DNA from: Escherichia coli
GTDB taxonomy: Bacteria; Pseudomonadota; Gammaproteobacteria; Enterobacterales; Enterobacteriaceae
Reading direction: 5' to 3' (one strand)
Assembly (NCBI RefSeq): GCF_003334405.1
Contig: NZ_QOWM01000004.1
DNA: 64,000 nt
The notes under the pieces: model-generated
Told to the model about the DNA's origin: nothing
Seen by the model: the letters and a program-made list of their open reading frames with translations, nothing else
Database searches by the model: none
Shown here: one piece after another, positions 1 through 64,000 of the stretch
How the letters are laid out: each line of letters opens with the position of its first letter
Numbering within the stretch: the stretch's first letter is position 1
Program-made: the position numbers and the translations under genes

Positions 1-12028: not shown

Positions 12029-13294
12029 TCAAACATCCATGCCCAACGCTCGCTTACCGTGAATGTTGAGGTCGGCAAGCGTAAAGCGTCCTTCCCAGTT
12101 TGTTTCATAGTCCTCGCGCGGGAAGTCGCCCGGCGATGCGCCTTTTTCCAGTGCGGCCTTCACCTTGTGCGCGTAGGCAAGATTTTTCTCGCACATCGGT
12201 GCCGCAGGAATGTACATCACGTTGCCCCAACCTTGTTGATTTTCAACGGGGGCAACGGAATGGATGACGTCGCAGTGCCACCAGACGGAGTCTCCGGCTT
12301 CGAGTTTTGGAATGCTGGTTAACGCCTCAATCAACAGTGGATGCCATTGCTCTGATACCGGCAATACTCTTCCGGGCGCTACGCCGCACAGTTCATCCTC
12401 CGGCACATCATCAAGCAGCGGACGTAACAGTACGTACGCCATAGCTTCAGGAATGGGCACGACGTGCAGCAGCCCCTGACCAGGCAGCATATCAGAGAGC
12501 GCTGTCCAGCCCTGGAATGTCCGAAACACGGAACATTTGGTGGTGTTGTCCACCGTGTACTCTTCAACTTCCGTACGATGTGCCGCATGCCAGGGATCAT
12601 ATTGCGCCAGATTGCCATTAAAGACGTTGGCGAAAACGCGCTGATACGCTGGAAGCAGCCAGCGTTCCAGTGCCCCGGAGTCGGTATGCGCTCCAAGACC
12701 TTTGGAGGTCGTTCCGGGCGGACGGCGGCGGATACGGTCAGGGTAGATGACGCTCACATCCGGGTTAAACCATTGCTTTCCATCACTTTCAAATGTCCAC
12801 AGACGATTGAGAAACGACTGCGCATTCGCCATTTCTTCACTCTGGCGGGCCTGCATTTGCGCCTGCGACCAGTAGATGGGGTAAATCTCGGGACGTGAAG
12901 CGCTGAGCGTCCCGAAGAAATTATCGCCGGGGCCTTTGTAGACCTCGTCAAAGCGGTTGCGGTCCAGATAGTCCAGCATCGACTGATCCCAGCCTAGCGC
13001 TTGTTCGCGGGGGAAATGGCCTTTTATCACCGCACAACCGCGACGTTTAATCTGTTCGCGCTGCTCTGCAGTAACATGACCTGCTTTGATATCGGCATAA
13101 GACAGCACCGGCCAGACGGCATCGCCCTGTGCTTTGAGTGCGTTGATTTCAGCCACTCGCGTGGCAATGTCATCGCTTAGCTGATTAAAGATCTGCTGGA
13201 CGTCGCCAAGCTGCGCCCGCAGCGCGTGCTTCATCTGACGGATAGCTGCTTTGTGATCGGCAGGCAATGTGTCGCTGGTAAAAGTAGAAGCCAT
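12029..13294 (-). CDS. ybiU: Uncharacterised protein YbiU (DUF1479 family)
   Basis: ORF track 12029..13300 (-); known N-terminus MASTFTSDTLPADHKAAIRQ begins at the ATG at 13292-13294, preceded by a GAGGTGG SD. Confidence 0.85.
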   Translation of the reverse strand: MASTFTSDTLPADHKAAIRQMKHALRAQLGDVQQIFNQLSDDIATRVAEINALKAQGDAVWPVLSYADIKAGHVTAEQREQIKRRGCAVIKGHFPREQALGWDQSMLDYLDRNRFDEVYKGPGDNFFGTLSASRPEIYPIYWSQAQMQARQSEEMANAQSFLNRLWTFESDGKQWFNPDVSVIYPDRIRRRPPGTTSKGLGAHTDSGALERWLLPAYQRVFANVFNGNLAQYDPWHAAHRTEVEEYTVDNTTKCSVFRTFQGWTALSDMLPGQGLLHVVPIPEAMAYVLLRPLLDDVPEDELCGVAPGRVLPVSEQWHPLLIEALTSIPKLEAGDSVWWHCDVIHSVAPVENQQGWGNVMYIPAAPMCEKNLAYAHKVKAALEKGASPGDFPREDYETNWEGRFTLADLNIHGKRALGMDV

Positions 13295-13310
13295 AACCAC
13301 CTCTCATTAA

Positions 13311-13323
13311 CTTTCATTCGAAA
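13311..13323 (-). promoter_or_regulatory. Motif copy A: TTTCGAATGAAAG (extended TTTCGAATGAAAGTTA) in the ybiU 5' region
   Basis: Plus strand reads CTTTCATTCGAAA; exact 13-mer shared with 14332-14344 and 17780-17792, 16-mer shared with the latter. Confidence 0.35.
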
Positions 13324-13401
13324 CCATTCTGATTTGCATGTGACAATATAAGTTATAAATAAGTTAATGCAAGTTTAATGATTTGATGTGATGTACAGGA
13401 T

Positions 13402-13438
13402 GTAAAAAGAAGGGAAAACCGGAGCGCACGGCTCCGGT
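13402..13438 (-). terminator. Rho-independent terminator downstream of ybiV
   Basis: Minus-strand CCGGAGCCGTGCGCTCCGG hairpin followed by TTTTCCCTTCTTTTT. Confidence 0.6.
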
Positions 13439-13445
13439 AGAGAGG

Positions 13446-14261
13446 TCAGCTGTTAAAAGGGGATGTGTTATCCAGCACCGCCTGAATCACATTCAGCGCG
13501 CCTTCATGATTATTATCATCGGTAGCGTAACGGGCGATTTGTTTAATGTTTTCCGCAGCATTGCCCATCGCAAAGGAATAACGCGCCATTTTCAGCATCT
13601 CCGCATCGTTACCGCTGTCGCCAATCGCTACCACATTTTGCGGTGACAGATCCCAGCGTTTCAGTAACCGCGAAATACCGTTTGCTTTATGTAGACCGGG
13701 AATAATCAGGTCGATAAAGCCAAAACCACTGGTAACGGGTTTCATAATGCCATCGAGCGCTACGTGCAGTTTGTCGATCACTAACGGGATTTGTTCATCC
13801 GGCAGGTTGAGCGAAAACTTGAACAGTACGTCGTCAATCTCCTGATAATCTTTTACAGGTTTCAGGCGATGGTAGTGTTTTGCCATCAGTGCGACAAATG
13901 CTTCGGGGGCATTTTCGCTGACATATGCACTTTGCAGACCGCAGGCGACAAAATTGAGTTGCTTGTCTTTTAGCAACTCGCCAATAACAATCCGCGATTC
14001 ATGTCGGGTCAGTTCGCCGTGGAACAACTGCTTGCCATGTTCGTAAACCAGTGCGCCGTTTTCCGCGACAAAAGAGATCTCATCCTTTAGCTCAGGAAAG
14101 AATGAAATAAGCTGGTAATACTGATTACCGCTGGCAACAACGAACTTAATGCCGCGCTTTTTCAGTTCCTGATATTGCGCCATAAAACGTGGTTGGTTGT
14201 ACGTTTTGGCGTCGTTAAGAAAAGTACCGTCCATGTCTGTGACGATAACTTTTACGCTCAT
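13446..14261 (-). CDS. ybiV: HAD-family (Cof-type) sugar phosphatase YbiV
   Basis: ORF track 13446..14261 (-), 271 aa, [17 protein letters not shown]... with DxDGT HAD motif I; paralogue of ybjI in this window. Confidence 0.92.
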
Positions 14262-14331
14262 AGGTGTGCTCCTGGCTCGAAAATGAAACCGTAACAGTGT
14301 AATAACAATGTGACGCAGAGCACAAATTATA

Positions 14332-14344
14332 TTTCGAATGAAAG
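14332..14344 (+). promoter_or_regulatory. Motif copy B: TTTCGAATGAAAG between ybiW stop and ybiV start
   Basis: Exact 13-mer read directly; followed by ATTGATGATGTG, resembling the sequence after copy C. Confidence 0.35.
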
Positions 14345-14406
14345 TAAGGATGAAATTGATGATGTGAATGATTTAGCCCGGCGACGACGCCGCCGGGCCG
14401 AGGAGA

Positions 14407-16839
14407 TTACAGCATATGTTCAGTACGGGCGATGATATCGTCCTGAGCGTCTGGAGAGAGCGCGGTGAAGAACGCGGAATAGCCCGCGACACGCACTACC
14501 AGATCGCGATACTGATCGGGATGTTTTTTCGCATCCAGCAGCGTTTCGCGGGAAACGATGTTGTACTGAATATGCCAGCCTTTATGCACTTCAAAGAAGG
14601 TACGCAGCAGGATCATCAGTTTCTGCTTGTCAGATTCGTTCTCCAGCGTTGCCGGATTCAGTTTCTGGTTGAGCAACACGCCGCCGAGAATCGCTGCCGT
14701 AGGCAGTTTACCCACTGAGCCAATGACCGCAGTAGGGCCAAGATGGTCAGTACCGGAGGCCGGGCTTGCGCCTTCTGCCAGCGGGGTGTGGGCTTTACGC
14801 CCGTCCGGTGTTGCCATAGTCTGCGCGCCAAACGGTACGTTAGCGGAGATTGATGACGTACCCGCGTAATAGTTGCCGCCAACCGGACCACGACCGTAGC
14901 GCGGATTATGGTACTGTTTCAGTTCGTCGATATAGGTCTGATAAGCGCGAGCCAGCAGCGTATCGACAGTATCATCGTCGTTGCCGTACTTCGGCGCACC
15001 GTTAATCAGCCGCTGACGCAGCTGCTCGTGAGTCAGGCCGTCGAAGTCATCTGCCAGTGCGGCAGCAAGCTGTTGCTGACCAATCGCACCTTGTTCAAAC
15101 ACCAGTTTCTTCACTGCCGCCAGGCTGTTGCCGAGGTTGGCAATGCCGACCTGCAGGCCAGAAACCCAGTCATATTTCGCGCCGCCTTGCTTGATACTTT
15201 TCGCTCGCTCAATACAGTCATCCACCAGCGCCGAGCAGAGAATATCGTGCACGTTCTCTTCCAGCATGGTGTCGACGACATATTCGATTTCGATTGATTT
15301 GCGGGTGTAGTAACGGATTTGCGTATCCCACGCGTCCATCACTTCATCGAAGTTGTTGAAGTTACCTGCCGACAACGCTTTTTCTTGTGGCAGGAACACT
15401 TTGCCGCTGGTGGCATCATGCCCGCCTTCCAGCGCCGCCAGCATCACGCGGGCGAAGTTGATAAAGCTCATGCCGGTACAGCGATAGCCCCATTTGCCAC
15501 CGACGGCGGTTTCTATACAACCAATCGCTGCGTAGTCATAAGCGTCCTGCGGTTCAATACCGAGTTTAATAAATTCCGGGATCACGATTTCGTCGTTGTT
15601 GAACGCCGGCATCCCGAAGCCGCAACGGATCACCTGTACGCAGGCGTCGAGGAAATCGTTGCTCATTCCTGCATGGTAACGCACGCTGAGGTTAGGCTGA
15701 GTGGAACGCAGGCGACCGCAGGATTCGAGGATCGCGTAAGAGAGTGGATTCACCGCGTCCATTGGTTGACCATCAACCAGATTTTGCCCGCCAATAGTGA
15801 CGTTCTGATACAGCGGACTTCCCGCAGAGGCTTTTGAGTGTGAGCCGGAGCGGATCTTGTTCACTTCCAGCAGTTTCAGCCAGCAGCTATGCAGCATCTC
15901 GATGGCGTGTTCGCGATCCAGCGTCTGGTTGAGTTCAACGTCGCGGCGATAGTACGGGTAGAGATACTGGTCCATACGACCAAACGATACTGAGTGACCG
16001 TTAGATTCGATCTGCAAAATCAACTGGATGAAGTAACACAGTTGCAGCGCCTGCCAGAAAGTCTGCGGCGGCTGGTGGGCGATAAGATCGCAGTTTTCTG
16101 CCATCGCCAGCAGTTCATCGCGACGGCTTTCGCGGGTTTCGGTCGCGGCCATTTCACGCGCCAGGGCAGCGAAACGTTCAATGTGTTCACTGACTGCCAC
16201 CAGCACGATATCAATCGCTTTCAGGAATTGCTCACCGTGTAAATCTTCCAGCACCGTCAGGTTGATGCGCGAGCGACGTTCCGCTACTTTCTCGCGCAGA
16301 CCATCAAGCCCTTTTTCCAGCAGCAGCGGGAAATTCACCGCCAGGTGCGCATCGCCGGAGGTCATATTGCCTTCCGCTTTAATGATTCCGGTCGCCAGCA
16401 GACCTTTTTGCTCATCGGTAAACATGCCGTAGCAGCGATCCTGTACGGTCTGACCGCGCCACCACGGGCACACTTCATGCAGAACGCGTTTGTTCTCTTC
16501 GCTCACCGCAAAGCCAGCACCGGGACGATCTGCCAGATCATCAATCTCTTTTTCGATCCACGAGACAGTATATTCCGGGAAGATCGGCGCGGCGCGAACT
16601 TCGCTTGCCTGGTTGCCAATGATCAACTCATCGTGTTTGATCCAGATGGTGCGATTCGCCAGGTGATGCGCCAGTGCCAGCGCGCGACGTACCGGGATCG
16701 GCTTATCGAGATGTTGTTGATACATCTCGGTATAGTGCTGCGCGCGCTCGGTACAGACTGGCGGTTTCACAATATGCACCAGCGCATTTTTGTGCGCTTT
16801 AATGCGGTCGCTGAGCGTGTCCAGTTTCAGTGTGGTCAT
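14407..16839 (-). CDS. ybiW: Glycyl-radical enzyme YbiW (pyruvate formate-lyase family, substrate unassigned here)
   Basis: ORF track 14407..16839 (-), 810 aa; C-terminal glycyl-radical fingerprint RVAGYSAFF; PFL-like length. Confidence 0.92.
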   Translation of the reverse strand: MTTLKLDTLSDRIKAHKNALVHIVKPPVCTERAQHYTEMYQQHLDKPIPVRRALALAHHLANRTIWIKHDELIIGNQASEVRAAPIFPEYTVSWIEKEIDDLADRPGAGFAVSEENKRVLHEVCPWWRGQTVQDRCYGMFTDEQKGLLATGIIKAEGNMTSGDAHLAVNFPLLLEKGLDGLREKVAERRSRINLTVLEDLHGEQFLKAIDIVLVAVSEHIERFAALAREMAATETRESRRDELLAMAENCDLIAHQPPQTFWQALQLCYFIQLILQIESNGHSVSFGRMDQYLYPYYRRDVELNQTLDREHAIEMLHSCWLKLLEVNKIRSGSHSKASAGSPLYQNVTIGGQNLVDGQPMDAVNPLSYAILESCGRLRSTQPNLSVRYHAGMSNDFLDACVQVIRCGFGMPAFNNDEIVIPEFIKLGIEPQDAYDYAAIGCIETAVGGKWGYRCTGMSFINFARVMLAALEGGHDATSGKVFLPQEKALSAGNFNNFDEVMDAWDTQIRYYTRKSIEIEYVVDTMLEENVHDILCSALVDDCIERAKSIKQGGAKYDWVSGLQVGIANLGNSLAAVKKLVFEQGAIGQQQLAAALADDFDGLTHEQLRQRLINGAPKYGNDDDTVDTLLARAYQTYIDELKQYHNPRYGRGPVGGNYYAGTSSISANVPFGAQTMATPDGRKAHTPLAEGASPASGTDHLGPTAVIGSVGKLPTAAILGGVLLNQKLNPATLENESDKQKLMILLRTFFEVHKGWHIQYNIVSRETLLDAKKHPDQYRDLVVRVAGYSAFFTALSPDAQDDIIARTEHML

Positions 16840-16844
16840 GGTTG

Positions 16845-17744
16845 TTATCCTCGTAAGGTCGCGGTTAACCCTTTCTGGCAGGCATACTGCTGGGCAAAGT
16901 CGAGCAGTTCTGGCGCATCAAGCGGTTTTTCCGGGGCGTCATAGGGCAGATTAAGTAAGTGATATTTGTTGATGCCCAGCGTGTGGTAGGGCAGAAAATG
17001 AATTTCGCCAACGTGCAGCTCGTCGGCGGCAAAATCGGTAATGGCTTTTACAGAGGTTTCGTCGGCATTAAAGCCCTGAATCAGCGGCACGCGGATAATG
17101 ATTTTTTTGCCCGCTGCGGCGAGTTTTTTCAGGTTATCCAGCACTCTGGCGGCGTTACCGTCGGTCCACTGTTTAAACGGCGCGTCGGCAACGTGTTTTA
17201 AATCGGCAAGAAACAGATCGATATAGGGCAGAGAAGGGGCGATATATTTCCACGGCACATGCAGACAGGTTTCTACCGCAGTATGAATGCCTGCCTCGTG
17301 GCTGGCTTGCAGTAGCGCCATCGCCATTTCCGGCTGCATAAAGGGCTCACCACCCGAAAGCGTTAAACCGCCGCCGCTGCGATCGTAAAACGGTTTATCG
17401 CGCAGAACGGTCGTCATGATCTCCTCAACGCTTTTCACTTCACCACACACGGTTAATGCCTGTGTCGGACAGCAGTCGGTTAACGCCGTCAGATGCTCCG
17501 GGGTTAACTTTTCCCGATGAATAAGCAAACCATTCAGCGCGCGCTCAATCACTTCCGGCGCGGCCTTAGCGCACAGCTCGCAGCCTTCCAGACACAGTCG
17601 TGCGTCATACAGCAGATCCTGCGTGCGGGCGCGGCTTTCCGGGTTCTGACACCAGCGGCAGCCCAGCGAACAGCCTTTAAGAAATACGACCGTGCGGATA
17701 CCGGGGCCATCATGGGTCGAGTAGCGCTGAATATTGAAAATCAT
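16845..17744 (-). CDS. ybiY: Glycyl-radical enzyme activating enzyme YbiY (radical SAM)
   Basis: ORF track 16845..17771 (-); CxxxCxxC radical-SAM motif (CSLGCRWC) plus extra Cys clusters; start placed at the ATG at 17742-17744 (MIFNIQRY...), which has an AGAGG SD; the upstream in-frame ATG at 17771 is a possible alternative. Confidence 0.85.
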
Positions 17745-17779
17745 AGTTGCCTCTCTATTTCGTTCAAGCATTAAAATAC

Positions 17780-17792
17780 TTTCGAATGAAAG
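17780..17792 (+). promoter_or_regulatory. Motif copy C: TTTCGAATGAAAG (16-mer TTTCGAATGAAAGTTA) in the ybiY/fsaA divergent region
   Basis: Exact 13-mer; with its 5' C it forms the inverted repeat CTTTC-N4-GAAAG. Confidence 0.35.
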
Positions 17793-17797
17793 TTAGA

Positions 17798-17811
17798 TTG
17801 ATGTGCGTCAA
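17798..17811. promoter_or_regulatory. FNR-like site TTGAT-N4-GTCAA (9/10 match to TTGAT-N4-ATCAA) in the ybiY/fsaA divergent region
   Basis: TTGATGTGCGTCAA read directly; centre lies about 41 bp upstream of a plausible ybiY transcription start if ybiY begins at 17744. Confidence 0.3.
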
Positions 17812-17874
17812 CTGTTCAGAGAGTTTTCCCGTGATAGTCTACATTCAGACAAAAAGTACATTTTGAGGATGGTT

Positions 17875-18537
17875 ATGGAACTGTATCTGGATACTTCAGA
17901 CGTTGTTGCGGTGAAGGCGCTGTCACGTATTTTTCCGCTGGCGGGTGTGACCACTAACCCAAGCATTATCGCCGCGGGTAAAAAACCGCTGGATGTTGTG
18001 CTTCCGCAACTTCATGAAGCGATGGGCGGTCAGGGGCGTCTGTTTGCCCAGGTAATGGCTACCACTGCCGAAGGGATGGTTAATGACGCGCTTAAGCTGC
18101 GTTCTATTATTGCGGATATCGTGGTGAAAGTTCCGGTGACCGCCGAGGGGCTGGCAGCTATTAAGATGTTAAAAGCGGAAGGGATTCCGACGCTGGGAAC
18201 CGCGGTATATGGCGCAGCACAAGGGCTGCTGTCGGCGCTGGCAGGTGCGGAATATGTTGCGCCTTACGTTAATCGTATTGATGCTCAGGGCGGTAGCGGC
18301 ATTCAGACTGTGACCGACTTACACCAGTTATTGAAAATGCATGCGCCGCAGGCGAAAGTGCTGGCAGCGAGTTTCAAAACCCCGCGTCAGGCGCTGGACT
18401 GCTTACTGGCAGGATGTGAATCAATTACTCTGCCACTGGATGTGGCACAACAGATGATTAGCTATCCGGCGGTTGATGCCGCTGTGGCGAAGTTTGAGCA
18501 GGACTGGCAGGGAGCGTTTGGCAGAACGTCGATTTAA
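17875..18537 (+). CDS. fsaA: Fructose-6-phosphate aldolase 1
   Basis: Known N-terminus [16 protein letters not shown] at the ATG at 17875, 220 aa, transaldolase-like; track ORF 17803..18537 starts upstream. Confidence 0.92.
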
Positions 18538-18612
18538 CCGGACGTTCTGCATCCTCATAAATTGCTGATGACGTGGCGGAGTGCCGCGTCTTATCAGGCC
18601 TGGAGGTGGCAA

Positions 18613-19362
18613 TTACTGCCCACATACCTCACACCCCGGATTACGCATCAGTTTCATTTCGCGAAACTGACAGGTCATCGCATCGTACATGACGATTTTC
18701 CCGCTGGCCGGTTTGCCATAACCTGCCAGCATTTTGATCGCTTCCATTGCCTGCAACGAACCAATTACGCCGATCAACGGTGCCATTACGCCTGCTTCCA
18801 CGCAGGTTAATGCATTTTCACCAAACAAACGGCTAAGGCAGCGATAGCACGGTTCACCGTCCTGATAAGTAAAGACGGTGATTTGACCTTCCATACGAAT
18901 TGCCGCGCCGGAAACCAGCGGTACCTTCGCGGCAAAACAGCCTGCGTTCAGTTGATTACGTACCGCAACGTTATCCGTACAGTCGAGCACCAGATCGTGT
19001 TCAGCAATCAATGCTGCAAGTTCTGCGTCATCCAGCAGTGCATTGACTGGCGTAATCGCGATATGTGGGTTGATCCGCGTCAGGGCGTCACGGGCGGATT
19101 CCACCTTCGGTTGCCCGACCGTGGCATCACTGTGCAGTGTCTGGCGTTGCAGATTCGAGAGCGAAACCGTGTCGAAGTCGAGCAGCGTCAGGTTACCGAC
19201 ACCGGCGCTTGCCAGATACTGCGAGGCTGCACAGCCGAGGCCGCCCAGGCCCACTATCAGCACGCGAGAATCTTTCAGCGCCTCCTGGCCGTCAAAATCA
19301 AAGCCGCGCAGAATGATTTGCCGGTTGTAGCGCAGCATCTCCTGATCGCTGAGTTCCGCCAT
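18613..19362 (-). CDS. moeB: Molybdopterin-synthase adenylyltransferase MoeB
   Basis: ORF track 18613..19362 (-), 249 aa; ThiF/MoeB fold with GLGGLG nucleotide motif and C-terminal CxxC pair. Confidence 0.95.
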   Translation of the reverse strand: MAELSDQEMLRYNRQIILRGFDFDGQEALKDSRVLIVGLGGLGCAASQYLASAGVGNLTLLDFDTVSLSNLQRQTLHSDATVGQPKVESARDALTRINPHIAITPVNALLDDAELAALIAEHDLVLDCTDNVAVRNQLNAGCFAAKVPLVSGAAIRMEGQITVFTYQDGEPCYRCLSRLFGENALTCVEAGVMAPLIGVIGSLQAMEAIKMLAGYGKPASGKIVMYDAMTCQFREMKLMRNPGCEVCGQ

Positions 19363-20597
19363 TACAGGCCTCCGAACAACGCGTTAAACGGTTCTACTTC
19401 CACCCATTCGCCCACTTCCACATTGCCGCGATCGCGTTCCAGCACGATAAAGCAGTTGCCGAGGCTAAAGGAGCTAAATATATGTGAACCCTGATGTCCG
19501 GTGGTCGTCACTTCCAGTTCGCCATCGGCGTTGCGTTGCAGCACGCCGCGCTGGAAATCAAGACGTCCTGGCGTTTTTTTCAGGCGGGACGCTGTGCGTA
19601 CGCGCTGGCGCGCGGGCAGGCCGCTGGCGGTGTTACCGCTTAGTTTTGCCAGCAAAGGCTGTACCAGTTGATAGAAGGTCAGCGTCGCTGAAACCGGGTT
19701 GCCCGGCAGGCCGCAGAACCAGCTATTGCTGAGTTTACCGAACGCGAACGGTTTACCTGGTTTAATCGCCAGCTTCCAGAAGGCGATCTCCCCCAGCTCT
19801 TCAAGAATCGTTTTGGTGTAATCCGCCTCACCCACTGAAACACCGCCGGAACTGATCACCACATCCGCCTGGCTGTCGGCTTCAATAAATGCGGCGCGCA
19901 GGGCATGGGGATCGTCGCGGATAATCCCTAAGTTAATTACCTCGCATCCCAACTGTTCTAACATCAGGTGTACGGCGAGACGGTTGGTATCGTAGATTTG
20001 GCCGTCGCCCAGCGGCTGACCGGGCAACTGGAGTTCATCACCGGTAGAAAAAAGCGCTACACGCACTTTACGAATCACCGGAACTTCGGCAATCCCCAGT
20101 GAAGCAATTACTGGCAGCTCTGCGGTAGTCAGGCGAGTTCCCGCCGGGAAAACAACCGCACCTGCAGAGATATCTTCACCGCGACGGCGAATATTTTGCC
20201 CGCTACGCACTTCAGCAGTAAAACGCACGCCATTGTCCATTTGTTCAGTCTGCTCCTGCATCACCACCGCTTCGCAGCCTTCCGGCACCGGCGCACCGGT
20301 CATAATACGAATGCAGGTACCCGCAGGCCATTCACCATGGTATGGCTGACCGGCAAAGGATTTACCGGCAACGGGCAGCGGTTGCCCGGAGGCAATATCG
20401 GCTAAACGCACCGCGTAGCCGTCCATTGCGGAGTTATCAAACCCCGGAACATCAAGCGGCGAAACGACATCGCTCGCCAGAATACGACCAAAACACTGTA
20501 CCAGTGGCAGCGTTTCCTGGGCGGTCAGTGGGGTGACGCGAGAAAGCATCTCATTAAGCGCGGTGTCGAGCGACATCAATCCGGTGGTAAATTCCAT
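19362..20597 (-). CDS. moeA: Molybdopterin molybdotransferase MoeA
   Basis: ORF track 19362..20597 (-), 411 aa; stop shares one nucleotide with the moeB start (TAATG). Confidence 0.95.
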
Positions 20598-20800
20598 GAA
20601 AACACTCCTGCGGAGGCAAAATCGAATTTGCCTATTATGTCAGAAAAACGCCACAGACTGTATGCCACCTCGGGCGTAGCGCTGGGTCCTGCCTTTACAT
20701 GCCATATCCATCTTTCTATATTCAAAAATTGAATGAGTAATTCATAAAAATTCTGATATTTATAGCAAAAGTGGCGAACCACCCTTAATGGACGAATACT

Positions 20801-21766
20801 ATGGGCAAAGCAGTCATTGCAATTCATGGTGGCGCAGGTGCAATTAGCCGCGCGCAGATGAGTCTGCAACAGGAATTACGCTACATCGAGGCGTTGTCTG
20901 CCATTGTTGAAACCGGGCAGAAAATGCTGGAAGCGGGCGAAAGTGCGCTGGATGTGGTGACGGAAGCGGTGCGTCTGCTGGAAGAGTGTCCACTGTTTAA
21001 CGCCGGAATTGGCGCTGTCTTTACGCGTGATGAAACCCATGAACTGGACGCCTGTGTGATGGATGGTAACACCCTGAAAGCCGGTGCGGTGGCGGGCGTT
21101 AGTCATCTGCGTAATCCGGTTCTTGCCGCCCGGCTGGTGATGGAGCAAAGCCCGCATGTGATGATGATTGGCGAAGGGGCAGAAAATTTTGCGTTTGCTC
21201 GTGGCATGGAGCGCGTCTCGCCGGAGATTTTCTCCACGCCTTTGCGTTATGAACAACTACTGGCAGCGCGCAAGGAAGGGGCAACCGTCCTCGACCATAG
21301 CGGTGCGCCACTGGATGAAAAACAGAAAATGGGCACCGTGGGGGCCGTGGCGTTGGATTTAGACGGCAATTTGGCGGCAGCCACGTCCACAGGCGGAATG
21401 ACCAATAAATTACCCGGACGAGTTGGCGATAGTCCCTTAGTGGGTGCCGGATGCTACGCCAATAACGCCAGTGTGGCGGTTTCTTGTACCGGCACGGGCG
21501 AAGTCTTCATCCGCGCGCTGGCGGCATATGACATCGCCGCGTTAATGGATTACGGCGGATTAAGTCTCGCGGAAGCCTGCGAGCGGGTAGTAATGGAAAA
21601 ACTCCCTGCGCTTGGCGGTAGCGGTGGCTTAATCGCTATCGACCATGAAGGGAATGTCGCGCTACCGTTTAACACCGAAGGAATGTATCGCGCCTGGGGC
21701 TACGCAGGCGATACGCCAACCACCGGTATCTACCGTGAAAAAGGGGACACCGTTGCCACACAGTGA
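20801..21766 (+). CDS. iaaA: Isoaspartyl dipeptidase / L-asparaginase-type Ntn hydrolase IaaA
   Basis: ORF track 20801..21766, 321 aa, [19 protein letters not shown]...; contains the autoprocessing GTVGAVA region. Confidence 0.93.
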
Positions 21767-23624
21767 TGAACTTGATGCCGGTAATGTGCTGGCGGTTGAA
21801 AATCTGAATATTGCCTTTATGCAGGACCAGCAGAAAATAGCTGCGGTCCGCAATCTCTCTTTTAGTCTGCAACGCGGTGAGACGCTGGCAATTGTTGGCG
21901 AATCCGGCTCCGGTAAGTCAGTGACTGCGTTGGCATTGATGCGCCTGTTGGAACAGGCGGGCGGTTTAGTACAGTGCGATAAAATGCTGTTGCAGCGGCG
22001 CAGTCGCGAAGTGATTGAACTTAGCGAGCAGAACGCTGCACAAATGCGCCATGTTCGCGGTGCGGATATGGCGATGATATTTCAGGAGCCGATGACATCG
22101 CTGAACCCGGTATTTACTGTGGGTGAACAGATTGCCGAATCAATTCGTCTGCATCAGAACGCCAGTCGTGAAGAAGCGATGGTCGAGGCGAAGCGGATGC
22201 TGGATCAGGTACGCATTCCTGAGGCACAAACCATTCTTTCACGTTATCCGCATCAACTCTCTGGCGGGATGCGCCAGCGAGTGATGATTGCGATGGCGCT
22301 GTCATGCCGCCCGGCGGTGCTGATTGCCGATGAGCCAACCACCGCGCTGGATGTCACTATTCAGGCGCAGATCCTGCAATTAATCAAAGTATTGCAAAAA
22401 GAGATGTCGATGGGCGTTATCTTTATCACTCACGATATGGGCGTGGTGGCAGAGATTGCCGATCGGGTACTGGTGATGTATCAGGGCGAGGCGGTGGAAA
22501 CGGGTACCGTCGAACAGATTTTTCATGCACCGCAACATCCTTACACCCGTGCGCTGTTAGCTGCTGTTCCGCAACTTGGTGCGATGAAAGGGTTAGATTA
22601 TCCCCGACGTTTCCCGTTGATATCGCTTGAACATCCAGCGAAACAGGCCCCCCCCATCGAGCAGAAAACGGTGGTGGATGGCGAACCTGTTTTACGAGTG
22701 CGTAATCTTGTCACCCGTTTCCCTTTGCGCAGCGGTTTGTTGAATCGCGTAACGCGGGAAGTGCATGCCGTTGAGAAAGTCAGTTTTGATCTCTGGCCTG
22801 GCGAAACGCTATCGCTGGTGGGCGAGTCTGGCAGCGGTAAATCCACTACCGGGCGGGCGTTGCTGCGCCTGGTCGAATCGCAGGGCGGCGAAATTATCTT
22901 TAACGGTCAGCGAATCGATACCTTGTCACCCGGCAAACTTCAGGCATTACGCCGGGATATTCAGTTTATTTTTCAGGACCCTTACGCTTCGCTGGACCCA
23001 CGTCAGACCATCGGTGATTCGATTATCGAACCGCTGCGTGTACACGGTTTATTGCCAGGTAAAGACGCGGCTGCACGCGTTGCGTGGTTGCTGGAGCGCG
23101 TGGGCCTGTTACCTGAACATGCCTGGCGTTACCCGCATGAGTTTTCCGGCGGTCAGCGCCAGCGCATCTGCATTGCTCGCGCGTTGGCATTGAATCCAAA
23201 AGTGATCATTGCCGACGAAGCCGTTTCGGCGCTGGATGTTTCTATTCGCGGGCAGATTATCAACTTGTTGCTCGATCTCCAGCGTGATTTCGGCATTGCG
23301 TATCTGTTTATCTCCCACGATATGGCGGTGGTAGAGCGGATTAGTCATCGTGTGGCGGTGATGTATCTCGGGCAAATTGTTGAAATTGGTCCACGGCGCG
23401 CGGTCTTCGAAAACCCGCAGCATCCTTATACGCGTAAATTACTGGCGGCAGTTCCGGTCGCTGAACCGTCCCGACAACGACCGCAGCGTGTACTGCTGTC
23501 GGACGATCTTCCCAGCAATATTCATCTGCGTGGCGAAGAGGTGGCAGCCGTCTCGTTGCAATGCGTCGGGCCGGGGCATTACGTCGCACAACCACAATCA
23601 GAATACGCATTCATGCGTAGATAA
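21753..23624 (+). CDS. gsiA: Glutathione ABC importer ATP-binding protein GsiA (two fused ABC domains)
   Basis: Known N-terminus (M)[17 protein letters not shown] read from the in-frame TTG at 21753, inside track ORF 21645..23624; two Walker A motifs; overlaps the iaaA 3' end by 14 nt. Confidence 0.88.
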
Positions 23625-23643
23625 CATTCAGGCGGAGAATAAA

Positions 23644-25182
23644 ATGGCAAGAGCTGTACACCGTAGTGGGTTAGTGGCGCTGGGCATTGCGACAGCGTTG
23701 ATGGCATCTTGTGCATTCGCTGCCAAAGATGTGGTGGTGGCGGTAGGATCGAATTTCACCACGCTCGATCCGTATGACGCAAATGACACGTTATCTCAGG
23801 CCGTAGCGAAATCGTTTTACCAGGGGCTGTTCGGTCTGGATAAAGAGATGAAACTGAAAAACGTGCTGGCGGAGAGTTATACCGTTTCCGATGACGGCAT
23901 TACTTACACCGTGAAATTGCGGGAAGGCATTAAATTCCAGGATGGCACCGATTTCAACGCCGCGGCGGTGAAAGCGAATCTGGACCGGGCCAGCGATCCG
24001 GCGAATCATCTTAAACGCTATAACCTGTATAAGAATATTGCTAAAACGGAAGCGATCGATCCGACAACGGTAAAGATTACCCTCAAACAGCCGTTCTCAG
24101 CGTTTATTAATATTCTTGCCCATCCGGCGACCGCGATGATTTCACCGGCAGCGCTGGAAAAATATGGCAAGGAGATTGGTTTTTATCCGGTGGGAACCGG
24201 ACCGTATGAACTGGATACCTGGAATCAGACCGATTTTGTGAAGGTGAAAAAATTCGCGGGTTACTGGCAGCCAGGATTGCCCAAACTGGACAGCATAACC
24301 TGGCGTCCGGTGGCGGATAACAACACCCGCGCGGCAATGCTGCAAACCGGTGAAGCGCAGTTTGCTTTCCCCATTCCTTACGAGCAGGCCACACTGCTGG
24401 AGAAAAACAAAAATATCGAGTTGATGGCCAGTCCGTCAATTATGCAGCGTTATATCAGTATGAACGTGACGCAAAAGCCGTTCGATAACCCGAAGGTCCG
24501 TGAGGCGCTGAATTACGCCATTAACCGTCCGGCGCTGGTGAAAGTTGCCTTTGCGGGCTATGCAACGCCAGCTACTGGTGTGGTACCGCCAAGTATCGCC
24601 TACGCGCAAAGTTATAAACCGTGGCCTTACGATCCAGTGAAAGCGCGCGAATTACTGAAAGAGGCGGGATATCCCAACGGTTTCAGTACCACGCTGTGGT
24701 CGTCACATAACCACAGCACCGCGCAGAAAGTGCTGCAATTTACCCAGCAGCAGTTAGCGCAGGTCGGGATTAAAGCCCAGGTGACTGCGATGGATGCCGG
24801 ACAGCGGGCGGCAGAAGTTGAAGGTAAAGGGCAAAAAGAGAGCGGCGTGCGGATGTTCTACACTGGCTGGTCGGCTTCAACCGGCGAAGCGGACTGGGCA
24901 CTATCGCCGCTGTTTGCCTCGCAGAACTGGCCACCGACGCTGTTTAATACCGCGTTTTACAGCAATAAACAGGTGGATGACTTCCTGGCTCAGGCACTGA
25001 AAACTAATGATCCGGCGGAAAAGACCCGCTTATATAAGGCGGCGCAGGATATCATCTGGCAAGAATCGCCGTGGATCCCGCTGGTGGTAGAAAAACTGGT
25101 GTCGGCACACAGTAAAAACCTGACCGGTTTTTGGATCATGCCAGACACCGGCTTCAGCTTTGAAGACGCGGATTTGCAATAA
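23644..25182 (+). CDS. gsiB: Periplasmic glutathione-binding protein GsiB
   Basis: ATG at 23644 gives [26 protein letters not shown] signal peptide, 512 aa; track ORF 23377..25182 is extended upstream. Confidence 0.93.
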
Positions 25183-25199
25183 GCAACGCAGGGAGTGGA

Positions 25200-26120
25200 A
25201 TGCTTAATTACGTTATCAAACGCTTACTGGGGTTGATTCCGACGCTGTTTATCGTCTCGGTGCTGGTGTTTTTATTTGTCCATATGCTGCCCGGCGATCC
25301 GGCGCGATTGATTGCCGGGCCCGAAGCTGATGCGCAGGTTATAGAACTGGTGCGTCAGCAGCTGGGGTTGGATCAGCCGCTGTATCACCAGTTCTGGCAC
25401 TATATCAGCAATGCTGTGCAGGGGGATTTTGGCCTGTCGATGGTGTCGCGTCGTCCGGTTGCCGATGAGATTGCCAGCCGCTTTATGCCAACGCTGTGGC
25501 TGACCATAACCAGTATGGTCTGGGCGGTTATATTTGGTATGGCGGCGGGAATTATCGCCGCCGTCTGGCGTAACCGTTGGCCGGATCGATTGAGTATGAC
25601 CATTGCGGTGTCGGGGATCTCGTTTCCGGCATTTGCTCTGGGGATGCTTTTAATTCAGGTATTCTCCGTTGAACTGGGCTGGCTGCCTACCGTGGGAGCA
25701 GACAGTTGGCAGCACTACATTTTACCCTCCCTGACGCTCGGCGCGGCAGTGGCCGCCGTGATGGCGCGCTTTACCCGCGCGTCGTTTGTCGATGTTTTAA
25801 GCGAAGATTATATGCGTACCGCGAGGGCGAAAGGGGTGAGCGAAACCTGGGTTGTCCTCAAACACGGGCTACGTAACGCGATGATCCCGGTAGTGACCAT
25901 GATGGGCTTACAGTTTGGCTTTTTGCTCGGTGGTTCCATCGTTGTGGAGAAAGTTTTCAACTGGCCGGGACTTGGACGCTTACTCGTTGACTCCGTAGAA
26001 ATGCGTGATTACCCGGTGATTCAGGCGGAAATTCTGCTTTTCTCGCTGGAATTTATTCTTATCAACTTAGTGGTGGATGTGCTTTACGCCGCCATTAACC
26101 CGGCTATCAGGTACAAGTAA
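25200..26120 (+). CDS. gsiC: Glutathione ABC importer permease GsiC
   Basis: ORF track 25200..26120, 306 aa, DppB/OppB-type permease. Confidence 0.93.
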
Positions 26121-26122
26121 GG

Positions 26123-27034
26123 ATGCGACTATTTAACTGGCGACGTCAGGCGGTGTTAAACGCCATGCCACTGGTCAAACCTGACCAGGTACGTACACCG
26201 TGGCATGAATTCTGGCGACGATTTCGCCGTCAGCATATGGCGATGACCGCCGCATTATTCGTTATTTTATTGATTGTGGTGGCCATTTTTGCACGCTGGA
26301 TCGCTCCCTATGACGCCGAAAATTATTTTGATTATGACAATCTGAATAACGGACCTTCTTTGCAGCACTGGTTTGGCGTCGATTCACTGGGGCGTGACAT
26401 TTTCAGCCGTGTCCTGGTTGGTGCGCAAATCTCGCTGGCGGCGGGCGTGTTTGCCGTGTTTATCGGTGCGGCGATCGGGACGTTGCTGGGCTTGCTCGCT
26501 GGATATTATGAAGGCTGGTGGGATCGGCTGATCATGCGCATTTGCGATGTGCTGTTTGCCTTCCCGGGTATTTTACTGGCGATCGCTGTTGTTGCGGTGT
26601 TGGGAAGCGGCATTGCTAACGTGATTATTGCAGTCGCCATTTTTTCCATCCCCGCGTTTGCCCGCCTGGTGCGCGGCAACACGCTGGTGTTGAAACAGCA
26701 AACCTTTATTGAGTCAGCACGCAGTATTGGTGCCAGCGATATGACCGTTTTGTTGCGTCATATCCTGCCTGGGACCGTCTCTTCTATCGTGGTGTTTTTC
26801 ACCATGCGCATTGGTACCTCGATTATCTCTGCCGCCAGCCTCTCATTTCTCGGCCTCGGTGCGCAGCCGCCGACACCAGAGTGGGGAGCAATGCTCAATG
26901 AGGCTCGAGCGGATATGGTTATCGCGCCGCATGTCGCTGTTTTTCCGGCCCTGGCTATTTTTCTGACCGTACTGGCGTTCAATTTGTTGGGCGATGGTTT
27001 ACGCGATGCGCTGGATCCGAAAATTAAAGGATAG
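26123..27034 (+). CDS. gsiD: Glutathione ABC importer permease GsiD
   Basis: ORF track 26123..27034, 303 aa, DppC/OppC-type permease. Confidence 0.93.
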
Positions 27035-27211
27035 TTACGTTTGAATATTGCTTGAAAGGGTAATCACCTCACAGGAAATTATTGCCCTAAGCAAGTGTTG
27101 TAACTTTCTGCTGATTTTGTAGAATCGGGTAATTTGGTTAAAAAGCCGCAGCAAGGGACAATTTTTGCAGCGGCACAGCGTTCAGATAGTTATTTTGTTA
27201 AATGTATTAAC

Positions 27212-29560
27212 ATGCTGAGTTTATACGAAAAGATAAAGATAAGGCTGATAATTTTATTTTTATTGGCAGCACTGTCATTTATTGGTCTTTTTTTCATCAT
27301 TAACTATCAACTGGTATCGGAGCGCGCGGTAAAACGTGCCGATAGCCGCTTTGAACTTATTCAGAAAAACGTTGGCTATTTCTTTAAAGATATTGAACGT
27401 TCGGCCCTGACATTAAAGGACTCACTGTATTTATTAAAAAATACAGAGGAGATTCAACGCGCCGTGATTCTTAAAATGGAAATGATGCCATTTTTAGACT
27501 CGGTGGGACTGGTACTTGATGATAATAAATATTATCTTTTTTCGCGGAGGGCGAATGATAAAATCGTTGTTTATCATCAGGAACAAGTAAATGGACCGCT
27601 TGTCGACGAGTCAGGGCGGGTTATTTTTGCCGATTTTAACCCATCGAAACGACCGTGGTCGGTGGCTTCAGATGACTCTAACAACAGCTGGAATCCGGCA
27701 TACAATTGCTTTGATCGTCCGGGTAAAAAATGTATCTCTTTTACGCTACACATCAACGGCAAAGATCACGATTTGTTAGCGGTGGATAAAATTCATGTCG
27801 ATTTAAACTGGCGATATCTGAACGAGTATCTTGATCAAATCAGCGCTAATGATGAAGTTCTATTTTTGAAACAAGGCCATGAGATCATTGCCAAGAATCA
27901 ACTCGCTCGTGAAAAACTGATTATTTATAATAGCGAAGGTAATTATAATATTATTGATTCTGTCGATACTGAATATATCGAAAAAACATCAGCGGTGCCA
28001 AACAACGCATTATTCGAAATCTATTTTTATTATCCTGGCGGTAATTTATTGAACGCATCAGATAAACTTTTTTATCTGCCGTTTGCGTTCATTATTATCG
28101 TATTGCTGGTGGTTTATTTAATGACCACTCGTGTGTTCCGTCGGCAATTTTCTGAAATGACAGAGCTGGTTAATACGCTGGCGTTTTTGCCTGACTCAAC
28201 GGATCAAATCGAGGCTCTGAAAATTCGTGAAGGCGATGCGAAAGAGATTATCAGCATCAAAAATTCGATCGCGGAAATGAAAGATGCCGAAATTGAACGG
28301 TCAAATAAATTGCTCTCACTGATCTCTTACGATCAGGAAAGTGGTTTTATTAAAAATATGGCGATTATTGAGTCTAACAATAATCAGTATCTGGCTGTGG
28401 GGATCATCAAACTGTGTGGTCTGGAAGCCGTGGAAGCGGTGTTTGGTGTTGATGAGCGCAATAAAATCGTCAGGAAATTGTGTCAGCGAATTGCCGAGAA
28501 ATATGCGCAATGCTGCGATATCGTGACATTCAATGCCGATCTCTATTTACTTCTGTGTCGGGAAAATGTACAGACATTTACCCGTAAAATAGCGATGGTA
28601 AACGATTTTGACAGCAGCTTTGGCTACCGCAATCTGCGCATCCATAAGTCTGCCATTTGTGAACCTTTGCAGGGGGAAAACGCCTGGAGTTACGCAGAAA
28701 AACTGAAACTGGCGATTTCCAGTATCCGTGACCATATGTTCTCAGAGTTTATTTTCTGTGATGACGCGAAACTCAACGAAATAGAAGAGAATATCTGGAT
28801 TGCGCGTAATATTCGCCATGCAATGGAAATTGGCGAACTATTCCTCGTCTATCAACCGATCGTTGATATTAACACCCGCGCCATTCTGGGCGCGGAGGCG
28901 TTGTGCCGTTGGGTGTCTGCGGAGCGGGGGATCATTTCACCGCTGAAGTTCATTACCATTGCTGAAGATATCGGGTTTATCAATGAGCTGGGTTATCAGA
29001 TTATTAAAACGGCAATGGGTGAATTCAGACATTTTAGTCAGCGTGCGTCGCTGAAGGATGATTTCTTACTGCATATTAATGTTTCGCCCTGGCAGTTAAA
29101 CGAACCACACTTTCATGAGCGTTTTACCACCATCATGAAAGAAAATGGCCTGAAGGCGAACAGCCTCTGTGTTGAGATCACTGAAACCGTGATCGAGCGA
29201 ATTAATGAACATTTTTATCTCAATATTGAACAACTGCGTAAACAAGGGGTACGGATATCGATTGATGACTTTGGCACCGGTTTGTCAAACCTGAAACGTT
29301 TTTATGAAATTAATCCAGACAGCATAAAGGTGGACTCGCAATTCACCGGCGATATTTTCGGTACTGCGGGAAAAATTGTGCGCATTATTTTCGACCTGGC
29401 ACGCTATAACCGGATCCCGGTGATTGCGGAAGGCGTAGAGAGCGAAGACGTTGCGCGCGAATTAATCAAATTAGGATGTGTTCAGGCTCAGGGGTATCTG
29501 TACCAGAAACCCATGCCATTCTCCGCCTGGGATAAAAGTGGAAAATTAGTAAAAGAGTAG
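27212..29560 (+). CDS. pdeI: Membrane-anchored c-di-GMP phosphodiesterase PdeI (YliE), EAL domain with N-terminal periplasmic sensor region
   Basis: ATG at 27212 ([21 protein letters not shown]); EAL signature in ...[20 protein letters not shown]...; AT-rich coding sequence; track ORF 27134..29560. Confidence 0.88.
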
Positions 29561-29567
29561 TTTACGT

Positions 29568-30896
29568 ATGTCCAGAATCAATAAGTTCGTACTTACAGTC
29601 AGTCTGCTGATTTTTATCATGATTTCAGCAGTTGCCTGCGGGATCTACACTCAAATGGTAAAGGAACGGGTGTATAGCCTGAAACAGTCCGTTATTGATA
29701 CTGCTTTTGCGGTGGCAAATATTGCTGAATATCGGCGTAGCGTGGCAATTGATCTTATCAACACGCTAAATCCCACGGAGGAACAGCTGTTGGTTGGTTT
29801 GCGCACAGCTTACGCCGACTCGGTTTCCCCCTCTTATTTGTACGATGTCGGTCCTTATCTGATTTCCAGTGACGAATGTATTCAGGTAAAGGAGTTCGAG
29901 AAAAATTATTGTGCAGATATTATGCAGGTTGTGAAGTATCGACATGTCAAAAATACAGGGTTTATCTCTTTTGACGGTAAAACCTTCGTCTATTACCTCT
30001 ATCCGGTAACTCACAATCGTAGTCTGATATTTTTGCTTGGTCTGGAGCGTTTTTCTTTACTGTCAAAATCGCTGGCGATGGACAGCGAGAACCTGATGTT
30101 CTCTCTATTTAAGAACGGTAAACCGGTGACCGGTGATGAATATAATGCTAAAAACGCCATCTTCACCGTTTCGGAAGCGATGGAGCACTTCGCCTATTTG
30201 CCGACCGGATTGTATGTATTTGCGTATAAAAAAGATGTTTATTTGCGGGTTTGTACATTGATTATTTTCTTTGCCGCATTGGTGGCAGTGATATCGGGTG
30301 CCAGTTGCCTCTATCTGGTACGCAGAGTGATTAATCGTGGTATTGTGGAGAAAGAAGCCATCATTAATAACCATTTTGAACGCGTACTGGATGGCGGGCT
30401 TTTCTTTTCGGCTGCCGATGTCAAAAAACTCTACAGTATGTATAACTCGGCGTTCCTGGACGACCTGACCAAAGCAATGGGCAGAAAATCCTTTGACGAA
30501 GATTTAAAAGCGCTGCCGGAAAAAGGCGGTTATTTGTGCCTGTTTGACGTCGATAAATTCAAAAACATTAACGACACCTTCGGTCATTTGCTGGGCGATG
30601 AAGTGTTGATGAAAGTGGTGAAAATCCTTAAATCACAGATCCCGGTAGATAAAGGTAAAGTCTACCGCTTCGGCGGTGACGAATTTGCGGTGATTTATAC
30701 GGGTGGAACGCTGGAAGAGTTGCTATCGATTCTAAAAGAAATCGTTCATTTCCAGGTGGGAAGCATTAATTTAAGTACCAGTATCGGTGTAGCACATTCA
30801 AATGAATGTCCTACCGTCGAACGCTTGAAAATGCTGGCGGATGAGCGGCTGTATAAGAGTAAGAAAAACGGCAGGGCACAGATTAGCTGGCAGTAA
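29568..30896 (+). CDS. dgcI: Membrane-anchored diguanylate cyclase DgcI (YliF), GGDEF domain
   Basis: ORF track 29568..30896, 442 aa; intact GGDEF motif in ...[15 protein letters not shown]...; 7 nt downstream of pdeI. Confidence 0.9.
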
Positions 30897-30905
30897 TCAT
30901 TATTC

Positions 30906-30937
30906 GCAGGCCGGACAAATGATTTTGCCCGGCCTGA
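30906..30937. terminator. Stem-loop between convergent dgcI and rimO (candidate bidirectional terminator)
   Basis: AGGCCGGACAAATGATTTTGCCCGGCCT inverted repeat between the two stop codons. Confidence 0.5.
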
Positions 30938-30942
30938 ATTAA

Positions 30943-32268
30943 TTAAACCCGGCTACCCCACAAATCGTACTCATCGGCGTGCTCGACTTTCACACGCAGG
31001 ATATCACCCGGCTTAACGTTGGTTTCACCATTGAGATAAACCGCGCCGTCGATTTCCGGTGCATCTGCCATGCTGCGACCAATCGCGCCTTCTTCGTCCA
31101 CTTCGTCGATAATCACCAGAATTTCACGGCCCACTTTCTCTTGCAGGCGCTCGGCGGAAATCTGCTGCTGCAGCTGCATGAAACGGTTCCAGCGTTCTTC
31201 TTTAACTTCTTCCGGAACCTGGTCAGGCAGGGCATTGGCGTCTGCACCTTCAACCGGGCTGTATTTAAAGCAGCCAACGCGATCCAGACGCGCTTCTTTC
31301 AGGAAGTCGAGTAGCATCTGGAAATCTTCTTCTGTCTCGCCAGGGAAGCCGACAATAAAGGTTGAGCGTAGGGTCAGTTCCGGGCAGATTTCGCGCCACT
31401 GTTTGATGCGCGCCAGTTGGCGATCTACAGAACCCGGACGCTTCATCAGTTTGAGAATGCGCGGGCTGGCGTGCTGCAACGGAATGTCCAGATACGGCAG
31501 GATTTTGCCTTCTGCCATCAGTGGGATGACGTCGTCCACATGCGGATAAGGGTAAACGTAGTGCAGACGTGTCCAGATCCCCAGTTTCGATAACTGTTCG
31601 CACAGGCTGACCATGCTGGTTTTTACCGGCTCGCCGTTGTGGAAGCCAGTACGATGTTTAACATCAACGCCATAGGCGGAAGTATCCTGCGAGATCACCA
31701 GAATCTCTTTAACGCCCGCATCTACCAGACGTTTCGCTTCACTTAACACTTCGCCAATCGGACGGCTCACCAGGTCGCCGCGCATAGACGGAATAATGCA
31801 GAAGGTGCAGCGGTGATTACAGCCTTCAGAAATTTTCAGATAGGCATAATGACGCGGCGTCAGTTTCACACCTTGTTCTGGCACCAGGCTCAGGAATGGG
31901 TTGTGTTTCGGTTTTGGCACGTAGTGATGAACGTGCTCCAGAACCTGCTCATAGCTATGAGGCCCGGTGATTTCCAGCACTTTCGGGTGGACTTCGCGGA
32001 TCTGATCTTCTTTTGCCCCCAGACAACCGGTCACAATAACCTTGCCGTTTTCATTCAACGCTTCACCAATGGCTTCCAGTGATTCTTGTACCGCGCTGTC
32101 AATAAAGCCGCAGGTGTTGACGATCACCATGTCCGCATCGTCATAGCTCGGTACCACGTCATAACCTTCAGTGCGGAGTTCGGTGAGAATACGCTCTGAA
32201 TCAACAAGGTTTTTCGGACAGCCAAGGGAAACAAAGCCGATTTTCGGCTGGGGAGTTACTTTGCTCAT
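30943..32268 (-). CDS. rimO: Ribosomal protein S12 methylthiotransferase RimO (radical SAM)
   Basis: ORF track 30943..32268 (-), 441 aa; radical-SAM CxxxCxxC (CNHRCTFC) and C-terminal TRAM-like region. Confidence 0.95.
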
Positions 32269-32480
32269 AGCTTAAAAAATATTCAGTTACAGGAAAGGTC
32301 AGGGCAGGGATTCTACAGAGTTCTGGATAAAATTTGTATCGCAATCTCATTCGCTGGCGGAGGCGAAGGAAATGTAAATTTTGTTAATTCGGCGTGAAGA
32401 ATTGATCCTGGACAGCATTTTGCTCAAAAAATAGCCATACTATTTAATTGCAACAAGGCTGGGAAGAGGAGGATCGAAGT

Positions 32481-32864
32481 ATGTTCGTTGACAGACAGCG
32501 AATCGATCTGCTGAACCGGTTGATCGACGCACGCGTTGACCTCGCCGCATACGTGCAACTGAGGAAGGCAAAAGGATACATGTCCGTCAGCGAAAGCAAT
32601 CATCTACGAGATAACTTTTTTAAACTGAATCGCGAACTGCACGATAAATCGCTGCGGTTGAATCTTCATCTGGATCAGGAAGAGTGGAGTGCTCTTCATC
32701 ATGCTGAAGAAGCATTAGCGACAGCCGCAGTATGTTTGATGAGTGGGCACCATGATTGCCCGACTGTTATTACCGTCAACGCCGATAAGCTTGAAAATTG
32801 TCTGATGAGCTTAACGCTGAGTATCCAGAGCCTGCAGAAGCACGCCATGCTTGAGAAGGCCTGA
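32481..32864 (+). CDS. bssR: Biofilm regulator BssR
   Basis: Known N-terminus MFVDRQRIDLLNRLIDARVDL at the ATG at 32481, 127 aa; track ORF 32448..32864 begins upstream. Confidence 0.88.
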   Translation: MFVDRQRIDLLNRLIDARVDLAAYVQLRKAKGYMSVSESNHLRDNFFKLNRELHDKSLRLNLHLDQEEWSALHHAEEALATAAVCLMSGHHDCPTVITVNADKLENCLMSLTLSIQSLQKHAMLEKA

Positions 32865-32867
32865 AAA

Positions 32868-32910
32868 CTAAGGGGGAGAAAGCGTCTCCCCCTTCATGTT
32901 TAAGTTTTTG
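32868..32910 (+). terminator. Rho-independent terminator after bssR
   Basis: AAGGGGGAGA-AAGCG-TCTCCCCCTT hairpin followed by a T-rich run (CATGTTTAAGTTTTT). Confidence 0.65.
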
Positions 32911-32974
32911 TAAAAATGAATTTGTTATCTCCTCCACTGACTACGCTTTAAGCCAGAGTCAATCCGGAGGCGTT

Positions 32975-34090
32975 ATGCATCGACAATCCTTTTTCCTTGT
33001 GCCCCTTATTTGTCTTTCTTCCGCTCTCTGGGCGGCTCCTGCAACGGTAAATGTCGAAGTACTGCAAGACAAACTCGACCATCCCTGGGCACTGGCCTTT
33101 TTACCCGATAATCACGGTATGTTAATCACTCTGCGCGGCGGCGAGTTGCGTCACTGGCAAGCAGGAAAAGGATTATCTGCGCCGCTTTCCGGAGTTCCGG
33201 ACGTTTGGGCGCACGGGCAGGGCGGCCTGCTGGACGTGGTTTTAGCGCCTGATTTTGCTCAGTCTCGCCGCATCTGGTTAAGTTATTCCGAAGTTGGCGA
33301 TGATGGCAAAGCCGGAACTGCTGTGGGTTATGGCCGCTTAAGTGATGATCTCTCAAAAGTGACCGACTTCCGCACCGTCTTTCGCCAGATGCCAAAACTG
33401 TCTACCGGCAACCATTTTGGCGGGCGGCTGGTATTCGACGGTAAAGGTTATCTTTTTATTGCTCTGGGCGAAAACAATCAGCGCCCGACGGCGCAGGATC
33501 TGGATAAATTACAGGGCAAACTGGTGCGTCTGACCGACCAGGGCGAAATCCCGGATGATAATCCTTTTATAAAGGAATCCGGTGCGCGCGCCGAGATCTG
33601 GTCTTATGGCATTCGTAATCCGCAAGGAATGGCGATGAATCCGTGGAGTAATGCACTGTGGCTGAATGAACATGGCCCGCGCGGTGGTGATGAAATTAAT
33701 ATCCCGCAAAAAGGCAAAAACTACGGCTGGCCGCTGGCAACCTGGGGAATCAACTATTCAGGCTTTAAGATACCGGAAGCGAAAGGGGAGATCGTCGCCG
33801 GGACCGAGCAACCTGTTTTTTACTGGAAAGATTCGCCCGCTGTGAGCGGCATGGCCTTCTATAACAGCGATAAATTCCCCCAGTGGCAGCAAAAATTATT
33901 TATTGGCGCGCTGAAAGATAAAGATGTCATTGTGATGAGCGTCAACGGCGACAAAGTGACAGAAGATGGCCGTATTTTAACGGACAGAGGGCAGCGAATT
34001 CGTGATGTTCGCACTGGACCCGACGGTTATTTATACGTTCTCACCGACGAGTCCAGTGGGGAATTACTTAAAGTTAGCCCACGCAATTAG
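32975..34090 (+). CDS. yliI: Soluble aldose sugar dehydrogenase YliI (PQQ-dependent beta-propeller)
   Basis: ORF track 32975..34090, 371 aa, signal peptide [23 protein letters not shown]. Confidence 0.9.
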
Positions 34091-34713
34091 CTAACGGGAA
34101 TCATCACCACTTTGCGCACTGCGGGGCGTTCAGTGAGTTGCTGATACCAGCGTTGCAGATTTGGACGCGGTGTCCAGGTCAGGCCAACGTTAAACAAATT
34201 GTAGATGAACGGTGCGATAGCGATATCGCCCACACCAAACTCGTCGCCAGAGAACCATTTTACTTTTGCCAGTTCCGCATCGAGCAGGGCAAACAGGGCG
34301 TCGCACTCTTTGCAACTGGCATCAATGGCGGCCTGATCGCGCTCTTCCGGTGGTGTTCTGACTAATCCCATCAGGATCCCGCGATGAGCATTACTGAGCG
34401 TCTGGTTTGCCCAGTCCATCCATTTTTCCGCTTCCGCACGACGTGCCGGTGAGTCGATCCACAGGCGTTTTTGCCCGTACTGTGCCGCCAGATAGCGGAC
34501 AATGGCGTTTGATTCCCAAAGAATGAGATCACTTTCGTCGTCACGCAACAACGGCACCAGCCCGTTAGGGTTCATCGCCAGAAAATCAGCATCGTGATTT
34601 ATCCCAAACTCACGGCCCGCGAGAATTTGCTCATAAGGTAGTTCCAGTTCTTCGAGCGTCAGCAATACTTTTTTTACGTTAGTTGAATTATTCCGACCCC
34701 ACAGCGTAATCAT
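34087..34713 (-). CDS. gstB: Glutathione S-transferase GstB (YliJ)
   Basis: Known N-terminus [12 protein letters not shown] at the ATG at 34711-34713, 208 aa; track ORF 34087..34719; stop overlaps the yliI stop on the opposite strand. Confidence 0.9.
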
Positions 34714-34959
34714 ACTCACCCCTTTTCCGACAGGCAGCCACAGGCTGAACAGGACTCCGATGGTGAAGTAAAGTTAACTTTTAAGCAACAGCTGGCAAAA
34801 AAATGACACCAGAAGCAGCGAAGCGGCAGGATATTGCATAAACTTTAAAAACTTTACCAACTTACGGTTTCTTTAAGTTTGTGTGTGCGTTATTAATCAC
34901 CAAACTTATCATACGGCGATATAACGTATTTTTTTTGAATGGATACTCGGGTGGCATTT

Positions 34960-46199: not shown

Positions 46200-47102
46200 G
46201 TGAAAATTGCCATATTGTCCCGGGATGGAACGCTCTATTCGTGTAAGCGGCTGCGTGAAGCCGCTATACAGCGCGGTCACCTGGTTGAAATTCTTGATCC
46301 GCTTTCTTGCTACATGAACATAAATCCTGCGGCGTCTTCTATTCACTACAAAGGCCGCAAGTTACCCCATTTTGACGCAGTGATCCCGCGTATTGGCACC
46401 GCCATTACCTTTTATGGGACGGCGGCACTGCGCCAGTTCGAGATGCTGGGGAGCTATCCGCTCAATGAGTCGGTCGCCATTGCCCGGGCGCGTGACAAAT
46501 TGCGTTCCATGCAACTGCTGGCGCGTCAGGGCATCGACCTGCCTGTCACGGGCATTGCGCATTCGCCGGATGATACCAGCGATTTAATCGACATGGTCGG
46601 TGGTGCGCCGCTGGTGGTCAAGTTGGTTGAAGGCACGCAGGGAATTGGCGTCGTGCTGGCGGAGACGCGTCAGGCGGCGGAAAGCGTGATTGACGCTTTC
46701 CGCGGTCTGAACGCGCATATTCTGGTGCAGGAATATATCAAAGAGGCGCAAGGGTGCGATATCCGCTGTCTGGTTGTTGGCGATGAAGTGGTCGCTGCGA
46801 TTGAACGGCGGGCGAAAGAGGGCGATTTTCGTTCCAATTTGCATCGTGGCGGCGCGGCAAGCGTCGCCAGTATCACACCACAGGAGCGTGAAATCGCGAT
46901 AAAAGCCGCGCGAACGATGGCGCTGGACGTTGCTGGTGTGGATATTCTGCGTGCTAATCGCGGGCCGTTGGTGATGGAGGTGAATGCGTCGCCGGGGCTG
47001 GAAGGAATAGAAAAAACCACCGGTATCGACATCGCGGGTAAAATGATCCGCTGGATCGAACGCCACGCTACGACAGAATATTGCCTGAAAACGGGTGGTT
47101 AG
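46200..47102 (+). CDS. rimK: Ribosomal protein S6 glutamate ligase RimK (ATP-grasp)
   Basis: ORF track 46200..47102, 300 aa, (M)[26 protein letters not shown]...; GTG start. Confidence 0.93.
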
Positions 47103-47189
47103 TCGCAATCACATTACTGATCATGGTTTTGCCTGCGCTTTTTGCGTAAGCTGTGCCGGTCTTTTTATCGAAAGAGGTTGTACAAAATT

Positions 47190-47666
47190 ATGACATCGCT
47201 GGTCGTTCCTGGTCTGGATACGCTGCGTCAATGGCTCGATGACCTGGGGATGAGTTTTTTTGAATGTGATAACTGTCAGGCTCTGCATCTGCCCCATATG
47301 CAGAATTTCGACGGTGTCTTTGATGCCAAAATCGATCTGATCGATAACACGATCCTGTTTTCTGCCATGGCGGAAGTCCGACCTTCAGCCGTATTGCCGC
47401 TGGCGGCGGATTTATCTGCCATCAATGCCAGTTCGCTGACCGTGAAAGCATTTCTTGATATGCAGGATGATAATCTGCCAAAGCTGGTGGTTTGCCAGTC
47501 TTTATCCGTTATGCAGGGCGTAACCTATGAGCAGTTTGCATGGTTCGTGCGTCAGAGCGAAGAGCAGATTTCGATGGTCATTCTTGAAGCTAATGCCCAT
47601 CAACTGCTGTTACCGACTGATGATGAAGGGCAAAACAACGTTACCGAAAACTATTTCCTCCACTGA
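47190..47666 (+). CDS. ybjN: Uncharacterised protein YbjN
   Basis: Known N-terminus MTSLVVPGLDTLRQWLDDLGMSFFECDNC at the ATG at 47190, 158 aa; track ORF 47142..47666. Confidence 0.88.
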   Translation: MTSLVVPGLDTLRQWLDDLGMSFFECDNCQALHLPHMQNFDGVFDAKIDLIDNTILFSAMAEVRPSAVLPLAADLSAINASSLTVKAFLDMQDDNLPKLVVCQSLSVMQGVTYEQFAWFVRQSEEQISMVILEANAHQLLLPTDDEGQNNVTENYFLH

Positions 47667-48016
47667 TAACTCCTTTCGAGCACGCAGTCGCTGGTGCAGT
47701 GGCTGCGCGCTGCAAAATTATCTGCTGTTTTTAACCTTTTCTTAAAGATTATTTCACTTCTCTTGTGTCGATTTGGCTTTATCACATAGAGCAAATATGC
47801 ATAAAAATTTGTTAAATACCGTTTTTTAATCCGAGCTATAGTCTCAAACCCTGGCTAAAGTTATTCTTGCGATGCTTTTATATAGCGAGCAGTGCTGGCC
47901 GGGAGAAAGTTCTCTTTTCTTACACCGCGCCGATAAAAAATATGCACGTTTATTGCATATCTTTCAGTGTGACAACTTTTGTTCGTTTGTTAACGAACTT
48001 TCAGAAGGAAAGAGAT

Positions 48017-49129
48017 ATGACCGCCTTAAATAAAAAATGGCTATCGGGTCTGGTTGCGGGTGCTCTGATGGCCGTCTCTGTCGGCACGCTCGCGGCTGAA
48101 CAAAAAACACTCCACATTTATAACTGGTCTGATTATATCGCCCCGGACACGGTGGCCAATTTTGAAAAAGAAACCGGTATTAAAGTCGTCTACGATGTTT
48201 TCGACTCTAACGAAGTACTGGAAGGCAAATTAATGGCCGGGAGTACCGGCTTTGATCTGGTGGTTCCATCTGCCAGCTTTCTGGAGCGCCAGTTGACTGC
48301 GGGAGTTTTCCAGCCGCTGGACAAAAGCAAATTGCCGGAGTGGAAGAATCTCGACCCGGAACTGCTGAAGCTGGTCGCCAAACACGATCCCGACAATAAA
48401 TTTGCTATGCCCTATATGTGGGCGACGACCGGGATTGGCTATAACGTTGATAAAGTTAAAGCGGTGCTGGGCGAAAACGCGCCCGTCGATAGCTGGGACT
48501 TGATCCTCAAACCTGAAAATCTGGAAAAACTGAAAAGCTGCGGTGTCTCTTTCCTGGATGCGCCAGAAGAAGTTTTTGCTACCGTGTTGAATTATCTCGG
48601 CAAAGATCCCAACAGCACTAAAGCGGATGATTACACCGGACCGGCAACAGATCTGCTGTTAAAGCTGCGCCCGAACATTCGTTATTTCCATTCATCTCAA
48701 TACATTAACGACCTGGCAAACGGCGATATTTGCGTCGCTATCGGCTGGGCAGGTGATGTCTGGCAGGCGTCAAACCGCGCGAAGGAAGCGAAGAATGGCG
48801 TGAATGTCTCGTTCTCGATTCCAAAAGAAGGGGCGATGGCGTTCTTTGATGTATTCGCCATGCCTGCGGATGCCAAAAACAAAGACGAAGCCTATCAGTT
48901 CCTGAATTACCTGCTGCGCCCGGATGTAGTAGCGCATATTTCCGACCATGTGTTCTATGCCAACGCCAATAAAGCAGCCACGCCGCTGGTGAGTGCGGAA
49001 GTCCGTGAGAACCCAGGTATTTATCCGCCTGCGGATGTTCGTGCGAAGCTGTTCACTCTGAAAGTGCAGGATCCGAAAATCGACCGTGTGCGCACCCGCG
49101 CGTGGACCAAAGTGAAGAGCGGAAAATAA
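48017..49129 (+). CDS. potF: Periplasmic putrescine-binding protein PotF
   Basis: ATG at 48017 gives MTALNKKWLSGLVAGALMAVSVGTLA signal peptide, 370 aa; track ORF 47867..49129 is extended upstream. Confidence 0.93.
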   Translation: MTALNKKWLSGLVAGALMAVSVGTLAAEQKTLHIYNWSDYIAPDTVANFEKETGIKVVYDVFDSNEVLEGKLMAGSTGFDLVVPSASFLERQLTAGVFQPLDKSKLPEWKNLDPELLKLVAKHDPDNKFAMPYMWATTGIGYNVDKVKAVLGENAPVDSWDLILKPENLEKLKSCGVSFLDAPEEVFATVLNYLGKDPNSTKADDYTGPATDLLLKLRPNIRYFHSSQYINDLANGDICVAIGWAGDVWQASNRAKEAKNGVNVSFSIPKEGAMAFFDVFAMPADAKNKDEAYQFLNYLLRPDVVAHISDHVFYANANKAATPLVSAEVRENPGIYPPADVRAKLFTLKVQDPKIDRVRTRAWTKVKSGK

Positions 49130-49223
49130 TCCGCAGTCGTAGATGCCGGAGGGGCGCACCACACCCGCCGGCAATTCGCACCATTATGGTGCGCTTGCAC
49201 ACATTCAATGCCGGAGAGCAGCC

Positions 49224-50357
49224 GTGAATGACGCTATCCCTCGCCCGCAGGCGAAAACCCGTAAGGCGCTGACGCCGCTATTAGAAATCCGCAACCTGAC
49301 CAAATCCTACGATGGTCAACATGCGGTGGATGATGTCAGCCTGACCATCTACAAAGGTGAAATCTTCGCGCTGCTGGGCGCATCCGGCTGTGGCAAGTCC
49401 ACGCTGCTGCGTATGCTGGCAGGTTTCGAACAACCTTCTGCCGGACAGATAATGCTTGATGGCGTCGATTTGTCACAGGTTCCGCCTTACCTGCGCCCCA
49501 TCAATATGATGTTTCAGTCTTACGCGCTGTTTCCGCATATGACCGTGGAACAGAACATCGCTTTTGGCCTGAAACAGGACAAACTACCGAAAGCGGAAAT
49601 TGCCAGCCGGGTCAATGAGATGCTCGGCCTGGTGCATATGCAGGAGTTCGCCAAACGCAAACCGCATCAGCTTTCCGGTGGTCAGCGACAACGTGTGGCC
49701 CTGGCCCGAAGCCTTGCGAAGCGCCCGAAACTATTACTGCTCGATGAGCCGATGGGCGCGCTGGATAAAAAGCTGCGTGACCGGATGCAGCTTGAAGTGG
49801 TGGATATTCTGGAGCGCGTCGGTGTGACTTGTGTGATGGTCACCCACGATCAGGAAGAGGCGATGACCATGGCGGGGCGCATCGCCATTATGAATCGTGG
49901 GAAATTTGTCCAGATTGGCGAACCGGAAGAGATCTACGAGCATCCGACTACCCGCTATAGCGCCGAATTTATTGGCTCGGTAAACGTCTTTGAAGGCGTA
50001 CTCAAAGAGCGTCAGGAAGATGGCCTGGTGCTTGATTCGCCGGGGCTGGTGCATCCACTGAAAGTCGACGCGGATGCCTCGGTGGTCGATAACGTGCCGG
50101 TACATGTGGCGCTGCGCCCGGAAAAAATCATGCTTTGCGAAGAGCCGCCCGCCAATGGTTGTAACTTCGCGGTGGGGGAGGTGATACACATTGCCTATCT
50201 CGGCGATCTTTCGGTGTATCACGTTCGTCTGAAAAGTGGGCAGATGATTAGCGCCCAGCTACAAAACGCCCATCGTCATCGTAAAGGGTTACCGACCTGG
50301 GGCGACGAAGTGCGTTTGTGCTGGGAAGTGGACAGCTGTGTGGTGCTGACGGTTTAA
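49224..50357 (+). CDS. potG: Putrescine ABC transporter ATP-binding protein PotG
   Basis: GTG at 49224 gives (M)NDAIPRPQAKTRKALTPLLEIRNL..., Walker A GASGCGKST, 377 aa; track ORF 49143..50357. Confidence 0.88.
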   Translation: MNDAIPRPQAKTRKALTPLLEIRNLTKSYDGQHAVDDVSLTIYKGEIFALLGASGCGKSTLLRMLAGFEQPSAGQIMLDGVDLSQVPPYLRPINMMFQSYALFPHMTVEQNIAFGLKQDKLPKAEIASRVNEMLGLVHMQEFAKRKPHQLSGGQRQRVALARSLAKRPKLLLLDEPMGALDKKLRDRMQLEVVDILERVGVTCVMVTHDQEEAMTMAGRIAIMNRGKFVQIGEPEEIYEHPTTRYSAEFIGSVNVFEGVLKERQEDGLVLDSPGLVHPLKVDADASVVDNVPVHVALRPEKIMLCEEPPANGCNFAVGEVIHIAYLGDLSVYHVRLKSGQMISAQLQNAHRHRKGLPTWGDEVRLCWEVDSCVVLTV

Positions 50358-50366
50358 GGAGCAAAG

Positions 50367-51320
50367 ATGAGTACACTTGAACCTGCTGCCCAGTCGAAAC
50401 CGCCGGGCGGATTTAAGCTGTGGTTGTCGCAGCTGCAAATGAAGCATGGGCGCAAACTGGTCATTGCGTTGCCATATATCTGGTTGATCTTGCTGTTTCT
50501 GCTGCCATTTCTGATTGTCTTTAAAATAAGCCTGGCGGAGATGGCGCGCGCTATTCCACCTTATACCGAACTGATGGAGTGGGCTGACGGGCAACTGTCC
50601 ATCACTCTTAATCTCGGTAATTTTCTGCAACTGACCGACGATCCGCTCTATTTCGATGCTTATCTCCAGTCGCTACAGGTGGCTGCGATTTCGACATTTT
50701 GCTGTTTACTGATCGGCTATCCGCTGGCGTGGGCGGTGGCGCACAGTAAGCCTTCGACCCGTAATATTTTATTACTACTGGTGATCCTGCCGTCGTGGAC
50801 CTCGTTTCTGATCCGCGTTTATGCCTGGATGGGAATATTAAAAAACAACGGTGTGCTGAATAATTTTCTGCTGTGGCTGGGGGTTATCGATCAACCGCTG
50901 ACCATTCTGCATACCAATCTGGCCGTTTATATCGGCATTGTTTACGCTTACGTGCCGTTTATGGTACTGCCGATTTATACCGCGTTGATTCGTATTGATT
51001 ATTCGCTGGTGGAAGCAGCGCTGGATCTCGGTGCACGACCGCTGAAAACGTTCTTTACTGTGATCGTGCCGCTGACTAAAGGTGGGATTATTGCCGGATC
51101 GATGCTGGTGTTTATCCCGGCTGTGGGCGAGTTTGTGATCCCGGAACTGCTCGGTGGCCCGGACAGCATCATGATCGGGCGCGTGCTATGGCAAGAGTTT
51201 TTCAATAACCGCGACTGGCCGGTGGCCTCGGCGGTAGCGATCATCATGTTGCTGCTGCTAATTGTGCCGATAATGTGGTTCCACAAACACCAGCAAAAAA
51301 GCGTGGGAGAACACGGATGA
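50367..51320 (+). CDS. potH: Putrescine ABC transporter permease PotH
   Basis: ORF track 50367..51320, 317 aa permease. Confidence 0.93.
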   Translation: MSTLEPAAQSKPPGGFKLWLSQLQMKHGRKLVIALPYIWLILLFLLPFLIVFKISLAEMARAIPPYTELMEWADGQLSITLNLGNFLQLTDDPLYFDAYLQSLQVAAISTFCCLLIGYPLAWAVAHSKPSTRNILLLLVILPSWTSFLIRVYAWMGILKNNGVLNNFLLWLGVIDQPLTILHTNLAVYIGIVYAYVPFMVLPIYTALIRIDYSLVEAALDLGARPLKTFFTVIVPLTKGGIIAGSMLVFIPAVGEFVIPELLGGPDSIMIGRVLWQEFFNNRDWPVASAVAIIMLLLLIVPIMWFHKHQQKSVGEHG

Positions 51321-52162
51321 ATAATTTACCGGTAGTTCGTTCGCCCTGGCGGATTGTGATTTTGCTGCTGGGCTTTACCTTTCTCTACGCGCCAATGCTG
51401 ATGCTGGTTATCTATTCGTTTAACAGCTCGAAGCTGGTGACGGTGTGGGCCGGCTGGTCAACGCGCTGGTATGGTGAGTTATTGCGCGATGACGCGATGA
51501 TGAGTGCGGTTGGTTTAAGTCTGACAATTGCGGCCTGTGCGGCGACGGCGGCGGCGATCCTCGGAACTATTGCGGCGGTGGTGCTGGTGCGCTTTGGCAG
51601 GTTTCGCGGATCAAATGGCTTTGCCTTTATGATCACCGCGCCGCTGGTAATGCCAGATGTCATCACGGGCTTGTCGCTGTTGTTATTATTCGTCGCGCTT
51701 GCTCATGCCATTGGCTGGCCTGCGGACCGCGGTATGCTCACCATCTGGCTGGCGCATGTCACTTTTTGTACGGCTTATGTGGCGGTCGTTATTTCTTCAA
51801 GATTGCGGGAACTGGATCGCTCGATAGAAGAAGCAGCGATGGATCTCGGTGCGACGCCGCTGAAAGTGTTTTTCGTCATTACGCTACCGATGATCATGCC
51901 CGCGATCATTTCTGGCTGGTTACTGGCTTTTACTTTGTCGCTTGATGATCTGGTGATCGCCAGCTTTGTTTCCGGGCCGGGAGCCACCACGTTACCGATG
52001 CTGGTCTTTTCCAGCGTGCGGATGGGGGTGAATCCGGAAATCAACGCCCTGGCAACATTGATCCTCGGCGCGGTCGGAATTGTCGGATTTATCGCCTGGT
52101 ATCTGATGGCTCGCGCAGAAAAACAGCGGATACGCGACATCCAGCGTGCAAGACGTGGCTGA
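51317..52162 (+). CDS. potI: Putrescine ABC transporter permease PotI
   Basis: Known N-terminus MNNLPVVRSPWRIVILLL at the ATG at 51317 (ATGA overlap with potH), 281 aa. Confidence 0.92.
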   Translation: MNNLPVVRSPWRIVILLLGFTFLYAPMLMLVIYSFNSSKLVTVWAGWSTRWYGELLRDDAMMSAVGLSLTIAACAATAAAILGTIAAVVLVRFGRFRGSNGFAFMITAPLVMPDVITGLSLLLLFVALAHAIGWPADRGMLTIWLAHVTFCTAYVAVVISSRLRELDRSIEEAAMDLGATPLKVFFVITLPMIMPAIISGWLLAFTLSLDDLVIASFVSGPGATTLPMLVFSSVRMGVNPEINALATLILGAVGIVGFIAWYLMARAEKQRIRDIQRARRG

Positions 52163-52221
52163 AGACACTAAAATTTGCCAACCTGGCTACATAATGCCGC
52201 GCATGTCGCGGCATTGTTTTC

Positions 52222-52710
52222 ATGGAAGACGAAACGTTGGGATTTTTTAAGAAAACATCTTCATCTCATGCTCGCCTGAATGTGCCTGCGCTGGTGCAGG
52301 TGGCGGCGCTCGCCATTATTATGATCCGTGGCCTCGACGTGCTGATGATTTTCAATACGCTGGGCGTGCGCGGTATTGGCGAGTTCATTCATCGCAGCGT
52401 ACAAACCTGGAGTTTAACGCTGGTCTTTTTAAGCAGTCTGGTGCTGGTTTTCATTGAGATCTGGTGTGCGTTTTCACTGGTGAAAGGGCGTCGCTGGGCG
52501 CGCTGGCTATATCTGCTGACACAAATCACCGCCGCAAGTTACTTGTGGGCGGCTTCGCTGGGGTACGGTTATCCGGAGCTGTTCAGCATTCCCGGTGAAT
52601 CAAAACGTGAAATCTTCCATAGCCTGATGCTGCAGAAGCTGCCGGATATGCTCATCCTGATGCTGCTGTTCGTTCCCTCGACCAGTCGGCGGTTCTTCCA
52701 GTTGCAATAA
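52222..52710 (+). CDS. ybjO: Inner membrane protein YbjO (DUF2593)
   Basis: ORF track 52222..52710, 162 aa. Confidence 0.82.
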   Translation: MEDETLGFFKKTSSSHARLNVPALVQVAALAIIMIRGLDVLMIFNTLGVRGIGEFIHRSVQTWSLTLVFLSSLVLVFIEIWCAFSLVKGRRWARWLYLLTQITAASYLWAASLGYGYPELFSIPGESKREIFHSLMLQKLPDMLILMLLFVPSTSRRFFQLQ

Positions 52711-52750
52711 TGTGTATAATCGTCGCCCCTGATGATGTGAAGGTCAATGT

Positions 52751-53878
52751 ATGCAGTGCGCACTTTACGACGCGGGTCGCTGTCGTTCCTGTCAGTGGAT
52801 AATGCAGCCGATTCCAGAGCAACTCTCCGCTAAAACCGCCGATCTTAAAAATCTGCTCGCCGACTTTCCGGTTGAGGAATGGTGCGCGCCGGTGTCAGGC
52901 CCGGAACAAGGGTTTCGTAATAAAGCCAAAATGGTGGTGAGTGGTAGCGTTGAAAAACCACTGCTCGGTATGCTGCATCGCGATGGCACACCAGAAGACC
53001 TTTGTGACTGCCCGCTTTATCCTGCCTCATTTGCGCCCGTTTTTGCGGCGCTAAAACCGTTTATCGCCCGAGCGGGGTTAACGCCCTACAACGTGGCGCG
53101 TAAGCGTGGCGAACTGAAATACATTCTGCTGACTGAAAGCCAGAGTGATGGAGGCATGATGCTGCGCTTTGTACTGCGTTCTGATACCAAGCTGGCGCAA
53201 CTGCGTAAGGCGCTGCCGTGGTTACACGAACAACTACCGCAGCTGAAAGTTATTACCGTCAATATTCAGCCGGTACATATGGCGATTATGGAAGGGGAGA
53301 CGGAGATCTACCTGACCGAACAACAGGCACTGGCGGAGCGTTTTAATGACGTACCGCTGTGGATCCGTCCGCAAAGTTTCTTCCAGACTAATCCGGCGGT
53401 CGCCAGCCAGTTGTACGCCACCGCGCGCGACTGGGTACGACAGCTGCCGGTTAAACATATGTGGGATCTGTTCTGCGGTGTGGGGGGCTTTGGTTTACAC
53501 TGCGCGACGCCTGACATGCAGTTAACCGGGATCGAAATTGCATCAGAGGCCATTGCCTGTGCAAAGCAGTCAGCCGCTGAACTGGGCTTAACGCGTTTGC
53601 AATTTCAGGCGCTGGACTCCACTCAGTTTGCCACCGCTCAGGGGGATGTGCCGGAGCTGGTGCTGGTTAACCCGCCGCGCCGCGGCATTGGTAAACCGCT
53701 GTGTGATTATCTCTCAACGATGGCACCGCGTTTTATCATCTACTCCAGCTGTAACGCCCAAACTATGGCGAAAGATATCCGCGAACTGCCTGGGTTTCGT
53801 ATTGAACGGGTGCAGCTTTTCGATATGTTCCCGCATACCGCGCACTATGAAGTGCTGACGCTGCTGGTGAAGCAATAA
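52751..53878 (+). CDS. rlmC: 23S rRNA (uracil747-C5)-methyltransferase RlmC (RumB)
   Basis: ORF track 52751..53878, 375 aa, N-terminal Cys cluster (CxxxxxxCxxC) and SAM-MTase motifs. Confidence 0.93.
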
Positions 53879-53899
53879 AAAAGCCGCATGTGCGGCTTC
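53874..53899 (-). terminator. Stem-loop with A-tract at the rlmC stop (reads as a hairpin plus U-tract on the minus strand)
   Basis: AAAAAAGCCGCATGTGCGGCTT: hairpin preceded by A6 on the plus strand. Confidence 0.55.
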
Positions 53900-53927
53900 A
53901 GATTGCTGACAAAGTGCGCGTTGTTTA

Positions 53928-54027
<100 letters not shown>

Positions 54028-54076
54028 ATTTTACCTTTGTCATCAGTCTCAAGCCGCGGTTGCGGCTTTCTGAATC

Positions 54077-54808
54077 TTACTGTGGGAACCACTGGTCACT
54101 GATTTTTTGATAAGTACCGTCAGCTTTAATTGCTGCCAGCGCGTTATTCAGTTTTTCCAGCAGGGCTTTGTTATCCGGACGTACAGCGATGCCCAGGCCG
54201 GTGCCAAAATATTGCGGATCGGTCACTTTCTCAGTAGCAACACCAAGTTGTGGATTGGTTTTCAGCCATTCGTTTACCACCGCTGTGTCACCAAATACCC
54301 CATCAATACGACCATTTTTCAGATCGATAAAGGCATTCTGATAACTGTCATAAGAGACAGTTTTCACTTCCGGGTGCTGATCCTGAATATATTTCTGGTG
54401 CGTAGTACCGTTTTCCATCCCAATACGTTTGCCTTTCAGATCGGCAAACGTTTTGTAGGTATCTTTTTTGGCAATCACGACGGCTGAGTTTTCATAGTAG
54501 GGCGTGGTAAACGATACCTGTTTGCTACGCTCCGGGGTGATATCCATACCGGAGATTACGGCGTCATATTTTCTGAATTTCAGGGACGGGATCAGGCTGT
54601 CGAACGCGTGATTAGTAAAAGTACATTCTGCCTGCATTTGTTTGCACAAGGCTTTTGCCAGATCGATATCAAAGCCGACAATCTCATTATTAGCACCTAT
54701 AGATTCAAAGGGTGGATAGGTGGCTGAAACGCCAAAATTGATTTTCTCTGCGGCAGAAGCACCGAAAGTAAAGGAAGCAAGTAAAGCGGCAAGAACTAAC
54801 TTTTTCAT
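54077..54808 (-). CDS. artJ: Periplasmic arginine-binding protein ArtJ
   Basis: Known N-terminus MKKLVLAALLASFTFGASA at the ATG at 54806-54808, 243 aa; track ORF 54077..54859. Confidence 0.93.
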   Translation of the reverse strand: MKKLVLAALLASFTFGASAAEKINFGVSATYPPFESIGANNEIVGFDIDLAKALCKQMQAECTFTNHAFDSLIPSLKFRKYDAVISGMDITPERSKQVSFTTPYYENSAVVIAKKDTYKTFADLKGKRIGMENGTTHQKYIQDQHPEVKTVSYDSYQNAFIDLKNGRIDGVFGDTAVVNEWLKTNPQLGVATEKVTDPQYFGTGLGIAVRPDNKALLEKLNNALAAIKADGTYQKISDQWFPQ

Positions 54809-54921
54809 GATGGAACTCCCGTCTGTCAATCTTATGATTTTTGGCCGTGTCTGCGGCATGGGATAACAATGCCATCAAGTGAATTTATATGCAATAAACA
54901 TGATTAAATAATTTAAATGAA

Positions 54922-54957
54922 ATAAAAAAGACGGACAACTTAGTGGGTTGTCCGTCT
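54922..54957 (-). terminator. Rho-independent terminator at the end of the artPIQM transcript
   Basis: Minus strand: GACGGACAAC-CCACTAA-GTTGTCCGTC followed by TTTTTTATT. Confidence 0.7.
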
Positions 54958-54980
54958 TCATTATAAGAATTTATGCACTA

Positions 54981-55069
54981 TGTAGGCCGGATAAGGCGTC
55001 CCCGCCGCATCCGGCACAGGCACCGTGCTGATGTCTGATGCGACGCTGGCGCGTCTTATCAGACCTACA
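54981..55069. repeat. REP/BIME cluster downstream of artM
   Basis: TGTAGGCCGGATAAGGCGTCCCCGCCGCATCCGGCA and GATGCGACGCTGGCGCGTCTTATCAGACCTACA REP units. Confidence 0.8.
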
Positions 55070-55098
55070 AAACCCCCCGGCGAATGTACGCAGCCACA

Positions 55099-55767
55099 TT
55101 AATTTCGCCGTTCGAATGCCAGCGCTTTGCGCTCGATCAGACGCATCATCAGCGTCAGCAGGCCGTTAACGACCAGGTAAATAATCCCTGCCGCACCGAA
55201 CACCATTACATCGTAGGTGCGTCCGTACAACAACTGGCTGTATCCCATCACTTCCATCAGCGTAATGGTGTATGCCAGAGAGGTACTTTTGAATACCAGC
55301 ACCACTTCGTTGGAATAAGAAGAGAGCGAGCGTTTAAAGGCATACGGCAGCAGGATCGCCAGCGTATCTTTTTTGCTCATTCCCAGGGCGCTACAGGACT
55401 GCCACTGACCTTCCGGGATCGCACGAATTGCACCGTAAAACAGCTGCGTGGTATACGCCGCACTATTCAGCGACAACGCAATCAGCGCACATAACCACGG
55501 TTCTGACAACAAATGCCACAGTGCCGGATACTCCTGCAAAGTCGGAAACTGGCCCGGCCCGTAATAAATCAGGAAGATCTGCACCAGCAGCGGCGTACCG
55601 GTAAACAGCGTGATATAACCCCGCACCAGCCACACCAGCACCGGCGTTTTCAGCGTCAGGATGATGGTAAAAATCAATGCCAGAATCAGTGCCACAATCA
55701 GCGAGGCAACGGTTAGCGTCAGGCTGGTGTGTAGCCCTTTCATCAGTTCGGGTAAATACTCAAACAT
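55099..55767 (-). CDS. artM: Arginine ABC transporter permease ArtM
   Basis: ORF track 55099..55767 (-), 222 aa. Confidence 0.93.
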   Translation of the reverse strand: MFEYLPELMKGLHTSLTLTVASLIVALILALIFTIILTLKTPVLVWLVRGYITLFTGTPLLVQIFLIYYGPGQFPTLQEYPALWHLLSEPWLCALIALSLNSAAYTTQLFYGAIRAIPEGQWQSCSALGMSKKDTLAILLPYAFKRSLSSYSNEVVLVFKSTSLAYTITLMEVMGYSQLLYGRTYDVMVFGAAGIIYLVVNGLLTLMMRLIERKALAFERRN

Positions 55768-56483
55768 TAGCTGGGCCTCCGCTCAAAACGTGTCGCGCGC
55801 AGGTCAATGCGTTTGAGAATGTACTGACTGAGCAGGGTGATCACCAGGTAAATCGCCGCCGCCACAATGTACCAGGTAAATGGTTCCTGGGTACGAGTAG
55901 CGATGCTTTTTGTTTGCAGCATTAAATCATTCACACTAATCAAACTGACCAGCGCGGTATCTTTCAGCAGCACCAGCCACTGGTTACCGAGGCCAGGCAG
56001 CGCATGACGCCACATCTGCGGCATCACCAGACGGAAAAAGATAGCCGATTTCGACAGCCCCAGCGCCTGACCAGACTCCCACTGACCCACCGGCACCGCT
56101 TTCAACGCGCCCCGAAGCGTTTGCGAGGCATAGGCGGCATACAGCAGTGACAGAGCGATGACACCACAAAGGAACGGGCTAACGTCGAAGTTCTCAATGT
56201 CCATCTGCACTGGGATCTGCACGAACCCAAGATTGATAGTGAAGCCATCCGAAAGCGTCAGCAGCAGCTGCGAGGAGCCAAAATAGATAAACAGCACCAC
56301 CAGAATTTCTGGCAGGCCACGCAGAATGGTTACCAGCGCTGAACCTGCCCACGCGACAGGACGCCATTTTGCCGACTCCCATACCGCAAAGAACATCGCC
56401 AGCGCCAGCCCGACAATCAATGCACAAACGGCAAGGCCGACGGTCATCCCGGCGGCGCTTGCTAAAGGAAAAAATTCATTCAT
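55767..56483 (-). CDS. artQ: Arginine ABC transporter permease ArtQ
   Basis: ORF track 55767..56483 (-), 238 aa; stop shares a nucleotide with the artM start. Confidence 0.93.
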
Positions 56484-56489
56484 CAGGAA

Positions 56490-57221
56490 TTACTTCTGGA
56501 ACCATTTGTTGTAGATGGTTTCGTAAGTGCCATCTTTCTTCACTTTTTCCAGCGCAGTGTTGAGTTTCTGCTGCAGCTCAGTGTTGCCCTGACGTACCGC
56601 GATGCCGAGGCCAGTGCCGAAGTAATCTTTATCGGTCACTTTGTCGCCCACCGCCGCCAGTTTCGGGTTATCTTTCAGCCACTCAGTGACCACTGCGGTG
56701 TCACCGAAGACGCCGTCGATACGCCCGTTTTGCAGATCCAGTTTTGCGTTCTGGTAGCTGTCATACGGAACGGTAGTGATTTCCGGGTGCTTATCCATAA
56801 TGAATTTCTGGTGTGTCGTCCCGTTCTGTACGCCGACTTTTTTGCCTTTCAGCTGATCAACACTGGTGTATTTGCCTTGCTGACCCACAAACAGGGCAGA
56901 GTTGTCATAGTACGGGGTGGTAAACAGCACCTGCTTTTCACGCTCCGGAGTGATATCCATGCCCGCCATCACGGCTTCTACGCGACGGAATTTCAGGCTT
57001 GGGATCAGGCTGTCAAACGCCTGGTTAGAGAAAGTGCAGGTTGCATCAATCTCTTTACACAGCGCTTGTGCCAGGTCGACGTCAAAACCAACGATCTGGT
57101 TGTTTGCATCAATCGATTCAAACGGAGGATAGGAGGCTTCGGTAGCAAAACGAATGGTTTCGGCAGCTGTGGCGGAAAGACTAAAACCTGCAATTAACGC
57201 GGCAATCAGAACTTTTTTCAT
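56490..57221 (-). CDS. artI: Periplasmic arginine-binding protein ArtI
   Basis: ORF track 56490..57221 (-), 243 aa, MKKVLIAALIAGFSLSATA signal peptide; paralogue of ArtJ. Confidence 0.93.
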   Translation of the reverse strand: MKKVLIAALIAGFSLSATAAETIRFATEASYPPFESIDANNQIVGFDVDLAQALCKEIDATCTFSNQAFDSLIPSLKFRRVEAVMAGMDITPEREKQVLFTTPYYDNSALFVGQQGKYTSVDQLKGKKVGVQNGTTHQKFIMDKHPEITTVPYDSYQNAKLDLQNGRIDGVFGDTAVVTEWLKDNPKLAAVGDKVTDKDYFGTGLGIAVRQGNTELQQKLNTALEKVKKDGTYETIYNKWFQK

Positions 57222-57238
57222 TGTTGTTATCCCGAATC

Positions 57239-64000: not shown

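Follow-up and report, generated by a model that had tools for sequence, protein, structure and literature searches.

Three exact copies of a TTTC-N4-GAAA palindrome in the ybiU-ybiV-ybiW-ybiY/fsaA locus of Escherichia coli as probable operators of the DeoR-family repressor YciT

Three identical copies of the 13-mer TTTCGAATGAAAG in the ybi/fsaA locus are very probably operators that YciT binds with high affinity. The gene for this DeoR-family (AgaR-like) repressor lies at another place in the chromosome. We hold this reading with high confidence; it draws on the identity and conservation of the motif, on synteny, and on ChIP-exo, RNA-seq and DNA-affinity results in the literature. YciT and its regulon are already known from work published in 2021 and 2025-26. 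As YciT has been published as the controller of this cluster, the observation is real and the biology largely known. The additions here are the exact operator coordinates, a third operator and a conserved FNR-type box 5 bp from one of the operators.

Motif copies and their conservation

The window, the whole 64-kb stretch of DNA analyzed, is K-12-like with 99.98% identity to MG1655 across 44 kb, and a window position equals the NC_000913.3 coordinate minus 845767. A reading of the sequence alone had proposed that an exact 13-16 nt motif recurs three times in non-coding DNA around this cluster. We recovered three perfect copies of TTTCGAATGAAAG, designated operators C, B and A in order of position (copies 1, 2 and 3; Table 1), while 100 dinucleotide-preserving shuffles of the window contained none, giving 0 expected by chance. 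Copy 1 is 16 nt 5' of the ybiU ATG (13294), copy 2 in the ybiW-ybiV spacer and copy 3 in the divergent region between ybiY and fsaA. The copies are 1021 and 3448 bp apart in one locus, all within 4.5 kb. In NC_000913.3 they correspond to 859078-859090 (copy 1), 860099-860111 (copy 2) and 863547-863559 (copy 3). All three share the 14-mer TTTCGAATGAAAGT; the 16-mer TTTCGAATGAAAGTTA, also noticed in the sequence-only reading, is common to copies 1 and 3. The window holds one other match with at most two mismatches (61279), and matches with exactly three number 16 per 64 kb. The CTTTC-N4-GAAAG inverted repeat that the same reading had ascribed to the motif is complete in copy 3 but not in copies 1 and 2, where the 5' flanking base is G and A, respectively. 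The palindrome common to all three is TTTC-N4-GAAA.

Table 1. Features of the ybi/fsaA locus, in window coordinates
Feature	Position	Strand	Sequence and context
Operator C (ybiU)	13311..13323	-	exact TTTCGAATGAAAG on the ybiU sense strand
Putative ybiU promoter	13345..13372	-	TTGCAT 13367-13372, 16 nt, TATATT 13345-13350
CRP-like palindrome	14309..14324		TGTGACGCAGAGCACA; 1 mismatch to TGTGA-N6-TCACA; kept in 48/48 aligned loci
Operator B (ybiW-ybiV spacer)	14332..14344	+	exact TTTCGAATGAAAG; 3' of ybiW terminator, 5' of ybiV start
Possible auxiliary operator A'	17757..17769	+	moderately conserved block, 22 bp from operator A
Operator A (ybiY/fsaA divergent region)	17780..17792	+	exact TTTCGAATGAAAG; with flanks ACTTTCGAATGAAAGT, 6-bp arms
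FNR-type box	17798..17811		TTGATGTGCGTCAA; 9/10 to TTGAT-N4-ATCAA; 5 bp from operator A

Orthologous loci, a comparison that the earlier reading had called for, retain the palindrome at the same promoter positions in 46 to 78 cases across Enterobacterales. The loci were collected through YbiW orthologues, as a scan for an exact 14-mer would meet about 2000 hits by chance. TTTC-N4-GAAA is found 47-63 nt 5' of the ybiY start in 78 of 80 loci, 78-84 nt 5' of the ybiV start in 48 of 48 and 20-38 nt 5' of the ybiU start in 46 of 46. These positions are kept across genera with at least 15% YbiW protein divergence, even though the intergenic sequence around them has diverged. The operator A columns are 90-100% conserved across genera and the flanks are variable. 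At operator C the central tetramer is GAAT in 41 loci. At operator B it is ATTC in 20 loci, GAAT in 19 and ATAT in 7, the arms staying fixed as the center flips.

YciT binding and repression

The earlier proposal of a single regulator co-ordinating the cluster was supported, with YciT named from its ChIP-exo peaks elsewhere in the genome, RNA-seq of a ΔyciT strain and linkage of yciT to the cluster in 17 loci. YciT (b1284) belongs to the DeoR family and scores 488 bits against its own NCBIfam model versus 151 against AgaR, the nearest other model. A yciT orthologue lies beside ybiYW/fsaA in 17 of the 80 loci, all from more distant genera (including Buttiauxella, Cedecea, Franconibacter, Serratia, Pantoea, Brenneria and Rouxiella) and mostly about 45 bp after ybiW. 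The linked orthologues are 58-81% identical, with the NCBIfam YciT model the best by more than 200 bits. All 17 of these loci carry the motif (≤2 mismatches) 5' of ybiY.

As a genome-wide map of YciT sites we used the published ChIP-exo peak list (Gao et al. 2021, PMC8464067), converted from NC_000913.2 to NC_000913.3, and tested the 14 peaks outside the ybi locus. In MG1655, 12 of the 14 contain a match to the 13-mer with at most three mismatches (ybiO, pdeR, yfcV, sixA, rdcA, yjiT, yjjI/deoC, dmsA, oppA, lrhA, yhgE and bsmA). The match begins 9-11 nt into a peak of about 30 bp; in the longer yjiT peak (52 bp) it begins after 30 nt. One more peak, that of ompX, contains TTTC-N5-GAAA. The YciT motif was itself described as palindromic (PMC8464067).

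The expression data point the same way. Deletion of yciT changed ybiY by +7.7, ybiU by +7.0, ybiW by +3.5, ybiV by +2.2 and fsaA by +1.8 log2 units (PMC8464067, dataset S6). With yciT itself set aside, the differential-expression list is led by ybiY, ybiU and ybiW, and ybiV and fsaA come within its first 15. In Reg-Seq, DNA chromatography with mass spectrometry found YciT enriched on a ybiYp bait (10.1101/2025.05.13.653802), as would be expected of a repressor whose site overlaps that of RNA polymerase. Against repression, the same authors report that RegulonDB lists YciT as an activator. Our search of the Reg-Seq supplements for ybiY returned no entry.

Within the locus itself the published binding map agrees less well. 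After conversion the two ybi ChIP-exo peaks are off the motif, by about 112 bp at operator A and about 163 bp at operator C, and no peak is listed for operator B. The conversion works for the other motif-bearing peaks, with the ybi peaks remaining +112 and +163 bp away. Reading the ybi peaks as.3 coordinates made the fit worse, as they then fall within ybiU and ybiY. The Reg-Seq authors, too, remarked on a mismatch of about 100 bp (10.1101/2025.05.13.653802). The candidate operator between ybiW and ybiV is an addition beyond the published peak list.

These displaced peaks argue for another explanation, that the motif is the operator of a different protein (AgaR or another paralogue of the DeoR family, or an unknown factor) and that YciT acts through sequences at a distance of about 100-160 bp. 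Related sites that contain TTTC are recognized by DeoR paralogues, and the sequences under both ybi peaks share the 7-mer CTGGATA. However, CTGGATA is part of coding sequence, and the probability of sharing it by chance is roughly 0.07. Further against this explanation, 12 of the 14 other YciT peaks have the motif at their center, yciT is the neighbor of a ybiYW promoter with the motif in 17 loci, and Reg-Seq puts YciT on the core ybiY promoter and not 100 bp off. We therefore consider a different protein improbable.

Promoter context of the three operators

A generic promoter and terminator scan confirmed a terminator after ybiV. It did not detect the weak but conserved promoters, which is why we assigned promoters by phylogenetic footprinting. 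Between ybiY and fsaA the predicted ybiY start site is at about 17763, with a -10 element TTTAAT at 17770-17775. The predicted fsaA start site is at about 17847, with an extended -10 element TGaTAGTCT at 17832-17840. Operator A would then span about -16 to -29 of the ybiY promoter, with its center at about -61.5 of the fsaA promoter. The neighboring FNR-type box is also found in other genera, its distance from operator A being constant. Its center (17804.5) falls at -41.5 from the predicted ybiY start and about -42.5 from that of fsaA, a geometry that fits the predicted -10 elements on both sides. The string ATTGATG-TG, which had been noted after two of the motif copies, is after copy 3 the left half of this conserved box; the similar string after copy 2 is confined to Escherichia and not conserved in other genera.

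By Reg-Seq the ybiY promoter is active only anaerobically and has the footprint of an unidentified activator upstream of the YciT site (10.1101/2025.05.13.653802). The putative FNR box would explain both the anaerobic activation and this footprint. Our literature search found no paper naming both ybiY and FNR, nor a start-site map or fnr-mutant data. The block A', tentatively an auxiliary operator, is the degenerate ATTTCGTTCAAGC in K-12 and TT(T/G)C(G/A)TATGAAGA in most of the other genera. The block overlaps the predicted ybiY start site, and its conservation could equally reflect the promoter or start site.

Operator C is directly 5' of the ybiU Shine-Dalgarno sequence (GAGAGG). With a predicted start site at about 13338, it would span about +16 to +28 of the ybiU promoter. 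The promoter block is 90-100% conserved among 47 sequences from many genera; it matches the consensus at 8 of 12 positions, under the threshold of the promoter scan. Three AAGTTA/AAGTTT repeats with a phasing of about 11 bp overlap the putative promoter.

In the ybiW-ybiV spacer, operator B is 7 bp from the CRP-like palindrome and upstream of it in the ybiV direction. The ybiV start site is tentatively predicted near 14289. The center of the palindrome is near -27.5 relative to a conserved TAGAAT/TACACT -10-like hexamer; relative to this -10, neither a class I nor a class II CRP position fits.

The position of operator C also bears on the earlier suggestion of a shared RNA leader element, in which a small CUUUC-loop-GAAAG hairpin in the mRNA leaders would control translation or stability. 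Copy 1 is probably transcribed, placed as it is beside the Shine-Dalgarno sequence, and the arms could pair around a loop that differs between taxa. Only copy 1 fits a leader, however. Copies 2 and 3 are in promoter or untranscribed positions and in the opposite orientation to their genes, copy 3 between the -10 element and the FNR box and copy 2 between the ybiW terminator and the ybiV promoter. The center of copy 2 flips orientation between genera, and the stem never covaries, its arms being invariant. An Rfam scan gave no match at E ≤ 1. The folded ybiU leader, at -7.8 kcal/mol, is no more stable than its shuffles, whose mean is -9.6 (z = +0.73). The same motif is also found under the ChIP-exo peaks of a DNA-binding protein, in genes as well as intergenic regions. 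Given the empty Rfam scan and the unstructured ybiU leader we rejected the RNA element, which we regard as highly improbable. Still more improbable is that the copies are functionless relics of a promoter duplication or a dispersed intergenic repeat: three identical copies in 4.5 kb, two with a common 16 nt, might suggest as much, but their flanks are unrelated with similarity ending at the 13-16-mer, and three exact copies in 64 kb, with no further one and with positions kept across genera in 46-78 orthologous loci, are unlike a REP/BIME-type repeat.

Proposed regulation and comparison with known systems

With YciT as the regulator, the TTTC-N4-GAAA core would be the palindrome expected for a dimer, or dimer of dimers, of a winged-helix protein, and each operator would serve a promoter of its own in the 1,5-anhydroglucitol-6-phosphate ('radical glycolysis') cluster. 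Operator A would be in the core-promoter spacer of ybiY(W), between the -10 element and the class-II-positioned FNR box, and just upstream of the same box for the divergent fsaA promoter. Operator C would lie early in the ybiU transcript and operator B just upstream of the ybiV promoter region. YciT bound at ybiY and ybiU, which are derepressed 130-210-fold, would block RNA polymerase, and its interference would be weaker at fsaA and ybiV, which are derepressed 3-5-fold. For ybiYW and fsaA to be fully expressed, YciT would have to leave its sites and FNR to be active (anaerobiosis).

YbiW and YbiY are a glycyl-radical enzyme and its activase acting on 1,5-anhydroglucitol-6-phosphate, with FsaA as aldolase. 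The description of this anaerobic, gut-relevant sugar pathway dates only from 2024. YciT had been linked to osmolarity (Gao et al. 2021, PMC8464067), but its gene context rather suggests catabolism of 1,5-anhydroglucitol (Ma et al. 2024, per PMC12441222). From DeoR-family precedent and this pathway context (PMC12441222), the inducer is probably a pathway sugar phosphate, e.g. 1,5-anhydroglucitol-6-phosphate or 1-deoxyfructose-6-phosphate. More speculatively, YciT may be the substrate sensor for 1,5-anhydroglucitol radical glycolysis, released by one of these two compounds, with a single bidirectional FNR box providing 'anaerobic AND substrate' logic and the three operators joined in one looped, DeoR-like repressosome over 4.5 kb; we put this combined model forward as possible but doubtful. 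Such a repressosome, if it exists, would explain why the ChIP-exo borders lie off the motif and why the middle operator has no peak.

The published YciT regulon of E. coli K-12 (PMC8464067; 10.1101/2025.05.13.653802) is the same system, with YciT binding at ybiUVWY/fsaA, a palindromic motif, repression and an anaerobic ybiYW promoter. There, two peaks lie 112-163 bp off the motif and the text does not give the operator sequence, whereas here three candidate operators are placed to the base, which would remove an ambiguity of roughly 100 bp from the published binding positions. Also beyond the published regulon are the ybiW-ybiV operator, the FNR-type box as a proposed activator site, the cross-genus conservation and the yciT synteny. 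The operators do not reveal a new kind of regulation. Together with the likely FNR box, they could help in the search for the inducer and in the design of a switch that responds to anhydroglucitol.

A comparable DeoR-family case is DeoR itself, which represses the deo operon from three palindromic operators. These, too, are kilobases apart, and each is found at a promoter or close to one. A palindrome of 16 bp (TGTTAGAA.TTCTAACA) forms the DeoR operator, and looping is through an octamer. In contrast, the YciT sites are spaced 1.0 and 3.4 kb apart and each already overlaps or abuts its own promoter. AgaR of the aga regulon is also a DeoR-family repressor of a sugar-phosphate pathway with multiple sites in divergent promoters. 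Its operators reportedly contain TTTC half-sites, whereas the compact TTTC-N4-GAAA palindrome is that of YciT. The layout would match that of class II FNR promoters with a substrate-specific repressor, in which an FNR box at about -41.5 and a repressor site in the core promoter give AND logic for anaerobiosis and substrate. Unlike in those promoters, the single box here seems placed for both divergent promoters, at -41.5 and -42.5 from the predicted start sites.

The 13-mer and its conservation

Three exact copies of the 13-mer TTTCGAATGAAAG are found in the window at the positions reported in a sequence-only reading, while the count expected in dinucleotide-preserving shuffles of the window is 0. 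We term them operators C, B and A (copies 1, 2 and 3). The 14-mer TTTCGAATGAAAGT is common to all, and between copies 1 and 3 the identity extends to 16 nt, as also reported. The CTTTC-N4-GAAAG inverted repeat described in that reading is present only in copy 3 (with flanks, ACTTTC-GAAT-GAAAGT); the repeat common to all copies is TTTC-N4-GAAA. The window is E. coli K-12-like, with 99.98% identity to MG1655; subtracting 845767 from an NC_000913.3 coordinate gives the window coordinate.

Features of the ybi cluster in the window and motif matches in YciT peaks elsewhere
Feature	Window coordinates	Strand	Sequence	Remark
ybiU	to 13294	-		
Operator C	13311-13323	-	TTTCGAATGAAAG	at ybiU
ybiV	13446-14261	-		
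'ybiV' YciT ChIP-exo peak	13465-13498			NC_000913.3 859232-859265; 163 bp from operator C, inside ybiV 3' end
CRP-like palindrome	14309-14324		TGTGACGCAGAGCACA	conserved in 48/48 aligned ybiV upstream regions
Operator B	14332-14344	+	TTTCGAATGAAAG	ybiW-ybiV spacer
ybiW	14407-16839	-		
ybiY	16845-17744	-		
Operator A	17780-17792	+	TTTCGAATGAAAG	ybiY/fsaA divergent region
FNR-type box	17798-17811		TTGATGTGCGTCAA	TTGAC-gcac-ATCAA; 9/10 to consensus; conserved; 5 bp from operator A
fsaA	starts 17875	+		
'ybiY' YciT ChIP-exo peak	17883-17910			NC_000913.3 863650-863677; 112 bp from operator A, toward fsaA
ybiO peak site			TTTCGGGTGAAAG	
pdeR peak site			TTTCAAACGAAAG	
yfcV peak site			TTCCGAATGAAAG	
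sixA peak site			TTTCAGATGAAAG	
rdcA and yjiT peak sites			TTTCAAATGAAAA	same sequence in both
yjjI/deoC peak site			TTTCAAATGAATG	
dmsA peak site			TTTCGAGTGAAAA	
oppA peak site			TTTCAAATGAAAC	
lrhA peak site			TTCCGGATGAAAC	
yhgE peak site			TTCCGAACGAAAT	
bsmA peak site			TTTCGAATGAAAA	

Conservation in orthologous loci had been proposed as a check, and it holds. A search for YbiW orthologues across the Enterobacterales gave 80 loci, one per species, and their upstream regions were examined for TTTC-N4-GAAA with at most one arm mismatch. The motif lies 47-63 nt upstream of ybiY in 78 of the 80 loci, 78-84 nt upstream of ybiV in 48/48 and 20-38 nt upstream of ybiU in 46/46. In the intergenic alignments the motif columns are 90-100% conserved and the adjacent DNA is variable. 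This positional conservation excludes a functionless repeat. Upstream of ybiV the arms are invariant but the tetramer between them is not, being mostly ATTC (20 loci), GAAT (19) or ATAT (7), a pattern that fits a symmetric protein site; perfect palindromes, CTTTCATATGAAAG, are seen in Kosakonia. In Salmonella enterica subsp. diarizonae (L010, 9516-10404) ybiV has been flipped with respect to ybiW and ybiU, and its operator, TTTCGAATGAAAA, and CRP-like palindrome moved along with the gene.

YciT as the regulator

The regulator of the cluster is already named in the literature: YciT (Gao et al., PMC8464067). In their ΔyciT RNA-seq, log2 changes were +7.7 for ybiY, +7.0 for ybiU, +3.5 for ybiW, +2.2 for ybiV and +1.8 for fsaA, with ybiY, ybiU and ybiW topping the list, yciT itself aside. 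These five are exactly the genes flanking the three copies. A Reg-Seq study found the ybiYW promoter active only anaerobically, its DNA pulling down YciT, which overlaps the RNA polymerase footprint, and an activator footprint of an unnamed factor just upstream (10.1101/2025.05.13.653802).

After converting published peak coordinates from NC_000913.2 to.3, we took 14 YciT peaks outside the ybi cluster. A 13-mer match with at most three mismatches is present in 12, starting 9-11 nt into the ~30-bp peaks, that is, at their centre, and 30 nt into the 52-bp yjiT peak. The ompX peak has TTTC-N5-GAAA in place of the N4 spacing; no 13-mer-like match was found in the yffQ peak. Background in the 64-kb window is one match with at most two mismatches and 16 with exactly three. 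The 13-mer is therefore the YciT recognition sequence. Among the sites seen, only the three ybi copies are perfect-consensus. The peak with the variant TTTCAAATGAATG (L086, NC_000913.3 4617156-4617168) lies in the yjjI-deoC divergent region. It adjoins yjjI, another glycyl-radical-type gene, and also falls in the promoter region of deo, an operon with DeoR as its own repressor.

Both published ybi peaks fall in coding sequence after conversion, off the motif that lies inside 12 of the 14 others, and operator B has no peak in the published ChIP-exo list. The Reg-Seq authors likewise remarked on an offset of ~100 bp (10.1101/2025.05.13.653802). The offset may be an artefact of peak pairing where very strong sites cluster, or it may reflect a larger, looped complex. 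The 7-mer CTGGATA occurs in both ybi peaks, inverted in one relative to the other, perhaps by chance.

A YciT orthologue gene lies directly beside ybiYW/fsaA in 17 loci (Buttiauxella, Cedecea, Franconibacter, Serratia, Pantoea, Brenneria, Rouxiella, Affinibrenneria and others), usually ~45 bp downstream of ybiW. The encoded proteins are 58-81% identical to E. coli YciT and score 364-511 bits with the NCBIfam YciT model, against ~150 for the next family. These loci lack ybiV and ybiU and have only the ybiY/fsaA operator. This linkage marks YciT as the dedicated regulator of the ybi cluster, E. coli yciT having relocated away from it. Six Yersinia loci (L069, L071, L072, L074, L076, L078) have ybiYW, but their flanks lack fsaA, yciT, ybiV and ybiU and their upstream region is wholly different; four of the six carry TTGCCAATGAAAG or TTACCAATGAAAG there, which may be a diverged operator or may serve another regulator.

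A shared RNA leader, raised in the sequence-only reading, was rejected: the positions and orientation of the copies and the ChIP evidence oppose it, an Rfam search gave no match, and the ybiU leader has no stable fold (z = +0.73). That another protein binds the motif is unlikely, as the YciT peaks are motif-centred and yciT is syntenic with ybiYW/fsaA. The main interpretation of the sequence-only reading, a single regulator for the cluster, is right. The three-copy observation is real, and since regulator and regulon were already published, it is a rediscovery of YciT operators. New here are the placing of the operators to the base, the addition of a third one, the proposed FNR box and the conservation across genera. 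A further addition is the synteny of yciT with ybiYW, which connects YciT with anhydroglucitol catabolism and not with osmolarity.

According to a summary of Ma et al. 2024 (JACS 146:26187) in PMC12441222, YbiW is a glycyl-radical enzyme converting 1,5-anhydroglucitol-6-P to 1-deoxyfructose-6-P, strictly anaerobically. FsaA is annotated as an aldolase, YbiV as a sugar phosphatase. DeoR-family repressors (DeoR, GlpR, UlaR, LacR) typically sense a phosphorylated pathway intermediate. From this precedent and the YbiW pathway, we infer that the YciT inducer would be 1,5-anhydroglucitol-6-P or 1-deoxyfructose-6-P.

Predicted promoter layout at the three operators

Promoter anatomy was inferred from conservation footprints, and transcription start sites (TSSs) from sequence. 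Toward ybiY, site A consists of the FNR-type box (~-41.5), 5 nt, the operator (-16 to -29) and TTTAAT (17770-17775). Toward fsaA, with a conserved extended -10, TGnTAnnnT (17832-17840), the box is at ~-42.5 and the operator centre at ~-61.5. The operator thus lies in the ybiY core promoter but upstream of the fsaA activator site, matching the strong derepression of ybiY (>200-fold) and weak derepression of fsaA (~3.4-fold) in ΔyciT. This layout fits the Reg-Seq picture, in which an activator footprint lies ~15-20 bp upstream of the repressor site, and the predicted FNR-type box is likely the identity of that footprint. FNR would escape detection in Reg-Seq because the lysates were aerobic. A literature search for ybiY together with FNR found no paper naming both.

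Site B runs terminator, operator, conserved CRP-like TGTGC-N6-TCACA, 7 nt, and a conserved -10-like hexamer (TAGAAT/TACACT). This spacing centres the palindrome at ~-27.5, a non-activating position.

At site C the promoter, TTGCAT-16-TA(t/a)A(t/g)T, is strongly conserved and puts the operator at ~+16 to +28 from the inferred TSS, abutting the SD. YciT bound there would keep RNA polymerase from clearing the promoter; derepression of ybiU in ΔyciT is ~130-fold. Over the -35/-10 of this promoter lie direct repeats AAGTTA/AAGTTA/AAGTTT (13350-13376, 10-11-bp phasing), which we take to resemble ArcA-P direct-repeat sites. Such sites would be logical if YbiU, a putative oxygenase-like DUF1479 protein, were switched off anaerobically.

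The ybiU gene is dimorphic in E. coli. By megablast, the ybiU region of K-12 (window 12029-13440) has a match in only 4249 of 5426 complete genomes. In the GTDB representative E. coli (L002, 10517-11799) YbiU is 82% identical to that of K-12, compared with 97-99% for YbiV and YbiW, while K-12 and Citrobacter YbiU are 93% identical, which suggests allelic replacement through recombination. The operator is kept in both alleles, as TTTCGAACGAAAG in the non-K-12 allele.

Follow-up and report, generated by a model that had tools for sequence, protein, structure and literature searches.

Of the described systems, the closest to the locus analyzed here is YbiW/YbiY of Escherichia coli K-12; two crystal structures of YbiW have been deposited (PDB 8ID7 and 8YJN), both as “Probable dehydratase YbiW.” According to section 5.1 of a review (PMC12441222) citing Ma et al. 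(JACS 2024, 146:26187), YbiW is a ring-opening C-O lyase (“dehydratase”) that converts 1,5-anhydroglucitol-6-phosphate to 1-deoxyfructose-6-phosphate in a pathway by which E. coli grows on 1,5-anhydroglucitol; a phosphotransferase system reportedly phosphorylates the compound at entry. 1,5-Anhydroglucitol is 1-deoxyglucose, a dietary glucose look-alike. The same section of the review assigns to the paralogue PflD (structure deposited as PDB 8YJO) the C2 epimer, 1,5-anhydromannitol-6-phosphate, as substrate and the same product, 1-deoxyfructose-6-phosphate. PflD, encoded with PflC at 89 min of the E. coli chromosome, is 39% identical to YbiW, has RVAGYSAFF and GC(V/I)E in common with it, and has a paralogous aldolase gene, fsaB, nearby; in contrast, that locus carries its own frw PTS genes, gldA, and the AraC-type gene yijO and lacks the ACTTTC-N4-GAAAGT operator. 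B12-independent glycerol dehydratase of Clostridium butyricum (PDB 1R8W) and related eliminase-type enzymes (propanediol dehydratase, hydroxyproline dehydratase, choline TMA-lyase) resemble YbiW in their fold, a single catalytic Cys with a Glu at +2, an ESNGHS motif, and an activase that bears additional Fe-S cluster motifs; the leaving group of YbiW, in contrast, would be the ether oxygen in the ring of a sugar phosphate rather than a hydroxyl or an amine. PflB/PflA share with YbiW/YbiY the glycyl-radical fold, the fingerprint, and a radical-SAM activase, whereas PflB has a Cys418-Cys419 dyad and no Glu where YbiW has a single Cys441 and Glu443. Non-metabolizable glucose-6-phosphate analogues are also handled by the SgrR-SgrS-SetA-YigL glucose-phosphate stress response, which employs the Cof-type HAD phosphatase YigL, an SgrS target belonging to the same HAD subfamily as YbiV. 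Unlike that system, the E. coli ybi genes are under YciT, not SgrR (PMC8464067).

The window, by which we mean the whole 64-kb stretch of E. coli chromosome analyzed, contains ybiW, ybiY, and the divergent fsaA within positions 14407-18537, flanked by ybiV and ybiU (Table 1). Gene order is that of K-12; the 4.1-kb stretch was present in 5426/5426 complete E. coli genomes, and several E. coli chromosomes were 100% identical to it. All five are real genes, not chance open reading frames. For ybiY, the start is the annotated, conserved ATG; the mechanical open reading frame reaches 17771. Because the intergenic gap from ybiY to the downstream ybiW is 5 bp, the two are taken to form one operon. 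The hairpin right behind the ybiW stop was not called by the terminator scan, and a sugar transporter gene for 1,5-anhydroglucitol was absent from the window. YbiW of the window is in substance the K-12 protein: it matched residues 1-810 of both 8ID7 and 8YJN (1863 bits) and differed only by three substitutions at residues 114-117, which were probably engineered in the crystallized protein, and by K182E. Residue 182 K/E is a strain polymorphism; the window comes from an E. coli strain other than K-12.

Table 1. Features of the ybi locus, in window coordinates.
Feature	Position	Strand	Description
ybiU	12029..13294	-	DUF1479/Gig2-like protein; YciT regulon
Operator copy 1	13310..13323	-	Downstream of ybiU promoter-like site, 16 nt 5' of ybiU start codon
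ybiU promoter-like site	13345..13372	-	TTGCAT, 16 nt, TATATT; read from sequence; conserved footprint
Terminator-like hairpin with T-run	13418..13438	-	3' of ybiV; terminator scan
ybiV	13446..14261	-	Cof-type HAD-IIB sugar phosphatase (NCBIfam); YciT regulon
Operator copy 2	14332..14345	+	Interval between ybiW stop and ybiV start, touching TATAAT hexamer; kept in 8 genera
GC-rich hairpin	14376..14398	-	GCCCGGCG-N7-CGCCGGGC; right behind ybiW stop, without T-run; read from sequence
ybiW	14407..16839	-	Glycyl-radical enzyme, 810 aa; ORF, translation, Pfam, NCBIfam TIGR01774, PDB 8ID7/8YJN match
Glycyl-radical fingerprint	14467..14493	-	RVAGYSAFF, residues 783-791; radical site Gly786
Cys loop	15511..15519	-	Cys441-Ile-Glu443; thiyl-radical Cys and general-base Glu, the usual pair in glycyl-radical enzymes of eliminase type
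ybiY	16845..17744	-	Radical-SAM activating enzyme, 299 aa; TIGR02494, Pfam
CX3CX2C motif	17649..17672	-	C25, C29, C32; binds radical-SAM [4Fe-4S] cluster
-10-like hexamer	17770..17775	-	TTTAAT, predicted ybiY promoter; conserved as AATTTAAT in 14 genera; hexamer assignment inferred
Operator copy 3	17778..17793	.	16-bp palindrome ACTTTC-N4-GAAAGT in ybiY/fsaA divergent spacer, between FNR box and ybiY -10; probable YciT site
FNR-type box	17798..17811	.	TTGATGTGCGTCAA; 9/10 to TTGAT-N4-ATCAA; centered 41.5 bp upstream of predicted ybiY start
fsaA	17875..18537	+	Fructose-6-phosphate aldolase, 220 aa; NCBIfam NF009296 at 451 bits

YbiW comprises a PFL-like domain (PF02901, residues 11-671, 695 bits) followed by a Gly_radical domain (PF01228, residues 688-792, 112 bits), in which the RVxG[FWY] fingerprint is present and aligns with RVSGYAVRF of PflB (Gly734). 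In YbiY, the C25-x3-C29-x2-C32 motif lies in a protein that scores 370 bits against TIGR02494 (cut-off 174) and has the Pfam domains Radical_SAM and Fer4_12, along with a weak Fer4_13 match within residues 54-98. A preliminary description of this DNA had named both the fingerprint and the radical-SAM motif, as well as the flanking ybiV and ybiU and the divergent fsaA, and all of these hold, the last three with agreement from open reading frame coordinates and from the names given by NCBIfam (YbiV, FsaA) or RefSeq (YbiU). On sequence grounds, YbiW belongs to the glycyl-radical enzymes and YbiY is its dedicated radical-SAM activase, so that the pair is a predicted oxygen-sensitive radical system. 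NCBIfam places YbiW in the PFL2/glycerol dehydratase family (TIGR01774; 1411 bits versus a cut-off of 678), and its scores fall short of the thresholds of all equivalog models for eliminase-type glycyl-radical enzymes; no equivalog for its reported activity was found in NCBIfam.

Expression of the locus is governed by YciT, a DeoR-type repressor that represses ybiU, ybiV, ybiW, ybiY, and fsaA (Gao et al., NAR 2021, PMC8464067), with ChIP-exo placing YciT upstream of both ybiUVWY and fsaA, and RNA-seq of a yciT deletion giving log2 fold changes of +7.7 for ybiY, +7.0 for ybiU, +3.5 for ybiW, +2.2 for ybiV, and +1.8 for fsaA. In E. coli, yciT is encoded elsewhere, outside the ybi locus. Each of the three promoter regions in the window holds one copy of a 14-mer operator, TTTCGAATGAAAGT; these three copies are exact, and the 64 kb contain no other site within 2 mismatches. 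The operator is conserved across genera in all three regions. Of 80 Enterobacterales loci compared, 54 carry the palindrome of copy 3 unchanged and 68 carry it with no more than 2 mismatches. A yciT orthologue (58-81% identical) lies directly beside ybiW or fsaA in 17 of these loci, among them those of Buttiauxella, Cedecea, Serratia, Rouxiella, Brenneria, and Pantoea, which supports YciT as the operator-binding protein; in Buttiauxella, the cluster sits beside pyrF and lapB, the neighbors of yciT in E. coli. As the supplementary ChIP-exo peaks of PMC8464067 (NC_000913.2) fall, after coordinate conversion, ~100-170 bp off operator copies 1 and 3, the link between operator and protein is one that we infer, with ACTTTC-N4-GAAAGT as the probable YciT binding site. 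In 64/80 loci, an FNR-type box with no more than 2 mismatches is separated from the operator by exactly 4 nt; its cross-genus consensus is a perfect TTGAT-N4-ATCAA, and its spacing to the operator and to the -10 is fixed. Transcription of ybiY is predicted to start at about 17763, and this geometry would fit a predicted FNR promoter of class II, in which the box is centered at -41.5 and the operator occupies the interval from box to -10. None of the papers searched mentions ybiY together with FNR.

Taken together, we put the probability at roughly 0.88 that ybiY-ybiW and the divergent fsaA form the core of an anaerobic 1,5-anhydroglucitol route controlled by YciT and, as predicted from sequence, by FNR. 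By analogy with glycyl-radical eliminase chemistry, YbiY, via its [4Fe-4S] cluster and S-adenosylmethionine, would place a radical on Gly786 of YbiW, from where it would move to Cys441; the Cys441 thiyl radical would take a hydrogen atom adjoining a hydroxyl group, Glu443 would aid formation of a ketyl radical, the ring oxygen at C1 would be expelled in a spin-centre shift, and Cys441 would give the hydrogen back. Such spin-centre-shift chemistry is very probably shared by YbiW and the eliminase-type glycyl-radical enzymes. In line with known FSA chemistry, Ma et al. are reported to have FsaA cleave 1-deoxyfructose-6-phosphate to glyceraldehyde-3-phosphate and hydroxyacetone, and we propose that it may act in this way downstream of YbiW. 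The radical enzyme would be made only in the absence of oxygen and with the repressor released, and the signal that releases YciT is most likely one of the sugar phosphates in the route. In 59/80 loci, fsaA adjoins ybiY divergently; it does not in the other 21 (e.g., Klebsiella, Raoultella, and Yersinia), where another aldolase must serve. The phosphatase gene ybiV is adjacent in 49/80 loci, and the Rouxiella locus has as extras a sugar MFS transporter, a ROK-family kinase, a gldA homologue, and ptsG.

Other readings of YbiW turn largely on its active site. RefSeq labels the protein “glycyl radical protein” and, in K-12, “putative pyruvate formate lyase,” and the latter label, together with the PFL-like fold and Gly_radical domain common to both, would suit a second pyruvate (or 2-ketobutyrate) formate-lyase. 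Cys441 is invariant among YbiW, PflD, and PflB in the alignment, but the loop reads GCIE in YbiW versus ACCVS in PflB, so that the Cys-Cys dyad is missing; YbiW is 26% identical to PflB and scores 165 bits against the PFL equivalog TIGR01255, with its cut-off of 994; the closest characterized structures are dehydratases; and the review (PMC12441222, in the section cited) gives YbiW another reaction. Bona fide PFL identity is ruled out by the Cys loop and the bit score, in line with the preliminary description, and we give the formate-lyase reading a negligible chance. Instead, C441-I-E443 corresponds to C433-V-E435 of 1R8W, and the alignment groups YbiW with PflD (GCVE) and glycerol dehydratase (GCVE), away from PflB, which supports a predicted active site of eliminase type, not PFL type. 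The contrary outcome that the preliminary description had envisaged was a PFL-identical active site with pyruvate formate-lyase activity and without co-regulation; what we found was a single Cys441 with Glu443 and a shared regulon, five genes rising together in the yciT deletion and an identical operator occurring in their three promoter regions. An eliminase-type site would also fit a small-diol dehydratase of the B12-independent glycerol/propanediol type whose sugar-phosphate neighbors are coincidental, since the best characterized matches are glycerol dehydratase 1R8W (E 1e-163) and diol dehydratase 5I2A (E 2e-151), with GC(V/I)E and ESNGHS common to all three. We nonetheless judge this highly improbable: YbiW lacks the Asp447 of glycerol dehydratase, in whose place it has a Gly within a two-residue insertion (RCTGMSF), and hence has a different pocket; fsaA and yciT recur as partners of ybiW across genera; no microcompartment or diol-pathway genes were found near ybiW in the window annotation; and the cited section of PMC12441222 assigns a sugar-phosphate substrate.

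A further reading, unlikely in our view though less so than the preceding two, accepts 1,5-anhydroglucitol-6-phosphate as substrate but holds that the main in vivo role is to detoxify a dead-end analogue of glucose-6-phosphate, that is, relief of sugar-phosphate stress and not carbon or energy gain. RefSeq names YbiU a DUF1479 protein, and its homologues carry PF07350; it has a near-invariant H203-x-D205 and H345, and its fold neighbors are PhyH-type dioxygenases, suggesting an Fe(II)/2-oxoglutarate-oxygenase-type fold. Conceivably, YbiU and YbiV might provide a branch that tolerates oxygen. A sugar phosphatase (YbiV) and an oxygenase fold in the same regulon fit removal better than growth, and in six Yersinia species ybiYW are embedded in the sgrR-sgrS stress locus, where they separate the sgrS promoter from the base-pairing module of SgrS; PMC2760817 had described this placement for Y. 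enterocolitica. Against this stand the pathway allowing growth on 1,5-anhydroglucitol described in that section of PMC12441222 and the partner aldolase, whose product glyceraldehyde-3-phosphate suits catabolism; detoxification and catabolism are, moreover, not exclusive of each other. None of the papers searched mentions both 1,5-anhydroglucitol and SgrS.

The 1,5-anhydroglucitol route agrees with the sugar-phosphate route suggested earlier from the neighborhood, YbiW acting on 1,5-anhydroglucitol-6-phosphate according to the section of PMC12441222 that cites Ma et al. 2024. The accompanying statement that the substrate is not readable from sequence is true of the sequence and of current annotation, yet, by the same section, experiments published in 2024 identified it. 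With the system already explained by the 2024 work, our analysis adds sequence-level detail on its regulation and its neighborhood.

All five genes of the cluster (ybiU, ybiV, ybiW, ybiY and the divergent fsaA) were recovered in the open reading frame list, in agreement with the RefSeq annotation of the best match, and moeB follows fsaA as the next gene. The preliminary description had named a glycyl-radical enzyme and its radical-SAM partner from their fingerprints, and both proved real: YbiW residues 783-791 read RVAGYSAFF, YbiY carries C25-x3-C29-x2-C32, and the corresponding Pfam and NCBIfam domains were found. The window is part of an E. coli chromosome, and the 4131 bases spanning ybiW to fsaA were 100% identical to several complete E. 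coli genomes, and this stretch was present in 5426 of the 5426 complete E. coli genomes searched. For the system that the five genes encode, function, structure and regulator have all been described already.

Coordinates of genes and sites in the window, and of the compared Enterobacterales loci (L-numbers)
Feature	Position	Strand	Details
ybiU	12029-13294	-	ORF list and RefSeq
ybiV	13446-14261	-	ORF list and RefSeq; NCBIfam Cof-type HAD-IIB hydrolase
ybiW	14407-16839	-	ORF list and RefSeq; Pfam PFL-like and Gly_radical
ybiY	16845-17744	-	ORF list and RefSeq; Pfam Radical_SAM and Fer4_12
fsaA	17875-18537	+	ORF list and RefSeq; NCBIfam fructose-6-phosphate aldolase
Operator copy 1	13310-13323	-	exact TTTCGAATGAAAGT, before ybiU
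Operator copy 2	14332-14345	+	exact TTTCGAATGAAAGT, before ybiV
Operator copy 3	17780-17793	+	exact TTTCGAATGAAAGT, ybiY/fsaA spacer
FNR-type box	17798-17811		TTGATGTGCGTCAA, 4 nt from operator
TTTAAT	17775-17770		putative -10 of ybiY, predicted
CRP-like palindrome	14309-14324	-	TGTGC-N6-TCACA, upstream of ybiV
Hairpin	14376-14398	-	GC-rich, no T-run
Divergent ybiU, L005	13546-14799		Escherichia
Divergent ybiU, L007	12417-13670		Escherichia
yciT-adjoining loci	~12440-13220		L064, L065, L066, L069, L070, L071, L073, L078, L082, L083, L084
yciT-adjoining loci, further			L050, L057, L058, L060, L076, L080
Rouxiella aceris cluster, L057	5101-19107
Operator-like site, L057	~17334-17348		ACTTTCATATGAAAT
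Yersinia loci with sgrS arrangement	7310-14134 (L072)		L072, L074, L075, L077, L079, L081
Vibrio RNA AS5 match, L072	12571-12694	-	Rfam, 39.5 bits

That YbiW might be a second pyruvate formate-lyase, a reading the preliminary description had argued against, was weighed by aligning it to PflD and PflB of E. coli K-12. Identity was 39% to PflD and 26% to PflB, and the active site is not that of pyruvate formate-lyase: the cysteine loop of YbiW reads G-C441-I-E443, close to the G-C-V-E of PflD, whereas PflB has A-C418-C419-V-S. In HMMER alignments, the B12-independent glycerol dehydratase (1R8W) shares the C-V-E and ESNGHS motifs with YbiW, but its Asp447 pairs with a glycine that lies within a two-residue insertion in YbiW. 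TIGR01774, a subfamily model, was the sole NCBIfam model that YbiW passed (1411 bits, cut-off 678); it fell under the cut-off of every equivalog, including that for pyruvate formate-lyase (165 versus 994). By its sequence, YbiW is a member of the eliminase-type glycyl-radical enzymes, with a predicted pocket that differs from that of the small-diol dehydratases. Two PDB entries titled “Probable dehydratase YbiW” (8ID7 and 8YJN) cover all 810 residues of the window protein, from which they differ by three substitutions at residues 114-117 and by K182E, probably engineered changes and strain polymorphism; a third entry, 8YJO, is titled “Probable dehydratase PflD.”

According to section 5.1 of a 2025 review (PMC12441222), Ma et al. 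(JACS 2024, 146:26187) described anaerobic pathways for 1,5-anhydroglucitol and 1,5-anhydromannitol, both beginning with PTS phosphorylation, in which YbiW and PflD act on the 6-phosphates by glycyl-radical chemistry to yield 1-deoxyfructose-6-phosphate, enabling growth of E. coli on the compound. The phosphorylated substrate and product reported in that section support the sugar-phosphate route proposed earlier from the gene neighborhood. From the established chemistry of the enzyme class, the radical would pass from Gly786 to Cys441, which would abstract a hydrogen adjacent to a hydroxyl; a ketyl, formed with the assistance of Glu443, would then expel the ring oxygen at C1, and the hydrogen would be returned. 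In the pathways of Ma et al., FsaA or FsaB is said to split 1-deoxyfructose-6-phosphate into glyceraldehyde-3-phosphate and hydroxyacetone, the latter reportedly being reduced by GldA to 1,2-propanediol. Such a cleavage is consistent with the acceptance of hydroxyacetone as an aldol donor by FSA. The starting compound, 1,5-anhydroglucitol, is a polyol common in diet and blood.

The neighbors grouped with the enzyme pair in the preliminary description are co-regulated with it. A supplementary figure of Gao et al. (PMC8464067), who termed the pathway uncharacterized at that time, has YciT as the repressor of all five genes, which rise in the yciT deletion with log2 fold changes of +7.7 (ybiY), +7.0 (ybiU), +3.5 (ybiW), +2.2 (ybiV) and +1.8 (fsaA). 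In the window, the 14-mer TTTCGAATGAAAGT, core of a fuller palindromic element (ACTTTC-N4-GAAAGT), occurs in three exact copies, and no other site with up to 2 mismatches was found in the 64 kb. Assignment of the 14-mer to Cra, CRP or another known E. coli operator was considered and rejected for poor fit to their consensus sequences; a guess at a DeoR-type regulator was later borne out by the YciT literature. YciT, a repressor of the DeoR type, probably uses these copies as its operator. The published YciT ChIP-exo peaks (858455-858488 and 862873-862900 in NC_000913.2; PMC8464067 supplementary table) fall, after +777 conversion to NC_000913.3, within ybiV (3′ end) and fsaA (5′ end), ~100 to 170 bp off operator copies 1 and 3; with the peaks displaced in this way, the link between YciT and the operator is one that we infer. 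The supplements of PMC8464067 do not contain a YciT motif sequence, and a search of the paralogous pflD/frw locus found no operator.

To assess conservation, 80 Enterobacterales loci whose encoded YbiW had ≥84% identity were compared. The palindromic 16-mer upstream of ybiY was exact in 54 of the 80 and present with ≤2 mismatches in 68; in 64, an FNR-type box (≤2 mismatches to TTGAT-N4-ATCAA) was spaced exactly 4 nt from it. When 14 genera were aligned, the ybiY/fsaA spacer had diverged except for GTTGAT-N4-ATCAA-tata-ACTTTCATTCGAAAGT-AATTTAAT; this footprint was preferred to the hexamer pair of a simple promoter scan, which overlapped the start codon of ybiY. If TTTAAT is the -10 element, the FNR box of the predicted promoter would be centered at -41.5, the class II position, and the operator would fill the interval between box and -10. 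Such an arrangement suggests AND-gate control by anoxia and a pathway sugar phosphate, in which FNR would activate under anoxia and YciT would block until an inducer arrives; a literature search found no published FNR data for ybiY. Both ybiU and ybiV have conserved promoter-like footprints of their own, each containing a copy of the operator but lacking an FNR box, in keeping with how strongly the two genes are derepressed aerobically in the published RNA-seq. With an FNR-type box and a YciT-type operator, a putative regulatory logic is now legible from the DNA. Seven nucleotides past operator copy 2 lies a CRP-like palindrome kept in 8 genera, whose placement with respect to the likely -10 is not that of a simple activator site. 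Immediately 3′ of the ybiW stop is a hairpin that might dampen read-through from ybiW to ybiV; REP/BIME-like palindromes fill this intergenic spacer in other genera.

Not all members of the cluster were shared across the order. Genes ybiY and ybiW were found in 80 of the 80 loci and fsaA was adjacent in 59, and these three are the core that travels together; ybiV (49/80) and ybiU (47/80) were adjacent only in Enterobacteriaceae proper. Some Escherichia lineages (L005 and L007) encode a YbiU with only 82 to 84% protein identity to that of the window, unlike the neighboring ybiV, ybiW and ybiY (95 to 99%), and their operator copy has 2 mismatches; this looks like allele replacement. An orthologue of yciT, whose E. 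coli gene lies elsewhere, was directly after ybiW or beside fsaA in 17 of the 80 loci, with 58 to 81% identity to E. coli YciT, in genera including Buttiauxella, Cedecea, Franconibacter, Serratia, Rouxiella, Brenneria, Pantoea, Affinibrenneria and Prodigiosinella. In Buttiauxella (L070) the next genes are pyrF and lapB, the same neighbors that yciT has in E. coli. YciT is the cluster's own regulator, and yciT and the ybi cluster once shared a locus. The Rouxiella aceris locus has a fuller gene set: two yciT genes, ybiU, fsaA, ybiY, ybiW, a ROK-family kinase, a gldA homologue, ptsG and a gluP/fucP-type sugar MFS transporter with an operator-like site upstream.

In six Yersinia species, fsaA, yciT, the operator and the FNR box were all absent from the locus, and ybiY-ybiW was flanked by sgrR and a setA-like gene. 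The sgrR-ybiY spacer could be aligned to the sgrR-sgrS spacer of E. coli, through both the -10 and the 5′ start of SgrS, and 7 nt separated the ybiW stop from the SgrS base-pairing module and terminator (sub-threshold Rfam SgrS match, 26.2 bits against a gathering score of 37); no promoter was found by a simple scan of the ybiW 3′ end. The arrangement is not new: Horler and Vanderpool (PMC2760817) reported it in 2009 for Y. enterocolitica, with the suggestion that sgrS is possibly operonic with ybiYW. Its combination with the substrate published in 2024 is possibly new. The SgrR/SgrS response senses dead-end glucose-6-phosphate analogues, and its known inducers are, to our knowledge, artificial. 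Since the YbiW substrate is such an analogue, the Yersinia arrangement suggests a link to sugar-phosphate stress; a literature search found no paper containing both SgrS and anhydroglucitol. In one locus (L072), the spacer separating the SgrS terminator from the setA-like gene contains a sub-threshold match to Vibrio RNA AS5 (gathering score 96), probably a repeat-like palindromic element.

YbiU has crystal structures (2DBI, 2DBN and 2CSG), and a literature search found no paper assigning it a function. Among the five YciT-repressed genes, ybiU ranks second to ybiY in derepression and first, by a wide margin, in expression level (PMC8464067). H203-x-D205 and H345 were near-invariant across 20 family members (27 to 50% identity), and the AlphaFold model (pLDDT 91.5) matched, beyond its own DUF1479/Gig2-like family, PhyH-type Fe(II)/2-oxoglutarate dioxygenases such as PrhA, EvdO1 and AsqJ (E ~3e-7, target TM ~0.5). 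Of five distant homologue contexts, two lay in sugar ABC-transporter and dehydrogenase/aldolase clusters, which point to sugar catabolism, and three had uninformative neighbors; no recurrent partner was seen among the five, so no substrate is inferred from them. A putatively oxygen-requiring YbiU in one regulon with an oxygen-sensitive enzyme suggests an aerobic branch. The YciT regulon might then be more than an anaerobic catabolic operon, namely a two-branch stress-sugar system with a natural SgrR/SgrS trigger, a speculative reading to which we give a probability of roughly one in five. Without oxygen, the radical enzyme would cleave 1,5-anhydroglucitol-6-phosphate, a dead-end glucose-6-phosphate analogue; with oxygen, YbiU, as an Fe(II)/2-oxoglutarate oxygenase, would hydroxylate C1 beside the ring oxygen, a step that is chemically plausible and would give glucose-6-phosphate directly. 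YbiV would be a relief phosphatase, and 1,5-anhydroglucitol would be a natural trigger of the glucose-phosphate stress response. If true, this would account for ybiYW within the sgrS transcription unit of the six Yersinia species.

YbiW and the FSA aldolases were long orphans of E. coli, and with their role now published together with crystal structures, the finding closes a question rather than opening one. Public annotation lags behind the literature: RefSeq lists YbiW (860174-862606 in K-12 NC_000913.3) as “glycyl radical protein” or “putative pyruvate formate lyase,” and no equivalog for its activity was found in NCBIfam release 20. What is still of value is the promoter architecture, this stale annotation and the putative roles of ybiU and ybiV, whose co-repression, taken with the Yersinia sgrS arrangement, suggests a possible link between 1,5-anhydroglucitol and sugar-phosphate stress.

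Follow-up and report, generated by a model that had tools for sequence, protein, structure and literature searches.

The 130-bp region between the divergent genes ybiY (minus strand) and fsaA (plus strand) of Escherichia coli contains an FNR-like box at positions 17798-17811, which raises the question of whether FNR governs the flanking genes, from which transcription starts, and in combination with which other regulator. The sequence analysed here, referred to as the window, is a stretch of 64 kb that can be assigned to E. coli, as it differs from K-12 MG1655 at only 3 of the 10,001 bases compared (window positions 13965, 16290 and 18625, the sole three over 10 kb), and its ybiY-fsaA intergenic region is exactly the K-12 sequence. 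K-12 coordinates (NC_000913.3) correspond to window positions plus 845767, and NC_000913.2 coordinates to those of NC_000913.3 minus 778.

The ybiY gene (16845-17744, minus strand) encodes a glycyl-radical enzyme activase of 299 amino acids according to K-12 and PGAP annotation and the TIGR02494 profile, and is co-transcribed with ybiW (14407-16839, minus strand; open reading frame and annotation), which encodes a glycyl-radical enzyme of 810 amino acids. YbiW is reported to cleave 1,5-anhydroglucitol-6-phosphate to yield 1-deoxyfructose-6-phosphate in an oxygen-sensitive glycyl-radical reaction (Ma et al., 2024, JACS 146:26187, as cited in PMC12441222). The fsaA gene lies at 17875-18537 on the plus strand, as placed by annotation and translation. 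FsaA is said to cleave the product of YbiW, and ybiYW together with fsaA reportedly constitute an oxygen-sensitive route of 1,5-anhydroglucitol utilisation in E. coli and other gut bacteria.

The box, TTGATGTGCGTCAA, is centred at 17804.5 and matches the FNR consensus TTGAT-N4-ATCAA at 9 of 10 positions, departing from it only where the right half-site opens with G instead of A. Matches of this quality number four in the window, where 2.76 would be expected, and a count of four was reached in 30 of 100 shuffled sequences. Because simple consensus counting does not separate TTGATGTGCGTCAA from chance, a symmetric weight matrix was adopted, built from the 62 other sites under FNR ChIP-seq peaks (Myers et al., 2013, Table S6), with TTGATGTGCGTCAA itself excluded. 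With this matrix, TTGATGTGCGTCAA obtained the highest score of the 64-kb window (15.8 bits, compared with 12.4 for the runner-up) and outscored 63% of the 62 ChIP-bound training sites; the chance expectation in simulated sequence was 0.275 per 64 kb, or ~0.0006 in the 130-bp intergenic region. CRP prefers GTGA where FNR half-sites carry TTGA, so that the core bases separate FNR sites from CRP sites, and both half-sites of the box (TTGA and TCAA) are of the FNR type. The second-best matrix match, TTGATAAAGCTCAT, lies within ybiW at 15458-15471 and is absent among the ChIP-bound sites examined.

Occupancy of this site by FNR has been published. An FNR ChIP-seq peak at 862807 (NC_000913.2), labelled ybiY/fsaA, is listed in Table S5 of Myers et al. 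(2013; PMC3688515) and was called by MOSAiCS, NCIS and CisGenome; the exact 14-mer appears in their Table S6 with a PatSer score of 14.54 and an ln p of -13.06 (threshold -10.75), and Table S9 gives ybiY as the estimated target and names neither a further regulator nor a start site. The peak was uncalled in the ChIP-chip data of the same study and in an earlier ChIP-chip study (PMC3688515). The FNR-like site proposed in an earlier note on this DNA from its 9/10 match is confirmed by the presence of the same 14-mer under the ChIP-seq peak: it is a genuine FNR site, already published and not new here. Four more FNR ChIP peaks of Myers et al. (2013) fall in the window at approximately 10109, 27212, 32462 and 47207 (converted coordinates), corresponding to ybiS/ybiT, yliE, rimO/bssR and ybjN; their matrix matches are weak (ln p -5.5 to -7.9), and bssR is also reduced in a Shigella flexneri delta-fnr strain.

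The evolutionary constraint on the box was examined at 80 ybiY loci, one per species of Enterobacteriaceae, with YbiY identities from 97% down to 75%, giving 81 promoters with that of the window. In every one of them the best match to the FNR matrix within 200 bp upstream is the box, its centre lying 60-65 bp before the 299-aa ATG. All eight positions of the core TTGA-N6-TCAA are 100% conserved (81/81), while the inner positions of the box alternate between T and C and between A and G, and the most frequent base at the four spacer positions reaches just 33-75%. The alignment runs without gaps from the box until past the predicted transcription start, and the variable distance to the ATG is due to insertions and deletions in the leader. 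The box is also kept in 17/17 loci at which fsaA does not adjoin ybiY (among them those of Klebsiella, Raoultella, Salmonella arizonae and Salmonella diarizonae), and it is a perfect FNR consensus in 11 of these 17 compared with 1 of the 63 with adjacent fsaA, a pattern which argues that the box belongs to ybiY first. The boxes nearer consensus where fsaA is missing could reflect phylogeny or a constraint imposed by sharing of the site. The conservation of the box and of its spacing to the -10 element across orthologues is an addition of the present analysis, and an incremental one.

The predicted -10 hexamer of the ybiY promoter (ybiYp) is TTTAAT at 17770-17775 on the minus strand, each position of which is 95-100% conserved. 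The exact hexamer is present in 70 of the 81 promoters and one-base variants occupy the same offset in 10 more; in 80/81 the first base of the hexamer and the box centre are exactly 29.5 bp apart. With TTTAAT taken as -12 to -7, transcription is predicted to start at A17763 (minus strand; K-12 863530), 7 nt after the hexamer and an A in 81/81 sequences, and the box would be located at -41.5, a geometry suggestive of class II FNR promoters. The earlier suggestion of a start about 41 bp from the box centre on the minus strand thus agrees with the position predicted from the conserved -10. A -35 hexamer is absent, the bases from -35 to -30 reading AATCTA, and a sigma-70 promoter scan found no -35/-10 pair at the position of the box and -10; ybiYp should therefore need an activator. 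The only match of that scan, TTGAAC-16-TATGAT at 17767-17740, was rejected because its start would fall inside the coding sequence. A -35 role for TTGACG, one half of the box, was likewise discarded, since the sequence 17 bp further downstream, CATTCG, does not resemble a -10 hexamer. Another hexamer on the same strand, TAACTT (17795-17790), is 88-100% conserved and can be read as an alternative -10.

The choice between two in-frame starts of YbiY can be made on grounds independent of transcription. The 299-aa start is the one annotated in K-12 (NP_415345.2) and in PGAP genomes, and 80/80 orthologues align over residues 1-299, beginning at this ATG. The upstream in-frame ATG at 17769-17771 (minus strand), which gives a 308-aa reading, is found in 4 of 6 Escherichia sequences (the window and three others) and in none of 75 from other genera; it is missing from E. 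albertii and one Escherichia sp., and in most genera a stop codon occurs 2-12 codons upstream. This ATG overlaps the -10 hexamer, consisting of its final AT followed by a G that is present in 5 of 81 sequences, and would occupy positions -8 to -6 of the predicted start. The alignment with TIGR02494 (E = 7.7e-111) takes in profile positions 1-293 and residues 11-301 of the longer, 308-aa form; it thus opens at residue 2 of the 299-aa protein and leaves the nine extra residues outside the profile. A Shine-Dalgarno sequence, AGAGG (17750-17754, minus strand), precedes the ATG at 17744 by 5 nt, and the alignment shows conservation of a purine-rich G block there. Annotation, orthologues, the distribution of the upstream ATG, TIGR02494 and AGAGG all agree, and the conclusion holds without the start-site argument: the 308-aa ATG is not a real start, and YbiY is a protein of 299 amino acids, as the accepted annotation already has it. 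The earlier note, which had favoured the 299-aa start with its AGAGG and, given a transcription start about 41 bp from the box centre, excluded the 308-aa form, is borne out by the annotation, the orthologues and the protein profile. What is gained is confirmation on independent grounds and an explanation of how the spurious ATG arises.

On the opposite side of the box, a predicted extended -10 element for fsaA, TGATAGTCT, lies at 17832-17840 on the plus strand. The pattern TGnTAnnnT begins at offset 28 relative to the box centre in 57 of the 63 loci where fsaA is the neighbour, and at none of the other offsets; of the 17 loci without fsaA, one has the pattern. The extended -10 stands at a fixed 30.5 bp from the centre of the box in these 57 loci. 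From the position of this element, fsaA transcription is predicted to start at 17847 (plus strand; K-12 863614), with the box then at -42.5. Since the separation of the box and the fsaA ATG ranges from 65.5 to 77.5, it is the spacing of the box to the -10 that is constrained, and the fixed offset implies that a single FNR site may be flanked by two divergent class II geometries. Judged from sequence, the box probably serves both promoters where fsaA is present. A GGTTTT block (AGTTTT in E. coli) on the fsaA side of the box at 17822-17827 (offsets 18-23), between the box and the fsaA -10, is conserved in fsaA-adjacent loci only.

Published expression data bear on FNR and on anaerobic control in several ways. 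Table S9 of Myers et al. (2013; PMC3688515) places the ybiY peak with those lacking an FNR-dependent change in expression during anaerobic growth in glucose minimal medium. In S. flexneri M90T grown without oxygen, ybiY decreased in the delta-fnr strain relative to the wild type (log2FC -2.49, FRT-seq); the RNA-seq column for this gene is blank in a table restricted to significant values, making the change significant by one of two methods. On the FNR dependence of ybiY/ybiW expression, the absence of which the earlier note had named as a refutation, support comes from the S. flexneri result for ybiY and from the anaerobic-only activity of the E. coli promoter (below), and not from the E. coli data in glucose medium. 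YbiW protein was increased in Shigella dysenteriae in vivo. The supplement of an E. coli delta-fnr RNA-seq study (mBio 2023) contains none of these genes, and a paper naming both fsaA and fnr was set aside as a link because fnr is mentioned there solely as part of a strain genotype.

A Reg-Seq preprint (10.1101/2025.05.13.653802) found ybiYp to be active solely in anaerobic E. coli cultures. Relative to a start predicted by computation, it described an activator-like footprint near -20, for which no candidate factor was given, and a pull-down of YciT on ybiYp DNA at approximately -5. Its authors credited the anaerobic activity to relief of YciT repression; their text does not mention FNR and their motif scan did not name it. 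FNR is a candidate for the activator footprint that was left without an assigned factor, a link absent from the preprint. Taken with the promoter geometry and the S. flexneri result, we infer that FNR is an activator of ybiYW in E. coli.

A possible target of YciT, a repressor of the DeoR type, lies between the box and the -10 element, where the palindrome ACTTTCATTCGAAAGT (17778-17793, minus strand) spans positions -15 to -30 of the predicted start. This candidate operator (O1) is identical in 66 of 81 orthologous promoters. A motif search revealed a second copy, ACTTTCATTCGAAATA, upstream of ybiV in the ybiW-ybiV intergenic region (14330-14345, minus strand), and a third, ACTTTCATTCGAAACC, 16-31 nt before the ybiU ATG (13294, minus strand) at 13310-13325 (plus strand). 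With up to two mismatches, the 16-mer occurs in the window solely upstream of ybiY, ybiV and ybiU, a count reached by 0 of 100 shuffled sequences. A degenerate operator-like block may also surround +1 at 17757-17769 (minus strand), as the alignment suggests; it reads GCTTGAACGAAAT in E. coli and CTTTATACGAAAG or CTTCATACGCAAG outside E. coli, and resembles O1 minus one base. In a published study of a delta-yciT strain, transcripts rose by log2 values of 7.7 for ybiY, 7.0 for ybiU, 3.5 for ybiW and 1.8 for fsaA, and the text of that paper adds that ybiV was differentially expressed. Given the palindrome at ybiY, ybiV and ybiU and the derepression of the region in delta-yciT, the 16-bp palindrome is probably the YciT operator. 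The proposed operator triplet is an addition of the present analysis.

The placement of YciT on these palindromes has to be reconciled with ChIP-exo data. Two YciT ChIP-exo intervals, converted from NC_000913.2, lie at 17884-17911, inside the 5' end of fsaA, and at 13466-13499, inside the 3' end of ybiV; both are 110-160 bp from the palindromes on the high-coordinate side, and palindromes within the YciT ChIP-exo intervals yielded no common motif. According to the Reg-Seq study (10.1101/2025.05.13.653802), its own YciT site lies ~100 bp downstream of the one that Gao et al. (2021) had located by ChIP-exo. Measured from the interval at 17884-17911, this offset would bring the Reg-Seq YciT site onto or near the palindrome and the -20 footprint onto or near the FNR box, an alignment held with moderate confidence. 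YciT would shut the promoter in glucose medium, which would explain how FNR could be bound without a change in expression in the study of Myers et al. (2013).

Other readings of these data differ in what they make of the box and of the start site. FNR might occupy the box without regulatory output, the anaerobic activity of ybiYW then being a matter of YciT relief or of another activator; Myers et al. (2013) saw no FNR-dependent expression change, and the Reg-Seq authors invoked YciT relief while their motif scan did not name FNR. This reading is nevertheless unlikely, given that neither the FNR core nor the distance separating it from the -10 varies over the 81 promoters (one departing from the exact distance) while neighbouring bases have diverged, that a promoter with no -35 hexamer needs an activator, that ybiY falls by 2.49 log2 units in S. 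flexneri delta-fnr, and that repression by YciT in glucose, the loss of which raises ybiY by 7.7 log2 units, can mask FNR dependence. A start upstream of 17771, for example near 17783 with TAACTT as its -10, would shift the box to about -21, where it would work in another way, and leave the 308-aa ATG on the mRNA. The conservation of TAACTT fits such a start, as do the Reg-Seq footprints at approximately -5 and -20, which would then match the palindrome and the box. An FNR dimer at -21 would, however, obstruct RNA polymerase and would not leave a footprint of the activator kind; TAACTT lies within the palindrome block and is hence conserved for another reason; TTTAAT is the better -10 (5/6) and stands at the canonical class II distance; and, wherever transcription starts, 77 of the 81 sequences lack the upstream ATG, which also falls outside the family profile. 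A start upstream of 17771 is accordingly judged quite improbable.

The possibility that the box acts on fsaA only, with ybiYW driven independently, draws on the conserved extended -10, whose offset from the box is fixed, and on the rise of fsaA by 1.8 log2 units in delta-yciT. It is rendered very improbable by the 17 loci without fsaA, all of which retain the box with its spacing to the ybiY -10 unchanged and 11 of which have a perfect box, by the choice of ybiY as estimated target by Myers et al. (2013), and by the promoters themselves, since ybiYp lacks a -35 whereas the extended -10 of fsaA relies less on an activator. That the box is a chance match or a CRP site finds some footing in the frequency of 9/10 matches to the simple consensus, which are as common in the window as in shuffled sequence. 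Its first rank by matrix with ~0.0006 matches expected in the intergenic region, its published ChIP-seq occupancy, a core conserved in 81/81 promoters, and half-sites that are both of the FNR-type TTGA leave this reading effectively refuted by results already cited.

The model preferred here combines an FNR operator, class II activation of ybiYW, repression by YciT, a 299-aa YbiY and a probable boost of fsaA, and is given a probability of approximately 0.75. Under anoxia, dimeric [4Fe-4S]-FNR would bind the 14-mer between ybiYW and fsaA and, from its position at -41.5 over the absent -35 element, would recruit RNA polymerase to TTTAAT, resulting in class II activation of ybiYW. The transcript from A17763 would possess a 19-nt leader carrying AGAGG followed by the ATG at 17744, from which a YbiY of 299 amino acids follows, and the 308-aa ATG, formed by the end of the -10 and an Escherichia-only G, would be left upstream of the start. 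Expression of the operon would need both anoxia, acting through FNR, and relief of YciT repression. The same FNR dimer, at approximately -42.5 relative to the fsaA start, probably boosts fsaA, the aldolase reported to act on the YbiW product.

A more specific version of this model, in which one FNR dimer between divergent class II promoters and the YciT operators together form an AND gate and FNR is the source of the Reg-Seq footprint, has roughly even odds. If true, the gate (absence of oxygen plus an inducer) would cover the whole radical pathway for 1,5-anhydroglucitol-6-phosphate, and the wiring of FNR with a specific repressor would explain the silence of the operon in standard FNR transcriptomics and indicate a route to its induction. 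The mirrored -10 element of fsaA and the link to the Reg-Seq activator are further additions of this analysis, incremental and partly inferred. Practical gains are modest and include two start sites and three operators predicted to the base.

The arrangement resembles class II FNR promoters with FNR near -41.5, such as narG, nirB, dmsA and pflB P6, in having a near-consensus box over an absent -35, a -10 element 29.5 bp from the box centre, an anaerobic function and FNR occupancy. It differs from them in that the ybiYp start is predicted, FNR dependence in E. coli is proposed, and activity is apparently masked by a repressor in standard medium. Divergent promoter pairs can share one site for an activator of the CRP/FNR family, and the ybiY-fsaA region shares with such pairs a single dimer site and outward -10 elements at 41.5 and 42.5 bp; it differs in that action of FNR on fsaA is proposed from conserved geometry. 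As with operators of the DeoR family, the palindrome precedes three members of a single regulon and either overlaps the promoter core or follows it closely, but here the operator is a candidate and the YciT ChIP-exo peaks are offset by 110-160 bp. A precedent is offered by the FNR-bound sites without an FNR-dependent change in expression that Myers et al. (2013) grouped in Categories 3-5, as TTGATGTGCGTCAA is itself in their Table S9; for Category 4, repression by Fur was proposed to mask the effect of FNR (PMC3688515). Compared with that listing, the YciT data and the operator motif now supply a candidate co-regulator for the ybiY site.

Follow-up and report, generated by a model that had tools for sequence, protein, structure and literature searches.

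The UUG start codon of gsiA lies within the 3' end of iaaA in Escherichia coli, in an overlap that probably arose by loss of the iaaA stop codon

The gsiA gene of Escherichia coli very probably is translated from a UUG codon located inside the 3' end of the upstream gene iaaA, using a Shine-Dalgarno (SD) sequence in the last iaaA codons of what we take to be a polycistronic iaaA-gsiABCD mRNA, and the 14-nt overlap of the two genes would be an evolutionary by-product. The TTG start and the overlap are already known, as the reference annotation has contained them since 2014 and start-site profiling was published in 2016; the sole addition of the present analysis is the stop-loss origin of the overlap, a small evolutionary footnote. 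The window, which is the whole 64-kb stretch of DNA that was analysed, is annotated as the E. coli moeBA / iaaA-gsiABCD / pdeI region. The initial annotation had placed the gsiA start at a TTG at 21753, overlapping iaaA by 14 nt, and these coordinates are exact in the sequence, the open reading frame (ORF) list and RefSeq (Table 1).

At the junction, the 3' end in the iaaA frame reads ...CGT GAA AAA GGG GAC ACC GTT GCC ACA CAG TGA, while the gsiA frame from 21753 reads TTG CCA CAC AGT GAT GAA CTT GAT GCC GGT and encodes (M)PHSDELDAG. According to the ORF list, this TTG is in frame with the remainder of gsiA. RefSeq/PGAP gives identical coordinates for both genes, in a strain of which the locus is numbered base for base as the window. 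The 18-nt block GTTGCCACACAGTGATGA is invariant in five E. coli, a divergent Escherichia, E. albertii and three Citrobacter, and the junction is present at 95% identity or more in all 5,426 complete E. coli genomes.

The identity of both proteins is clear. IaaA matches the NCBIfam equivalog NF007589 / PRK10226 over its full length (714 bits against a cut-off of 567, residues 1-321 of 321), and GsiA matches the equivalog NF007613 / PRK10261 over the entire profile (1376.3 bits against a cut-off of 1077, residues 1-623 of 623), with gsiB for the binding protein and gsiC and gsiD for the permeases directly 3' of it. Compared with the EcAIII chains in PDB entries 2zak, 1k2x and 2zal, IaaA is identical apart from one residue. 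The window codes for proline at iaaA codon 147 (position 21239; Pro147 in FSTPLRYEQ), in contrast to the serine of crystallised EcAIII (FSTSLRYEQ), and its base at this position is not that of the reference strain either.

Table 1 Features of the iaaA/gsiA junction and its neighbourhood. Positions are those of the window, except for the regulator genes, which are numbered within their own loci; TetRP, tetracycline-inhibited ribosome profiling.
Feature	Coordinates	Strand	Basis or remark
iaaA CDS, isoaspartyl peptidase / EcAIII, 321 aa, stop TGA at 21764..21766	20801..21766	+	ORF list, RefSeq, NCBIfam, PDB
IaaA C-terminal extension KGDTVATQ, 8 codons, lineage-specific	21740..21763	+	junction comparison
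gsiA Shine-Dalgarno AAAGGGG, within iaaA codons 314-316; 6-nt spacer 21747..21752	21740..21746	+	anti-SD duplex energy
gsiA initiation codon TTG	21753..21755	+	sequence, annotation, TetRP, homologous codons
iaaA/gsiA overlap, 14 nt; gsiA in the +1 frame relative to iaaA	21753..21766	+	invariant in Escherichia and Citrobacter
GTG, 2006 K-12 start codon, now Val12; rejected as the start	21786..21788	+	TetRP, SD, relatives
gsiA CDS, 623 aa, fused double ABC ATPase	21753..23624	+	NCBIfam equivalog, annotation
gsiB	23644..25182	+	annotation; spacing +19 nt
gsiC	25200..26120	+	annotation; spacing +17 nt
gsiD	26123..27034	+	annotation; spacing +2 nt
MurR/RpiR-type regulator, locus L040	1043..1931		
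MurR/RpiR-type regulator, locus L048	827..1853		
MurR/RpiR-type regulator, locus L067	917..1910		
MurR/RpiR-type regulator, locus L072	1007..1967		

The gsiA frame is open upstream to 21645, and it contains an ATG at 21645, an ATG at 21654 and a GTG at 21735 before the TTG, as well as a GTG at 21786 and an ATG at 21819 after it. It had been proposed that the GsiA N-terminus is reachable solely from the TTG. A protein of the PHSDELDAG type does need the TTG at 21753, but other in-frame starts exist and the choice is not forced by the sequence alone. Among the six in-frame candidates, the TTG has the best anti-SD pairing (-7.8 kcal/mol; the other five range from 0.4 to -3.0), and its AAAGGGG element, with a 6-nt spacer, falls within the 5-9 nt distance considered for an NTG start codon.

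To this we added a comparison of 80 loci with GsiA relatives, one genome per species in a set without Salmonella and many other close relatives, in which each junction was dissected and the iaaA stop was found by walking the frame from the start of the iaaA match. The codon homologous to the TTG is the initiator in 25 of these loci. It is TTG in seven (the divergent Escherichia, E. albertii, three Citrobacter, Superficieibacter and Pseudocitrobacter), GTG in nine (Enterobacter, Lelliottia, Phytobacter, Kosakonia, Pluralibacter gergoviae, Siccibacter and others) and ATG in nine (Leclercia, Cedecea, Rahnella, Serratia oryzae, Mixta, a Pantoea and others), and none of the 25 carries CTN, TTA, GTA, GTC or GTT there. 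TTG, GTG and ATG would specify Leu, Val and Met internally; switching among them at one position therefore indicates a true start, and gsiA is a worked example of how such switching pinpoints a genuine non-AUG start. In nearly all 25 loci, the homologous codon also has the strongest SD among the candidates (-5.5 to -11.7 kcal/mol), with one clear exception in Rahnella (L034) and two loci (L005 and L015) in which another candidate ties or slightly exceeds it. At the position equivalent to the SD, the relatives have TAAGGAG or TAAGGGGG, with pairing of -8.5 to -11.3 kcal/mol.

These SD sequences of the relatives also point to the origin of the overlap. In most Enterobacteriaceae, IaaA ends with ...GIY(R/Q)E-TAA and is 312-313 aa long compared with 321 aa here, and gsiA starts 9-11 nt past the stop. 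Salmonella IaaA is presumably 313 aa long with the stop retained. TAA-ending iaaA genes in the same register are found in Leclercia, Enterobacter, Lelliottia, Phytobacter, Superficieibacter, Pseudocitrobacter and Siccibacter, and in these relatives the TAA sits inside the gsiA SD (gaaTAAGGAG or gaaTAAGGGGG). The junction of the relatives is thus GAA-TAA-GGRG, whereas Escherichia and Citrobacter have GAA-AAA-GGRG, of which the AAA corresponds to 21740..21742, as seen when Superficieibacter (GAATAAGGAGACGCCGTTG) is set against Citrobacter (GAAAAAGGAGATACCGTTG). With AAA in place of TAA, IaaA runs on for 8 codons to the first TGA in its frame. The extension is limited to 8 codons because the conserved His-Ser-Asp codons of gsiA supply this TGA across Ser4-Asp5 (aGT GAt).

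By parsimony, the overlap would be derived, with a T-to-A substitution at 21740 in the Escherichia/Citrobacter lineage having turned the ancestral iaaA stop TAA into AAA, after which IaaA would have read 8 codons further to the TGA provided by gsiA. Loss of an upstream stop codon with 3' extension is a known route to bacterial gene overlaps. The distribution of the two junction types suggests a recent by-product of stop loss, restricted to Escherichia and Citrobacter, and not a conserved design. The conservation of the IaaA tail is explained by its overlying gsiA signals, in that K-G lies over the SD and V-A-T-Q-stop over gsiA codons 1-5, while the variable D/E and T/A/S lie over the spacer. 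PDB entry 2ZAL has chain B deposited for residues 179-315 only, and a beta chain ending at 315 would fit, if loosely, with a dispensable IaaA tail.

Elsewhere, the spacing of the two genes varies. Cedecea has an overlap of -1, Erwinia and Rahnella one of -4 and a Pantoea one of -8, gaps of +9 to +19 occur in Pantoea, Mixta and Serratia, and the genes are 30-110 nt apart in Burkholderiales; iaaA and gsiA are commonly close in Enterobacterales, but the -14 overlap is not conserved. The IaaA tail and the junction are labile, with independent extensions giving -8 in L063 (Pantoea sp. 1.19), -4 in L028 and L029 (Erwinia) and -1 in L024 and L025 (Enterobacter sp. Ag1 and Cedecea), near position 3001. 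We also considered an IaaA-GsiA fusion produced by a +1 frameshift across the A-rich GAA-AAA-GGG and rejected it, as inspection of this stretch revealed no recognisable shift site. Since most relatives have TAA at exactly that codon, a conserved IaaA-GsiA fusion is excluded.

One stop-codon substitution can make a gene overlap, which warns against reading each overlap as designed translational coupling. Coupling of iaaA and gsiABCD had been inferred in the initial annotation from the overlap, and this over-reads it. An overlap by itself does not imply coupling. Here, -14 is outside the efficient range, and the TTG has a good SD of its own, so that independent initiation is possible. Under strict coupling, translation of gsiA would need iaaA-translating ribosomes, either because these terminate at the TGA at 21764 and back-scan or re-initiate at the UUG, 11 nt 5' of it, or because they unfold the start region. 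We regard strict coupling as a real possibility, but one that the evidence leans against. The geometry is suggestive, with co-directional genes, a start no more than 11 nt from the upstream stop and an SD inside the upstream ORF. In addition, the native overlapping E. coli pairs tested were strictly coupled and SD motifs aid re-initiation according to the Huber 2019/2023 studies, and a weak UUG initiator could gain from a locally delivered ribosome.

However, the pairs tested for strict coupling had overlaps of -4 or -1. A spacing of -8 to +10 is treated as predictive of termination-reinitiation by Huber et al. (2023), who regard long phase-1 overlaps (-11, -14, ...) as uncommon leftovers (PMC10666635), and the iaaA/gsiA spacing of -14 lies beyond that range. 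According to the review of Brown and Wade (2025), coupling is best at -4 to +3 and drops faster with overlap than with gap (PMC12548453); in the Tian and Salis series, as covered in that review, coupling was absent at -25. No stable structure over the ribosome-binding site that might hide the TTG or the SD was found in the fold of 21700..21810, of which the minimum free energy is -31.4 kcal/mol compared with a shuffle mean of -27.5 (z = -1.18), with 26 of 200 shuffles folding as well or better; without significant structure at the start, there is therefore nothing for an unfolding mechanism to relieve. A 'terminator-like' match at 21765..21748 was discarded, being on the minus strand and dependent on G-T pairs. 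The -7.8 kcal/mol SD at its optimal spacing also allows de novo initiation, and the restriction of the -14 overlap to Escherichia and Citrobacter likewise speaks against strict coupling.

The ancestral iaaA-gsiA spacing falls within the range of +9 to +12 at which 203 E. coli gene pairs form a peak (PMC10666635), and the stop loss may have made re-initiation less efficient instead of giving rise to it. In the reading that we prefer, with a UUG start served by its own SD, AAAGGGG and its 6-nt spacer would direct initiation at 21753 on the presumed single iaaA-gsiABCD transcript. Ribosomes translating iaaA would end 11 nt past the first UUG base and may aid gsiA by re-initiation or by keeping the site unfolded, while the gsiA SD should also permit independent loading of 30S subunits. 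Some input from iaaA-translating ribosomes to gsiA initiation is plausible.

Ribosome profiling at initiation sites, the experiment by which the initial annotation would have had its start checked, was published in 2016. Nakahigashi et al. (2016) mapped the starts of E. coli K-12 genes by tetracycline-inhibited ribosome profiling (TetRP), in which the signal consists of read 3' ends at +15/16 from the P-site codon (PMC4909307). In their Table S2, yliA (gsiA) has a new initiation site at 866743 (U00096.2) with TTG, a shift of -33 from 2006 and a New_2014_diff of 0, and their Table S3 shows that the left end, 866776 in 2006, had already become 866743 in the 2014 record (U00096.3 867520..869391) (PMC4909307). 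The TetRP depth is 46.3/140.5/70.6 at the TTG as opposed to 0/0/2.98 at the 2006 GTG, in a gene entry that was not hand-checked by the authors ('6. nt') (PMC4909307). The signal is thus at the TTG, with almost none at the downstream GTG. The 'N'-peptide found' column is empty for yliA (PMC4909307), which is uninformative for a poorly expressed gene. In the accessible part of the PMC11005335 supplements, which hold independent initiation-profiling and N-terminomics data, gsiA has no entry.

Because the overlap brings iaaA ribosomes close to the gsiA start, their contribution to this signal has to be weighed. A ribosome terminating at the iaaA TGA is ~8 nt from the TTG signal and is separable. 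A ribosome in the iaaA frame with GTT at 21752 in the P site has its 3' ends ~1 nt from the initiation signal, making some contamination possible. The peak at the TTG, which is 46- to 140-fold over the mean coding depth, should exceed the elongation signal expected on a modestly expressed gene.

The profiling bears directly on a start at the GTG at 21786, as in the 2006 K-12 annotation, which would give a protein of 612 aa and no iaaA overlap. In its favour, this start was official until 2014, GTG initiates translation more often than TTG and GsiA is least conserved over its first 11 residues; still, we consider it highly improbable, given the near absence of TetRP reads at the GTG, its SD pairing of -3.0 kcal/mol and an NCBIfam equivalog profile that spans GsiA residues 1-623. 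Furthermore, many relatives (e.g., L003, L005, L007 and L018) have GTA, GTT or GTC at this +33 position, so that the codon varies synonymously and behaves like an internal Val. A start further 5' in the open frame, at GTG 21735, ATG 21654 or ATG 21645 with an iaaA overlap of 32 to 122 nt, would use canonical start codons in a frame open to 21645 but is the least credible of all, in view of SD pairing of only -1.5 to -3.0 kcal/mol, replacement of GTG 21735 by CGC-GAA in the divergent Escherichia (L003) and E. albertii, absence of ATG 21645 from E. albertii, in-frame stops just 5' of the gsiA start in several relatives (e.g., L011 and L012) and a TetRP screen that took in in-frame NTG codons within 60 nt and picked the TTG over the GTG at -18. 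The ATG at 21819 (+66) was rejected as a start as well, as it is GAA or GAG in Citrobacter and has a poor SD, and TetRP favours the TTG. The TTG is more than a chance choice because it has the best anti-SD pairing, its homologous codon is the initiator in 25 other loci, it lies in the invariant 18-nt block and TetRP places the start there. Taken together, the start at TTG 21753 is well supported by annotation, TetRP and comparative evidence.

Beyond the junction, gene order is conserved across classes. iaaA is directly 5' of gsiA in 67 of the 80 loci (Gamma-, Beta- and Alphaproteobacteria), and gsiB, gsiC and gsiD follow in the same order in at least 75. The exceptions to the iaaA-gsiA linkage include two loci with paralogous transporters (L080 and L081) and one with no upstream sequence (L055). 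The two paralogous loci, from Achromobacter pulmonis and Bordetella genomosp. 5, respectively, have the order B-C-D-A and lack iaaA, and their proteins are only 24-44% identical to GsiBCD; a true iaaA-gsiABCD locus (L050) is present in Bordetella genomosp. 5 as well. The conserved order argues for a functional link, in line with the iaaA-gsiABCD operon already described. The 'peptide salvage unit' suggested in the initial annotation is likewise consistent with that operon and with the linkage seen in 67 of the 80 loci.

EcAIII hydrolyses beta-aspartyl peptides and asparagine. Parry and Clark reportedly found in 2002 that ybiK (iaaA) is CysB-regulated and tied to glutathione use, and Suzuki et al. 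are said to have defined YliABCD as a glutathione importer in 2005. With regard to glutathione import, the iaaA of the operon has been called 'an ORF of unknown function' (PMC10355420), and the same paper cites Suzuki et al. (2005) for the glutathione import activity of Gsi. The conserved linkage leaves a modest question, namely the role of IaaA for the transporter. One speculative answer, to which we give little credence, is that iaaA-gsiABCD is an ancient cross-class module whose physiological substrates might extend to beta-aspartyl (isoaspartyl) or other iso-peptides, hydrolysed in the cytoplasm by a dedicated enzyme, IaaA, and that, separately, the stop loss (from +10 to -14) may have retuned the ratio of IaaA to GsiA synthesis. 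If this were true, 'glutathione importer' would describe only part of Gsi function.

Several further observations concern the surroundings of the operon. A co-directional gene for a MurR/RpiR-type regulator (HTH + SIS) lies directly 5' of iaaA-gsiABCD in Achromobacter, Paraburkholderia, Comamonas and Methylobacterium, according to NCBIfam matches below the curated cut-offs (E 1e-16 to 1e-21), while the Enterobacterales instead have a divergent moeA 5' of iaaA. A sugar-phosphate-type sensor beside a peptide importer is unexpected. In the E. coli strain ExPEC (NZ_CM172609.1; locus L002, 2854..4948), gsiA is annotated as a 510-aa CDS plus a partial pseudogene, representing either a disrupted ATPase or an assembly error. 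In the window, a candidate operon promoter lies on the plus strand at 20694..20722, ~80 nt 5' of the iaaA ATG, with a sigma-70-like TTTACA-17-TATATT (10/12); the region contains just as many such matches as shuffling predicts.

The TTG start with a 14-nt overlap is uncommon, yet within recognised classes. The 62 annotated genes of the window start with ATG in 55 cases, GTG in six and TTG in one, which is gsiA, and in the 2006 K-12 record only 81 genes started with UUG. Overlaps occur in nine of 38 co-directional neighbour pairs, four of them -4 and three -1, leaving iaaA/gsiA (-14) and ybjC/nfsA (-17) as the only ones longer than 4 nt. The latter pair (ybjC, 45146..45433; nfsA, 45417..46139; plus strand) resembles iaaA/gsiA in being co-directional with a long phase-1 overlap and differs by its ATG start. 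From the current K-12 annotation of gsiA (U00096.3 867520..869391; RefSeq PGAP 'glutathione ABC transporter ATP-binding protein GsiA', 623 aa), the window shows no difference in start, length, overlap or N-terminus. The pairs trpE-trpD and trpB-trpA, as well as hyfH-hyfI and menD-menH (Huber et al.), are, like iaaA/gsiA, co-directional operon neighbours in which the downstream ribosome-binding site lies in the upstream ORF and a ribosome can reach the start from the stop. Those pairs overlap by -4 or -1, whereas iaaA/gsiA has a 'long phase-1 overlap' of -14 and a UUG initiator. Finally, the stop-loss overlaps described in general surveys (Fukuda 2003; Johnson & Chisholm 2004) arose by the same route that a single TAA-to-AAA substitution at 21740 would represent; the extension here is of 8 codons only, and iaaA/gsiA would be one more instance.

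Follow-up and report, generated by a model that had tools for sequence, protein, structure and literature searches.

The pdeI–dgcI locus of Escherichia coli: an old AT-rich insertion with a probable c-di-GMP phosphodiesterase and cyclase operon

An AT-rich block of the Escherichia coli chromosome carries, side by side, a gene for an EAL protein and a gene for a GGDEF protein, and this raises the question of where such a pair came from, whether it is transcribed as one unit, and whether its two products really push c-di-GMP in opposite ways. The best explanation as a whole, to which we give a probability of about 0.8, is that the block is an old AT-rich insertion holding an operon, in which PdeI would act as a phosphodiesterase and DgcI as a cyclase, each with a separate periplasmic input. 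The block (27212-30896 of the window, the window being the whole 64-kb stretch of DNA analysed) is the known E. coli K-12 pdeI–dgcI (yliE-yliF) locus. The window agrees with MG1655 868000-879767 without a single mismatch over 11,768 nt, and the matching genes are annotated there as pdeI (b0833) and dgcI (b0834). All 5426 complete E. coli genomes searched carry the region, and in 5381 of them at least 80% of it is covered. It is real and ordinary, the names of its domains (CHASE9, GAPES2, EAL and GGDEF) exist already in Pfam and RefSeq, and the field's view of c-di-GMP signalling is unchanged by it; what is added here is context only, namely the empty sites, a conserved candidate promoter, the fold assignments and the cysteine pairs.

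Both genes lie on the plus strand. The first, pdeI (27212..29560), encodes 782 aa comprising TM1, a periplasmic sensor, TM2, a linker, a degenerate GGDEF domain and an EAL domain; the second, dgcI (29568..30896), encodes 442 aa comprising TM1, the GAPES2 periplasmic sensor, TM2 and a GGDEF cyclase domain devoid of the RxxD I-site. The spacing of 7 nt on one strand that had been reported in the initial annotation is exact, as pdeI ends at 29560 and the junction (TTTACGT, 29561..29567) runs directly into the dgcI start. An AAGAG Shine-Dalgarno-like run is situated within the 3' end of pdeI (29553-29557). In the list of open reading frames, a TTG at 27134 opens a frame of 808 aa; translation from the annotated start codon, an ATG at 27212, yields PdeI with its 782 aa.

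The same annotation had judged the block by eye to be more AT-rich than its neighbours, and the sliding-window calculation bears this out. The GC content of the block is 42.3% (pdeI 41.6%, dgcI 43.5%), against 53.2% in the left flank, 51.2% in the right flank and 51.1% in the whole window. Across all windows of 3685 nt, the mean is 51.0% with an SD of 2.5%, placing the block about 3.4 SD under the mean and making it the GC minimum for its length within the 64 kb; only 0.6% of windows are as GC-poor, and every one of them overlaps the block. The reduction affects all three codon positions (0.49/0.31/0.45 in pdeI vs 0.58/0.39/0.63 in gsiC), and the transitions, at ~27000-27100 and ~30900, are sharp.

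N-terminal membrane and periplasmic segments had been claimed for both proteins, and hydropathy does place two membrane segments in each. In PdeI, these are residues 12-30 and 286-304, with a periplasmic stretch of about 255 aa between. The domain prediction that had been proposed for the periplasmic regions now gives a family for both sensors. For PdeI, it is CHASE9 (PF17153, residues 35-150, 27314..27661; E 2e-62, model 1-116 of 116). PdeI has only two cysteines on the periplasmic side, C166 and C174, both invariant and both within the rest of the periplasmic part (aa 151-285), and the motif NC..PG[KR]KC does not vary between E. coli, E. fergusonii and the plasmid paralog described below. 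The C-terminal EAL domain (PF00563, residues 532-767, 28805..29512; E 2e-69, model 2-236 of 236) keeps all of the catalytic and metal-binding motifs (EALxR, N, ExxE, DDFGTG, KxD, EGVE and QG), with EALCR at 562, DDFGTG at 685, EGVE at 740 and QG at 758. It can be aligned to solved EAL domains, 5yrp included (best E 1e-44), and a published residue table agrees on these motifs (PMC3484386).

Between linker and EAL domain, PdeI contains a further domain (~aa 391-530, 28382..28801), a degenerate GGDEF domain which the initial annotation had missed. It has no Pfam GGDEF match and no sequence match in the PDB, and its alignment to GGDEF by hhalign is not significant (probability 0.3%). According to an AF2 model of moderate confidence (mean pLDDT 59, core 60-86), the GGDEF fold itself is kept; Foldseek matches the domain to the GGDEF domains of DosP, DosC, PleD and WspR with E-values of 1e-5 to 1e-4, a probability of 1.00 and a target-normalised TM-score of 0.55-0.62 at 7-15% identity. 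Judged by its motif, PdeI cannot be a cyclase because TFNADLY (439-445) stands in place of RxGGDEF. G412 is invariant, and K400 and C402 occupy the metal-binding Asp positions, as placed by counting back from G412 taken as the conserved Gly of the canonical GH motif. The published activating mutation G412S maps to this dead domain.

DgcI has its membrane segments at residues 8-26 and ~224-250, with about 197 aa of periplasmic sequence between. The GAPES2 family covers this sensor in full (residues 26-229, 29643..30254; E 2e-143, model 1-204 of 204), has a tandem PDC (double-Cache-like) fold and carries an invariant cysteine pair, C104/C115 (C-x10-C). The GGDEF domain (PF00990, residues 295-437, 30450..30878; E 2e-24) aligns to DosC and DgcZ, and its RFGGDEF signature (367-373) is intact, as it also is in E. 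fergusonii and the plasmid paralog. An RxxD allosteric I-site is common, although not obligatory, in GGDEF cyclases. DgcI has none, reading PVDKGKVY upstream of RFGGDEF, and its I-site is listed as not conserved (PMC3484386). Cyclase activity has been published. Among four cyclases, Shigella DgcI yielded the most c-di-GMP, and changing GG to AA abolished synthesis (PMC11327459); in a biosensor assay, the MG1655 protein shows activity that D371A removes (PMC11757272). Additionally, DgcI has phenotypes that are independent of catalytic activity (PMC11327459, PMC12713406).

Taken together, PdeI would be an inner-membrane sensor phosphodiesterase, in which the periplasmic CHASE9-containing domain signals through TM2 and the linker to the catalytically dead GGDEF-fold domain, which in turn may gate the intact EAL domain. 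DgcI is an inner-membrane cyclase, in which the periplasmic GAPES2 has a double-Cache-like fold, a kind whose usual role is the binding of small ligands, and would drive an intact GGDEF domain lacking a site for product inhibition. Made from one transcript, the two enzymes would each respond to a periplasmic input of its own and shift c-di-GMP in opposite directions. The antagonism proposed in the initial annotation stands on the side of DgcI, a proven cyclase, and is contested on the side of PdeI, which acts like a phosphodiesterase in assays with phage N4 (PMC7553319) and is reported in one paper to raise c-di-GMP (PMC11651652).

Whether a single transcript exists is the part of this explanation that meets the strongest competition. 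The anatomy is that of an operon: the genes share a strand, the gap is short, no terminator intervenes (no hairpin is found at the pdeI/dgcI junction, fold z 0.01), and a terminator-like hairpin follows dgcI. The latter, a GC-rich stem-loop in the gap where dgcI and rimO converge (30907..30936), is a candidate two-way terminator, folding at -20.3 kcal/mol on the plus strand (z -4.1) and -25.0 kcal/mol on the minus strand (z -4.9), and no shuffle folds as well. Upstream of pdeI, the consensus scan returns a candidate sigma-70-like promoter, TTGTAA-16 nt-TAGAAT (27098..27125), whose 9/12 consensus matches are alone not significant; within it, ATTTTGTAGAATC is invariant across four Escherichia lineages while the surrounding spacer diverged. 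A 250-bp fragment upstream of pdeI drives pdeI-bfp expression (PMC11651652). The presumed pdeI 5' leader contains a stem-loop (27145..27174, GCCGCAGCAAGGG...TTTGCAGCGGC; fold z -2.5), and at this position the sequence of the other lineages could also form a hairpin, shifted in register as judged by eye. E. fergusonii has 9 nt between the genes, and E. whittamii and a divergent E. coli lineage have 7 nt each. The whole would form one transcription unit, with a conserved sigma-70-type promoter ~90 nt upstream of pdeI, a terminator-free gap and a terminator after dgcI.

The alternative is that pdeI and dgcI are merely adjacent and independently expressed, dgcI being transcribed from its own promoter within the 3' end of pdeI; adjacency would then be functionally uninformative. 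Binding coordinate 874568, which we take to be in older K-12 numbering, falls at the pdeI/dgcI junction after the addition of ~778 bp. Genomic SELEX, an in vitro method, places weak peaks of the sigma-54 (32% intensity) and sigma-28 (4.3) holoenzymes there (PMC8743547, PMC5493296), and a TGGCAC-N5-TGTCA sequence occurs at 29272-29287. Independent expression would also fit the report that DgcI was one of four undetected proteins and PdeI was not (PMC5635695), and the use of pdeI, not dgcI, as a single-cell marker gene (PMC11651652). However, the 29272 site is devoid of the essential -12 GC, shuffled sequence contains more sigma-54-like matches than the window does (341 +/- 21 vs 287), no sigma-28 -10 element is seen by eye in 29400-29567, and the sigma-70 scan is blank just upstream of dgcI. 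The tight junction is common to four Escherichia lineages, the reading frames overlap in the plasmid paralog, and the two genes respond alike in two transcriptome studies, both being up at 37 C (PMC12890032) and both raised by BolA (PMC5605933). We therefore regard separate expression as unlikely, although it keeps a real share of the probability, and the pair as most likely a two-gene operon on anatomy and co-regulation. The co-transcription suggested in the initial annotation gains from both of these, and the binding peaks leave an internal promoter open. Given the differences in detection, the two products are not obviously stoichiometric.

Expression in the laboratory is very low. DgcI protein is undetectable, and it is toxic if made from the higher-copy two-hybrid vector pTRG (PMC5635695). 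Together with higher expression at 37 C than at 23 C, this fits a silencing of AT-rich foreign DNA without proving it. H-NS may be involved, and the sequence proxies are mixed: AT-rich 12-mers are threefold enriched in the block, whereas the high-affinity H-NS motif is not enriched (7 matches in the block vs 5.3 +/- 2.1 in windows of the same size).

Relatives of the pair suggest what such a unit might serve. Paralogous pairs with 37-40% identity and the same gene order adjoin bcsA-bcsB on E. coli IncHI1B plasmids. On plasmid pS143-2, a PdeI-like gene (37% full-length identity) overlaps a DgcI-like gene (40% full-length) by 23 nt, and bcsA and bcsB follow; a second, decayed plasmid variant has the same order. 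Plasmid YliE-like/YliF-like pairs beside bcsA2-4 cellulose synthase clusters have also been described (bioRxiv 10.1101/2025.05.09.653004). The plasmid pairs resemble the chromosomal one in having both architectures at full length, in the same order, with a tight or overlapping junction, a dead GGDEF domain and the periplasmic Cys pairs. Unlike it, they reside on IncHI1B plasmids, have bcsA-bcsB downstream, are often truncated by IS1, and are more AT-rich still, at 35% GC; no polysaccharide synthase gene adjoins the chromosomal pair. Since paralogous pairs adjoin plasmid bcsA-bcsB, the ancestral pair probably acted locally, controlling a polysaccharide synthase that depends on c-di-GMP, an output worth testing.

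A second known arrangement within E. coli is the dosC-dosP (dgcO-pdeO) operon, whose products form a complex. As in pdeI-dgcI, genes for a cyclase and a phosphodiesterase stand side by side on one strand, and DosP, like PdeI, is a phosphodiesterase with a degenerate GGDEF preceding its EAL domain. By structure, the PdeI middle domain matches DosP best; by sequence, the DgcI GGDEF domain matches DosC best. In contrast, the cyclase gene comes first in dosC-dosP, its products are cytoplasmic haem-based gas sensors rather than periplasmic ones, and it is not known to lie in an AT-rich insertion.

PdeI and DgcI may be physically coupled and inherited together as a unit of two sensors, with PdeI acting on DgcI as well, by way of its dead GGDEF domain or of its membrane and periplasmic parts. 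If true, this would reconcile the reports that PdeI raises c-di-GMP, that it acts as a phosphodiesterase, and that DgcI has catalysis-independent phenotypes. With an invariant Cys pair in the periplasmic part of each sensor, both could share a redox input, and the plasmid paralogs beside bcsA-bcsB would point to a local switch dedicated to a polysaccharide synthase. The evidence consists of co-inheritance in the same gene order, down to ~25-40% identity. The published two-hybrid screen is compatible with coupling, because it used cytoplasmic parts only, without a vector swap for DgcI (PMC5635695). We hold this addition to be unlikely.

The origin of the block is well supported. A 3.9-kb AT-rich segment, running from the gsiD stop to the rimO stop (27035..30942), entered the gsiD-rimO site before Escherichia radiated and has been kept since; it is an old, genus-specific insertion, because the pair is found in four Escherichia lineages and gsiD-rimO is contiguous in Salmonella and Citrobacter. 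In S. enterica, S. bongori and C. amalonaticus, gsiD is followed by the convergent rimO after 87-116 nt, with the pair missing and no remnant. In E. coli, E. fergusonii, E. whittamii and a divergent E. coli lineage, the pair is intact at the same site and equally AT-rich; E. fergusonii reads gsiABCD-pdeI-dgcI-rimO-bssR-yliI, and the three lineages besides the E. coli of the window have frames of 782 and 442 aa, a gap of 7-9 nt and 40-41% GC. Relative to E. fergusonii, dN is 0.21 for pdeI and 0.14 for dgcI, and 0.01-0.08 for gsiC, gsiD and rimO; dS is saturated, and dN/dS is ~0.1 or less where computable. The older horizontal acquisition that had been offered as one reason for the base composition is thus upheld, and the locus represents a textbook-style old, fixed, AT-rich acquisition with a paired cyclase and phosphodiesterase.

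It is very improbable that the pair was instead ancestral to the Enterobacteriaceae, with losses in Salmonella and Citrobacter and a low GC that reflects protein composition or local mutation bias. Such a history would accord with the absence of mobility genes (integrase) or a tRNA site from the ORF list and annotation of the block, and of flanking direct repeats of at least 14 nt at its borders; with a low GC that has come no closer to that of the host since the separation of E. coli from E. fergusonii; and with GC being low also at codon positions 1 and 2. Against it, the clean junction without remnant recurs in three outgroup genomes of two genera, and the GC3 of the pair is 0.45-0.50 vs 0.58-0.63 in neighbouring genes. 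GAPES2 returned only 35 matches, many of them near-identical DgcI fragments, among 1.84 billion representative proteins, none of the 35 being assignable to another genus; Escherichia accounts for 105 of the 106 plasmid records in which a GAPES2 homolog occurs, and the family also circulates on the plasmids of 35% GC.

The least probable reading, and one against which the sequence argues, is the recent claim that PdeI is itself a c-di-GMP synthetase through its divergent GGDEF, making the locus two producers rather than an antagonistic pair: induction of pBAD-pdeI gave 11-fold higher c-di-GMP by HPLC-MS/MS, and PdeI-BFP correlates positively with a c-di-GMP sensor in single cells, a correlation lost in G412S (PMC11651652), but the signature and metal-binding positions are replaced as described, Pfam GGDEF is unmatched with the fold alone retained, the degeneracy must be ancient because the 37%-identical plasmid paralog shares it (INKNKY), the EAL domain has every catalytic motif, overexpressed pdeI blocks phage N4, which needs c-di-GMP, just as five other phosphodiesterases do (PMC7553319, PMC8669469), and G412S has been reported to lower c-di-GMP in a pdeH mutant (Reinders et al. 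2016, as cited in PMC11651652).

CHASE9 and GAPES2 are nearly confined to Escherichia, and the double-Cache-like fold and invariant Cys pairs are starting points for a ligand search. The CSS-domain phosphodiesterases PdeC, PdeB, PdeD, PdeG and PdeN of E. coli are under DsbA-dependent periplasmic disulfide control. PdeI resembles them in its order of TM, periplasmic loop, TM and EAL, and in its two conserved periplasmic cysteines (C166, C174), but differs in having Pfam CHASE9 instead of CSS and an additional GGDEF-fold domain. In DgcI, GAPES2 is the sole periplasmic family reported by Pfam, with no dCache match, and it shares 6-12% identity with the double-Cache (tandem PDC) sensors KinD, PctA, DctB, LuxQ and CqsR. 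At 199 aa, it is shorter than most double-Cache domains (210-280 aa), and its C-x10-C pair is specific to the family.

The AT-richness that the initial annotation had judged by eye in the pdeI-dgcI block (27212-30896) is real. Its computed GC content is 42.3%, against 53.2% in the left flank, 51.2% in the right flank and 51.1% in the window. Compared with every window of its length, it lies about 3.4 standard deviations under the mean, and none in the entire 64 kb is lower. The borders of the block are sharp, and each of the three codon positions has a reduced GC content. Elsewhere, GC falls below 45% only at 2501-3500, 47001-48250 and 54001-55000; these remaining dips are short (about 1 kb), lie near dps with the spacer upstream of it, near ybjN-potF and near artJ, and none is like the 3.9-kb block.

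The window is E. coli K-12 DNA: positions 22233-34000 are identical to MG1655 868000-879767 (0 mismatches in the sequence comparison), where the annotation gives gsiA-D, pdeI (b0833), dgcI (b0834), rimO on the opposite strand, bssR and yliI. The ORF list and the sequence place pdeI at 27212-29560 and dgcI at 29568-30896, both on the plus strand and 7 nt apart. Pfam assigns CHASE9 (aa 35-150) and EAL (aa 532-767) to PdeI, and GAPES2 (aa 26-229) and GGDEF (aa 295-437) to DgcI, CHASE9 and GAPES2 being the domains predicted for the periplasmic regions. By hydropathy, each protein has two hydrophobic segments, and the periplasmic stretch that they bracket is about 255 aa long in PdeI and about 197 aa long in DgcI. 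The anatomy first proposed, that of an EAL and a GGDEF neighbour on one strand, each with membrane and periplasmic segments, is therefore correct. The N-terminus of DgcI (29568-29645, aa 1-26) ends in a lipobox-like AVAC followed by G, and one database entry reads "lipoprotein YliF"; because this cysteine is not conserved in distant paralogs, this stretch is more probably an ordinary first membrane segment than a lipoprotein signal.

An older horizontal acquisition, also suggested initially, is borne out at the syntenic site. In S. enterica, S. bongori and Citrobacter amalonaticus the same neighbourhood is found, with gsiD followed by a spacer of 87-116 nt and then by convergent rimO (6913-7002 in L016, 6913-6999 in L017 and 6913-7028 in L018, these being the Salmonella/Citrobacter loci). 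The order in E. fergusonii is identical to that of E. coli (gsiABCD-pdeI-dgcI-rimO-bssR-yliI), while E. whittamii and a divergent E. coli lineage carry intact ORFs of 782 and 442 aa with 7-nt gaps and 41% GC; the protein search also returns orthologs from E. albertii and E. marmotae. Since gsiD stands directly before rimO in Salmonella and Citrobacter and the pair lies there in Escherichia, the block is a 3.9-kb Escherichia-specific insertion (27035-30942), predating the E. fergusonii split. The empty spacers are GC-rich, palindromic and REP element-like, and share no recognisable common sequence with the Escherichia spacers. No integrase is annotated in the block, no tRNA gene adjoins it in the MG1655 annotation, the repeat search gave no meaningful flanking repeats at its borders, and no donor is visible among the protein and plasmid homologs searched. 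A search of 1.84 billion representative proteins with the GAPES2 sensor returns only 35 matches, many being near-identical DgcI fragments, and 105 of the 106 plasmid records with a GAPES2 homolog are from Escherichia. Scanning whole genomes for loci that match the PdeI sensor alignment confirmed only 3; the patterns used were restrictive and missed E. fergusonii and E. albertii, which makes the scan unfit as a census.

Within E. coli, the region is present in all 5426 complete genomes, with at least 80% of it covered in 5381. Coverage is below 80% in the other 45. IS1 lies within pdeI or dgcI in some complete genomes, and in E. coli HCP30S3_I2 it takes the place of the entire pair between gsiD and rimO. 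At one locus (L007, GCA_974496745.1), the entire gsi-pdeI-dgcI-rimO region is split into many short ORFs, a pattern more suggestive of sequencing errors left uncorrected than of biology; this frameshift-ridden assembly was left out of the comparisons.

Between E. coli and E. fergusonii, pdeI and dgcI have diverged far more quickly than the genes beside them: identity is 69.6% for PdeI and 78.3% for DgcI against 87-98% for GsiC, GsiD and RimO, and dN is 0.21 for pdeI and 0.14 for dgcI against 0.01-0.08. Their dN/dS is near or below 0.1, a rough value given saturated dS; selection thus maintains both genes. A drift of GC towards the host value is seen in none of the Escherichia lineages compared. 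One cluster of 1305 distinct DgcI sequences is made up of truncated or partial forms, with lengths of 275-425 aa among the 15 members listed and several of them on long contigs, which suggests that dgcI is recurrently truncated in natural isolates, some cases of which may be assembly or annotation artefacts.

Paralogs of the pair are carried by E. coli IncHI1B plasmids, where a PdeI-like gene (37% identical over the full length) and a DgcI-like gene (40%, full-length) overlap by 23 nt, have a GC content of 35% and are followed by bcsA and bcsB. A second, more distant plasmid variant, with EAL then GAPES2-GGDEF beside bcsAB, is decayed, and in other plasmids the PdeI-like gene has been lost to IS1. 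Both genes have thus travelled jointly, with their order kept, to similar divergence depths, and this joint travel is the best evidence in our analysis that the pair works as a unit. The association with bcsAB was previously described (bioRxiv 10.1101/2025.05.09.653004); it suggests the c-di-GMP-dependent cellulose synthase as the ancestral output. For two distant GAPES2 proteins (P0057, P0066), no neighbours are visible on their contigs of 1.4-1.5 kb. A plasmid-type pair (777 and 452 aa, overlapping, 35% GC) also occurs on a 5.6-kb contig of a "Sporosarcina psychrophila" MAG (L010, DYWT01000146.1), a placement that is almost certainly a binning error.

The co-transcription proposed initially draws its support from anatomy and co-regulation. 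Both genes are higher at 37 C than at 23 C in CFT073 (PMC12890032), and BolA raises both (PMC5605933); together with the anatomy, this shared response fits an operon. A consensus scan places a sigma-70-like promoter candidate of pdeI, TTGTAA-16-TAGAAT, at 27098-27125 on the plus strand, as a match unremarkable. At this candidate, four Escherichia lineages share ATTTTGTAGAATC without any change, although the rest of their spacers differs and that of E. fergusonii has a deletion of 33 nt. A pdeI fusion is expressed from a 250-bp fragment taken upstream of the gene (PMC11651652). Upstream of the candidate, GAAATTATTGC (27075-27085) is nearly invariant in the four lineages, making it a possible site for a regulator, and downstream of it a leader stem-loop (27145-27174, z -2.5) recurs in shifted register in other Escherichia lineages. 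Folding against shuffles gave no RNA structure at the pdeI/dgcI junction (z 0.01), where a purine-rich AAGAG lies 10 nt ahead of the dgcI ATG, and a stable stem-loop between convergent dgcI and rimO (30907-30936, z -4.1 and -4.9 on the two strands). A search of 26000-33000 against Rfam gave no family hit at E <=1.

K-12 position 874568, which we take to belong to an older coordinate version, would with about 778 bp added become MG1655 ~875346, or ~29579 of the window, at the pdeI/dgcI junction. Binding peaks of both sigma-54 and sigma-28 holoenzymes were located at this same coordinate by in-vitro genomic SELEX (PMC8743547, PMC5493296). Sharing one coordinate in AT-rich DNA, they may represent non-specific binding, and as counter-evidence to an operon they are weak. 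A sigma-54 promoter for dgcI was dropped: the window matches fewer such sites than shuffled sequence, no convincing site lies upstream of dgcI, and the best one near the junction (29272-29287) is without the -12 GC. On silencing, the AT-tract proxy for H-NS is positive in the block and the motif proxy negative, the density of the high-affinity motif being not enriched there; H-NS involvement is plausible for DNA of 42% GC with induction at 37 C.

The EAL domain of PdeI has the full set of catalytic motifs. The region between TM2 and EAL gave no sequence match (Pfam, PDB sequences, hhalign), hhalign against GGDEF domains of the DgcI family reaching a probability of 0.3%. Only a structure model and a fold search reveal its predicted GGDEF fold: the model of aa 331-533 has a mean pLDDT of 59 (core 60-86), and the top of the Foldseek list consists entirely of GGDEF domains, E. 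coli DosP first. The architecture given in bioRxiv 10.1101/2025.05.09.653004 agrees. Here TFNADLY stands at the hairpin where GGDEF is expected, and K400 and C402 occupy the metal-binding aspartate positions; G412, the site of a published activating mutation as cited in PMC11651652, is invariant. Degeneracy of the same degree in the plasmid paralog (INKNKY) makes this an old regulatory domain rather than a case of recent decay.

These residues bear on the report that PdeI raises c-di-GMP and is itself a synthetase (PMC11651652). Direct synthesis by such a domain is very unlikely, and in a phage N4 assay pdeI overexpression behaved like that of five other phosphodiesterases (PMC7553319, PMC8669469). 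An indirect rise through a cyclase, most obviously DgcI from the conserved neighbouring gene, would reconcile the data; the two-hybrid screen of PMC5635695 covered cytoplasmic parts only.

DgcI retains RFGGDEF and lacks the RxxD I-site by sequence check. Published work establishes its cyclase activity in both Shigella and MG1655 (PMC11327459, PMC11757272), and some of its phenotypes are independent of that activity (PMC11327459, PMC12713406). The protein is undetectable in K-12 and toxic from the higher-copy two-hybrid vector pTRG (PMC5635695). A missing guanine-binding Asn was dropped as a distinguishing feature, the highly active DgcZ having Gly at the aligned position. We propose that a single transcript would yield PdeI and DgcI as periplasmic sensors with different inputs, driving c-di-GMP in opposite directions, the EAL domain of PdeI being gated by its own dead GGDEF domain. 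The toxicity of DgcI at higher copy and the near-silence of the locus may arise because DgcI is without feedback inhibition.

Earlier work had already described both genes, their domains and the plasmid paralogs; the small additions made here are the empty-site comparison, the conserved promoter candidate, two fold assignments (GGDEF-like for the PdeI middle domain, double-Cache-like for GAPES2) and the cysteine pairs. The two sensors are not duplicates of one, their periplasmic domains being dissimilar (BLASTP E 0.67). Each has exactly two cysteines, C166/C174 in PdeI (27707-27733) and C104/C115 in DgcI (29877-29912), with neither pair varying among paralogs of 23-71% identity. Although Pfam finds no CSS domain in PdeI, these pairs recall the CSS-domain phosphodiesterases, which are under periplasmic disulfide control.

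Follow-up and report, generated by a model that had tools for sequence, protein, structure and literature searches.

The stop codons of the convergent genes yliI and gstB of Escherichia coli overlap by four nucleotides, and everything observed at this junction is probably explained by an ordinary minimal overlap in which neither gene possesses an intrinsic terminator and the transcription running into the partner gene is ended by Rho. Published data show that transcription of the gstB strand reaches approximately 130-450 nt into yliI, ends near position 33639 in a bicyclomycin-sensitive manner, and pairs with the yliI mRNA, resulting in RNase III products. Positions without further specification refer to the window, i.e. 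the whole analysed stretch of 64,000 nucleotides, in which a coordinate equals the coordinate of MG1655 (NC_000913.3) minus 845767.

An earlier note on this DNA had described the overlap of the two stop codons in CTAA/TTAG. Its coordinates proved to be exact, and the same gene ends are given by the open reading frame list and by RefSeq. The junction comprises the following features:

32975-34090, plus strand: yliI coding sequence (b0837), a PQQ-dependent aldose sugar dehydrogenase of 371 aa with its TAG stop at 34088-34090
34087-34713, minus strand: gstB coding sequence (b0838), a glutathione S-transferase of 208 aa, whose TAA stop is the complement of 34087-34089
34087-34090, both strands: shared tetramer, TTAG on the plus strand and CTAA on the minus strand, forming the 4-nt overlap of the two coding sequences

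The sequence read from 34080 to 34094 is cacgcaattagctaa. While yliI ends with ...CCA CGC AAT TAG, the minus-strand end of gstB is ...CCC GTT AGC TAA, and two nucleotides are common to both stop codons. At its other end, gstB begins in the open reading frame list with a GTG at 34719, the annotated start being the ATG 6 nt further downstream at 34713. The 4-nt overlap was likewise found in the RefSeq annotation of MG1655 (yliI 878742-879857, gstB 879854-880480) and in two other, unrelated strains. The locus was present in 5425 of 5426 complete E. coli genomes, and the 62-nt junction showed an identical sequence in 5229 of 5421 E. coli. In the first 50 kb of the window nine single-base differences compared to MG1655 were determined (positions 3188, 4728, 13965, 16290, 18625, 21239, 36083, 44168 and 49782), none of them in yliI or gstB. 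The window is thus K-12-like DNA of a strain very closely related to MG1655 rather than of MG1655 itself.

Two strains showed individual alterations at the locus. In E. coli RM9088 (L084, NZ_CP042298.1, 952232-952860), the annotation gives gstB as a pseudogene with a frameshift; the stops of gstB and yliI still overlap by 4 nt, and a 2-nt length difference was observed for the 62-nt junction query. A derivative of the K-12 strain W3110 (NZ_CP165600.1, L086 2142-2839) carries a copy of IS1A in the divergent promoter region between gstB and dacC.

An artefact of annotation can be ruled out, since neither stop codon is ambiguous and the two proteins are full length and have solved structures. For YliI, the structure 2G8S spans residues 21-370 of 371, and 4KH7, which is the structure of a close homologue of GstB, spans residues 1-207. 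Together with the orthologues in 58 genomes, the structures identify two genuine protein-coding genes on opposite strands with facing 3' ends. The stops of these genes are offset by one base within one of the tetramers TTAA, TTAG, CTAA and CTAG, namely TTAG at 34087-34090.

The length of the overlap follows from the genetic code. An overlap of one, two or three bases between a stop codon (TAA, TAG, TGA) and the complement of one (TTA, CTA, TCA) is impossible. By direct logic, convergent genes that overlap must therefore do so by at least 4 nt, and this minimum can be reached only with the four tetramers named above, which were also given by Lillo and Krakauer in 2007 (PMC2174442). The same work counted 58 convergent overlaps in E. 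coli with a modal length of 4 bp, reported TAG stops in 19% of the genes in convergent overlaps compared to 8% otherwise, and already raised the point that the terminators of such genes must sit within the coding sequence of the partner. In a later study, 75 convergent overlapping pairs were counted in E. coli and neutral movement of stop codons was argued to be their origin (Huvet and Stumpf 2014, PMC4161906). Among the ten convergent pairs in the first 50 kb of the window, yliI and gstB form the only overlapping one, the other gaps amounting to 19-240 nt. As a member of a common class, the overlap is not beyond chance.

Compared to the 4-nt tail-to-tail overlaps described in these two studies, yliI-gstB shows the same two real genes on opposite strands, the same offset of the stops by one base and the tetramer TTAG/CTAA. 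The otherwise rare TAG of yliI matches the tendency of the class, and the pattern fits a drift of the stop codon. Nothing material differs; what yliI-gstB adds is an unusually stable near-zero spacing across the Enterobacteriaceae. Altogether, the junction is an ordinary, already catalogued arrangement, and as such the finding is of little interest.

The earlier note had further concluded that the overlap leaves no intergenic space for a terminator. This is correct insofar as there is no intergenic DNA and no hairpin followed by a U tract after either stop codon, but a spacer is not needed for termination, since transcripts of the gstB strand end inside the partner gene in a Rho-dependent manner. 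A consensus scan for hairpins with a U tract found none after the yliI stop on the plus strand from 34090 to 34992. For the gstB strand it gave only two weak terminator-like sites deep in yliI, at 33742-33725 (-7.7 kcal/mol) and 33494-33481 (-10.5 kcal/mol), and one weak minus-strand site of this kind coincides with an RNase III duplex and not with a 3' end. Our own hairpin-plus-U scan downstream of both stop codons revealed nothing convincing, and the published Term-seq data, comprising three conditions, record no 3' end in yliI or gstB (PMC7815308, Supplementary file 1). The features of an intrinsic (Rho-independent) terminator were thus found at neither gene end. An imperfect repeat spanning the junction (34077-34127, 8 bp with a loop of 34 nt) was considered as a terminator and rejected, as it has no U tract.

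A comparison with Rfam gave no match in or around the junction. All four RNA family matches in the window lie elsewhere and comprise the RybB sRNA (42209-42287), naRNA4 (54985-55065) and two ES036 elements (53963-54005 and 11870-11912). RybB is itself convergent with rcdA, the gap being 19 nt.

The features connected with termination are the following:

33600-33680, minus strand: approximate zone of Rho-dependent termination, antisense to yliI, around the published peak 879406(-), which corresponds to window position 33639 (PMC7815308, Supplementary file 2)
33887-34006, minus strand: C-rich, G-poor stretch in the 3' extension of gstB, with a C/G ratio of 1.75-1.79 at +81 to +200 past the gstB stop
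34531-34770, plus strand: C-rich, G-poor stretch in the read-through RNA of yliI, with a C/G ratio of 1.5-2.1 at +441 to +680, antisense to the 5' part of gstB
32872-32892, both strands: terminator hairpin of bssR (GGGGGAGAAAGCGTCTCCCCC) with T-rich tails on either side, flagged on both strands by the consensus scan

The Rho peak 879406(-) lies 448 nt beyond the gstB stop and has a Rho score of 3.76 (p = 1.4e-6). Upstream and downstream of it, 86 and 16 reads were counted without bicyclomycin and 190 and 133 reads with it, which corresponds to an increase of the downstream to upstream ratio from 0.19 to 0.70 (PMC7815308). Since these values originate from direct RNA sequencing with and without bicyclomycin evaluated in comparison windows of 800 nt, the position of the peak is coarse. 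The read-through raised by bicyclomycin was found on the minus strand only: for the plus strand no bicyclomycin-sensitive region is listed within gstB, yliI being poorly expressed in that condition (PMC7815308).

Untranslated RNA that is rich in C and poor in G, as is typical of Rho-dependent termination, follows both stop codons. Judged from base composition, the stretch at 33887-34006 is a plausible Rho loading region for the gstB strand, and on the yliI strand the one at 34531-34770 may be considered a candidate Rho site. For minus-strand transcripts crossing all of yliI, the hairpin of bssR would likely be the first backstop resembling an intrinsic terminator; on the plus strand, a Term-seq 3' end of bssR was published at 878664(+), i.e. 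window position 32897 (PMC7815308). A bicyclomycin-sensitive zone in untranslated antisense RNA is shared with the Rho-suppressed antisense read-through at gene ends described by Adams et al. 2021 (PMC7815308). What sets yliI-gstB apart is that it has neither a spacer nor any hairpin before the Rho zone.

A second data set allows the run-in to be quantified. In total RNA-seq of the wild type, yliI showed 33.6 RPM in sense and 32.8 RPM in antisense, while gstB, listed as yliJ, showed 105.9 RPM in sense and 4.1 RPM in antisense (Huang et al., PMC7373196). The strand column of Table S1c in that work is visibly corrupted in the rows b0835-b0843 (yliG, yliJ, dacC, deoR, ybjG, cmr, ybjH), with dacC, for instance, given as '-'. 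Since sense values greatly exceed antisense values for nearly all genes, including the mislabelled ones, the sense and antisense columns were taken as correct. Calculated per kilobase from these values, the antisense density in yliI amounts to 17% of the sense density of gstB, and the antisense density in gstB to 22% of the sense density of yliI.

The same study determined double-stranded RNA captured by p19, and in its six samples yliI showed 37-298 RPM and gstB 8-119 RPM, the stationary samples reaching 190-298 RPM for yliI (PMC7373196). The pairing was located by exact sequence match:

33672-33956, both strands: zone of sense/antisense RNA pairing in yliI with five perfectly paired 21-bp RNase III products (PMC7373196, Table S3)
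33672-33692, 33722-33742, 33843-33863, 33871-33891 and 33936-33956: the five RNase III duplexes

Each of the five is located in the interval from the gstB stop to the Rho peak, at a distance of 131-415 nt from the stop, while no 21-bp duplex is found under gstB/yliJ among the rows listed (PMC7373196). Three independent data sets accordingly agree that transcripts of the gstB strand extend into yliI, form duplexes with the yliI mRNA and end approximately 450 nt into the gene in a Rho-dependent manner. The earlier claim that each transcript must run antisense into the other is therefore borne out for gstB into yliI by the Rho peak, the antisense reads and the duplexes, whereas the run-in of yliI into gstB is weak (4.1 RPM antisense compared to 105.9 RPM sense).

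Whether the overlap as such causes the run-in can be judged from the neighbouring pairs with spacers. The genes dacC and deoR are separated by 46 nt (36163-36208) containing a perfect palindrome of 11 bp (ATAACCGGATG...CATCCGGTTAT) without a U tract. Rho regions were nevertheless published about 400 nt into the partner on both sides, at 881569(-) in dacC for the deoR strand and at 882572(+) in deoR for the dacC strand, and a further minus-strand Rho region lies inside mdfA at 884860(-) (PMC7815308; all MG1655 coordinates). All three of these Rho regions fall within the window. Since pairs with spacers also run in, the run-in is a general feature that the overlap does not cause. What appears to be higher at yliI-gstB is only the relative level: the antisense density at dacC-deoR amounts to 2-4% of the sense density of the upstream gene, compared to 17-22% at yliI-gstB, which in this one data set is approximately 5-8 times the run-in of dacC-deoR.

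The proposed course of events is as follows. The gene pair would have been essentially without a spacer since the early Enterobacteriaceae, and the yliI stop would drift within a variable C-terminal tail, landing in Escherichia on a TAG opposite the ...AGC TAA of gstB. At the stop codon the ribosome would leave while the polymerase continues into the partner gene, and the resulting untranslated RNA would be subject to termination by Rho. Transcripts of yliI would presumably be ended by Rho inside gstB in the same way, and the overlap itself would have no function beyond compactness.

Two other readings of the antisense RNA and of the sequence next to the junction were weighed against this explanation. 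The antisense RNA in yliI could originate from an independent antisense promoter inside yliI instead of read-through from gstB, in which case the overlap would be irrelevant to the double-stranded RNA. Widespread antisense initiation within genes is a familiar phenomenon in E. coli, and none of the data sets used physically links the antisense reads to gstB, both of which count for such a promoter. However, a consensus scan, although crude, found no sigma-70-like site on the minus strand within yliI, and just 131 nt separate the gstB stop from the first duplex. In addition, 86 reads were counted in the 800 nt upstream of 879406(-), a comparison window that spans the gstB stop, and 16 in the downstream one, as would be expected if the transcripts came from gstB. 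An independent promoter is therefore regarded as very unlikely. The other reading concerns a stem-loop in the 3' coding region of yliI:

34012-34058, within yliI: inverted repeat with arms at 34012-34026 and 34044-34058, without a U tract

Following the collision-assisted bidirectional termination proposed by Ju et al. 2019 and Wang et al. 2022, this stem-loop would pause the polymerase and head-on collisions would set the 3' ends. The model itself is described (bioRxiv 10.1101/2022.10.23.513370), the hairpin is strong in the gstB-sense RNA (-25.5 kcal/mol compared to -18.8 kcal/mol in the yliI-sense RNA), it lies 29-75 nt past the gstB stop, and four of its pairs are doubly changed across the family, including ACU/AGU in E. 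coli versus GUC/GAC in Citrobacter. These four are, however, the only double changes among the 15 pairs of the stem. With 77.5% of pairs formed in the 59 sequences compared to 76.1% in column shuffles, and with RNAalifold not recovering the stem, the hairpin was rejected as a family-wide RNA element; its pairing fits a by-product of coding, and it was judged to be that, resulting from the conserved GPDG...TDES(S/D)G (GPDG...TDESSG in E. coli). Moreover, the hairpin is located upstream of the yliI stop and cannot be the terminator of yliI, no Term-seq 3' end is recorded at 34012-34058, and the RNase III duplexes and the Rho zone 60-400 nt beyond it imply that gstB transcripts pass through. The pair yliI-gstB resembles the class of overlapping bidirectional terminators (Ju et al. 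2019, as summarised in bioRxiv 10.1101/2022.10.23.513370) in the convergent pair, the overlapping 3' transcript ends and a stem-loop near the junction. The published class is described there as Rho-independent, whereas the gstB strand is Rho-dependent and sensitive to bicyclomycin, the stem-loop lies within the yliI coding sequence and defined or mapped 3' ends are missing. Termination by collision at this site is accordingly considered highly improbable.

The spacing of the two genes was followed in a scan for GstB with one genome per species, which gave 80 loci, 58 of them with a convergent yliI adjoining gstB. The gaps were distributed as follows:

gap of -4 nt, 6 of 58 genomes: Escherichia species, S. 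enterica arizonae, C. koseri and one MAG, always with CTAA in the gstB sense
gap of 0 nt, 21 of 58 genomes: back-to-back stops, e.g. TGATTA, in Enterobacter, Lelliottia, Trabulsiella and others
gap of 1-5 nt, 21 of 58 genomes: Klebsiella, Leclercia and the C. freundii group
gap of 8-20 nt, 6 of 58 genomes
gap of 65-68 nt, 3 of 58 genomes: Citrobacter
gap of 1277 nt, 1 of 58 genomes: C. amalonaticus ku-bf3

The gap therefore ranges from -4 to +5 nt in 48 of the 58 genomes and amounts to at least 8 nt in the remaining ten. CTAA was seen in all six other genomes with the overlap of 4 nt, and none of the 58 genomes showed a deeper overlap of yliI and gstB. In the same genomes, the gap between dacC and deoR showed a median of 48 nt with a range of -6 to 784 nt. 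The tail of YliI after the conserved KVSP comprises 0 to approximately 9 residues and is also variable in sequence, which fits a stop codon sliding in the little room available. The abutment across the family, never deeper than 4 nt, was computed here and was not found in the literature considered. Compared to the median of 48 nt for dacC-deoR, the long-kept near-zero spacer could point to selection rather than neutrality.

Three Citrobacter genomes (L013, L015 and L022, approximately at 3140-3180) comprise a perfect palindrome of 13-15 bp (CGGGTTAGCCTGTGGCTCACAGACTAACCCG-like) in the spacer of 65-68 nt between gstB and yliI, which looks like a small inserted palindromic element. In C. amalonaticus ku-bf3 (L011 3354-4433), a gene of 359 aa is inserted between gstB and yliI, and it overlaps the convergent yliI (4405-5532, minus strand) by 29 nt, far deeper than elsewhere in the set. 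Genomes without yliI showed a strong hairpin directly after gstB. In Escherichia sp. MOD1-EC7003 (L005 2842-2920), yliI is deleted to approximately 15 nt of its 3' end and gstB now faces the terminator of bssR.

Some loci from outside the family were also obtained in the scan (L061, L065, L069, L071, L073-L075, L077 and L080), which comprise one contig labelled as Chryseobacterium and the Halomonas/Vreelandella group. The contig labelled Chryseobacterium sp. 18061 (L071) carries a gstB-yliI locus of enterobacterial type with 72% and 80% identity, which may result from contamination or mislabelling. The GstB of Halomonas and Vreelandella shares approximately 70% identity with that of E. coli; yliI is absent from the vicinity of its gene, and horizontal transfer may be the origin.

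The third reading takes the narrow spacing and the paired RNA together. Accordingly, yliI-gstB would be a functional convergent excludon, in which selection keeps the layout without a spacer and the transcription of one gene, mainly that of gstB, lowers the expression of the other, either by polymerase collision or because RNase III cuts the 3' regions where they are paired. The pair is indeed among the 165 convergent excludons given by ExcludonFinder, detected in half or more of the 58 RNA-seq samples (PMC12288877), and it is alike to these in the overlapping transcripts of neighbouring genes, which follow from the published data, and in double-stranded RNA cut by RNase III, as seen in the five duplexes in yliI. 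The antisense reads of yliI equal its sense reads, the run-in of 17-22% exceeds the 2-4% of dacC-deoR, and a gap of at most 5 nt is kept in 48 of 58 genomes compared to approximately 48 nt for dacC-deoR. On the other hand, overlapping coding sequences make the excludon call almost automatic once both genes are expressed, Rho confines the antisense RNA to the 3' 40% of yliI, and several lineages have lost yliI or acquired a spacer, an inserted palindrome or a whole gene. A functional link between the periplasmic sugar dehydrogenase and the cytoplasmic glutathione S-transferase is not known either, and an anticorrelation of yliI and gstB was not found in the literature.

The defining outcome of convergent excludons is mutually exclusive expression, and the numbers from the rnc mutants do not suggest it for yliI-gstB. 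The sense RNA of yliI amounted to 33.6 RPM in the wild type, 24.6 RPM in rnc-14 and 17.5 RPM in rnc-38, each determined in a single sample (PMC7373196), i.e. the removal of RNase III does not raise it. The suggestion in the earlier note that the arrangement may cause transcriptional interference thus goes beyond these data, in which yliI sense RNA was no higher in either mutant, and INTERFERENCE is not shown for the yliI-gstB pair. A functional excludon is accordingly considered unlikely. The same applies, to an even greater degree, to the most far-reaching form of this idea, according to which the junction (-4 to +5 nt in 48 of 58 enterobacterial genomes, compared to approximately 48 nt for dacC-deoR) would be held by selection as an asymmetric excludon, and the unterminated gstB antisense RNA, equal to the yliI mRNA in amount, would tune YliI via RNase III or collision, with Rho setting its reach; this appears quite unlikely. 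The minimal overlap with Rho-terminated run-in remains the probable explanation.

A large part of this was already known, since every E. coli record carries the overlap in its annotation and descriptions of the tetramer class date back to 2007 or earlier. The pair had also been published in a list of excludons, and its Rho zone and double-stranded RNA are contained in supplementary tables. Added here are the combination of three independent data sets into one consistent picture and the observation that the abutment extends across the family and never exceeds 4 nt. As a convergent pair without terminator DNA, yliI-gstB could be used as a clean natural system for testing what happens in such an arrangement, for which the Citrobacter genomes with the palindrome and the strains without yliI would provide the controls.

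Follow-up and report, generated by a model that had tools for sequence, protein, structure and literature searches.

The glnALG operon is served by two promoters in tandem: an upstream sigma-70 promoter, glnAp1, is used when nitrogen is plentiful, and an NtrC-activated sigma-54 promoter, glnAp2, lies about 100 bp downstream of it in the leader. The NtrC sites of glnAp2 are placed just upstream, where they overlap glnAp1. The arrangement before potF, in the putrescine ABC-transporter operon potFGHI, resembles this tandem but differs in having no NtrC-like site upstream. The core elements differ as well, since glnAp2 (TTGGCACAGATTTCGCT) has the canonical GG and is strongly bound by sigma-54 (21-fold above threshold), whereas the potF site has TG and is bound 2-fold above threshold (PMC4591121). 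Similar to potF is glnHp2 (site OS06 of the same map), the promoter of another Ntr-regulated transporter, in which one core element departs from the consensus (TTTCA at -12) and sigma-54 occupancy is modest (6-fold above threshold; PMC4591121). Its defect, however, is at -12 and not at -24, and overlapping NtrC-like sites lie about 90 to 130 bp upstream of it (2381-2423; this and all positions below that are not marked as genome coordinates are those of the window, the whole 64,000-nt stretch of Escherichia coli contig NZ_QOWM01000004.1 that was analyzed).

Two further comparisons concern the sequence of the site. Of the 135 ChIP-bound sites, only the ygfT site OS32 (TATGCCCGTTTATTGCA) and the potF site carry T in place of the first G of GG, and over 21 bases ATATGCCCGTTTATTGCAT at ygfT (NC_000913.3, approximately 3030977-3030997, minus strand) and ATATGCNCGTTTATTGCAT at potF are identical in 20. 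OS32 is also weakly bound (3-fold above threshold; PMC4591121). It differs from potF in three ways: it belongs to another operon, in the purine and urate catabolism cluster; published scores indicate low conservation in other genera; and C in place of A at position 6 breaks the dyad. The AtoC sites of atoDAEB (GCTATGCAGAAATTTGCACA) share the order TATGCA ... TTGCA with potF, and AtoC is functionally linked to polyamines, but their arms are 6 nt apart where those of potF are 7 nt apart, and they are upstream enhancers, not core promoters. Identity with an AtoC site (GCTATGCAGAAAWTTGCRCA) was rejected on the same ground (ATGCA-N6-TGC against ATGCA-N7-TGCA at potF).

The closest described system is the record of the site itself, potFp of EcoCyc and RegulonDB (OS08), from which the element studied here does not differ: sequence, strand and position are the same, the 17-mer is identical, and the start is predicted 49 nt upstream of the gene. 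EcoCyc, RegulonDB and the published ChIP-seq map already contain the site with its imperfect -24 element and connect it with putrescine uptake under nitrogen limitation, and the potF sigma-54 site as such adds nothing to the record. Here, we add three features to that record: a -24 element without GG that is invariant throughout the family, a location of the site within the leader of a mapped sigma-70-type transcript, and a sole conserved NtrC-type site that lies downstream of potF.

Materials and methods

potF loci were fetched from 80 species, 54 of which are Enterobacteriaceae. The weight matrix used to score sigma-54-like sites was derived from 134 published sigma-54 ChIP sites, with the potF site left out. 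For the orthologous sites, the null distribution consisted of scores of the sigma-54 matrix at random positions within the same upstream regions.

Promoter motif and sigma-54 binding

Gene order in this part of the window is nfsA, rimK, ybjN, potF, potG (open reading frame list; ybjN, potF and potG per RefSeq annotation). The window is K-12 DNA, and 47600-48100 match E. coli K-12 MG1655 with 100% identity. Direct reading of the + strand places TATGCACGTTTATTGCAT at 47941-47958, in which ATGCAC (at the position of the expected TGGCAC), GTTTA and TTGCA follow one another (Table 1). Because five bases separate ATGCAC and TTGCA, the spacing between the doublets is the canonical one (TGGCAC-N5-TTGCA); the GC doublet at -13/-12 is present within TTGCA, in agreement with TTGCW, and the GG doublet at -25/-24 is replaced by TG. 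The first-pass annotation of this DNA had described a sigma-54-like element with correct spacing and a correct -12 TTGCA, with TG in place of GG at -24, about 60 nt from the potF ATG. All of this is borne out by the sequence, the end of the motif being 59 nt upstream of the start codon (ATG, 48017-48019). Since only the first G is replaced, the motif retains the second, more invariant G: five of the 135 ChIP-bound sites lack the first G, and one lacks the second.

Table 1. Positions in the window of the features around potF
Feature	Position	Strand	Sequence or elements	Basis or remark
Conserved upstream block	47775-47880	+	Invariant CTATA (47836-47840) and GCTAAAGTTATTCT (47854-47867)	Alignment of 19 genera
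Sigma-70-type promoter	47862-47874	+	-10 TATTCT (47862-47867); start G (47874)	-10 by sequence reading; start mapped
Dyad	47940-47960		ATATGCA-N7-TGCATAT	Inverted repeat, coincides with the sigma-54 motif; ATGCA and TGCAT cores invariant
Sigma-54 motif	47941-47957	+	TATGCACGTTTATTGCA	Sequence read and ChIP-seq site OS08
-24-like element	47942-47947		ATGCAC	TG (47943-47944) replaces GG
-12 element	47953-47957		TTGCA
Predicted sigma-54 start	47968	+		Motif centre 47949 plus 19, rule from PMC4591121, Table 1
Leader hairpin	47981-47998	+	GTTCG-TTTGTTA-ACGAAC	Inverted repeat; in the long and the predicted short transcript
potF coding sequence	48017-49129	+		Periplasmic putrescine-binding protein, 370 aa; b0854 (open reading frame list, RefSeq)
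Weaker NtrC-like site	49052-49068		TTCACTCTGAAAGTGCA	Inside potF 3' end; 3 mismatches
NtrC-consensus-like palindrome	49177-49193		CGCACCATTATGGTGCG	potF-potG spacer; 2 mismatches to TGCACC-N5-GGTGCA; candidate enhancer

In the sigma-54 ChIP-seq map of Bonocora et al. (2015; PMC4591121, Table 1), the site in row OS08 is exactly TATGCACGTTTATTGCA and is oriented toward potF. The peak centre (genome coordinate 892944, window 47954) and the motif centre (892939, window 47949) are 5 bp apart, binding is weak in vivo, the start is predicted 49 nt before the potF ATG, and the row carries the flag for promoters that EcoCyc had predicted earlier (PMC4591121). An earlier ChIP-chip region (genome coordinates 892604-893381) overlaps the motif, and the published ChIP-seq and ChIP-chip data together place sigma-54 holoenzyme at the site in vivo. 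potF also stands in the RegulonDB list of sigma-54-dependent promoters, as quoted in a passage of PMC3118216.

The best explanation for the motif, to which we assign a probability of roughly 0.7, is that it is the sigma-54 (RpoN) promoter of potFGHI, with a naturally attenuated -24 element. Against it stand the low occupancy, a score among the lowest of the 135 sites, a mapped start that lies elsewhere (47874, nitrogen-replete medium), the absence of potF from the rpoN-complementation RNA-seq table (M9 medium) and the silence of an NtrC ChIP-seq study (Brown et al. 2014) on potF and potG. With the weight matrix, the potF motif reaches 8.7 bits (fourth weakest among the 135 published sites), where the same site with TTGG (GG restored) would reach 19.6 bits.

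By sequence alone, the motif is indistinguishable from chance: with as many as 2 mismatches allowed, TGGCACN5TTGCW occurs 40 times in the window (44 expected), and 45 window positions score as high as the potF motif or higher. A functionless chance resemblance would fit these counts, consensus matches of such quality occurring at the chance rate. The motif is nevertheless raised above chance by its position, by its conservation in 53 species and by published data in which in vivo binding of sigma-54 is centred on the motif. It is the top sigma-54-like score within 47400-48100 and of the whole ybjN-potF region, and the element is kept family-wide with substitutions of a sigma-54-like kind. Despite the chance-level consensus and matrix counts, a chance match was therefore rejected on the conservation and ChIP data, and we regard it as barely credible.

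The strongest RpoN gSELEX peak genome-wide is labelled ybjN/potF and lies at genome coordinate 892632 (window 47642), and its authors assign it to another sequence, at 47535-47551. At other promoters, compared by hand, the gSELEX coordinate lies within about 100 bp of the ChIP coordinate. Being 307 bp upstream of the motif and assigned to 47535-47551, the peak does not support the potF motif and was rejected as evidence for it; a second sequence, at 47691-47707, is also nearer to the peak. The sequence chosen by the gSELEX authors, TTTGCATGGTTCGTGCG inside ybjN, is weakly sigma-54-like and itself has TG for GG. The other, CTGGTGCAGTGGCTGCG in the ybjN terminator, has canonical GG and GC doublets and scores 6.7 bits; among the aligned genera it is found in E. 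coli only.

Two further published sigma-54 ChIP sites fall in the window, glnHp2 (OS06; 2292-2308, minus strand) and a site in the ybjG/mdfA spacer (OS07; 37890-37906, plus strand), and these have its two highest weight-matrix scores.

Conservation

The element is kept at a similar distance from potF in 53 of the 54 Enterobacteriaceae species, and GG occurs in none of the species that keep it. Across 28 distinct orthologous 17-mers, positions 2-6 (ATGCA) and 15-17 (GCA) are invariant, as is the T at position 18. Variation is limited to C and T at position 7, to G and A at position 8, and to A and T at positions 10-11, and T occupies position 14 in 27 of the 28. Scored at these variable positions, the orthologues average 6.3 bits; the null distribution lies at -4.9 ± 4.8, and only 0.6% of its positions score as high as the orthologue mean. 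The substitutions follow the base preferences of sigma-54, in the pattern that sigma-54 recognition predicts. What these sequences raise is the question of why a disfavoured -24 element should be frozen in 53 species while the remainder of the site is near consensus.

Of 5402 E. coli records, 3157 have the same sequence over the surrounding 61 nt. In seven sequences unlike K-12, six of them sampled variant records and one from the GTDB reference strain, both arms are intact, and changes are confined to the upstream A-run, spacer bases or flanks. Read from this sampling, TG for GG is a fixed feature of every sampled E. coli genome and of all 53 species, not the outcome of decay.

The spacing is the same in 53 species, the Yokenella spacer being 2 bp shorter. 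TTGCA is unchanged in the orthologues save in Salmonella diarizonae, where the -12 TTGC is lost (CAGGCAT). In the same region, between roughly 75 and 46 nt from the potF start, an antisense site with canonical GG, GTGGTTTAAAACATGCC (8.5 bits), overlaps the downstream edge of the orthologous site. ChIP-qPCR primers for Salmonella potF were designed by Bonocora et al.

Upstream promoter and leader

The sole mapped potF start that we found is at genome coordinate 892864, window 47874 (18 reads, 5' UTR of 143 nt; Kim et al. 2012, PMC3415461, supplementary file 2), obtained in M9 glucose with NH4Cl, that is, under nitrogen-replete conditions (PMC3415461). It lies 94 nt upstream of the predicted sigma-54 start. 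The block GCTAMAGTTATTCT, which holds the -10 region, is present in 50 of the 54 species, and the poor -35 region suggests that this promoter may depend on an activator. With the mapped start at 47874, the sigma-54 site falls at +68 to +84 of the 143-nt leader. No start near 47968 is reported in the nitrogen-replete data, as would be expected of an unactivated sigma-54 promoter.

When nitrogen is plentiful, the conserved sigma-70-type promoter starts potF transcription at 47874, and sigma-54 RNA polymerase occupies the motif weakly in vivo. In the mechanism that we propose, the sigma-54 site is probably a second promoter, for nitrogen limitation, within the 143-nt leader. Under nitrogen limitation, phosphorylated NtrC would open the sigma-54 complex, a shorter transcript starting near 47968 would be added, and putrescine uptake would be raised as part of nitrogen scavenging.

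The upstream block of about 100 nt (Table 1) is more conserved than its flanks across 19 genera and includes the -10 element and the start at 47874. It contains a dyad, CTATAGCC-N9/10-GGCTACAG, and in most genera, though not in E. coli, an IHF-like core, TATCAATTTTTTA, on the minus strand. An Lrp ChIP signal has been reported at the potF promoter region.

Just before the potF ribosome-binding site, the leader hairpin shows compensatory changes elsewhere (GTCCG/CGGAC, GCCCG/CGGGC) with a conserved loop, and changes on both sides of the stem, for instance UA to CG, were found by RNAalifold. In place of this hairpin, Siccibacter, Cedecea and Buttiauxella have a GC-rich one with a T-run after it. 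A CU-rich stretch, TCTCTTTTCTT (47908-47921), is complementary to the potF ribosome-binding region, AAGGAAAGAGA (48005-48016). Because this stretch is present only in the long sigma-70 transcript, a sigma-54 transcript would escape the pairing. The pairing occurs in the E. coli minimum-energy fold and not in the consensus fold, and was rejected. A search of 47600-48100 against Rfam returned sub-threshold chance matches only, none at the gathering score.

Two other readings of the motif sequence were also rejected. TTGCAT as the -35 of an overlapping sigma-70 promoter has no well-spaced -10 by eye, and a scan of the + strand gave no promoter there. An upstream open reading frame from the ATG of the motif (47942) would have 7 to 30 codons or be fused to potF, as found for a shifted control frame; it has no Shine-Dalgarno sequence and is not conserved. 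In E. coli, this ATG is in frame with potF with no intervening stop (open reading frame 47867-49129). An N-terminal potF extension of 25 residues is possible in principle from the long transcript; it is not conserved in most other genera.

Candidate activator sites and expression

Nitrogen depletion raises potG mRNA 6.0-fold and potI mRNA 3.2-fold, and both RpoN and NtrC were concluded to be needed for the induction of these genes (Shimada et al. 2021). In nitrogen-starved E. coli, potF is up at both RNA and protein level. The literature thus reports induction by nitrogen limitation that depends on ntrC and rpoN, a dependence concluded for potG and potI. The NtrC ChIP-seq study of Brown et al. 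(2014) makes no mention of potF or potG. The nitrogen-limitation control of putrescine uptake envisaged by the first-pass annotation is supported by the published sigma-54 binding, the EcoCyc/RegulonDB listing and the reported induction. Since the ChIP-seq, EcoCyc, RegulonDB and expression reports already cover the site, that interpretation reproduces existing annotation.

A holoenzyme bound inside a leader could also act mainly as a brake, its closed complex at +68 to +84 hindering or occluding elongation from upstream without ever firing. The location of the site within the leader of the mapped transcript is as this would require, most sigma-54 sites are described in a passage of Bonocora et al. 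(PMC4591121) as holding transcriptionally inactive holoenzyme, and Shimada et al. suggest that the RpoN holoenzyme may repress some genes, a "repressive promoter" class into which such a site would fit. A weak site would make a poor roadblock, however; potG and potI go up on nitrogen depletion, reportedly in an RpoN-dependent manner, and potF is missing from the genes listed as changed by rpoN complementation in RNA-seq (M9 medium). We consider a brake improbable and retain the reading of the site as a nitrogen-limitation promoter.

The position of the candidate activator site would set potF apart. The ybjN-potF spacer contains no NtrC-like site with up to 3 mismatches, and upstream of potF a single match with up to 2 mismatches was found across the 54 species; an upstream NtrC enhancer was rejected on these counts. 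The potF-potG spacer has an NtrC-type site with up to 2 mismatches in 45 of the 54 species (0.014 expected per species). The half-sites are conserved and the centre is variable, and several species have the perfect consensus. In E. coli, this site is the palindrome CGCACCATTATGGTGCG, 1236 bp downstream of the sigma-54 motif and shortly before the potG start at 49224. An NtrC gSELEX peak (genome coordinate 894130, approximately 49140 in the window) coincides with it, and NtrC shifts the authors' potG promoter probe in vitro. The weaker site TTCACTCTGAAAGTGCA, 125 bp upstream of CGCACCATTATGGTGCG, recurs in orthologues, a recurrence that is confounded by protein coding. As RNA, the CGCACCATTATGGTGCG palindrome could in addition fold into a 7-bp hairpin.

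Shimada et al. read the NtrC site as part of a separate potG promoter. The weight matrix gave no match above 5 bits within 49200-49600, and there is no other sigma-54 ChIP peak near potG, low-stringency peaks included; a separate potG sigma-54 promoter was rejected on these two grounds. An intragenic match at 48641-48657 (8.5 bits) was likewise rejected as the potG promoter, having no ChIP peak. With neither an NtrC-like site upstream nor a sigma-54 site for potG, the simplest pairing would be that of the potF sigma-54 site with the enhancer 1236 bp downstream. Because no NtrC-like site lies upstream, the activator would most likely reach the promoter by looping the DNA from the conserved palindrome in the potF-potG spacer. 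This raises the question whether a natural enterobacterial NtrC enhancer can act from 1.2 kb downstream, across a coding gene.

Dyad symmetry

Sigma-54 recognition alone would not account for the A and T at positions 2 and 3, which are invariant in the 28 distinct orthologous sites and occur in 6 and 2, respectively, of the 135 bound sites. It is through these two bases that the left arm complements the -12 element, and the result is the ATGCA-N7-TGCAT dyad, which as RNA folds at -5.5 kcal/mol in E. coli. The sequence may be under two constraints, that of a sigma-54 site and that of a dyad, either the operator of a dimeric regulator or a leader RNA hairpin; the left arm would then have to complement the -12 TTGCAT, and ATGCA would be forced over TGGCA. 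The invariance of T at position 18 agrees with such a constraint, and both the leader's minimum-energy fold and the RNAalifold consensus contain the hairpin (-5.3 to -9.1 kcal/mol). Yokenella keeps both arms with a 5-nt spacer, by which the sigma-54 spacing is lost and a hairpin is still possible.

Other evidence weighs against a second constraint. The stem is invariant and therefore offers no covariation to RNAalifold, and a stem of 5 to 7 bp rich in A and U is weak. Conservation reaches asymmetrically upstream (GA.AAAAT), and complementarity beyond the core is marginal (2.73 pairs against 2.54 in the permutation control), for which reason an extended dyad symmetry was rejected. No known regulator was matched: to our knowledge, none of the sites of NtrC, Nac, ArgR, PuuR, CytR, PurR and Lrp fits the dyad. 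We hold two constraints to be unlikely on this balance, although a second, overlapping one may be the most interesting reading left for the invariance of ATGCA. Taken with the promoter reading preferred above, potF control could represent an unusual Ntr variant, in which an attenuated ATGCA sigma-54 promoter under a second overlapping constraint is combined with an NtrC enhancer 1.2 kb downstream; we offer this combination tentatively, as possible but on the doubtful side.

The ATGCA-N7-TGCAT element is absent from Yersinia, Rahnella, Pectobacterium and their relatives. Most of these genera have a different, conserved palindrome, TTGTATC-N5-7-GATACAA, at the corresponding place about 40 to 60 nt upstream of potF, which suggests that a different regulator may act on potF there.

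Follow-up and report, generated by a model that had tools for sequence, protein, structure and literature searches.

The artPIQM-artJ arginine import locus of Escherichia coli: paralogous binding proteins and two ArgR-controlled transcription units

Genes of the locus

We analyzed a stretch of 64,000 nucleotides of Escherichia coli DNA (contig NZ_QOWM01000004.1 of assembly GCF_003334405.1), hereafter referred to as the window. The segment 53000-58500 is 100% identical at the nucleotide level to the artP-artI-artQ-artM / artJ region of E. coli K-12 MG1655, on the minus strand throughout, and the RefSeq annotation contains the same five gene names, so that the names assigned in the original prediction proved to be right. 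The genes are as follows:

57239..57967, minus strand: artP, ABC transporter ATP-binding subunit (RefSeq; NCBIfam NF008338, 502.7 bits versus a cut-off of 369)
56490..57221, minus strand: artI, periplasmic binding protein within the operon (RefSeq; NCBIfam NF041764, 536.9 bits)
55767..56483, minus strand: artQ, permease (RefSeq; NF008337, 468 bits versus a cut-off of 277)
55099..55767, minus strand: artM, permease (RefSeq; NF008336, 423.6 bits versus a cut-off of 248)
54077..54808, minus strand: artJ, binding protein with its own transcription unit (RefSeq; NCBIfam NF041765, 535.3 bits)

The interval under study, 54077-57221, had been delimited exactly: its ends are the final base of the stop codon of artJ and the first base of the artI ATG, both on the minus strand; artI is indeed inside artPIQM, and artI and artJ are located on either side of the permease genes artQ and artM. 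Spacers within artPIQM are 17, 6 and -1 bp (artM and artQ overlap by 1 nt), compared to 290 bp upstream of artJ. On the minus strand, this long artM-artJ spacer contains, in order, a REP pair, an intrinsic terminator, a tandem ARG-box operator and a sigma-70 promoter, followed by artJ. Gene order is conserved in a sample of 77 Enterobacteriaceae species, as are the terminator and the operator and promoter of artJ.

We are nearly certain that the segment represents the E. coli artPIQM-artJ locus for ABC import of arginine, as already described, with an ancient duplication of the binding protein and two ArgR-repressed units; no result of the analysis speaks against this. For E. coli, the order of the genes, the duplication, both promoters and the control by ArgR have been published since 1995. 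The K-12 "third arginine transport system" is the same locus: its genes are the same, both of its sigma-70 units are repressed by ArgR, and ARG boxes overlap the -35 element of each; it was reportedly studied by Wissenbach et al. in 1993 and 1995 and by Caldara et al. in 2007. The K-12 system is also covered by Torres Montaguth et al. 2019 (PMC6640053). We found no difference from the published locus, and the additions made here are the covariation of the terminator, the lineage-specific REP pair and the fixed differences between the pockets of the two paralogues. As a discovery the locus therefore carries no weight; it is useful as a positive control, in which a reading of the bare sequence led to a genuine regulatory architecture. 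It should be noted that the statements on promoter activity, on the affinity of ArtJ and on binding by ArgR and Lrp are from the literature, whereas locus identity, paralogy, the old age of the duplication, the anatomy of the control regions, significance and conservation were computed here.

Control regions of artP and artJ

The following control elements were delineated around the two transcription units:

58023..58061, minus strand: artP operator, two ARG boxes 3 bp apart (4 mismatches in the distal box, 2 in the proximal box)
58011..58039, minus strand: predicted artP sigma-70 promoter (-35 TTGCAT at 58039-58034, 17-bp spacer, -10 TACTAT at 58016-58011, +1 near 58006)
54982..55068, unstranded: REP inverted pair (BIME) in the artPIQM 3' UTR (REPs at 55068-55033 and 55016-54982)
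54917..54959, minus strand: artPIQM intrinsic terminator, 13-bp stem, 7-nt loop and T-run (dG -21.1 kcal/mol, z = -7.7)
54878..54916, minus strand: artJ operator, two ARG boxes 3 bp apart (5 mismatches in the distal box, 1 in the proximal box)
54866..54894, minus strand: predicted artJ sigma-70 promoter (-35 TTGCAT at 54894-54889, extended -10 TGgCATTGT at 54874-54866)
53929..54026, unstranded: second REP inverted pair, in the artJ 3' UTR (tail motifs at 53949-53962 and 53998-54011)
53872..53899, minus strand: terminator-like hairpin and T-run for artJ (dG -13.5 kcal/mol, z = -3.95)

As an ArgR operator we took a pair of 18-bp imperfect palindromes that match WNTGAATWWWWATTCANW and have 3 bp between them. 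At the level of single ARG boxes (up to 3 mismatches), the 64-kb window shows no enrichment of matches (12 observed versus 8.0 expected), and the single-box search was replaced by the tandem-box test, which was decisive. The sites 54878-54916 and 58023-58061 are the sole tandem sites with a 3-bp spacer and 8 or fewer mismatches in the window; both have 6 mismatches, a score reached in none of 300 dinucleotide shuffles of the window and, when each upstream segment alone was shuffled 2000 times, by 0 and 1 shuffles. ARG-box-like sequences had been predicted upstream of both binding-protein genes; this holds for artJ, whereas the second site is upstream of artP, not artI (which is preceded by the 17-bp artP-artI spacer only), and beyond the interval that had been described. 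The artJ operator was found in 77 species with 3-8 mismatches; in 62 of these, its end is 67-70 bp away from the ATG. The artP operator was found in 73 species with 6-9 mismatches. The proximal box of both operators starts 1 nt upstream of the conserved TTGCAT and overlaps the -35 element. According to PMC6640053, ArgR footprints cover a pair of 18-bp ARG boxes with a 3-bp gap, which overlap the -35 of either promoter (citing Caldara 2007 for the artP region); arginine-dependent binding and repression by ArgR are documented there by footprinting and ChIP, by lacZ fusions and by transcription in vitro. The absence of single-box enrichment, and the binding of Lrp as well to the artP region (PMC6640053), would fit chance AT-rich matches or sites of another regulator; however, the restriction of canonical tandem sites to the artP and artJ promoters, their conservation in 77 species and the published footprints make this explanation scarcely credible, and we take both sites to be ArgR operators.

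The predicted artJ promoter has a 17-bp spacer and an inferred +1 near 54859; the exact start sites of both units are predictions from sequence. The TTG.AT and TGGCA..GT columns of artJ are invariant or nearly so in 41 aligned species, and the -35, the extended -10 and the tandem operator upstream of artJ are kept in 77 species. The relative placement of promoter and ARG boxes is the same for artJ and artP, in agreement with PMC6640053. A generic sigma-70 scan called neither of the two inferred promoters, because both -35 hexamers match 3 of the 6 consensus positions. For artP, the scan proposed TTAACT, an 18-bp spacer and CATAAT at 58060-58031; this candidate was rejected, as it would place the ARG boxes over both hexamers. 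We preferred TTGCAT/TACTAT since it fits the published geometry, in which the ARG boxes overlap the -35 and a G+C-rich block is located at -96 to -116 (PMC6640053).

The hairpin of the artPIQM terminator (54959-54927) is G+C-rich and is followed by a T-run, 140-180 nt past the artM stop codon; a hairpin and T-run past artM were found in 73 of the 77 species. RNAalifold applied to the MAFFT alignment missed this terminator because of loop indels. Therefore, the stem was set by hand and its pairs were counted for covariation: all seven stem pairs tested have compensatory changes, and none of 500 shuffles equalled the observed values on four of five measures (36 of 500 did so for further pair types). 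A literature search for terminator or transcript data on artM-artJ returned nothing usable.

The position of artJ after a strong terminator and a REP cluster had been predicted correctly insofar as both elements are there; the REP pair was found in just 10 of the 77 species, and it is an Escherichia-biased insertion, not a conserved part of the architecture. Its tail motifs are on opposite strands (54982-54995 and 55055-55068, by motif search), its fold energy is -47.1 kcal/mol (z = -5.1), and it matches the REP-derived Rfam family naRNA4 with 75.5 bits (gathering score 59.5). The REP pair in the artJ 3' UTR matches Rfam ES036 with 42.2 bits (gathering score 37.6). Both Rfam matches were treated as generic REP matches and were not adopted as specific sRNA genes. 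The terminator-like hairpin of artJ (53872-53899) adjoins the stop codon of the convergent gene rlmC.

If artJ were the last gene of a single artPIQMJ operon, it would be transcribed solely by read-through from the artP promoter, and its AT-rich upstream region would have no promoter function. In all species examined, the five genes lie next to one another in the same orientation, and the generic scan called nothing upstream of artJ, as such an operon would have it. However, a strong terminator with covarying stem pairs separates artM from artJ, the -35 and extended -10 columns of artJ are nearly invariant, and the tandem operator is at a fixed distance from the ATG. A copy of artJ located away from the art cluster in Raoultella planticola has the same operator and promoter at an unchanged operator distance. 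Moreover, PMC6640053 reports activity of a PartJ-lacZ fusion, with a repressibility by ArgR about 9-fold higher than that of PartP, as well as transcription from PartJ in vitro. These observations render the single operon extremely improbable. A milder version accepts the two units and assigns a substantial share of artJ mRNA to read-through of the artM terminator, with partial co-regulation with artPIQM, including that by Lrp. Intrinsic terminators are seldom 100% efficient; nevertheless, this one has a long hairpin (13 bp, -21 kcal/mol) with a good T-run after it, and Lrp is reported to act on PartP alone, PartJ being unaffected in a promoter fusion that lacked the upstream operon (PMC6640053). 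We consider substantial read-through unlikely.

The prediction of two separate ArgR-controlled units is thus borne out by the covarying terminator, by the artJ promoter and operator in 77 species and by the literature: PMC6640053 and PMC2228313 describe artPIQM and artJ as two ArgR-repressed transcription units, each with its own sigma-70 promoter (PMC6640053 citing Wissenbach 1995 and Caldara 2007). The lack of an independent artJ promoter, which had been named as grounds for abandoning the prediction, is contradicted by the active PartJ-lacZ fusion and by promoter conservation. A literature search for links between artJ and GcvB returned nothing usable.

ArtI and ArtJ as paralogues

ArtJ and ArtI were aligned as the original prediction had proposed, and their paralogy is evident: both have 243 aa and align without gaps at 65% identity and 81% similarity (E = 2e-125). 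Their lengths are thus the same, whereas the sequences are not near-identical; uninterrupted peptide identity extends over 14, 12 and 11 residues in the longest cases. By inspection, the N-termini consist of MKK and a hydrophobic stretch followed by ASA|AE in ArtJ and by ATA|AE in ArtI, as in a putative Sec signal peptide; a periplasmic location of both proteins is stated in PMC6640053. At the DNA level, artI and artJ are 67.6% identical, with a third-codon-position identity of 45.5% and a fourfold-site identity of 45%. Recent gene conversion was discarded as an explanation, the longest exact DNA run being 14 nt. Given the 65% protein identity, the artI/artJ duplication is old.

The opposite possibility is that the duplication is recent, or that gene conversion has homogenized the copies, and that both proteins bind arginine with redundant functions. 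Their equal length and register, the runs of up to 14 identical residues, the common residues that anchor the amino-acid backbone of the ligand and the RefSeq names (arginine-binding for both) agree with it. However, synonymous sites are close to saturation, and long tracts of identical DNA are absent. Both genes are present in every full-length locus (about 73 species), and 25 fixed paralogue-specific differences between ArtI and ArtJ are kept across the family, two of them at positions contacting the ligand side chain. NCBIfam also places the proteins in separate equivalogs, and each of them clears the curated cut-off of its own equivalog alone: ArtJ scores 535.3 bits on NF041765 (cut-off 510), where ArtI reaches just 398.1, and ArtI scores 536.9 bits on NF041764 (cut-off 522), where ArtJ reaches just 385.6. 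Recent or redundant copies are very improbable, and an old duplication is the reading retained below.

An arrangement similar to that of art is found in argT-hisJQMP of E. coli and Salmonella, where one ABC translocator is served by a pair of paralogous periplasmic binding proteins (identity about 70%, PMC6640053) with separate promoters and different specificities. The distinctions are in layout and control: both binding-protein genes of argT-hisJQMP are upstream of the permease genes, whereas the two art copies flank them; the argT promoter is sigma-54/NtrC-dependent, without ArgR control, and ARG boxes are found at hisJ only, whereas both art units are controlled by ArgR.

Ligand pockets and a possible mechanism

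Residues R94, D174, Y31 and F69, the counterparts of R77, D161, Y14 and F52 of LAO (numbering checked against 1LAF), occur without exception in the 81 ArtJ and 75 ArtI sequences. In LAO/HisJ-type proteins, these residues bind the alpha-carboxylate and alpha-amino groups of the ligand and sandwich its side chain (bioRxiv 10.1101/350942); thus, both paralogues have the complete anchoring and sandwich set. The side-chain contacts are different. ArtJ has S28 (the LAO-D11 position) and E132 (the LAO-L117 position) in 81 of 81 sequences, matching Salmonella STM4351 (PDB 2Y7I), whereas ArtI has E28 and Q132 in 75 of 75. Among solved structures, STM4351 is the nearest to both proteins (316 bits to ArtJ, 279 bits to ArtI); it is a third paralogue, specific for arginine, whose gene is located elsewhere in the genome. 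By analogy with E128 of Tv2483, the glutamate at the LAO-L117 position would contact the guanidinium group (bioRxiv 10.1101/350942).

The arginine-specific pocket of the STM4351/ArtJ type, with Ser and Glu at these positions, is therefore found in ArtJ and not in ArtI. Because E28/Q132 is invariant, ArtI should not be classed as an ArtJ-type arginine-specific binder, although it may bind arginine in another mode. The description of both proteins as arginine-binding stands for ArtJ, a high-affinity, arginine-specific binding protein for which a Kd of 0.4 uM is cited in PMC6640053. The label is less secure for ArtI, given its pocket and the disagreement between sources: its ligands are arginine and ornithine according to PMC6640053, and it binds arginine just weakly and non-specifically according to PMC2228313. 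The ArtI pocket differs from that of ArtJ, and its specificity is probably different or broader. The physiological substrate of ArtI may be ornithine, another cationic compound or low-affinity arginine. In the alignment, the Coxiella protein of PDB 3TQL, a distant homologue, has the ArtI-type Glu/Gln pair, which suggests that the pocket of the operon-internal ArtI is ancestral and the arginine-specific pocket of ArtJ is derived. A literature search for the ligand in PDB 3TQL returned nothing usable.

The following sequence of events best accounts for the locus. After an ancient duplication of the binding-protein gene, artI would have stayed inside artP-artI-artQ-artM, whereas artJ would have become an autonomous monocistronic gene just downstream. 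Transcription of artPIQM would start at the sigma-70 promoter with a tandem ARG operator over its -35 and end at the strong intrinsic terminator; in Escherichia, a REP pair appears to have been inserted between this terminator and the artM stop codon. Directly past the terminator, the second tandem operator would cover the -35 of the extended -10 promoter driving artJ. Arginine-loaded ArgR hexamers are expected to bind both operators and exclude RNA polymerase, so that both units would be off when arginine is plentiful; repression of artJ is reported to be the stronger, and artP to be under Lrp control as well. ArtI and ArtJ are thought to hand their ligands to the same ArtQMP2 translocator.

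It is possible, and we propose it tentatively, that ArtI is a functionally distinct paralogue rather than a back-up arginine binder, with specificity set by a reciprocal swap at two positions of the pocket. This is a testable hypothesis; if true, the two-residue switch may account for the different ligand specificities of ArtJ and ArtI.

The art locus and its two binding-protein paralogues

The region 53000-58500 matches E. coli K-12 MG1655 at 100% identity and was found in 5426/5426 complete E. coli genomes searched (at least 80% query coverage in 5244); the architecture of the art locus is already known in detail. The window extends from glnQ to poxB, the art genes being flanked by ybjP upstream and by the convergent rlmC downstream. 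All five Art proteins exceed the curated cut-offs of their NCBIfam equivalog models, and the original prediction, 54077-57221, runs exactly from the artJ stop codon to the artI start codon.

Art genes in the RefSeq annotation
57239-57967, minus strand, artP
56490-57221, minus strand, artI
55767-56483, minus strand, artQ
55099-55767, minus strand, artM
54077-54808, minus strand, artJ

The annotated artJ start, the MKKLV ATG at 54808, is conserved and is preceded by the Shine-Dalgarno sequence GGAG. A 260-aa ORF starting at the ATG at 54859 was rejected, because the coding extension 54809-54859 is without conservation and this ATG sits at the predicted transcription start.

ArtJ and ArtI (243 aa each) are 65% identical and 81% similar, without gaps (E = 2e-125); the longest common peptide blocks (up to 14 residues) are NGRIDGVFGDTAVV, AFDSLIPSLKFR and YFGTGLGIAVR. 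The paralogy and near-identical length proposed in the original prediction hold, and the degree of similarity is corrected to this protein identity. The genes are 67.6% identical overall, 45.5% at third codon positions and 45% at fourfold-degenerate sites. Since the longest exact DNA run is 14 nt, neither a recent duplication nor gene conversion is apparent from this comparison; judged from the sequences, the duplication is old. ArtJ scores 535 on the ArtJ model (cut-off 510) and 386 on the ArtI model (cut-off 522), and the pattern is reversed for ArtI, which passes only its own equivalog. In 66 of the 73 species compared, ArtI is the better conserved of the two; ArtJ is the faster-evolving copy.

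The positions at which Salmonella LAO, a periplasmic amino-acid binding protein (sequence and numbering verified against 1LAF), contacts its ligand were transferred to ArtI and ArtJ, with residue roles taken from bioRxiv 10.1101/350942. The backbone anchors and aromatic sandwich (Y31, F69, R94, D174) are identical in 81/81 ArtJ and 75/75 ArtI sequences. The side-chain contacts show a fixed reciprocal swap, S28/E132 in ArtJ (81/81) and E28/Q132 in ArtI (75/75).

Codons of the swapped residues
54725-54727, minus strand, ArtJ S28
54413-54415, minus strand, ArtJ E132
57138-57140, minus strand, ArtI E28
56826-56828, minus strand, ArtI Q132

The arginine-specific Salmonella protein STM4351 carries the ArtJ pair at these positions, and the Coxiella protein of PDB 3TQL carries the ArtI pair. 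The 25 fixed paralogue-specific differences, which include the swap, argue at the sequence level for functional divergence rather than redundancy. Published accounts of the ArtI ligand conflict: in PMC6640053 and PMC8050422 ArtI is an arginine/ornithine binder, whereas in PMC2228313 its arginine affinity, according to Wissenbach, is an order of magnitude lower than that of ArtJ and does not exceed its affinity for other amino acids. The description of both proteins as arginine-binding is sound for ArtJ and uncertain for ArtI.

Control regions of artJ and artPIQM

Within artPIQM the genes are only 17 bp and 6 bp apart or overlap by 1 nt, so artI, 17 bp after artP, lacks a separate upstream region. 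The artM-artJ spacer is 290 bp long.

Elements of the control regions
55068-55033 and 55016-54982, inverted REP pair, first after the artM stop codon (REP tail-motif search)
54959-54917, minus strand, intrinsic terminator, GAAGACGGACAAC-CCACTAA-GTTGTCCGTCTTT followed by TTTATTT
54916-54878, minus strand, artJ operator, two 18-bp ARG boxes 3 bp apart
54894-54889, minus strand, predicted artJ -35 TTGCAT, within the proximal ARG box, which starts 1 nt before it
54874-54866, minus strand, predicted artJ extended -10 TGgCATTGT, 17-bp spacer from the -35
58061-58023, minus strand, artP operator, tandem ARG site, outside 54077-57221
58039-58034, minus strand, predicted artP -35 TTGCAT, an ARG box starting 1 nt before it

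The artP -10, TACTAT, lies 17 bp beyond its -35; transcription probably starts at about 54859 for artJ and about 58006 for artP. Of the two upstream regions with ARG-box-like sequences in the original prediction, that of artJ stands; the second site lies upstream of artP, not artI, and this region must be that of artP.

Single ARG-box matches are not enriched in the window (12 observed versus 8 expected). Because the canonical operator consists of two boxes 3 bp apart, we adopted a tandem test. Exactly two pairs with at most 8 total mismatches occur in the 64 kb, upstream of artJ and artP, with 6 mismatches each; the next-best site has 9. This value was reached in 0/300 dinucleotide-preserving shuffles of the window, and in 0/2000 and 1/2000 when only the two AT-rich upstream segments were shuffled. 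In tandem form, both sites thus exceed chance expectation. A lone ARG-box-like 18-mer, TTTGAAGATTAATTCAGA (9049-9066, 1 mismatch), at the ldtB 3' end lacks a second box 3 bp away and is in all likelihood a chance match.

A small conserved GCCG...CGGC hairpin (54844-54857; columns 171-184 of alignment A1) is found where the artJ mRNA is predicted to begin. Further downstream, CACAACATCA is present in Klebsiella, Enterobacter and Raoultella, not in E. coli; this sequence is probably complementary to R1, the G/U-rich region of the sRNA GcvB. A literature search for an artJ-GcvB link found none.

Two inverted REP pairs bracket artJ, at 54982-55068 (artPIQM 3' UTR) and 53929-54026 (artJ 3' UTR). 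The former matches the REP-derived Rfam family naRNA4 (75.5 bits versus a gathering score of 59.5); this match and that of the latter to ES036 were set aside as generic REP matches. A stable hairpin without a U-run directly follows the artJ stop codon (54043-54073). About 180 nt further on, a terminator-like hairpin with a T-run (53872-53899) abuts the convergent rlmC stop codon, suggesting one terminator region common to artJ and rlmC.

Conservation across Enterobacteriaceae

The comparison, with one genome per species, covered 80 loci (ArtJ 83-97% identical), all from Enterobacteriaceae. A tandem ARG site precedes artJ in 77/77 loci (3-8 mismatches), ending 67-70 bp from the ATG in 62, and the artP operator is nearly invariant across the loci compared. 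The alignment of 41 diverse spacers contains invariant columns at four places only, i.e., the ARG-box cores, TTG.AT (-35), TGGCA..GT (extended -10) and the Shine-Dalgarno sequence; flanking sequence varies freely. This anatomy and its conservation are direct observations.

The strong terminator that the original prediction placed before artJ holds up in the sequence: the stem has 13 bp (dG -21.1 kcal/mol, z = -7.7), and a hairpin with a T-run is found between artM and artJ in 73/77 loci. Its stem sequence varies between genera with pairing kept, compensatory changes being found in 7/7 tested pairs (54 cells); 85.6% of cells are paired, versus 37-61% in slid controls. None of 500 shuffles matched the observed covariation on 4/5 measures (36/500 for further pair types).

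The REP cluster, taken originally as part of the architecture, is not conserved: REP motifs occur in only 10/77 loci (Escherichia, a few Citrobacter and Salmonella). Because it is missing from 67/77 related species, the upstream pair is a lineage-specific insertion of recent date, placed after the artM stop codon and ahead of a far older terminator. Spacers range from 151 to 423 bp (median 180, 77 loci), that of E. coli being longer because of this insertion. The 423-bp spacer, in Escherichia sp. MOD1-EC7003 (L007), has four REP motifs. In Enterobacter sp. kpr-6 (L065, 4700-5000) a G+C-rich palindromic insert, CCCTCTCCCTCAGGGAGAGGGCCGGGGTGAGGG, occupies the usual terminator position, and the 303-bp spacer yielded no hairpin with a T-run. 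Small repeat insertions thus seem to favour the artM-artJ spacer as a hotspot. It should be noted that in Kluyvera genomosp. 3 YDC799 (L037, 1900-4200), otherwise syntenic, the ArtQ match is truncated and no ArtP match was found in the locus, which could reflect disruption or a sequencing frameshift.

In Raoultella planticola ATCC 33531 (L081, 4700-5732), an artJ gene (86% identical, ArtJ-type S28/E132 pocket) directly follows an unrelated 333-aa ORF, with no other art genes within 5 kb; artPIQM is likewise absent from the 5 kb upstream. This is an artJ that has moved, or else an additional artJ module. Since it keeps a near-perfect tandem operator with 2 mismatches, whose end is 69 bp from the ATG, together with the extended -10 TGGCAT, away from the art genes, artJ with its operator behaves as a self-contained module.

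Two ArgR-controlled units and a proposed common importer

Repressor binding and promoter activity are reported in the literature. PMC6640053 (Torres Montaguth et al. 2019, drawing on Wissenbach 1995 and Caldara 2007) assigns artJ and artPIQM a sigma-70 promoter each, both ArgR-regulated, with hexameric ArgR bound at two 18-bp ARG boxes 3 bp apart that overlap the -35 of both promoters "to the same extent". According to the same paper, ArgR keeps RNA polymerase from binding PartJ in single-round in vitro transcription, repressibility is about 9-fold higher for PartJ than for PartP, and Lrp represses PartP and not PartJ. Wissenbach's data, as given in PMC2228313, indicate two operons, artPIQM and artJ. 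Thus, spacer anatomy, conservation and these published promoters support separate ArgR-controlled units, and read-through from artM with no independent artJ promoter is excluded by the PartJ activity and two-operon data in these sources.

We infer that ArtQMP2 is common to both binding proteins. The two arginine-repressed units would then supply one ABC importer with two alternative periplasmic receptors, and with a terminator ahead of artJ and a separate promoter that is more tightly repressed, the cell may be able to vary its high-affinity arginine receptor independently of the membrane complex.
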